A stretch of DNA of 56,096 nt, filler included, from Bipalium vagum (taxonomy: Eukaryota), in the NCBI GenBank assembly GCA_037834085.1. It is 3 parts of 3 records of this genome, joined end to end, with 100 filler letters (N's around TTAATTAATTAA, not from the genome) between each part and the next. Parts side by side here need not be neighbours in the genome. Positions count along the whole stretch, not along the records: positions 35,602 to 56,096 come from JBBMKC010251987.1; 2 more parts are not named here. One strand, given 5' to 3'. Below are positions 1-56,096 of the stretch, one piece after another (the first letter of the stretch is position 1; each line of letters starts with the position of its first letter). The position numbers and the translations under genes were made by a program. Under the pieces are notes generated by a model. That model did not search any database and was not told the DNA's origin. It saw only the letters and a program-made list of their open reading frames with translations.

Positions 1-3000
1 TTTATTGACATATCATAACACATTTTAAAAAATACACGGCTTTTTACTGCGACAATTTCATCGTGGACAAGCTTTATCATCAAATGGAATCCATTATAGA
101 TCGTTTTTTAGTCAAATTTTAGAGTAAATACACCAAACTTTTTTTAAAATTTTACCACCTCTTTTATGCATTCTTTATGAAATAGCAGTGATTTAAAATT
201 TACAGAAAGTCATCTCTTCAAGGAAGGCCTCAATTTTGGAGATCTAATGCTAATATAATAAAATTAAATAAAAAAAGATATTCCATGATCATTAGTTTTA
301 ATGCAATATATTAAATCATGTAAAGTGCTCAATTTTATTTCGATAAAAGAAACCATAGTTACGGATTTTCAGAATAATCAAAATGGCAGTTGAATTTACT
401 TTTAAAATTATATTTCTTTAAAAACTGCATTGGAATATGGTTCTAAGATTCGGCAGTGTATAGCAGATTTTAAAACGAAATGACATGGAAATCGATTTTC
501 TTAGCTAAAGATACTCTTAGTAATTAAATTAAATTTTTATTTTAATTATTTAAAAGAAAAAAATTAAAATAAAATATTGAAAAATACCTTTTTATCAAAG
601 GAAATTTGATGTTCATCTGGAAAAGAATGCCAAATTATAAATAAAATAATTTTTTACTCAAAGTTTTACTTGCTGGATGAGGTGGGCTGAAAATACAATT
701 TTATTTTTTAATTATAAAAGATAATTTAAAATAATTTTATACCACGTTCGTGGCAAAAGTCTTGTCACATTCAGGAAAACTACTAAATAACGGAAGTTAC
801 TCTAAATCTTATTTATCGATGTACATTAATGATAAATTGAAGTTTAGTTCTCAACAACTGAAACTAGTGGGTTAGGTCAACGGGATATAGTTTTTGCAAA
901 ACATCTGTCACCTATGTTTTCAATTTATCTGTGAACTGAAAACTTCGAAAAGTATTTATTTCGTTCTAGTTTGGCAAACACCCATCAATCGGGCATATTA
1001 AATTCTGGACTGTAACTTCCATATCTCAAAAAATAGAAAGACAGATGAATTTCACACTTGAAAAATTACTCTAAATTTTACAATGACTGCAGCAAAACAC
1101 ATTATTATTGGTGTAAAAAATGAGTTAATAATATTACACTAAGTCATTCACTAAATGATAAAATATCTTTATGGGTAAACATATTATATTATATTAATAA
1201 TTTTTCAATGAAAAGACTTTTGGACGGTAACAGTATTAATTAATGAATATGATGTTTATAAGAAGTAAAGATTTAATTATACATGGTGTTTATTATGTAT
1301 GTTATCATACTTTCATTTTAAATATTTTAACAAACTATAAATATAAAAAGAAGGTAATACTTTTTTATTTGAATAACATATATTTAAAATCAAATAAAAT
1401 ATTTTATTGTATAATTTGATGCTCGTTGATAGCTAGGCAATGACTTAATCGAGACAGTACATTTAGACATGCTTGCTGGCACATTCCAGTATCTACTTCA
1501 TTACAAGCATGACTGATTTTATCCTTCAGCTTAGCGATTGTATGAAGTCTGTCTCTGTACAAATTTTGTTTTAGATATCCCCTCAAGAAAAAGCCTGGCG
1601 GAGTTAGATCGGGCGAACGAGGAGGCCATTCAATTGGACCTCGTCTTCCAATCCAGCGATTTAAGAACTTTTTGTCTAGCCAGTTCCTGGCTTTTTGCGA
1701 ATAGTGCCCAGGTGCCCCATCATGTTGTAAGTACTTACGACCTCTTGTTATTCTAGGTCATAAAAACTTTTCCAGCATCTCCAGGTATGACTCACCAGTT
1801 ACTGTATTTTCGAAGAAGTATGGCCCAATAATACCTTGTGAACTTAAACCACACCACACCGTTATCCAAACCCTGGAGTTTCTAACAGGAATTGTTATTT
1901 TAGGGTTAGAGTAAGACCAATAGCAGCAATTGTGGCGGTTAACAACTACATTGAGCATGAACTTACTCTAGTCTGACCATATTATCATGTTGACCAAGGA
2001 AGAGTCATTTTGGAATTGTGCCAACATTGTCTGACAAAATTCCATTCTTCGGTCAAAGTCGACATCGCTGATTTCAATTACGGTTGACGATTTAAATGAA
2101 TAAAAGCCTGTTTCATTAATTGCCTTTTAATAACTGCTTACAGTCATGTCAAGTTCCGTAGCACCCTGCCGAACTGACAAATTGCTAGATTCCTCAACCA
2201 ATTATTTCCCTCTGAATTTTTTTCGTTGTTAATACTGAACGAGGTCATTTTACTTGGTCATGAACATTTCCAGTCTTCTTAAACTTTTCCACTATTTTTT
2301 TTAATTGTTTGCCTACTTGGTGGTGGACTGATAAACTTCTTTCTCTAATGCCTAATTACTTTTTCAAAATTATCAAATTTGGAGTTCCATACAACAATTT
2401 GAATTCTTTCTTCCATCGATAAAGGCAAAGCCATTTTTTTAAAAATTAACTAAATTGATTATTAAAATTTTAATCCATATAAACAAATTAGTAATACCTT
2501 TATTTTTTGACTTGTAATTAACATACATAAAATAATAAACACCCTGTATATGGATAAAATAAGAAATATAATAAAAAAGTTTAAGTTTTATTTAATATAA
2601 AAATGAAATTTTCCGTAATTAAAATTAGTATCATATAAATATAAAAGTAAGTACCTTATCATCATCTTTTTCGAAAACTTTCTTATAAATCATTTCAGAA
2701 CGTTCAACATAAAGACGAAGAAAATTTATAGAAAATAGTTGACAGTTATTTTTAATTTACTTAGAATATTTCTTAAAATTTTTAGTTTTACTCAAGTCTA
2801 CTTAATATTTAAAATAAACATATTTACATTTAATATTTGTTAAGATGCGTCACTTTATAATTTTACAATAATAAAATATAAATATAATTTTGAGTTCAAA
2901 ATAATAATACATATATTATGCACAATCATATATGACAATTGAGATGCTGGTATATATGATACCTATTATATGAAAATGAATAAAAACTTAACATTCAGAC

Positions 3001-3048
3001 ATACTCATCTTTGAATCCAGAAGCTATCATCATACTCTTGGATAAATC
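1..3048 (-). CDS. Probable multi-exon host gene fragment (unknown product), running off the left edge of the window
   Basis: Several AG..GT-bounded segments on the minus strand have compatible phases: ~780-743 FLNVTRLLPRT, ~687-659 PPHPASKTL, ~617-588 EHQISFDKK, ~503-362 LRKSISMSFRFKICYTLPNLRTIFQCSFLKKYNF. Further candidates lie at 2655-2730 and 3005-3048, but they do not join cleanly. No homology recognised. Confidence 0.35.
1282..2546 (-). mobile_element. Decayed Tc1/mariner-superfamily transposon of rosa/DD41D (DUF4817 HTH) type
   Basis: TIRs CATGGTGTTTATTATGTATGTT (1282) and AACATACATAAAATAATAAACACCCTG (ending 2546), both flanked by TA. The frameshifted transposase (2434 to 1404) shows IWSD*SKFMLN..NRHNCCYWS, VWCGLSSQGIIGPYFF and WPPRSPDLTPPGFF..GYLK motifs. 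Confidence 0.9.
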
Positions 3049-3716
3049 TATAATTAAAAAACAATAATTAAAAACAATATTGATTTAATTTATTTATTGA
3101 TAATTTATTTATCAATAGTGTTAAAATTTAGATTTAAAGAAGAATTTTTTTCAGTTATAAATAAATAATTAATTTAATATTGGTTTTTTCCAGGGTTAAT
3201 TGTTATCATTAAGTAACTTAGTTTTATGATTTTGATTTATAAATAATTTATAAATAATCAAAATTTTATAATAAAATATTTTTGGAACATTTTTATTTTA
3301 TTATTTGTTGGTGTGGTGGTCATATTATTTACTGCAACTTTATCTGCATTTACGCAATTCATTTAGCCAAAATTGATTACAATATTTATTTGATGAAAAT
3401 AATTTGGTGTTTTTTTTAAAATATTAATTTAAATAAATTAATCATCTAATAAAAGTTTATTAATATTAATTTAATTAATTAATTTTTTTAATAAAACTTT
3501 AAATATATTTTAATTATCAAAAATTATGTAAATCGTTTAAATTAAAGATTAAATTTTATTATATTAAATAAAATAATTAGGAATTATTTTTTATTTAATA
3601 TTAATTAAAATTTAATCCTTAGAGTACGTAATTATTTCCATAAAGAGACTTATTCATTTACACATGAAAGGGTTCATAAATATCGGATAATTATAATAAG
3701 ATTATGAAGAGTAATA

Positions 3717-6700
3717 TTATTCACTTGAATTGAGTTCCGTAAGCTTTTCGTTGAATTCTTTACGCATTTTTTTCAATTCTCGATCTATTTCTTCGGAAAC
3801 ATTGAAACTAAATAGAAAACACTTTCTACAATTCAAGCTGTTTTTTACGATTTCAAAGAGTTAACACATAAAACATTTAATGACAACTATTGATCTTAAT
3901 TGAGGAAAGGATGATTTAATATTTATTAAAATTTTTTTAGTTTTAATTATAACATATATAATTTATGAAACTTGGTCACTTCAGATCTAGGAGTCCTTCA
4001 GTTATTTATTTTGTGATTTCTGTGCCTTTTTTCTGACCTCCAAACAAGTAGATTAAAAATTAATGAATGCTCAGAGTTTCCTCTGACTACCGTGGTTCGT
4101 GCACTCTGAAATCATTAGGAATAAACAGACAGTTAACAAGGATTAATAGGTGGAAGTTATGAATGTTAACTATAAAATATTTTTTGTAAGTGGAAAAAAA
4201 TTTGGAGAGGAAATTTCTGGATTGTGCACCATGTGCCATTTCAGAACGCTGTAGTTGTGCGAACGTTTTTGGTTAAAATCAAAACAATTATCATTCAACA
4301 TACTCCATACAGTCCTGTTATGTATCCATTTTACTTATTTTACTTTCCAAAAATAAAATCACAAATAGCGATGACGATGTGAAGAAAAAATCGCTTCATA
4401 ATAATCACAGAACATGACTTTAAGTGTTGTATAGATGATTTGGTGAATGTTTGGTATATGCATATATCGCTTTAGCTAGGGTCTATTTTGTAGATGATAA
4501 AATAAATTTGGATGCTTAGTCAATTTCTTTTGTTTTATTTAAAAATTCCGGTAACTTTTCTAACAGAATATATTAACTTTTATTTTATCTTTATTTACAA
4601 AAATACTTAATAAAAAGGTAAATAATTGATTCTTATTAAAAAAGTAACTTAAATTATTAACGAAAAATACACTATTATTTTGATACATTCATTAAAACAA
4701 ATTATTATTTATAATTAATTATCATAATTATTTAAGTCTTTATCATTTAAGTAAAAATGATTAAAATTTAAAGTATTTTTAGAATTTTATCTAAATTTTA
4801 TGGTAACATCAACAATGCAATTTACAAAAATAATCTATCAAAAATGATTGTACTTAACAAAGATTGTAATACAAATCAATAGTGATAATGTGCTTTGAAC
4901 ACTACAAGAAATAAAAATAAAATAAAAAATTTATGAAATATGACAATTACTTTTGGGTTTTAGGTTTCAATCTTTGGGTCTAAATTAATTGTTCTAATCA
5001 ATAACTTGATCTAAATTTAATGACCTGATCTTGTATTTCAGATCTTTTTCCATTATTTTTATCTGGTGGTGAAATTGTAGAATAAATCGGGTCCATTTTG
5101 GAATCTTTAGACTGGTCGTAAAAATATTCATTTGAATTATATTTTTATGAAAAAAAATATTTAAATAAATAAAATATAACCAATATTTTACACTTTAAAA
5201 ATAACTGTTAAACCTGATCAATAAACTTTTTAGAAATGAATGAGTGTTTAAATCTAAGTGATATCTCATTGCAAGTCTTGTCTATTTCTTTAGGCCTCAA
5301 TTATTTTTATTCACTAAAGTTAATATATCTAATTTCGATGAAATACGAGAGATTTTCATTATGTTGGTATGAGGTGCCCAAATTCGGTTATATTGAAGCA
5401 GTCGAAAAATCAAAATATTAATGAATTATATATCGATAATTCACCAACTTTTTTAGTGGTAACTGAAATTTTAAAATAATGAAGTTTGTATTATAAAATT
5501 TCTTATAGCTTTAAAGTATTTTTTACTAATTTTTAAAATATTTGTCATCACTTCAAAGAAAAATCATTAATGAAAATAGATTTTTCTTATTGAAAAATAT
5601 TATTCTGAATAGAATGAAAATTGTATGATCAGCTCGTTCCATAAGTGTTTACGGTTTTTCATTGACTATTATTTATCGTTGTTTTTCTAAATCTAGTTGA
5701 TTTATTAATATGAAAGTCCTTTATGATATATCATGAAATTAGATTATTCATTTCCATTTGTTTTTATAAAAATAAATTTACTAAATTATCATTTTTATTG
5801 AGGACCTTTACAGAAGAAATGATTCGAATATGTATGCTATATGGTTTTAAATGTAGACTAGAATAATTGTCAGACAGTCCTGTGGCAGGCTAAGGATGGT
5901 AGTGGTCGATCATCCATGTATAGGTACATGTAAAAAACGGTTCAGAAAGTTTCACAAGAAAGATTAAGATCTTCAGGACAAATCAAAATCGGGTTGACTC
6001 ATCGAAACAAAAAAGGATGAACTAAAAAAACTTGTGCAAGAAGATCCCCGTCAAAGAATGTTGGAATTGGCCAAACTCACTGAATTTCCAAAACAACTGT
6101 CTATCGATATCTGGCTAAAATGGAAAAAAACTTTAATTGTGGTTCCAACAAGTGCTCAACACCATTTAAGTGAACAGTATCTTTTAAATCGAGTGACAAT
6201 TTGTATGTCATTGTTTTTTCCCTATGATTTATACCTATTTCCTAAGAGAATTACAATTTGTGATGAGAAATGAGTTTTTAATTCCAATGTTGACTGAAAA
6301 AATAAAGGTTACGTGTTGTTCAACAACCGATTCTAACACTAAACCGGGTCTTCATGCGATAAAAATTTTTCTCTCTGCAACGGGATATGAAAGATATAAT
6401 ATATTTAGAGCTTCTGGAAATGACTAAAACTATTACCAATGATGTCTACTGTAGGAAATTAGATCGACATCATGATAGGTTAACAAGTATGAGATCATCT
6501 CTGCCCAACCGAAAAGACGTTATTCTTCAATAAGATAACACAAAACCCACACACCTAAAGCAATGAGAAGAAAACTGAAAAAGTTTTTTGGGAATTCTTG
6601 CTCACTCACCATGCAGTCCAGATATATCACCGACAGATTATCATCTGTTCAGATCATTGTATCAATTTTTGAAGAAAAAGGAAATGCTATCTCCGCGTTT

Positions 6701-7603
6701 TATGGCGAAAAGGACCAAAATTTCTTCAAAGACGGAATTAAACTTCTACCTGAACGCTGACAGACCATAGTTGATAACGATTGGCATTATACTAGTGATT
6801 AAAGTATTTGCGTGTTTTATAAAATACATTTTTATTCTATATATTTTCGTAAAGACTTGTGGAACGACCTAATGTCATTTTTACTTTATTCAAAAAAAAA
6901 GTTAAAGTTTTATTACCGTTTGATTTTTAAAATAGTCGGAAGCCTTTTCTCGGTTATCAAATATATCTAAATATATTGGCGATGTGCAAAGTGAGGGAGA
7001 CTGGATTTTCTGATAGTCTGAATTCATATCGACGGATATTTTTTCATCGTTCTGTAAAAAAATTATTAAAATAAATAAATATAAAAACAAAAAAATTTAT
7101 GGAGAAAATAATAAATTAATCAAAGTTTTCGAAATCAATTTAAACAAAAATATTATGCAAATAAAAATTAAATTTTGATACGTAGATATTTCCAAAACAG
7201 TTTATCACTGAATAATAATTAACTATTATGTGAATATTATTTTCATATTTAAGAAATAAATGTACATATTTATTTCGTTTCATTCAGGACCATTACTCTT
7301 ATCGTTAAATAGAAACGGCTAATGAGAATTTAAAGAATAATGATGACATCTTCATTTGTCTGTCAATATCAACATTATTTACTAATAAATTGAGGTTTGT
7401 CTACTATTTTGTTTTACTAATATATCACAATTTTTTAAAATAATTCTTAAAACAGTCAATCAAATTTTTATAATAGTAACAATATTTAATATTTTAATAT
7501 TGATAATATCATAATAATAATATATAATAATTATAATAATATAATTATCAAAATATTATAATAAGATATTATTCAATTTTCATTTTTTAACATATTCAAA
7601 ATT

Positions 7604-7685
<82 letters not shown>

Positions 7686-10381
7686 TTATCATATTCAACA
7701 CCCATTCAGATGTTTATTATATAGTTTACAAGACAATTATGAATAAAATTAAATTATTACAAACAGGAAAACTAATAATGTCAACTTTTATTAAATTTCC
7801 GTTTCAGCTTTTATTTTCTACAAAGGAAATTGAGATTTATGACTTGTAATTTTATTATTTTTATTTTATGAAAAATGAACAATCATGTCAGTAAGGAATA
7901 TTATTTTTTTAATTTAAAGAAATAATAATACAATCAAAAGAAAGTATAAAAAATAAAAACATGAGAAAAATTACTTCAATTTAAATGTTTTTCATTTTTC
8001 AATTATTTCTAAATCTTTCAAATCCAAAAATTCAAGATGAAAATAAATCCATGATAAATTGTGAATCAAAGACAACCACTCCCCTTTGTCATTATAAATA
8101 TTTTAAAATAAATTTTCATTAGTTTTAATTTTATTAAATTTGAATTAGAATATCAGGATAAATCAAGTCTTACCTCATCTTAGTATCTCTATCATAGTTT
8201 AAATATTTCAAATGGATAATAAATAAATAAATTAATGTATTTTAATATATCGATTTATAGGTTTTTTATTGTAGAATTTAATTTCATATATAAATTAAGG
8301 CTTCATTTATTTTTAGTTAGTATTTGTTTCTATATTGAGTTAGAAAACAACAAAAACGAATCATTTTGAGATACCTTTGGAAAAAAATCCTCATTACCAA
8401 AGCTGTAGCTGAAGAAATATCTTCTATAGGAGGCAATAAAGTGATTGATAGACGCTTTAAAAAAGAAGATGTAAATACTGGTTAAACTTCTTTCCGACCG
8501 GTAATCCTTGGTGGACGACAATACTTTACAGACAATAGTCGTAAATGTTTCACATTAAAGCACGATAGGCTCAAATTAAAAAAATGGATAACGTGGAATC
8601 ATTTCCACATCTGGACGTAACTATTTCCACATAAGCGCTTTTAGACTATGGGTTATTGTGGTCTACAGCTGCTTTTTTCGGGATCGCCGATTTAAAACAG
8701 TGGAAGAGATCGAATAGGCTTGTCTTGAAATTTTTTACCTCCAAACCAAGAAGTGATATTTTCATCAGATTCGAAAAAAAATGGCTTAAAGTTTTTGAAA
8801 GCAAAAGATTATATTTCGAAAATCTTTTTTATTTTCATATACATTTAAATAAATATTGTTTTGTGAGAGAAGACTTGATACATCCTAATAAAGAGTTTTT
8901 TTATCAAGCAGTCAGTCACTGTAAAACAAACAAAATGCAAATTGTATTTTACTATAAATATAAAATCAATATTACAACATGGCAACTTAACAAAAATAAA
9001 TAAAAATAAATTTTTACTTTAAAATATTAGGTGTACAAATAAGTTTATATTTTTAAAGTAATCTTGAATACTATTTAATTTTTTGTAAAACTTTTTTATT
9101 TTAAAGTATTTTATCGGGTTTTTTTATTAATCTATTAATAATCTATATCTAAACGTCATATTTTATATATAAAAATTATGAATAACAAAGTCTTTACACG
9201 GAACTGCATTCGCTATGAATTTTAAATGGAAATTCATATTTGCCACTGCCTATGCATTTATATGTGCCGTAGTTCAAGATGATATTGTTTCCTAAAGTAC
9301 TTATGAATTTTTGTTTCAAGATTTTGGGCAGGACGTTGCGACGTGAACGACCATGAACACATCTGGCTCCTTCTAACGCTTCTTTTTCTGCTAGATAAAT
9401 TCATCCCTAACGCAAGAAGAATTTGCTGAAAACCTTGGATTAACGAAACAAACGATTTTCAATCAATTGCGTACCATCAAAAAAATTCAAAAAATTGAAA
9501 GCGGATACTGCATACATTAAGTCAGAAAAATAAAGATGATTTATGAACATGTGTTCCAATCTTCTTACTAAGCAGCATATAAAATTTTTCTTATGAGGAA
9601 TAGAATAGTCACTAGCGGGGAGAAATGGATTGATTAAGAAAATCCTAAAAGACTAAAACATTGGGTAAATCCACTTCAATCAATATAATCTTAATCAAAA
9701 CACCTCAGGATAGATCACTAACACTTGGTTGGGAAGTCTTGCAACATCCAGCGTATAGTTCCGATATCGCTTAAACAGATTATCAATGCAAAATTTCTTG
9801 ACTGATGTACGTTTCAAAAGGCTTGAAGAAATCTAAAAATGGTTGAATGATTTCATCAAGTCAAAGGATGAAAATTTTGGTACACCGGAATTTATTCTTT
9901 GCATAAAAGTGTCGTAATGTGATAGACAATACCGGTGAATTTTTTGAAGACTATCATATTTTTTTAAAAAAAATGTTGAAACTTTTCAAAAAAATCGCTT
10001 TAAAAATTATTTTTACACCTATGATACGAATCACATATCAGCATATCTCACCTTCACATTTAAATTATTTTCATTCTCGAATTTTTGTTGATTTTCTTGT
10101 AGAAATCCATTTACTTTTGTATTTACTGCCAATTTCCTTTCAAGAATAAAATCCGGTTTTGAAATGTATTCTCTATTTTGAACTGAAACCTTTTGATAGG
10201 GATGTTTGAGCCTATCCAACTGATGGAGTGTGTTACGATAAATCTCGAAACTTTGATTGTTGAATTCTGGATTAATATCAAATTCTAGCATCAATTGATC
10301 AATGCTGGAAAAATGAGAAAACACAATTTCAGTGTTGATTAAATAAAAGCATAATATGAATAGTCTTACAACGAAAAACAT
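3717..10381 (-). CDS. Putative multi-exon orphan gene with N-terminal signal peptide (secreted or membrane protein)
   Basis: First exon 10381 to ~10052 starts MFFVVRLFILCFYLINTEIVFS (hydrophobic leader) and ends AAG|GTGAGA. Downstream GT-AG exons: PFFFESDENITSWFG (~8785), NDEKISVDMNSDYQK..KNQT (~7051-6917), KTCNEISLRFKHSFISKKFIDQ (~5280), SKDSKMDPIYSTISPPDK (~5110), VQSTLSLLICITIFV (~4900). Terminal exon FNVSEEIDRELKKMRKEFNEKLTELNSSE* ends at 3717. Joins in 7970-8700 are ambiguous, so this could be two genes. Confidence 0.45.
5629..6872 (+). mobile_element. Decayed full-length mariner (DD34D) transposon
   Basis: Imperfect TIRs TCAGCTCGTTCCATAAGTGTTTACG and CGTAAAGACTTGTGGAACGACCTAA. Frameshifted transposase motifs: KRITICDEK, HSPCSPDISPTDYHLFRSL, FFKDGIKLLPER. 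Confidence 0.9.
7607..7685. repeat. (AAT)n microsatellite, about 26 units
   Basis: Perfect AAT run read directly from the sequence. Confidence 0.97.
9027..10021 (+). mobile_element. Decayed, internally deleted mariner
   Basis: TIRs TTAGGTGTACAAATAA and TTATTTTTACACCTA. Relic motifs: RIVTSGEKWI, LGWEVLQHPAYSSDIA*TDY, VIDNTGEFFED. Confidence 0.85.
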
Positions 10382-10757
10382 ATTTTAATATATTCTTATC
10401 TATTTTAAATGCCTCCATATAGTAATTAAATTAAAAAAAATAATAAAAATTTATTATACTTAAAACTAAATTAGATCCATTAAAACAAAATGAAAAAAAA
10501 TTAAATATAAAATATCTAAGTTATACATTATCAGAACAATTGTACAGACCAGGCTGACAATAATTGAATTAAAATGCCAGAAATTAAATAAGAACCATTG
10601 TTTGAAATTTTTTTATTAGAGTGATTATTTAATAATGATAAAAGCGCCTTTTGTGATACTTGTACATTGTGAATTCATTAATTTATCAAAGTATGGGCAT
10701 GGGAAAAGAAAAAATTAATCAAGTCACCTTTTCTTTTAATTTCAACTATTAATACAT

Positions 10758-11120
10758 AGGGTTGATCCGAAAGTTCCTGGCTCTATATTTGAAGAGTTTT
10801 GATGGCAATGAAAATGTGTTTCTATGGTATGTATGTTAAGCAAATATTTTATTTTATAATTTATTAAATATTGTTTGAATATTGTATCATGTCTCATTAT
10901 GTATTAAATGAAGCACATTGAGTTTTAACTTTTATATTGATTTGTGGCAAGAACAAGTCGAAAAAAGGAATATGCTTTGAAATATTAGGATTATAAGTGA
11001 GAAAATGTGCTGCGTAAGACTCAGAAAATGTGATTGAAGTAGTTGTAAAAAGTGAAATTTGAAAAGAAACGGAAGAGCTACAGACTTTTTAGATTTTGTA
11101 AAACACTGACATTATAGGAT
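10758..11120 (+). mobile_element. Highly decayed mariner 5' fragment
   Basis: TIR-like start TAGGGTTGATCCGAAAGTTCC and weak resemblance to a mariner N-terminal HTH region. Confidence 0.35.
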
Positions 11121-11434
11121 TGGCTCTTGATGGAAAATTGTGAAAATATAGGAAAATCTTTAAAGCTTATTATTAATTGAATTTTAAAAGAGAAAAAGAT
11201 ATTACAATAAAAATATTTTCTTTACATGAAAATTCTAAAATCACTGGAAATCAATTTTTCAACAACTAATTCCAAGTTTTATAGCTAAAATATAAAAAGT
11301 CAAATGATAAGTATACAATTTTTAAGGAATCATGTGTAAAATACATATTAACGTTAATTAAAAGTCTTCAAATATTTTATTATTATAATAAAAAACAATT
11401 TATTTTACAGAAAAATAAAATTTAAATCAATATA

Positions 11435-12565
11435 TCAGATTGGCAGGGAAGTCATGTCGTTTTTCATATAATAATCAAAATCAACAATTTTTTATTCATT
11501 AAAATAACTGCCAGAATTACCCATGATCTTTAACCATCCTTGAGTAGAAGGTTTCACTTTTTGAATAAAAATATTGGTGCAAAATACTTTGATACCCTCC
11601 TCGTCACTAAATGATTCGCCATCCAAAAAATGTTGAAAAGAAAACAGAATAGGTAATAATCTGATGGCGTAATATGTGGGATATACAATTGATGCGGCAG
11701 AACCTCTCAGCCAAGTTGCACAAATTTTTTTCGGACAGTTATAGCGACATGAGGTCTGGTGTTATAGTGCTGCAGAATAACACCTTTTCTGTTAGCTAAT
11801 ACTAGACGTGTATCCATGATTTTTTGACTTAAGCGGGAAATTTGAGCAAAGTATACATCAGCGATGATTTAATATTTAGGAAGCAATCTATAATGGACTG
11901 GACCTCGTTTGTCCCAACAGATGCACAACATTCTTTTATAGACATGAATATTTGGCCTTGTAATAGACGGTAATGGTTGATTAAGTAAGCTATAGGATTT
12001 TTTACGAATCATATTGTCGTACTCAATCCATTTCTTATCACCAGTTAAAAGAATATCGAGAAAAATATTAATTTTGTGGCTATCGATTAGATCAGATCAA
12101 ACATTAAGACGGTTAACGATTAACATTAGTGAGATTATGAGGAATCCATTTGCCGAATTTTTAAGTATATCTGGGAGTCTTGATATGATTTTCAATTGAT
12201 GTGTGAGACACTTTACATTCTTCTACAATTTCTCCGCAGCATGTAAAATCTCTTCGTCAACGCATGTCAGAAGTCCAGAACGTGTACCATCTTCAAATGT
12301 TAAATTACTCTCTCGAAAAAAAGAAAACCACGGCTGCACTTTGTGAACATGAACTGCATCCCATCCAGAAACGGCACACGAATTTTTTGTTGCCAGAACA
12401 GCATTTTTGCCTTATTGGTACTCATAAAGGATACAATAGTGATGAAATGACGCATAAAATCCATTTTATCCTTTTTTCAAACGCTAAAAAAGTTGCTGTG
12501 AACATTGAATTAGACTGCTTTTACTGCATTGTCAACTAATATGGCACCAATTGACAACAACCTAC
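11435..12565 (-). mobile_element. Decayed mariner transposon
   Basis: Minus-strand relic frames read ..FFRESNLTFEDGTRSG.., ILLTGDKKWI, LQHYNTRPHVA and YPTYYAIRLLPI (degenerate YSPDIAPSDYHL). One TIR-like end TCAGATTGGCAGGGAAGTCATGTCG at 11435; the other end is approximate. Confidence 0.85.
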
Positions 12566-12931
12566 TTGAAAAGCATTGCTTTTGAAGATACTGATTCATA
12601 CAAAACACTTACCATATCTGCATGGATTGCCATTGCATTTAAACTTTTTAATGTGAAATTTAATTACTGCCCAGTTCCCCAATTTTTCCATTTTTAAAAC
12701 ATGTGGAATGATTGAATTAATTTTAAATAGCTTTTAAACAGAGAATCAATAAACAGATCGAAATGAGATTGTGAGTAGTTTCTTACATAACATGAAATAT
12801 TAAAATAGTGGTAAATTTTTAGTTTTACTATTGACGGACATATGGTAATCCGCGAACCTATTGAACAAACTGATAGATTATATTATTATTCAATTTTTTC
12901 AATCATTTAATAGGTCAACCATCTTATCTTT

Positions 12932-28800: not shown

Positions 28801-30462
28801 CTATTGCAGATAAAAAATTTTAATTTTAAAACAAGCATTTTTAAAAATCCTGAAACAGTAAATTATCGATCCATTAGTAAAATTCAAATGTATATATTAT
28901 TAGTAAACCATTTTTTTATTTGAAAATTAATTGATTGATAAAAAATCCCAAACAAACTGGCCTCTTAATTCGAATATTTTCAAAGATTTGTTGTTCACAC
29001 TGCAAATGAATTGAGACTGATTCAACCAGGCAAATGAATTGACAAAATCCCCACGACCTGAATTTCAATAAAAAAAATCAATACCTTAAAAATAATTCCG
29101 AAAACTCATGGTAAATCAATTTAAAAAACTACACATCTGTCGAAAAATCAATAATTGACGTCAAAAAATAATCGAGAAACATACAAAACTCAAAGTTCGC
29201 CTGTTCACCACTCAAATCTCCGACGACTTTGTTCTGTAATGAATTCAGTTGACCGCCATAGGTAGTTTGGAAAGCAAATTTTTGATTCATAAAATTTTGG
29301 CTTGAAATCGGCATAAAGACTGCTATTATAAAGAAACAAACCAAAACAAATCAATATTAAATTGAATACATGATAAAAACGTTACTTTTACTTTCTACAG
29401 GCTTCTGAAATTCCCATATCAAGATCGACGGTTCGTTACTGGAAGATCCTCTGCTTTTATCAATAACTTGGGCCATCTATATGGAACAGATTGAACTATA
29501 ATTTTAACATAAATCTTCCCGAAAAACCATGGATAAACCGCAACTGTTTTTAAAAGAAAGTATTATCCCTCTCTGATCTCGAGTTTAAGATGCGTTTCTC
29601 TAATATTTTAATATCTTATTTTGTATCTTTTCTTTTCGGATAAGGCATGGTTTCCTGGTTATGAAATAAAGAAACTTTTCGGTAAAAGTCAAGCTTTTCT
29701 CAGATAAAATTTAGCTTATCCGTGGTACTTTGGGAAATAAAATTTGGAATTGTAGAAATTTTTAGATCAATAACAAAAGGTATAAAAATTATTTAAGTTT
29801 TTTTTTCTTTAATTTTGATTAAATTAAAACTTAGACTAACACTTTGTAATAAATAAATGAATATTATATTAAAAATATATCACCATATTTTTGACCCAAG
29901 GATTCCAATATATAAATAAAATTGGCTTTAAATATTTAGGCTCTGTAATTTTATATTTTAATAATATATAGTAATAACCAGATTTTACTGAAATCTTTTT
30001 CAACTTGAGAATAGTCCTCCAGTTCTCCGGAAGTTGGATTTGGTCTTTATTAAAACTTTCCATGAAATGTATTCATTTAATTTATTATTATTACTTGATA
30101 AATTTGATAACACCGTTTATCAGTCCAATTGCAATGATATCCTCAAAATCTGGTAGAGTTTCATTCGTTTTACAAACTTGCCAGGAAACAGCCTAATATG
30201 AATTTTTATCACATATCTTAACTCGCACATCTTACTTTAATTATTTCACTTTCATTATAAGTGGATATTTTCTTAATACTGTTATTTAAAGATAGATTTT
30301 CTAAAAAAAATAATTATAATTTATTTTTTCGTATTAAATTAAACCATCTAATTGTTTTGGGATTGCTTCAAATAATTCTATCTGCTTTAAATTAACCTTA
30401 ATGAACTTATTATCAATATTCGGGGACCAGATAATATAAGAATTTTGAAACTGCTTATAATT
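16810..30462 (-). CDS. MIOS: GATOR2 complex subunit MIOS (Mio/Sea4), WD40 plus alpha-solenoid; partial (start exon and C-terminal Zn-finger not seen)
   Basis: At least 24 phase-consistent GT-AG exons translate collinearly with MIOS blocks recalled from animal orthologues: IIWSPNIDNKFIKV (~ILWAP..DRFVV), AVSWQ..IIAIGLING, PKYLKPILFIYWNP, SILIWEF, VNSFAWL..LKIFELR, IIVWKEDSFDKP, IEWSPL.PGYL, CATWHK, ENDISIIMQERAQNGFGL, ACGWP, ERAGAMALVTLNF, LAGF..WSAIC..PYLRLIFNFL, DKLAIAALYM, GNLEMVTLTGL..DLLQAYLNRTNDIQTA, YRNLLDNFRMWLIRADFDI. The gene is cut by the spacer at 16096. Confidence 0.92.
18650..19920 (-). mobile_element. Highly decayed DD41D/rosa-like transposon in a MIOS intron
   Basis: Minus-strand relic motifs DTGPFLF (~19070) and FLRQDGAY (~18860). 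Boundaries approximate. Confidence 0.45.
21213..22026 (-). mobile_element. Internally deleted mariner in a MIOS intron
   Basis: TIRs TTATGGTGTCCCAAAATTTTATGGTTACT and AGTGACCACAAACTTTTGAGACACCCTAA with TA flanks. ORF 21842-21390 has a mariner HTH and KVVPHDLTPEQ. A second mariner-like end (TTAGGTTGTG) abuts at 22031. Confidence 0.85.
24130..24730 (-). mobile_element. Mariner catalytic-domain relic in a MIOS intron
   Basis: Minus-strand relics KWILH, IWWDLHGVLYYE and ARPYVA. Confidence 0.65.
26350..27100 (+). mobile_element. Very decayed mariner-like relic in a MIOS intron
   Basis: Weak similarity of SEIFSPQKLNFDNIKTLVNV..IIVKE to the mariner 'SAKFVPKLLNFDQK..RV..IITGDE' segment. Confidence 0.35.
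27560..28574 (-). mobile_element. Decayed mariner in a MIOS intron
   Basis: Minus-strand relic N-terminus (ILRYLRKK..AAEKICSVEGNE) resembles the copy at 34420. Also LLQHDD near 27905 and a TIR-like end AAAAGACTTTTGATACATCCTAA. Confidence 0.7.
28620..28731. repeat. Degenerate (AAT)n microsatellite
   Basis: Interrupted AAT repeats read directly from the sequence. Confidence 0.85.
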
Positions 30463-32602
30463 CTAAAAAGTATTTAAATAGAAATAAGATTTATAGATAT
30501 CAATAGATTAATTGATAAAATAAGATTAAAATGATAATTTTCCAAACTTTAAATTTGGAAAATTTTATATCAATATTTAAACAATTATTTTATATGATTA
30601 TGTAAGTTTATTATATTAAGTATTACAAAAAGCTAATAATTGTATTATATTATAATTTTGAAATCTTTTCTAAAATATCACTAATTAATATTAAACCTAT
30701 TTTCTACGCCAATAGAAAATATCAATTTTAACGTATGATTATACCTACTTATAATACAATTATTATAATACTAATTATTTGACAATAAATTAACAAAATT
30801 AATGTTAATAAATCTAAAGCATGTGGAAAAATAGAGTTTTAAACTTTTATGAAGAATCATTATAAAAAAAAGGTTACAGTGAAAATCGAAACGGCTTACA
30901 GTGATGGTCAGCTGTTTCTCACTTTTATACTTTACTTTATTAATTTTCTTTCCATTTCATAGATGTAGATAAATATGATTTATTTATATTTATTAAGAGT
31001 TTGGAAAAGATTAAAAATAATTACCACGCTATATATTTTCAAGAAAAATAAATTACAGTATTCATAAATATGAGTTTATTCACAAGGATTAAAACTATAT
31101 ACGAAATCGATAAATAAAATAAGATTGCAAGGTAGTTTATTATTGTTTATTAGCTATATAAATCGATTGTTTCTGGTCTGGAATTGATGGTCCTCTTGTT
31201 TCTTTTACACCCCTTGTACTTTTGTTAGGACATTCTTAACTAATAGTTGGATTCTCACAAGTAGTAATTATATCTGGAAGTAAGACTACTATAGAATAAA
31301 TTTGATTTCAAGGTTATTTAAAAATTGGATTCTTATTCTTGAGTTAATTTTTTTTTAAATCCTTGTTGAATTTTTAGTTATTAATAACTTATATTAATCA
31401 ATTTCAGTTTAAAATATGTCTCGAAAATCTTATAGTTGCACTCGCTAGATATTAACACTATTTATATTACTAAACAAATAATACGTAAGTCTAAGGCTTT
31501 ATTCAATCAACATACACAATAGCTATAACTATGTTAACTCAATAAATGTTCCACAACGATGTGATATATAAAACTCCACATTCTCAACTCCCAAATTAAA
31601 AACTGTCACACACCATAGTATCAGAAAGTCTTCAAAAACTTCTCAGTTTATCCATTTCACGAAAAAAATATATCGAAGATATGATAAAGAAATAAGATAA
31701 AATCACATAAAAATAATATACATAATGTATAATAATAATGTAAATAATAAAAATAATGTACGTTACAAAAAATGGTTTTGTATTACATATAAGACCAAAA
31801 TTACTTTTAGCCAATTTAAGCCTGAGTCCTACGAGGATTGCCCTGGCTTTTAAGTGCACCCATCAGTTCTCAAACTCGAAAGGAACCCGAACAAAATCCT
31901 TATCGTATATCGGCTGGTAAGTTACCAACCAATATAATCTTCAATTTTTATCGCAATAATCTATCCAGTTTATTTTCAAGTTCTTTTTGAATAAAAACAG
32001 TTAACCAGATGACAATCAATCAACCTTTTCGAGTAAAAAAAAGATTAATTCCATCCTGCCTTTCAAGCAAAGAGAAAAATAACTTCTTTTTCATTCGAAA
32101 ATAAACTCCCCTTAAGCCTGTCAGGGCGAAAACATAACTCAATTAACTAAGACCTACTTAGGTTTAAAAAATCAATTATAATGTACTTCTTGTGCAAAAA
32201 AATTTTATTAATATCAATCGTTATTAGCAAATCATTTTCCTTTTATTATTGTTTTTGAGTCTGAGAATGCGATAATAAAGATTGAAAGAGAGGGTCTTTC
32301 AAATACAAATTACAAACAGTTATAACTTTTTCATTTAGATTGGTAAAAATATTTTTTAATTATTTTTTATTAAAATCAATTAAAGTTAAGTGAAATAAAA
32401 TATTTTTACTAAAGATGTAGACAATTACACCTTAATATCGAAAAATACGAACATTTTCAATGTATTGTGTCATTTTTATTAAAATAGCAAAACAGGCTAA
32501 CATCTAAATAAACTAAAGATATATAATAATGAAAATAGCGATAGGTCAAGTGTACGAAATGATTAAGGAAAAGTTATCATCATCATTTATAAAATGCACA
32601 GT

Positions 32603-33249
32603 TTATAAAAGAGATATTTGTGAATGATTTTTATTTGAAGTATAGGTAAAAGGATTATTATTTTGTGGTTCCGAATGCATCCTGAATTTATCACGAAAAT
32701 CTGAATTAATTCCGTCCTTAAAAGAATTAAAATGTTGTTTGTCAGAATTGTCGCCTTCTAATTCTTTGAGAAAGATATCCGAGGGTTCAAGGCTGATAAC
32801 GGTTAGGCTATCATTACTACTATTGTTAGTTATTTCTGTCGCTGCTATTTCAGCATTTGAGTCCAAACGAAAAGTGACAAATTTCATATTGGGATTGTTT
32901 TTATTGATCCCATCGTTCTTTGGAGATGATGTTATGTTGCTAGATACATCATCACTTATAGATGATAAATGATCATTTGAAGTTTCTTCTTTAATTGAAA
33001 ATTCCATGTTAGGTTTCCGGTTCATTTGACGAATATCTTCAAAACGGTTGTTTTCATTGGGTTGTACCCCAGTGAACGAGTTAACACATTTGTAAAAGTT
33101 ATTCAGTGGAAACTTTTCGCCATTTTTCAAATATAAATTGCTTCTAAAGTCTTCCATCAGAGGTGTCGGTGAACCTATACTTGAATGTATAGTTTTGTAT
33201 ACTCTTCCATGGGGTAAGTGTTGATTAATTTGAACATATTCTGAAGTAT
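32603..33249 (-). CDS. Large terminal exon of an unknown gene (S/N/D-rich, probably disordered)
   Basis: Stop-free frame of about 215 codons in ~75% AT DNA, preceded by a TATCTTAG acceptor at 33250 and ending TAA at 32603. Upstream exons were not resolved. Confidence 0.55.
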
Positions 33250-33619
33250 CTAAGATACAAATAGAAATAACTTTTTTATATAATAATTTCATAAAATTAA
33301 TCAAGATCAAAAACAAAAAAATCACTAAATCACTAAAAAACCCGAATTTTGTATTTTACCAGTATTTTACAAAGTAATTTAAGAAATCACCTCATAAAAT
33401 TATTTGAAAAATTTCAGCTTTGACACTTATACAAAAATTGTATTAAATCAAAGCAATCTTCTATAAGCATTTCCTATAATAAATTCATTGGAGTATCAAA
33501 ATTCCTTCTTGATTTTTCCTGCTTCATTTATACTAAAATATTCCAATAGCTTTTTATTTATTGTCAGGAATAATAGTATTCTGAAAAATTTGTAATAAAA
33601 AAACAACTCATTAATTTAA

Positions 33620-34075
33620 AGTTCTACTGATTCCTAGATCAAAGGGAAAATATAACATAAGAAAGATAATGTCAAGAAATCGAATAAATGCACTGAAATT
33701 TGAAATCTTTATGTCCTTCATCATTCAATAGAAAACATCTAATAATTCATGACGACAATGCTAGATCACATGTTGCAAAACAATCCATTTGGAACTTGAA
33801 TGATTTTCGATATGGACGTCTGCCTCATCCAGCATACTCATCGGATCTTTCGCCTACTAAGTATTATTTTTATCACTTTTCCCACTTCTTGCCACCTCCA
33901 CAGTAATGGTGTTCAGAATGCCTTCCGTAAGTTAATCGATTTCTAAAGACCAGAATTCTACGTTATTGGAATAAATAAACTTATTTTGTGTTGACAGAAA
34001 TGTGTTATTTGCCATGAATCATATTTTTAATAAAACATTTTCTAGCCTTCTTTCTTATTTTCTTACCAACCTGAT
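33620..34075 (+). mobile_element. Mariner 3' fragment
   Basis: IIHDDNARSHVA and LPHPAYSSDLSPTKYYFY motifs, plus a TIR-like end TTTCTTACCAACCTGA. Confidence 0.85.
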
Positions 34076-34228
34076 ATTTATATTTGTTTTAATTATTAAT
34101 ATATTTGAATATTATCATTTTATAGGTTATTTTTATATTAAGTAATAAATAAATTGTCTATAAAAAAATTAATTTTCTTAATCCTTCAGTCTTGATTTCA
34201 AAAGCTTTGAACTCCACAAAGTATAATA

Positions 34229-35375
34229 TTAGGGTGAGTCATAAATAATTTCGTTTGATTTATTTTTGTTTAGCTATTTTAAAGTGATTTATTACATACT
34301 TAAAATTTACTTTATTGAGTTATTTATCATTTTTAAGGTAATTAAATGTTCTATAAGTAAACAAATGAACTGACCTAAAATAATATTTGATTTATATTTT
34401 ACTTTAGTTCTAATAAATATGGAAATTCGGGCACTCCTTCGACATTATTGGAAACATGATTTCATTACAAGTGCAGCGCCTGAAAAAATATGCGAGGTGG
34501 AAAATGAAGATAATGTGTTAACTTGTGTTGGTTAGAGCAACCTTCAGTCAAAGTTACACAAATCAGTTTAAGATCATTCATTGACTAGAACTAAAAAATT
34601 GTCTGATGCACATAATGTGTCCCAAAGAACAATTTTCCGACATTTAAAGGCTATCGGTGAGGTCAACAGACCTTGCAGAGAAGTGCCTAATGATTTAACA
34701 AAAAATCAACCAATGAGATTTTTTGAAGTATACATTAAACGTCTTAAAAATTCCTATGACGACCGCTTTTTTTCGTAAAATTTTTACTTCAGATGAGGAA
34801 TAGATCTATCTTATCAATCCTGACAAAAAGAATCAATGGTTGAATATACGCCAGGTGGCAAAAACAAGTTCCAAAATAGAACAGTTCTCAAAAAAGATGC
34901 TACTGTGTGTTTGGCTGAATCTTCCTGGAATCATTCACTTTGAATCAATTCCGATCAAGACTTTAGACGCAAATTCTATTTTACACAATTAGATTTAATG
35001 TATAAAAAATTATCGTCATTGGTCAATGGAAAGTGAGCAATACTGCAGCAACATAATGCCACACCACACACCACGAAGAGAAAACTTGAAAACTTCAACG
35101 AATTAAAATCTATTTAGTTTTTACCACATCCAGCACATAGTCCTGACCTTGCTGCATCGGATTATCATCTTTTCCGAACAATGGCACACTTTTTCAAAGG
35201 TTGTGTCTTCAATGATTTTGACAAGGTATCCAAATGGGTCTCAAGGATTTTTTGTGTCCGAAGACATGGAATGTTTTCTTGCAGGATGGAGCAACTGGCA
35301 AATAGATGGTTGAAAGCCATTGAAATTATTTGTGACTCACGCTATTATTAATAAAAGATTACAATTTTTTTTAAT
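34229..35375 (+). mobile_element. Decayed near-full-length mariner
   Basis: TIR-like TTAGGGTGAGTCATAAATAATTTC with an inverted match GAAATTATTTGTGACTCAC at ~35322-35340. Motifs: MEIRALLRHYWK, EVPNDLT, IFTSDEE, LQQHNATPHT, HPAHSPDLAASDYHLF. Confidence 0.88.
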
Positions 35376-35379
35376 GATT

Positions 35380-35501
35380 ACTAGGCATCGTCGTTTTGAT
35401 GTGTCATCCGCACTTCTTTTACGAAACAAAACTGATCCTTTCCTCGATCGCATTGTGACATGTGATGAGAAATGGATCATGTACGACAATCGCCGACGTT
35501 C
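35380..35501 (+). mobile_element. Well-preserved mariner transposase fragment cut by the contig end
   Basis: RHRRFDVSSALLLRNKTDPFLDRIVTCDEKWIMYDNRRR. Confidence 0.85.
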
Positions 35502-35601
35502 NNNNNNNNNNNNNNNNNNNNNNNNNNNNNNNNNNNNNNNNNNNNTTAATTAATTAANNNNNNNNNNNNNNNNNNNNNNNNNNNNNNNNNNNNNNNNNNN
35601 N
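35502..35601. other. Artificial contig-join spacer
   Basis: 44 N + TTAATTAATTAA + 44 N, identical to 16096-16195. Confidence 0.97.
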
Positions 35602-36894
35602 TAGTTTATTTACTTGATGCTGAACAGCATCAACGTTAATATATATTTTTATTAGTTTTAATTTGTCTTGTCTTGGTTAAAAATATTAAATTTTAAAACC
35701 TTTTAACGTTTAATTATTTGGGTAAAAGTTTACAAGTAATTTTGCAAGTATTAGTACAGTTTCAAGTATTATATTCGATAATTATTAGTAAAGTTAAAGT
35801 ATTTCTATTTGACTTTGAAGTCTTAGGTATTATCTAATATTAGAATTATTCAGTTATATTCATTGATATAATATAGCCCAGCTTCAAATAATATTTAAAA
35901 ATTCAAATGGCTATTATATTTTTTAGAATGGTTTCAAATATATGCAGTGCCGTTTCAAATAATATAGACAATGCGGTTTTTTTATATAATATGCAATATG
36001 AGTATCAAAATAGTCTTGGTATATCAAAATTGTCATTTTCTTTTAATGAAAACACATCGTTACTTGTACTTATGATTATGTCTATGATTATTTTTTATTT
36101 TCAAATAAGAATAGGAAATTTGGAAAAGACAAATCTTCAAAAAATAGTTGAAATGACTAAAAAGAAAGATCGTTATAAACTAATGGCAAAGATCAACTTA
36201 AATGAAATTTAATTGTTATTGTATGTATTGTTATTTGTTTTTGTTCGCTACGTGAAAATTCAAATTTTTGCCTTTAATTAACTATAGCCTATAAAATTAA
36301 CCATATATAAGAGATCAAAAATTCTAAAAGATACAAAAAATTTTATATATATCTTGTAATAAAAGTTATATAAAGCAAAATTATAAAATTTTATTATTGC
36401 AATTAGCGAATACTTATTCCGGCCATTATAATAATCATTTCTCAGATCCTGTCGTTTCATCAACAATTATTTTAAATATTTTAACGTCAATTAGGCATTA
36501 CTTCAACGACAGTTCAGCATTTCCTGTCATTATTATTATTACGATAACAACTACTATAAAAGCAGCAATCGCAGAGAATAAAAGAAAAAGATGTGGAGAC
36601 TACGACCAAACAAAGCTCCAAAAACACCAACAGCATCAAATTCGTGACAAAAACTTTTTGTGATTATAAACTTTTCTAACTTTGTGATTATCAATAACAC
36701 TTCTAGTATCTTGGTGATCGTCCATTCATAAATGTGCATGAAACTTTATTTATTCTTGTGTATTAAATTTACGCTCCAACCTTTAACATCTTTTTGTCCA
36801 TCAACTTAGGATCTTAACAGGATTATTGTAGAAAAACTCTGATGTAGCTACAATAATATAATAATATAATAATACAATATTATTTGAATTCATA

Positions 36895-37302
36895 ATGGCC
36901 GGTCATAACTTAGGGGAAATGCCAGTACTCCCCAATGTTGCTGAGTTTCACCAATCATGGCATAATTTAATTCAACAGAACGCATTGTTGAATAATTTAC
37001 TAGTTCAAGTAGAACAAATACAACATCAGATTCAGCAACTTCAACAGGATAATCAGCAACAACAGCAGATTCAGAATCTGGAGGCACAAGTTGGAATGCT
37101 GAAGGAAAATGAAAATCTTTGGAGCTATTCAATGAATGACATCGTTAAAAGGGCAAGAGGTTATAGAAGAGCAGGAATTAATAGAGCAAAGGCTCATGGA
37201 TTTGGAATTTTCAAACCGGAATTTTTGCTATTTCTAATGCGTGTTCCTGTTTTTTTTGTGGGCTTAATATATCAATTAAGAACCAAAATAATAATAAAAT
37301 AA
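36895..37302 (+). CDS. Q-rich coiled-coil ORF, possibly ORF1/gag-like of the element carrying the glycoprotein
   Basis: ATG-initiated 135-aa ORF with LIQQNALLNNLLVQVEQIQHQIQQLQQDNQQQQQIQNLEAQV heptads. It follows an LTR/PBS-like segment. No recognised homologue. Confidence 0.45.
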   Translation: MAGHNLGEMPVLPNVAEFHQSWHNLIQQNALLNNLLVQVEQIQHQIQQLQQDNQQQQQIQNLEAQVGMLKENENLWSYSMNDIVKRARGYRRAGINRAKAHGFGIFKPEFLLFLMRVPVFFVGLIYQLRTKIIIK

Positions 37303-37358
37303 AATAATAATAATAATATAAGTAATATAAAATAATCCGACCAAATCCTACTCTTACA

Positions 37359-38135
37359 GAATATACAAAAATCCCTGACAATTACCGATCAGCACCCCGA
37401 CGAAGTTCTAGTAGCGATGAGCCGAAAACGCCTACTGTCTACTATGCGTACTATAGAAGTGAGCTCATACGCTCAATACTAAAGAAAGAAATAATTAAAT
37501 GTACCTTATAATGTATTGAGGAAATTGAATTTTATGATCTGATTCAGATAGTTTCGCATTTCTTCAATTTAACGAGGCCTAAAAAGACAGTTGGTGGATA
37601 CGCAAGATAACATAGATGTGGAATGTGACAGAATCAGCAGAGTCAATAAAAAAGAAGATAAAAAAATTGTGGTCATTCTGTTCATTCAATTTTAATTCAA
37701 AATTTTCAAAAAAGAAAATTAAACATCTACTTTTTTTGGTGTGACCTAAATACATTTTTGAAAAATATTTATTGTTTTTTGTGCTCGAAATTAAAAATAA
37801 ATATTAAATATTAAAAATAAAATAATAAAGTTTAAGTTAGAAAATAAAGTTTTGCTTGTAAATAAGGAACACGTCTGGAGATTTGAACTAAAACACAACA
37901 AACAATGTATTTAGATAAAAGAAAGGCTTTTTTCAACGGTATTCACGAATAGCTCGGTTTCTGGCTCGATTCTCCGAAGATAGAAATGGCGATCTCAATA
38001 ATATATTTTTACAATACAGGGAATATACAAAAATTCCTGATAATTACCGATCAGCATACCGATGAAGTTCTAGTAGCGATGAGCTGAAAACGTCTAGTGT
38101 CCTAATACGCTCAACACTAAAGAAATAATTAAATG
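37359..38135 (+). repeat. Diverged direct repeat pair (37359-37502 and 38022-38135)
   Basis: Both copies share GAATATACAAAAAT.CCTGA.AATTACCGATCAGCA..CCGA.GAAGTTCTAGTAGCGATGAGC.GAAAACG...ATACGCTCAA.ACTAAAGAAA..TAATTAAATGT. Confidence 0.9.
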
Positions 38136-38811
38136 TGGTGTAGCTGTCATTGAAACTATATAGGTATACATGTTACCAAGGAAAAAGTAACAAAAGAATA
38201 GTTCCGATATTAAATTGGATTATTACCATGATATACATAGGCAATTAAAAGATGTTTATCTAAAAACTATTCTGAATAACTGTAAATTGGCTAGAGAAAT
38301 ACTAAAAAATGTATTATTATTGGCAATAAATAACCCTGAATTGATCATTCAAGATGGAGTTTTTGGTTACGTTTACGGTTTTGGTTACTTACGTCAAGAT
38401 TTAGTTTTGTTTCCCCTCTCACTAGAATGATTCCCGAAGTAAGCGTTCAACCTCAAATGGCCATGTGTGAACCAATTATATCACCAATTTATAAAATAGG
38501 CGAACAGTGGAAAACCACTACGCGATAGAGTTCAAACTATTGATGCCTTAGATATAAAAAATATTGTAGAATTCAAACCCTTACAATACATTAATGATGG
38601 AGGTATCTATTCCATGAAAGATATCAAACAAGCTAGTAAAGTTATCCTCTTTCCTCAAGCCCAAGAACGAGGAATAATTGAAATGATTACTAAAATCTAT
38701 AACTCGCAAGAAGGAAAAATTGATTATAATTTACTCTTAGGAGCCGATCATCATACACATGCACCGAACATGTGTACAATTCGAAATTTGAACCACGAAA
38801 TACCTGCATAA
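38110..38811 (+). pseudogene. Endogenous chuvirus-like / herpes gB-like class III fusion glycoprotein relic
   Basis: Collinear frameshifted blocks: KEIIKCGVAVIET; IKLDYYHDIHRQLKDVYLKTILNNCKLAREILKNVLLLAINNPELIIQDGVFGYV; AMCEPIISPIYKIGEQW; FKPLQYINDGGIYSMKDIKQASKVILFPQAQERGII. These match the recalled order and spacing of chuviral G motifs (SKFVYVE.HI..Q...LY......C.LERQVL.N.L..A...P; C....P.MY.I...W; SGIY...D.......IMFP). Confidence 0.75.
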
Positions 38812-40539
38812 ATTAGAAGATAGCACTAAATTATTCAGACGAATTCGACTACCAAGGCTGACGCATATTACTATAAATGTACAACATCAATCACAAATAT
38901 TCAGTTCATATTTTATGCTTTCAAGTAATTTATTTAGTTGTTATTATTTATATTATATTATTATTTCTTTTAATATCAAGCTTTATTTTTTGTAATTGGT
39001 AATTCTTCAGAGTTACACAATTACTTGAATAATTTACTGAAATATCAAACCCCCCCAGTTGGTAAATTTTAATAAAATTACACAACTATTTTAATTAATT
39101 ACCTTAAAAATAAATGTTAAAAATCAAGTAACTCTTTTTGTTTTTTCATTTCTGTCGCAGATTTTTTTTTTCGTAGTTCACACACTAATTAGGGTGGTGA
39201 AATAGATGGAGACAAGTTGTTGAAAATAATGGAAACTATATTTAGGATTAAAAAAATATCTTTGTTAAAAAAATTTTGGTTTTTATTTTTGTTTAAAATT
39301 TTTCAAGAACCTTACCTTCAACCTGATATTAATTCAGGCTAGATTATTGATTTTCATTAATCTTGAGTATTTATTTTGTTTTAATTAATTGTCTCGATTT
39401 TATTGAACTTTTTGTGTTTCATTTGTGAAATATGCACACATTTTATGGAATTGACATTTAACATCGGACACACTAAAAATGTTGAACATCACAAAAGAAT
39501 GAGAGTAGATACAATATTGCAAAATCCAAGGAAAACCTATGCATCTAGAATCAAAAATTGATGAAATGATTGTGCAACTCATGTCCGGCGGGTGTTATCC
39601 GGAAAAACGGGTCGGTTCGAATATATGTGATTTTAAGACGTATTAACACCAAACTATTTTCTTTCTAAGCCAGATATGCAGTTATTTTTGGTCAATTTAA
39701 CCAAATTCTCATCTATAGGTCTCGTTTAACAGGGCCTTCAGTGAGCAACCGTGAGCGCTCAGTTGATGGAATGGAAATTTAGGCCTAAGATTAATTTTAA
39801 GATTTTTTTTCCTTTTAAATTAAAATTATTATTAACTGTGTTTATTTGTTTGAATTAGCTCTTATTATTTGATAAACATTTTATTTCAGGACAACTTGAT
39901 ATTGCTGTTGTTATTCGCTTATGTTACTGTAATATAAATAAATTAGTTTTTCTGATTTTTTTCTTTCGCACCATCATGTTAAATGTGATACACTACATAT
40001 TAAACCATTTGATGAGAGATATTTCTGAAACTTAACTTTTTCAAAAATGAATTTTATAGGCCTAAAGAAAACATTTTGTCTAAAGTTCTCTAGAATGTCA
40101 CTCTCATTGTTGTAATATTACGTAAAAAGAGCTATTTTGCTCGACTCAAGGTAATTTTAATCTTTAATAAGCTGCTATTTTTTAATACAATCCATCAGCT
40201 GATTATAAAAAACAGAACTGATTAATTAACCAACTAGATGTTATTGACTTCTCCATAACGACATTTTGATCGTCGACTTCATAAATGACCTGCTGACATG
40301 AATTTAATTACTTAGTTGAAGGAGCACTTATACACAGATATTGAACGACAACTAAATTTTAACTATTAAAATCAAAAGAATTTTCAAAATTATGATTAAA
40401 TTTATCATTTTAAACAAAATTGGATTTAATTTAATATTTTACATTGGACAAAGTCTCAAAATTTTATTTTAAATTTACATTATATAAAATATCTCGATAA
40501 AAGTTTCAATGATCATTCTATGTTTGAGTCAGATTTTTT

Positions 40540-40802
40540 TCCAGTAAAATCCAATTAGATTGGGTGGACCAGAGCGAATCATTCAGATAGACGAATCCTT
40601 ATTTAGGTATTTTCTCTCATTTATTTTCTTGTTTTTAAGATACAAACCAAAAAATCATAAAGGCCGTGCTCCTGACCATGAGTTATTGGTTTTTAGCATG
40701 ATTGATGACTCCAAAAATAGAAATATATTTTTGCAGTTTGTAAAACACAGAAAATCTGCCACTTTATTACCAATTGTAAAAGCCATTGTAATCACATACT
40801 GA
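40540..40802 (+). mobile_element. Merlin (ISXO2/IS1595-like) transposase fragment containing a 33-nt GT-AG intron
   Basis: LGGPERIIQIDESLFR|YKPKNHKGRAPDHELLVFSMIDDS..SATLLPIV, with the intron at 40607-40639. Near-identical to 48190-48415. Confidence 0.88.
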
Positions 40803-42020
40803 ACTTTACAGACCACTAGGTAATGTCCTCATATCGGTGAATATTTTATGTTGGAATATTAAAAATAATTGACTGTCCTATCCCATATGTAATCCTTTAT
40901 AAGGTTAACTGAAATAATGTATATTTGACATAGAATCTCAGCTGAAGTCTAAGAGACATGCAACTTGGAAAGACATTCAAATTTTTAACATAAATCTGTG
41001 AAATTTTGTTGTTTTTAAATTTCAAGATTTTTTGTTAATTATGAAAGCCACTTGAAAAGTTTTCACTAACAATTTTAACAGTTTAACTTTTTTAAAAATT
41101 AATTATTAAAAATTAAAATAATTTTTTTGACTATTATTTTACAAATTTCAGAAAAAACTTTTTATGATATAAAAAACTAAATAAATAATAAACAAAATAA
41201 TAATAATAATAATAATAAATGTCAAAAATGGTCAAATTAAATTAAAATGTTTTATTAACATCAAAGAAAGGTAAATTATTTTAATAAAATTAATTAGATA
41301 AAGACAAACCCTTTCCGGTTAGATTTCATTCCAGAAGCAGTAGTCAATATATTCTTTTTGTACGAAAAATCTTGACGAACATTATATATTAGGTTGTAAA
41401 GAAATTAATAGCAGATTTTATGACCTCATTTTTGCTTTATGAATTTTTGTGTTATTAATATAAATTTGTTTATATCTTAAAGGAAATCTATTAAAAATTA
41501 AGTCAATTTTAAGGCATTTGAAAACGAGAAGGACGACATCCAAATTAGTACAATGTTCCTTTATGAATACAAAATCGGTGATAATGCTTCGCAACCGAAT
41601 CGAACGATCCGAAAAAATCAAAGCTCACAAAATTAAACAATGATATATCTGTTTGCTCTTTAAATATTCAAGAAAAAGATGGTTGTTAAACAAAATCATC
41701 CATCTCCATTAAAACATTTGAAGAAATTTGTTTGAAGAAAAAAATTACAGAAAAACAAATTTTCTGTGGATCACAATTTATAGAACAGTGAAACTTTTTT
41801 CTTTGATTTTTTATGAGTTCCCATTGCATGGAAAATTTCTGAGCAATCCGCAAGTGCTTAGCTTATAGGTCGGCGGAATTTAGTAAGACTTAATATTTTT
41901 TTCCTCAAACAGACTGTTAATATTTAATTAAAAGTTTTGTTAAAATAGTTTTTGTGATAGAAAAATACATATTTTGAAGATGTGTCTCAGGATTTTAGTA
42001 GCGATATAAATTTCATTACC

Positions 42021-42197
42021 ATGGCCCAACAACACCGTCTTGGCATTTTTGCAGCCAGATTGGTGCCAGAAATATTCAGGAAAGATGATGATCTAGATAA
42101 TTTTATTAAAGAATTTGAAAGGATATTATCTAGGACAACATTAGTGCTTGGATTTTTGGACCGAGAATTAAACTCTCGAATAAGTAAAAAAAGTTAG
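42021..42197 (+). mobile_element. Possible Gypsy gag N-terminal relic
   Basis: MAQQ..LVPEIFRKDDDLDNFIKEFER resembles the gag 'P..F....D...F...FE' motif. Confidence 0.4.
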
Positions 42198-42487
42198 TTG
42201 ATAAATTACTATCACACACATAGAATAAGAAGTGCTTGCTGGAACTTTGTGCTTACTTTTGCGAAACTCCCGCAATTATAATTATTTTGAATGTATTTTT
42301 TTAAAATAGAGACCACCTCACATATAGTAACTTACTAGATTAAGTCTTATACACTTGATTTTAAAAGTTTATCTAATTCTTAAATTAACGAAATTTTGTA
42401 ATCAATAATAAAAATCAGAGATGTGGATATATAAAAACGATTTGTTAAAATATTTATTTTTAGAGTGAAAGACAAAAATTCAAATTA

Positions 42488-42905
42488 TGTCAACAGCAGA
42501 ATTTAACTATAGAGGGCGCAAAAAGATTTGCCGTAATAAAAACAAAAATGAAGATAAATAAAACAACTGTAAAATCTTATTTCATTCTTTTATTTTCATT
42601 ATTGCTTATTTCATTTGTTTATAATCAATAAATCTTTAACAAATAGAGGTTAATTGACCTAGGAAAACATAAATTATTTCATTGTTACAATGATACGTTT
42701 TGGCCATTCTGCGCAGATGCCTATCGATCTTTGGTAAATGCATGGTGAGAAGAAAATATTGTCTAGGAGAGAAGAGTTAGACATATTGTTGCGGAATTCA
42801 GCGCATGCAGAATAAACTTCAAAATAACTAAAGACTAACATTAGTTCGATTAAAAAAATTGAAGTCTTTGTCAAATTTTGTGAGCCTGACAAATATCAAT
42901 AGAAG
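42488..42905 (+). mobile_element. Possible Ginger2/KRBA2-like integrase Zn-binding relic
   Basis: Terminus-like TGTCAACAG at 42488 and relic frame EELDILLRNSAHAE*..LKTNISSIKKIEVFVKFCEP. Confidence 0.3.
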
Positions 42906-43793
42906 GTCAATTTTAGTAATTCTCCATGACCATTTTGACCATTGTTTAACAAATTAATACTAAAAACTCTACCAAGTCTTTTATTAGAAGTTTTGTTCGT
43001 CACGGTTCAAATAATATATACCGCCCAGTCTTATGTTAAATTGAACTTAGATTATGTACATAAGTCGGTAGCGCACATGTAACTTCATAGGTCCAGTCAC
43101 TGGTGTACATACGCAGCACGTGGAAAGTTTTCACAACAAAATAAAACTACGGCTGAAAATGATAAAGGGCATCGATAACCACAAAAAGGATTTTTTACCA
43201 GAATTCATATGTCTGGATACCTGGAAGGAAGAAACATTTAGTAAAGCTCTACATTTATTTTGTGTCTTTATTTTAATCATGGAGTATCAAATTTAAATGA
43301 TTTTTTATGTAGTGTCAATTTAGGTGATGACATTATGTCGTGTAAGCATTATTTTTTGATTGTCGTAGTGTCACTTTAACATGATTCAAAGCAATAGACA
43401 ACATTCATATCAATGACAAATAAGAATTCTAATCACTGTGACATATTAAATATTTTTTTATTCCACCGTATTGTTGTTTTATTATATTACATATGCAAAC
43501 ATTTTTCCAAATGAAAGAGAAGCACTGTCATATTAATTTATTATTAAATAATAATATTAAAAAACAATTATTTTGGTTAATTAATTAAAAAAATGATTAT
43601 ATATATATATTAAATATTTATCATTTTGAAATTTTATCTTTATAAAATTTAATTATTTTTTCTGTTTGAAATTTAATTATTATATATTTTTTTTCTTTTC
43701 TTAAATTTAGTCAGTTTTTTAAATATAAATTTTGTTTTTGTTTAAAAATAGCTTAACATTTTTAATACTTTTAAAAATATTTTTATTGCAAAA

Positions 43794-44321
43794 ATGAACA
43801 TGTACCCGTAAATTTTTAATTATTAATAATTACTTATAATTTTTTAGACGATGAAAAGGAACTTCAATTAAGTCTTCAAAAGTTCATTGAGAAAAAAATC
43901 CTGAAATTTTGAAACACAACCAAGCATATACTGACTTGCAAACAAAGGTGGATATTTTACAAAAAGTAAATCAAAAATTAAGAAAGTAATATTTTTTTTT
44001 AATATTTTTATTTATTTTGTTTAGGAAATTAAAAATTAAAGACTATCTAATAGAAAAACGTAATATTTTTATTTTTTATAAATTTAATATTTTTTTAGTA
44101 CTGGCAGGTATTGCAGAATCTATTGCAACAAAATTGATAAAACCTTACTAAAACTATTCAAATTAAAAAATGCTCACGATAGACGCAGAGAAAATATGTA
44201 TAATGTTGCAATAGCAGATAGTGAAATAAACGACTATATGGACTCGGACTCTGAACTAATGGACACCGGAGGAGGAGCAGAAGGGGAAACATCAACTGCA
44301 ACATCAGCAGAAAATATTTGA
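43794..44321 (+). pseudogene. Small spliced coiled-coil/acidic-tail gene with frame disruptions
   Basis: Three AT-rich GT-AG introns (~43808-43848, ~43986-44024, ~44060-44098) separate blocks DEKELQLSLQKFIEK/LKHNQAYTDLQTKVDILQKVNQKLRK|KLKIKDYLIEK|../DSEINDYMDSDSELMDTGGGAEGETSTATSAENI*. At least two frameshifts are needed. Confidence 0.5.
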
Positions 44322-44549
44322 AACTTTTTTGAAAACTTTGAATTAACTTTGATTATGTTGTATTCAAAATAAAGAGGTTTTAAGCATTAAAAAAATTATT
44401 AAAAATAATTTTTATAAAATTAAAATAGATAATAATAATTGGTAAATAATTGATCAGGCCTATTTAACTGATCGCAACTTCTATATCTTTTTGGTTCTAT
44501 TCTATTTCTATCTTTTTATATATTAATATATCCCCATCATAACGTAATC

Positions 44550-46469
44550 ATTTTTTGTCTATGTTCTTAATAAAAGTATTTAAATCATAAAATTGATCTA
44601 TGGGACTTTCAAAGACCATTCGGACTCGTACAGGTAGTTAAGGTTTCTTTTACAAGATTGATCCACGTCTGTGAAAGGAAATCGATTGACAAGCTCGTTA
44701 CCTTGACCAGCCGACCAAATCCATTCAACACTTATCATCAATCAAAAAAATTAATCAGGCGTGCTAATCAATTTTATTTTATTTAATCCTTTTTTTTTAT
44801 CTCTTTTATTATATTTTATATATATATTATTATTATTATATTATTAATTATATATATATATATTTATTATTACCATGATTGTCCAAAAACAAGTAATCAA
44901 GGCAATAAAACATATGTTGAAGTAATTAAAAATTCAAAACCCCCAATTCCACCAATTAACCGAGAAAAACGAACTTCATAATTTCCAAGAATTTTAAATA
45001 AGAATTACAAAAATCAATATATTTTTAGATCAAACGAAAAATAGACATCCCGCAGATAGATATTGAAGAAAATTTGAGACTGAAACAGTAAAAGTTTATT
45101 TTGTTAATCACAACTATATTTTAACTTTGAAAATGGAAAGAGTTTTCAAAATTAGTATATTAGATTGATCATTTCAAACAAATGTAGATAAATGACTGTA
45201 GAGAGAGGACTGGAGTTAGCCTCACAATTATAATCGCTAATTAAAATAATACATTTAGATGTGCAGCCTTTAATAATTTAAGAAAGCCTTTTTTTAATTA
45301 CTGACACCGGGAAGGAATTGAACTTCAGCCTGAAATCCATCACTTCATTAATTTTAATTCTGTTAAATATATTTCTTAACACTTGTAATTTAAATGGTTA
45401 AATATTTTAAAAGAAAATGGGTAAAAACTGGTGAACTTTACAGGAGTAGAGGAAGTCACATCGGATTTAATTGGGGGGTATAAATCTCAAGGAGGTATTC
45501 GGATTAACAATGGTTAAAAAAATTCCTTTCACTCTTACCTGACAAATACCATTATATGCAAGCAATAAAAATCAATGGAAGCACAATGGAATCGTTAGTC
45601 ACTTGAGAATGAATAGTATCAATTCTGAATTAAAAAGTTATGCATAGAATGAAAATAATGGAAAAATTTACCATATCACATCGATCAGAACAAATATGTT
45701 TATTGTTCCTATGAATAAGGAAACAGATGTGTTATTAGGTTGCCCAGTATGAAATTTCACTTTTTTATCTAAATTACTACTAAAAATACGACAGTTCATA
45801 CTGGACAACCTAATATTTGAACCAAAATTAAAAGATGAAAAAGAAGAGAAACTAATATCTCGATAAAGTGTAGGAGTAGTGCGTAATTTTCAAATTACAG
45901 TTAGGATGGTAAATTTCGGCACAAAATGTGAATGAGGAAGACTTTGTAAAACATATAATGTGCAGGACATAATATCGGCATAGAAAATAGAACAAAATCT
46001 AACAATACAAAAAGTACGAGAAGCAGCGGAACGAAAAATATAAAACAGGTACAAGTTTATTCTAGGATTAGCAAATTATTATAGAAAATTCGTGGCCTCA
46101 TTTTCACACATTTCGGTACCATTAAATGCTTCATTAGGAAAGGCCAGAGTTTTGTTGACAAGAAAAATAACAGTACGTAACAAGAAAATCTGAAAGCCAC
46201 AAACAATGTTGTATTCTTCCGAATGTCACGCATGGAATCCAGGTACATATTTGGAATATTATTTCTATTAATAAAATAAACTAAGGGTGGGCAGACTTAT
46301 TTAAAGGAGTGTATGTATTTCTTTTGACCTCCTGTACCTCTCATGGGCCTCGACGTCTATATCAGCAAATAATTATTATCTTATATCATTTTATTTCTGA
46401 CTATCTTATGAATTATTACCTCTTCTCTGACTCTTTCGTCTCTACTACCTTCTTCTCTCTATTAATACA
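44550..46469 (+). mobile_element. Decayed Gypsy LTR retrotransposon (pol relics, possible PPT + 3' LTR)
   Basis: RT-RNaseH connection motif KQVQ/ILGLANYYRKFVASFSHISVPLN at ~46043-46135 and a protease-end-like MFIVPMNKETDVLLG at ~45697. Purine-rich AAAGGAGTGTA is followed by TGTATT...AATACA (46314-46469). Outer limits uncertain. Confidence 0.65.
45735..45813. mobile_element. 79-bp mariner-derived MITE
   Basis: TA|TTAGGTTGCCCAGTATGAA ... TTCATACTGGACAACCTAA|TA: 19-bp TIRs with one mismatch and a TA target duplication. Confidence 0.88.
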
Positions 46470-47359
46470 CACTTAAGAAATATCCCAATGAGCGGAGAAG
46501 GCAGGCAATCAAATTACCAGAAAGAAAACTAATACAAAGAACAAAATAGTACACGATGCACATTTTCCTCGAAAAATGATTTGTTTTTGAAATAAATTTT
46601 ATTCAACAAATGACTTCTTTTGATATTGCAGCTAACGATAATAATAATTCACTGGATCTATCAAATTAATTTGTGTACCGAAACTCGTTTGTGTGAATAC
46701 GCTAGAATATTTGCTAATTTTAATTATAAAACCAAAATTCGAACCAATTTGGTTCGATTACATGTTACTTTATTTACACAACTTATTGTGTAATACAGCT
46801 TGTATTTAAAAGTCAATAAAATCAATTTTAATAGTTTTTATAGGTCAATTTCCGTTATTTTATGGGTCAAGATATTAGATAAATTTTTTTAATCTTTAGG
46901 TCAATTTTTGGGGGCTTTACCGATAACATTCTAAATTATTACAGCTGTTCCTTTTATATTGCATCGAAAACTTTGGTTTTCTTCCTTCGATTTCCTTTCA
47001 TTCGTGATAAAGTAAATATATGAATACTACTGAAATTAACAATACCGAAAAATAATAAATAAAATACCAAATATATTGCAAATAAATATCAATGTTACAA
47101 CATTACATCGAAGATACATTGCAGATTCATGAAGTCACTCGTTAAAGAGAGCCCAGTGTGTTTGGAAATCCATAAGTGACCTGAAAAGTACATTTGGAAA
47201 ACCCTTGTCACTTCTGGCCAGGATTACCTTTTAATCTCTGCTTTTCTTTTCGTGATTTCTTTTCAATTATTATTCGTAACATTTATCATAAATTATTTTT
47301 GATTCATATGCATTTGTGTTTAACTTAACGATTGTTTCCGAGTTAATTTTCATATTAGG

Positions 47360-47530
47360 CCATAAAAACCAGAGAAAAGCACATCGAACCAATTTTGTGG
47401 ACCCCATAGCTCATACCCAAAATGTGGGAAGCATGTGCACGTGCTTCAAAATGAAGATCCAAAAGTCACATGGATTAAATACCTACAGCCAAGACAGATA
47501 TATCGATTATCTGTAGGAATTCTGCAGGGT
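47360..47530 (+). mobile_element. Merlin transposase C-terminal relic (second family)
   Basis: HRTNFVDPIAHTQNVGSMCTCFKMKIQKSHG..YL*EF matches the Merlin NH..NFVDP..HTQ.IES.W motif. Confidence 0.7.
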
Positions 47531-47769
47531 TTTTTTGTACAATAGTACCTATTTCATCACGAATTTTGCGACTATGGAAAGCCAGTATCGGAGTTACTGG
47601 GACAAAGGAACGATGGCTGATTACTGGTGGATGTGGATCATGTTTTTTTACCTTTTTAGGTATTATGTTTTTAATTATACCTTCCAATTAGATCAAATTT
47701 TTTTTACCTATAAATTATGTCATGTTTTTATTTGATATAAATAATCAATTTTATATCTTATTTGCATAA

Positions 47770-48765
47770 AATGGATTTGAAAGCAATTAATACGTTAGTT
47801 CTAGGTACCCCAGCTGATGCAATTTGCTTTTTAAGAGAAAATAATGTTATTATTATCAGGCATTCATAATATTATTTATTTATTTTCATTATTTTAATTT
47901 TTAGATACATGCGATGATTGTGACAATCAATTTAAGGAAAGCAAATGAAAAAGAAACACTGATTGTGTTTCATGGCGCTGTTTTAGTAAAAATTATACTA
48001 ATTATTTTTCTATCAGGATAAAATCATTTTTTGAAAAATTTAAGATTTCTCTGAACAAATGTATACATTTATGGGCTCTGGGCAGATCACAAAAGTCTGC
48101 CATTGAAGACACTGGACTATCAAAGTCGGTCATTGTTGATTTTTATTCACAAATGGGACAACAATGTGAGATTTTTTTCAGGGAAATTCAATTAGATTTG
48201 GTGGACCAGAGCGTATCATTCAGATATACGAATCCTTATTTAGGTATTTTAATATTTCTCTCATTTATTTTCTTATTTCTTTTTTTTTAAGATACAAACC
48301 AAAAAATCATAAAGGCCGTGCTCCTGACCATGAGTTATGGGTTTTTGGTATGATTGATGACTCCAAAAATGGAAATATATTTTTGCAGTTAGTAAAAAAC
48401 AGAAAATCTGCCACTGATTAGAATGATTCCATTATAATGAGTGACGAATGGCGAGCTTATTCGCAATTATCTAAGGACAAAAATTATATACATCAAATGG
48501 TGAACCATAAGATGTCCTTTGTCAACAGGGAGACCGGTACTCATACACAACGAATAGAGTCAATGTGGGGGAAACTGAAGAATAAGATAGTCGCAATGAA
48601 AAGTATATGGTGCTGTCCTCCATTCATACCTTTGTGAATGGATGTGAAAACAGAATATACAAAAGAATAAACAAGCACTTTTTCATTTATTAAAATGTAA
48701 CAAATATTTTCAGTTGCACCAAGTTTTTATTTTGACCTTCGAGTTGCATCAAGTCTTATTTGACC
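47770..48765 (+). mobile_element. Near-full-length decayed Merlin transposon with two introns
   Basis: MDLKAINTLVLG..|TCDDC..WRCFSKN..SIRIKSFFE..FGGPERIIQIYESLFR|YKPKNHKGRAPDHELWVFGMID..SIIMSDEWRAYSQL..VNHKMSFVNRETGTHTQRIESMWGKLK. Introns at ~47859-47905 and 48244-48291. Ends in repeated TTTGACC motifs. Confidence 0.9.
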
Positions 48766-48989
48766 AATAGGTAAAAAAAACATGATCCGTGGATGTTATA
48801 TGGCGATAATAAATCGAAATAATATAAACGTAATTACGGCAATAACTGATTTGCAAAAAAATTGTATTTTTACTCCTTGTCTATTCATATTGAAAGATAT
48901 TGAATTTTTAGTACATACCACACATTTACAATATCTCCCGAACTGTACGTGCTATAAACTTGGTAAATATTTTAGAATAAGCGTGTTAT

Positions 48990-49175
48990 TTCACATACCG
49001 TCGGTCAGATTTTAAAACCAAAAAAGTTTTATTCTTACATTATTTAACAGAGGATGAAACGGATAGACGAATTGAAATGTTTGAATGTTTTTCGGCTATA
49101 CTACAAAACTCAAGGAAAAGCTCCGTTTTAAAGAAAACTGTATTCTGTTTAACGATGAAGCTTCACTGAAGATGT
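48990..49175 (+). mobile_element. DD41D/rosa-like transposase relic
   Basis: TVGQILK..LHYLTEDETDRRIEMFE..CILFNDEAS. Confidence 0.6.
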
Positions 49176-49679
49176 TTTTTGGATAAAAATAAATCTTAAT
49201 TTTAATTACACGAAAAATATCCAACTATCATGTGTGCAGACTTTACGAACACTTTATAGATTTCACTCCTGTTTTAATCGAAGTGTTTACAACAATTGAG
49301 TAATTGATGAAAGTGACAATTTTATCATGAGTTTCCGATAATTGATAATATTCATTGTGCCTTTTCTAAAGTTTATAAATTTTGGGGTGCTTACCACACT
49401 TGATTCAAAATATGTCTATATGTATAGGATGGAAAACATATTATGCTGAAAAATGGTTCTGTGAAGCTAAAAATATGACCATGTATGATCAATCAATGTT
49501 CTACAGTCGTACAAAAATCGTAATAAAATATATCCACGAAATTCTATCATGAAATATGTAGTTGGGTCTGGAAGAAACCCAGTTTAGGAATTATTGTATC
49601 CTTAAGAAAGGAGAGTAGCAGATTACCAATAAAGATCTTTTTAGTATGGTAAATAAAGCAACTATCGATTTGTTCTAGA

Positions 49680-52600
49680 TCAAATTACATTCACCAAAAA
49701 TAATTTTTCAATTTCATAAAGTGATAATTTAAAATTGTCATAAACTTCGAAAAAACGATTCTTTGTTTTTTTCATGGTAAAATGCAACGTCACTGCCCAT
49801 AGGAAAATACTTGGTTCATTTATTTAAAAGGTTGATATAAATTATTCAATTAAAAACCGAAATGATGAAATAAATAGCTAAAATGTTTGAAAATCAATAA
49901 TAAAGATTAAAATAGATATTTTTCTATGAGAATGATAGTAGTCTTTATAAGATTATTTGCTTACATTCATAATTTTGAAAAATTGACCTACATTGTTCCG
50001 GAAATAAATTTCTTTCTGCACAAAATCAAGTTAGAAGGTTCAGCTACTTCTTCATCATCTTTATATTATTATTCTAAATCAATTTAATATTAGTAATATG
50101 AATTAGTTTTAAAACAAACTTTACTTTGGCTGAATAAAGACAAAGACGTTTCAATTCCGCTTTTAAACGGTAATATTAAAACAAATGTGTTTTTCTTTAA
50201 AATATTATTGAAAAAGTTTACATATCTATTCTATAAAAATAAAATCAAAACCAATTTTCAAAAGCGAGGCTTAATATTTTTTATTTTAGTAATTTTGCAA
50301 GAATATTTATAAAAATAAGTTAAACTTGAGTCTTACTAAAATATAAATAGAATTGTTTTTTTTCGATAGGCCACTAAATTTTAATGTGGTCTAAACATAA
50401 TTAAAATAACAAAATATAGATTGGCTTAATTTACAATTTGAAATTTTCATCCTTCGATTTGAAAAATATTTTCTATAACAATAAACAACTGATCACTTTA
50501 CATTCAATCTAGAAACATTAACTATTATTTATCTTTCGAAATAATTTATATAATTAGGAAAAAGTCACCTCAACGAGAAATAAACATAAATGGGGTTCAC
50601 TGCACGACATCGGACCACAAATGGAAAGCTCGACATGGTCATTCTATGACTTACATAAACATACTAAATATGCCAATATTATATGCTCTGTTGAATTATG
50701 AAGTATGTGAACAATAATTTCCCTAAGACTCGTAGAATATTTAAGAGGAGAAACTTAAATATTAAAGAAACTAATATATTACGAATGTAATACTTTTCCA
50801 ATTATTTTTTTTAAAATGTACATAGTATAGACTTCGATAAGTGCATAGAAACCATTAAGGGTCTATAAAAATATAATAATTATGATAATAATATTGTTAT
50901 TATTTTCCCTTATCGGAATATAAAACTTTAGCTCGAATTTCACTAAATCCTCAATTCTTTAATTTTGAGTTCGTTTTCCTTACACAGCTAGACGTTTAAA
51001 CTTTATTGAATCAAAATGATCACGATAAAAATTTATTTCGTTTCTCACCTCAAAATGAATCAAAATAATAAGAATAAAACTTTATTAAACTTAAAACAAT
51101 TTACAATAACACCGATTACATAGCCTCACAGTAAATTTCAGAAAATTAATTAGAGTAAAATATTAGTCAAATGTCTGACTGGAATAAATTACTGCTAATA
51201 ATTAAATCAAATTCCAAAAATCAAACGAAAGAATCAAATGGATCAAAATACTAAACAAATGAAAAACCATAAATAATACTCTCATATAGAGAGACAATTG
51301 ATCCTCGGGTCGCCCTTTAGGTCCTTTTCGGTATCCTAGGAATTCCTAACCTCAATAGACTAATAGTGAAATCTTGTTGCACAACTTTCTTCAAGCAAAA
51401 ATGTCTACGGATCAATTTAGATAAACGTCTTCTTTTTGATATACACTGGATCTTCTTCAGTTTGAAATAAATCTGCTATCCTGATAAAAATCGTCTGAAT
51501 AATAAAAAGAATAATAATATTTTCGCCCGTCAACTTATATATTCGTAGAGATGGGTGTGAGACCGTCAATAGTGAAATACGGCTATTTCCCATAATAGGC
51601 TTTTAAATCTGACTTTATTTCGGCTGCGAGATAATAATTATTATTATTTCGTTTTTCGATAAAGAGTACCGAGAAAGCTACTCACAGATCGAAGACGAGA
51701 ATTAATGAGCGAACGTCTAACGAAAATTAATAATTATTTTGGCATTTTGAAACTAAATACCACGCCCTAAATACACTTTAGCCATTATATTATTCTGATA
51801 CTTTAATAAGAAGCAAAATGATAGAGATATACACATTGGTTCATGTTTATTTGGTTACCGAAACTCAGTGCATTTGGAGACAGAATATCCTATGTTCTAC
51901 CTCATGTATCTATGTCATACAAATATTCCAATAAATTTAACATTTCAAAATCCAATTAGCCAATATATGCAAGAACCAGATTATGCTACTATAATAAAAG
52001 AACGTATGCAAGAATCATGGAGAAGAGCAGAATTAAATATAAAATATAATCAGGAAATAATGATAGAGTCGTATGATAAAAAATCCAAAATCCCACATTA
52101 ACTATTGGTGACAGAGTTATGGTAGAAAACCCTGCAAATAAAAACGTCAAACTCAAGGTTAGGCTGAATCTTCAAAGGACCTTATGTTATCGAAAAGATT
52201 TTCGATAATACTTTTTTTATCAAGAAACCACTGGAAATCAAAAAAGGATCCTGAATAAATTCTTATGAATAGATGTAAAACGATAGATTCTGTTTTTAAT
52301 TAACATTTTTGTTCAACATGTTAATAATTCATTTCAAAATTATGAAAAAAAAGGAGGAATCCCCAGTCAAATTGCTCCTCCCTAGAACTTATTAATCTGT
52401 TCGTTATTTCTGTCAATACATTTTTACTTTTTTCTTTCTATTTAATTAAATTTTTAATCAAAAGAAAGTGTTTAACTTGCAGAAATTGAAACCAATCTCC
52501 AATGATTGAATTAGTTACATATTAAATGACCGAATTATAGCAATTACATTATTGGACAAATGGTGTATTACAATTACTTTGTTTCACTGTTTATTGTTTT

Positions 52601-53509
52601 CAAAGTTTAGTACACACACATCTAAACGATTTTGTATTTAAACTGATTATTATTTTATTATATTCCTTTACACTGAGATCATAACTTCTAAAGAGGTGAA
52701 GCTAATGCCGCACATGTCCTGAGAAAATGCATGTATTTTTATAAACATCGTTTAATATCCTGCAGCTTTCTGCGGCAGTTTTGTTCACCATGAAGTAATG
52801 TATGATAATTTCCGGCAAGTGTTCTTTGCTTGCAGTATTATAAATAAATATATATTCTATCTACATTTTTATTGGACAAAAGTAAAAAAAACCTTTTTAA
52901 TTCTAAAATTTAAAAAGACAATTTTTTAATATTTTTAAAAATATTTTTTTAAAAGTATTAATTTAAGAAAACAATAATCATTCATTGATACCTGCTTTCT
53001 CCATTTTGTGAATAAATTCCTGGTTTCAGTCATTTTAAATACTAATGATTCGCATATTTTTCTTTCTTCATCATTATCAAAGTTCTTCATTACTAAAAGT
53101 TTTAATTGTCTGAAATTTCTAACAGAAATAAAACTCAGATTTATTCAGATATATCACATTTATAGAAAAAGAAGATTTTGAATATTTATTTAATTATTAT
53201 ATAAACGAAAAATGTGTGTAATTTTTAAAATTTCAGTTTATGCAACGAGCACATTTATCATTTTAATTAATTTAATAAAAAATTTCCATAAAAATATTTA
53301 TATATTTAGTTCTACAATGTCATCTTTATGTTTTGAGCCACACTCATCATTTCTACTAAATGATCGAAATATCTAACTATAAATAGTTTGATTCAATTTC
53401 GAATATTTATGATTTTTTAATTTTCTCTTCAATTTTTTCTATTACCCAGATATTTTATTTTTATGAAATCCGAAATTTGAATTTTGATTCTATCTTGATT
53501 ATGCTTCAT
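49680..53509 (-). CDS. Multi-exon host gene, unknown product
   Basis: Seven phase-consistent GT-AG exons: MKHNQDRIKIQISDFIKIKYLV|RYFDHLVEMMSVAQNIKMTL|NFRQLKLLVMKNFDNDEERKICESLVFKMTETRNLFTKWRKQ|TIFIRIADLFQTEEDPVYIKKKT|GIETSLSLFSQ|NDEEVAEPSNLILCRKKFISGT|IIFLWAVTLHFTMKKTKNRFFEVYDNFKLSLYEIEKLFL. Both ends uncertain. Confidence 0.55.
51660..52290 (+). mobile_element. Gypsy integrase relic (intronic)
   Basis: LLTDRRRELMS, FGILKLNTTP, CLFGYRNSVHLETEYPMFYLMY, YDKK..LTIGDRVMV and FKGPYVIEK (GPY/F module). Confidence 0.85.
52660..52840 (-). mobile_element. Mariner N-terminal relic (intronic)
   Basis: SKEHLPEIIIHYFMVNKTAAESCRILNDVY (Mos1-type HTH). Confidence 0.75.
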
Positions 53510-54189
53510 TATTTTAACACTACTAATTAAAATCATAAACAATACCAATACTGATTTCAATTAACACAAATTTTTAATGTCACACATTTTATTTTAAAAA
53601 TGGACAAAAACCATGACTGATAAAATAAATGTACTTTTATTCTGAAAGGTGATAAATATTTTCAAAACGTAGAAAAATATTATAATATTTTATTTCCTGA
53701 GTTTTATGTATTTTGAAATATTATAATTTTTAGGAATTTCAATTGTTTAAATTTTTCAATTTTCTGATTATTTCAATTTTTTAATCTTTCTTATTTTTAA
53801 ACAACAAATTAAAAATATGAAATCAGGAATTTAAAATTTTGGTTCTGTCGTTCTTTAGTTCAGAAAAAGCGACAAATATTTTCAGAATAGCTTTAAGAAA
53901 TCATTAAAACTTTAAAAATCATTTTAAGATATTGAATAATAAGAAAATAGTTGGAAAATGTAATCGTGATATTTGAGATATGGAATGTAAAAGAAACATT
54001 CATTATCACATTTAAGATCTAAAAATCATAACGAAAAAGATATGCTAAAAGGATTTTTAATAATTTACCAAACTGATTTTAAAATTGTTATCAATTTATG
54101 TAAATATATATTTATGAAATAGAAACCATTTTAATGAAAAATAATAATTATTTAGATGAAATAGAGAAATAAAAAATCAACATTTTAAA

Positions 54190-54500
54190 ATAAATCTTTA
54201 AAATTCAAAGAATATTAACTTCTGAATGTAAACAAATTGATAAATATCTTGATTTTGCATTTTATTCGAAACCAATTGAAATAATAAACGAATATGAAAA
54301 AAAGCTTCGTGTAATTCTATACTTTAAAAAGTTAAATAACTAAGAAGGAAAAAATTGTAATCTTTATGGTATTTGAAATATATAAATACAATTAAAGTAA
54401 ATTTAAATTCAAAAAAATCTTTAGTAGGATCATCATATATAAAATTGCCATTTAAATCAATCTATATTGTAAATAATCAAAATAATTAATATTGGTTTTT
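54190..54500 (+). mobile_element. Maverick/Polinton/adintovirus-type protein-primed DNA polymerase B N-terminal relic
   Basis: FKIQRILTSECKQIDKYLDFAFYSKPIEIINE, then SLWYLKYINTIKVNLNSKKSLVGSSYIKLPFKSIYIVNNQNN*YWF, matching the recalled GSGW..I..L.VNINKY.PL.GSSYI.LP..A.IN..N.D..CF motif. Confidence 0.6.
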
Positions 54501-56096
54501 TAACCCATTCATGTTGGATTCGAGGGAATTGTGGAAAATTACCACAAAGGAGTGTCAGGAATAATAATAAAATATTTTTATTTCAAAAAGAGTTAATTGA
54601 TGTTTGAAAAGATACAGTCACTCAGGGATTTTCAGTATTATTTTTAAGAAAGTTTTCTCATTCAAGAAGCCATTGCTTATATTAAGCTTTGGTGGACGTG
54701 GGATGATTTATTTTATCTGAATCGTAATTTGTTCAGATAGTGTATCCATCACAATAAATGAAGATAAATATTTTTTAGTACTTTTTTTTTATTATATAAA
54801 TTTTATAAGGTTTTAAATAAATTCAGGAACTGAAAAGAAAAATTTCTGTTGAGAAAAAATGTTTTCTGTATGTCGCATTCATATCATGAAATAACTGAAT
54901 AGTGAGCAAATTAAATTCAAAATCACAAGGACTTTTCCACTTGGATTCCGCAATCTTTCGTCCATCCTACTTCAATGCTCAGATCTATCTGTAGAATATA
55001 TGGAGAGAACGAAAATCATCCAATCTTCCCCCACATGCAGGCCTAAGTTGTATTTCTCAAAACTTTCAGAAAATCAGTAAATTGAACAAAATTGTCCCAG
55101 ACATCATATGATTTCACTACACAAGCATCATTGTTTGTTTACAAGCCAATGAGATAGGACTGTTGTTGAGAATCTCTGGGAGGCTTTCTCTCACAAACGA
55201 CGCTGGTCAATAATCGGATTGGTGGGCTGACTATCAGATTTGAAAACGATAATGTTGGGTGCGCTAAAGGAACAACTCTGATTCTAAGTTAAGGTGAATA
55301 AATAAAAATCGCAATCGAGTCTGAATAATAATATAAAGATATAATATAAAGATAAAGATAATATTTTTAATATTTTTGTGAATCTCGAAATGTGGACATT
55401 AATGGAACAAGGATAATTTTCTTATAAATGATTTCTCGACATTTAAAATTGGTCAACGTCTGAAGTGGTCGGCTGGTCAAAAAAAAGATAGTCGTAACTG
55501 GCCACCGGCCCAGTAGAGAAGAGAGCCGAAAGTTGTTATCAAAATTTAGAGTAGAAGCTATCGTTATTAAAAATTAGGGAAGAAGTTGTTGGTATCAAAA
55601 TATTTGAAGAAAAATTGCAGAACTTTGAGGAACTTATTTGAAGAATTCTTTACCGTTATAATACTTTTCAAAGTTACTTTCAGCGAATCGATATCTTCTT
55701 TTACTATGATTCAACATAAATAAACGATGGGTCCTGTTCTGATTGGTCGTTTGGTAGGCGTACGGGTCCGAGTCTATTAGACGACTCAGGGATCAATCGA
55801 CAGGATTTGACGAGTCGTTTTTCCCTATTGATTAAATTTCTTTTTGTTTTTTTATCAATTTCTTTTTAATCATTATCACTGATAAATCTGATTTTTGAAA
55901 AGATAATTCTGTGCGAGCTTATCATTATTCTTATTAATGTACTTGGAACTCAGACTATTCGATTATTGTGGGCATTATTTGGTTTTTACTTTTATGCTGA
56001 TGATTCAAATCTTATCAACAATGGAAGTATTGATTTAATTGTTGTCGCCTATTCGATTATTGTGCTTTGTCATTTATTTATCCCGACAATCAGACT

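Follow-up and report, generated by a model that had tools for sequence, protein, structure and literature searches.

What kind of virus, element or host gene left a broken fusogen in this genome is the question raised by a short stretch of the window, the whole 56,096-nucleotide stretch of DNA analysed here (filler included), taken from the Bipalium vagum assembly GCA_037834085.1. A first-pass annotation had placed an endogenised class III fusogen gene, chuvirus- or gB-like, at 38110..38811 and had suggested an undescribed virus lineage or an independent env capture. We are highly confident that the window instead holds a dead fragment of the env of a multi-copy planarian Ty3/gypsy element, encoded in frame with gag upstream and pol downstream of it, and likely acting as the fusogen of an enveloped particle.

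The relic-bearing part of the window, positions 35602-56096, is contig G000:C251987 (27.5% GC). The peptide motifs of the first-pass annotation were located in the + frame starting at 38098. When the stretch was read in this single frame, with X at the five stops, it matched Monjiviricetes_fusion (Pfam PF24664) above the cut-off of 27 bits (E 9e-10; Table 1), a significant class III match. Two stop-free pieces of the read matched the same family separately, both below the cut-off (E 4e-5 and 2e-4), and a search of the read by sequence against the PDB gave nothing useful. The extent and frames of the relic were set by ungapped mapping onto better-kept copies, which placed homology in six blocks spread over three frames (38015-38107, 38119-38157, 38154-38195, 38191-38367, 38397-38510 and 38512-38763). 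The annotated motifs are thus present and the annotated extent is wrong. The stops and deletions that had been reported are borne out in a modified form: all five stops of the single-frame read sit where the homology uses another frame, so the damage consists mainly of frameshifts and deletions, and the first block contains one genuine in-frame stop.

Measured against a reference of 553 residues (ectodomain plus anchor), the relic covers approximately residues 195-500. It lacks the N-terminal third, including most of the predicted fusion domain, as well as the membrane anchor and the signal, and no one frame of the window copy holds signal, fusion domain and anchor together. Its blocks are 74-92% identical to the copy at locus L056, and the last block is 83-85% identical in DNA to L002, L045 and L069; among the loci of this env subfamily, L045 and L069 carry gag. 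In a FastTree phylogeny the relic nests among copies from its own genome. The window copy is the dead relic of a class III fusogen family member, its function is most likely none, and the fragment is a product of ordinary decay.

Table 1. Features of the gypsy family in the window
Feature	Position	Strand	Basis
228-bp LTR (TG...CA) of the env-relic family	36592..36819	+	end matches the LTR ends preceding the tRNA-Trp primer site in L036, L124, L128, L129, L135 and L136
Second copy of the first env block	37335-37502	+	81-nt direct repeat, 90%; over 56 residues, 79% identical in amino acids to L056 env
Decayed middle part of gB-type env (central helix to C-terminal ectodomain)	38015..38763	+	PF24664, 37.5 bits
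Decayed integrase core and C-terminal part, same gypsy family	51648..52299	+	59-80% amino-acid identity to L032 integrase pieces
Decayed tail of post-integrase membrane protein X, stop, start of frame Y	52273..52645	+	71% DNA identity to L046

Copies of the window LTR elsewhere are up to 99% identical to it; no primer site follows it downstream and its 5-base flanks differ, and it is probably a solo LTR. The integrase relic is 70-86% identical in DNA to five loci, and the X-tail relic carries TAG CAATTA at 52538, a stop codon with a CARYYA context. Because the closest subfamilies of the LTR, env and integrase relics differ, these are probably separate insertions; the integrase-to-X relic in particular is probably an insertion distinct from the env relic.

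The window also contains other repeats. At 36865-37302, after the LTR and before the env relic, a glutamine-rich open frame of 145 codons is part of another dispersed repeat, with 74-95% matches elsewhere and no Pfam match above cut-off. Decayed frames at 40548-40802, 43072-43296, 47292-47516 and 47949-48637 presumably resemble Merlin/ISXO2-type transposases; the two of them scanned with Pfam gave no match. A distant RT fragment at 45795-46142 is 34% identical to the RT of the env-bearing gypsy family. The stretch at 39076-39201 also has matches at other loci; it has the look of an unrelated repeat and was omitted from the family features.

The host had been described in the first-pass annotation as AT-rich and unlike an insect, in agreement with the GC content and with the best COX1 of the assembly, which stays open when translated with the flatworm mitochondrial code and matches the COX1 of Platydemus manokwari, a geoplanid land planarian, at 100% identity. 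Two further COX1 sequences, one 94% identical to a Bipalium species (L071, G000:C246471) and one 80% identical to a mollusc (L072, G000:C253320), are probably prey DNA. With a second land flatworm and a mollusc-like animal each represented by COX1, the source of any single contig is uncertain.

Structure of the carrier element

The assembly contains at least 206 env matches, a lower bound because 150 of the 801 candidates were scored. Sixty contig stretches, selected for long open frames, were examined; the assembly comprises 272,664 contigs, a fragmentation through which young copies may be collapsed or cut. In long copies, Pfam identified env with an E value of 1e-82 (L031) and a score of 278.7 bits against the cut-off of 27 in a long copy, surrounded by Retrotrans_gag, zf-CCHC, Ank, RVT_1, RT_RNaseH, Integrase_H2C2 and rve. 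Env and an aspartyl protease share one open frame in L031, L032 and L042, and Gag CA and CCHC share one in L040. The order of profiles is of the gypsy type, with Gag and CCHC followed by protease, RT, RNase H and integrase, and the RT is 50-57% identical to those of six env-bearing polyproteins. No Pao-type Pfam family was matched in the 37 frames scanned, and no BIR, BCL2 or MATH domain in the gag-env frames scanned.

The domain order repeats across the mapped loci, with internal deletions common. The 5′ half consists of an LTR, a tRNA-Trp primer site, Gag (CA, CCHC), then roughly 700 residues that match no Pfam family, and env; the 3′ half consists of protease, ankyrins, protease, spacer, RT, RNase H, integrase, protein X, a stop codon with CARYYA, frame Y, a purine tract and an LTR. 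Most copies have two proteases and L031 has three, through an extra protease-ankyrin module that at least one subfamily carries, with the DTG motifs intact. Summed over spans of separate copies, the element is roughly 14-16 kb long. Across 341 open frames in 63 loci, every junction between the zinc knuckle and X has at least one copy in which a stop-free frame runs through it, the counts being 6 for mid-env, 7 for env-protease, 1 for protease-spacer and 12 for integrase-X. No copy examined is naturally unbroken from end to end, and the single polyprotein is therefore deduced junction by junction rather than seen whole, with the protease-spacer junction taken from one copy.

At six 5′ ends a common LTR end is followed by the primer site, and at five of the eight 3′ ends examined a purine tract is followed by TG. 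The LTR end together with the primer site gave 142 exact genome matches, against none for the reversed control. The primer site matches the 3′ end of the host tRNA-Trp; the gene called by ARAGORN differs from it by one base, and two truncated tRNA-Trp-like copies (L137 and L138) have a 3′ end that matches it exactly. TG...CA LTRs, a tRNA primer site and a purine tract are all present, with the 5′ and 3′ ends on different contigs; both LTRs of one element were seen on no examined contig of this fragmented assembly.

Env is absent from the copies L087 and L098, so it is not required for every copy to spread. Internally deleted derivatives (L087, L098, L066, L050, L076 and L079) include some without env and others that have lost both RT and integrase and retain protease, ankyrins and X. 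A search of sequencing runs with an env copy listed no RNA run, a result that carries no information on expression. The region preceding env has, by eye, a ubiquitin-like appearance.

Fold, relationships and origin of env

The natural open frame of L031 (553 residues, 107-row alignment) was modelled with AlphaFold, giving a pLDDT of 86.7 and a long central helix at residues 274-321. All listed PDB matches to this better-kept copy were herpes gB (best E 1.5e-11), with low TM scores of 0.3-0.4, and the best viral structural matches were chuvirus-type G proteins (E 2e-33, TM up to 0.66). Eight cysteines are at least 90% conserved in the 107 rows. Hydrophobicity of the predicted anchor and signal is no more than moderate (mean over 19 residues, 1.3-1.8). 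On the profile match and this model, the env family is a class III (gB/chuvirus-G-like) fusion glycoprotein with predicted fusion activity, in line with the class proposed in the first-pass annotation. The dN/dS of env is 0.05-0.22 in 19 of 25 copy pairs, the other six being saturated; the two least saturated pairs give 0.05 and 0.16. These values show purifying selection on env between copies.

A word-index protein search with env gave two matches only, and a full HMMER search of a library of 1.84 billion proteins was performed. The best library matches were long proteins with 26-39% identity, and full-length stand-alone G proteins had 22-27%; among the 15 long proteins scanned, nine carry a protease or RT after env. 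Related env-bearing polyproteins (P0153, of 4844 aa, P0005, P0006 and P0009) contain as many as seven protease motifs and end in a membrane protein, and two of the motifs in P0153 lie after the integrase. A FastTree env phylogeny was built from 38 rows, comprising 30 of the 150 listed matches, P0002 and seven rows from this genome, with out-of-frame stretches included in the window row. The seven own rows and 13 polyprotein-type rows, two of which are fragments whose context is not shown, lie apart from 18 stand-alone rows with an SH-like support of 100. The stand-alone side includes the named chuvirus G P0024 and a Pao-linked G, P0048 (DUF5641). The own-genome copies form a long branch together with one outside fragment. 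By eye only, env domains I-II share about 40% identity with Smed_errantivirus_4 and have its eight cysteines in the same order.

The gypsy-type pol domains and the want of any Pao-type profile in the 37 frames scanned argue strongly against an env from a Pao/BEL "Anakin"-like element, or a fresh capture independent of known ones. Such an origin would fit the long branch of the own copies and the membership of Pao-linked glycoproteins in the same Pfam family, yet the Pao-linked control P0048 falls in the stand-alone set, and the N-terminal half of env resembles, by eye, a published planarian gypsy element in sequence and cysteine order; we consider such an origin very improbable.

A directly endogenised G gene from a chuvirus-like negative-strand RNA virus of flatworms is slightly less probable still. 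The genome holds ten decayed matches to mononegavirus L polymerases, indicating that such viruses have integrated in the lineage, and the Pfam family PF24664 and the best structural matches alike point to viral G. Against this, env is in frame with a retrotransposon protease and has gag and pol on either side, the copies group with gypsy polyproteins outside the stand-alone clade that includes the chuvirus G P0024, and none of the five L-bearing loci examined among the ten (L140-L144) has env. The ten L matches, of which these five loci (G000:C118923, C86170, C92096, C155244 and C208304) were examined, are in themselves insertions of negative-strand RNA viruses in the assembly of a land planarian.

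Domestication of the window copy as a host gene, such as a secreted decoy or restriction factor, is equally improbable. In its favour, the pairwise dN/dS of this copy against others is below 1 (0.07-0.42), but these values include the selected history of the element lineage and so say little about the copy itself; against it, the copy has several frameshifts and deletions and neither signal nor anchor.

The reading as a dead env of a gypsy element is thus retained. Since gag-env-pol gypsy elements with a gB-type env are published for planarians, no new virus lineage or new capture is needed. Of the origins raised in the first-pass annotation, the retrotransposon env stands, as the copies adjoin gag and pol, and its independent capture is not supported; the undescribed virus lineage and the setting of a Pao/BEL "Anakin" element or chuvirus insertion give way to a Ty3/gypsy carrier.

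Protein X, its stop codon and frame Y

In frame after the integrase lies protein X, with a predicted signal, ectodomain, anchor and short tail, for which the genome contains at least 131 matches (127 of 562 candidates scored). Its dN/dS is 0.16-0.66 over 21 pairs and 0.22-0.23 in the three closest. The model of X (pLDDT 69.6, 16 rows) matched tandem FN3 domains (Foldseek E 9e-7, VIA Z 8-10, single-domain rmsd about 3), and X is predicted to be a membrane protein with two FN3 domains; this likeness of fold shows no function. An FN3-type motif flanked by hydrophobic segments follows the integrase in three of the four related library polyproteins checked. In a different gypsy lineage of the same genome (L149, G000:C194782:1-4703), the integrase is fused to a protein with a signal, an FN3-like part and a membrane anchor, and a separate downstream frame encodes an apparently intact DEDDh exonuclease (ISG20-like, E 1e-8), with no CARYYA after the stop of the fused frame.

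CARYYA-type readthrough is used by the plant element SIRE1. Of 17 distinct contexts of the X stop codon (14 TAG, 2 TGA and 1 TAA), 15 have CARYYA directly after the stop; the contexts were picked by tail peptide, so drifted copies are missed. After stop triplets in the window the background is 18 of 8513. The copies are related, but the motif is kept even between subfamilies that share only about 30% identity in X. The context is shared with the readthrough signal of TMV, UAG-CARYYA (PMC2754532), and the X stop codon is likely leaky, allowing readthrough into Y.

Frame Y shows conservation at the protein level, with dS mostly saturated, and yielded no useful Pfam match, no PDB match and no protein match. 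In one pairwise profile comparison, for which the control was blank, it resembled the ISG20-like DEDDh exonuclease of another gypsy element of this genome (probability 90%, E 1.5e-6, 82 columns). Most of the acidic active-site residues look lost by eye, and Y is probably an inactive DEDDh-like domain.

Proposed cycle and comparison with known elements

We propose that one polyprotein would be made from Gag through X. An internal signal sequence would direct the env ectodomain into the ER lumen and the env anchor would return Pol to the cytoplasm, with signal peptidase and the proteases of the element releasing the parts. Env would act as the fusogen of a putative enveloped particle, a second signal would insert X, probably an attachment or host-modulating protein, and occasional readthrough would add Y to give a minority long form of X. 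Fusogens of the gB type usually need a separate receptor-binding partner, as established for herpesviruses, and X, as another surface protein under selection in the polyprotein, may be what lets such elements choose cells, stem cells included. More broadly, planarian gag-env-pol elements might be enveloped endogenous retroviruses in which a gB fusogen is joined, as a two-part entry machinery, by an FN3 attachment or receptor-like protein encoded after integrase, with a cytoplasmic tail that TMV-type readthrough switches to carry a disarmed ISG20-like exonuclease, and by repeated proteases and ankyrins that process a membrane-threaded polyprotein; we offer this fuller picture tentatively, and regard it as rather unlikely in its entirety.

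Several known elements share parts of this organisation. Rotifer LTR retrotransposons carry a DEDDy exonuclease as ORF3 (Rodriguez 2017, PMC5408684), which like Y is a 3′ accessory frame with an exonuclease fold, as far as the accessible text describes it; Y is instead of the DEDDh/ISG20 type, seems by eye to have lost its acidic residues and would extend the tail of a membrane protein. The Anakin elements, also LTR retrotransposons with a glycoprotein of the same family, carry a chuvirus glycoprotein (Dezordi 2020, PMC7642597). In the accessible text they are Pao elements of other hosts with the glycoprotein downstream of pol, whereas here the element is gypsy and env lies upstream, fused to pol; in the env tree the two are on separate branches.

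Closer in plan is Burro/GYPSM1, a giant planarian gypsy element whose env is in frame with the gag before it and the pol after it (Arkhipova and Yushenova 2019, PMC6431247), and Burro-type expansion has been reported in land and freshwater planarians. According to the accessible text of PMC6431247, it shares with our element one long polyprotein, an env matching mononegavirus glycoproteins, ankyrin repeats and a spacer between protease and RT. The present element is about half the size of Burro, whose Burro1 internal region is near 25 kb and includes BIR, BCL2 and MATH, and the accessible account of Burro does not mention a repeated protease, an FN3 protein, readthrough or an exonuclease. In the literature searched, we found neither two to three proteases alternating with ankyrins, nor an in-frame post-integrase FN3 protein, nor a stop codon with CARYYA leading into a DEDDh-like frame. 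These extra features are new relative to that literature; the Burro literature and Repbase may already describe them, which may reduce their novelty.

The nearest described relatives are GAG-ENV-POL gypsy elements with a gB-type env, known from Nematoda, Bryozoa and Platyhelminthes and including six in Schmidtea (Chary and Hayashi 2026, PMC13524379). These six, Smed_errantivirus_1-6, are listed under Platyhelminthes with an HSV/gB-type env of cysteine type C1a, and the median env identity within a group is 33.5% in the accessible text of that study. The present element fits this group, with a gB-type env between gag and pol, a flatworm host and, by eye, the C1a cysteines. With the Smed elements it has in common a triclad host, a Ty3/gypsy pol, the placement of env between gag and pol, the gB-type fold and a similar length (14.5-18 kb by coordinates in Smed). 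Given these published elements and, by eye, the env identity of about 40% and the same eight cysteines, the core finding is a further member of a described kind. The differences are that the host here is a land planarian, "Geoplanidae" not occurring in the text of PMC13524379; that a tRNA-Trp primer site and a 228-bp LTR are present, where the Smed elements are listed with "none"; and that ankyrins, predicted FN3 domains and repeated proteases are found here, "ankyrin" and "fibronectin" being absent from the main text of PMC13524379 and "protease" occurring once. The element thus extends the gB-type gag-env-pol gypsy group to a land planarian, adds the LTR and primer details that its published relatives lack and, in its stop-CARYYA context, offers an inexpensive test case for programmed readthrough in a retrotransposon of animals.
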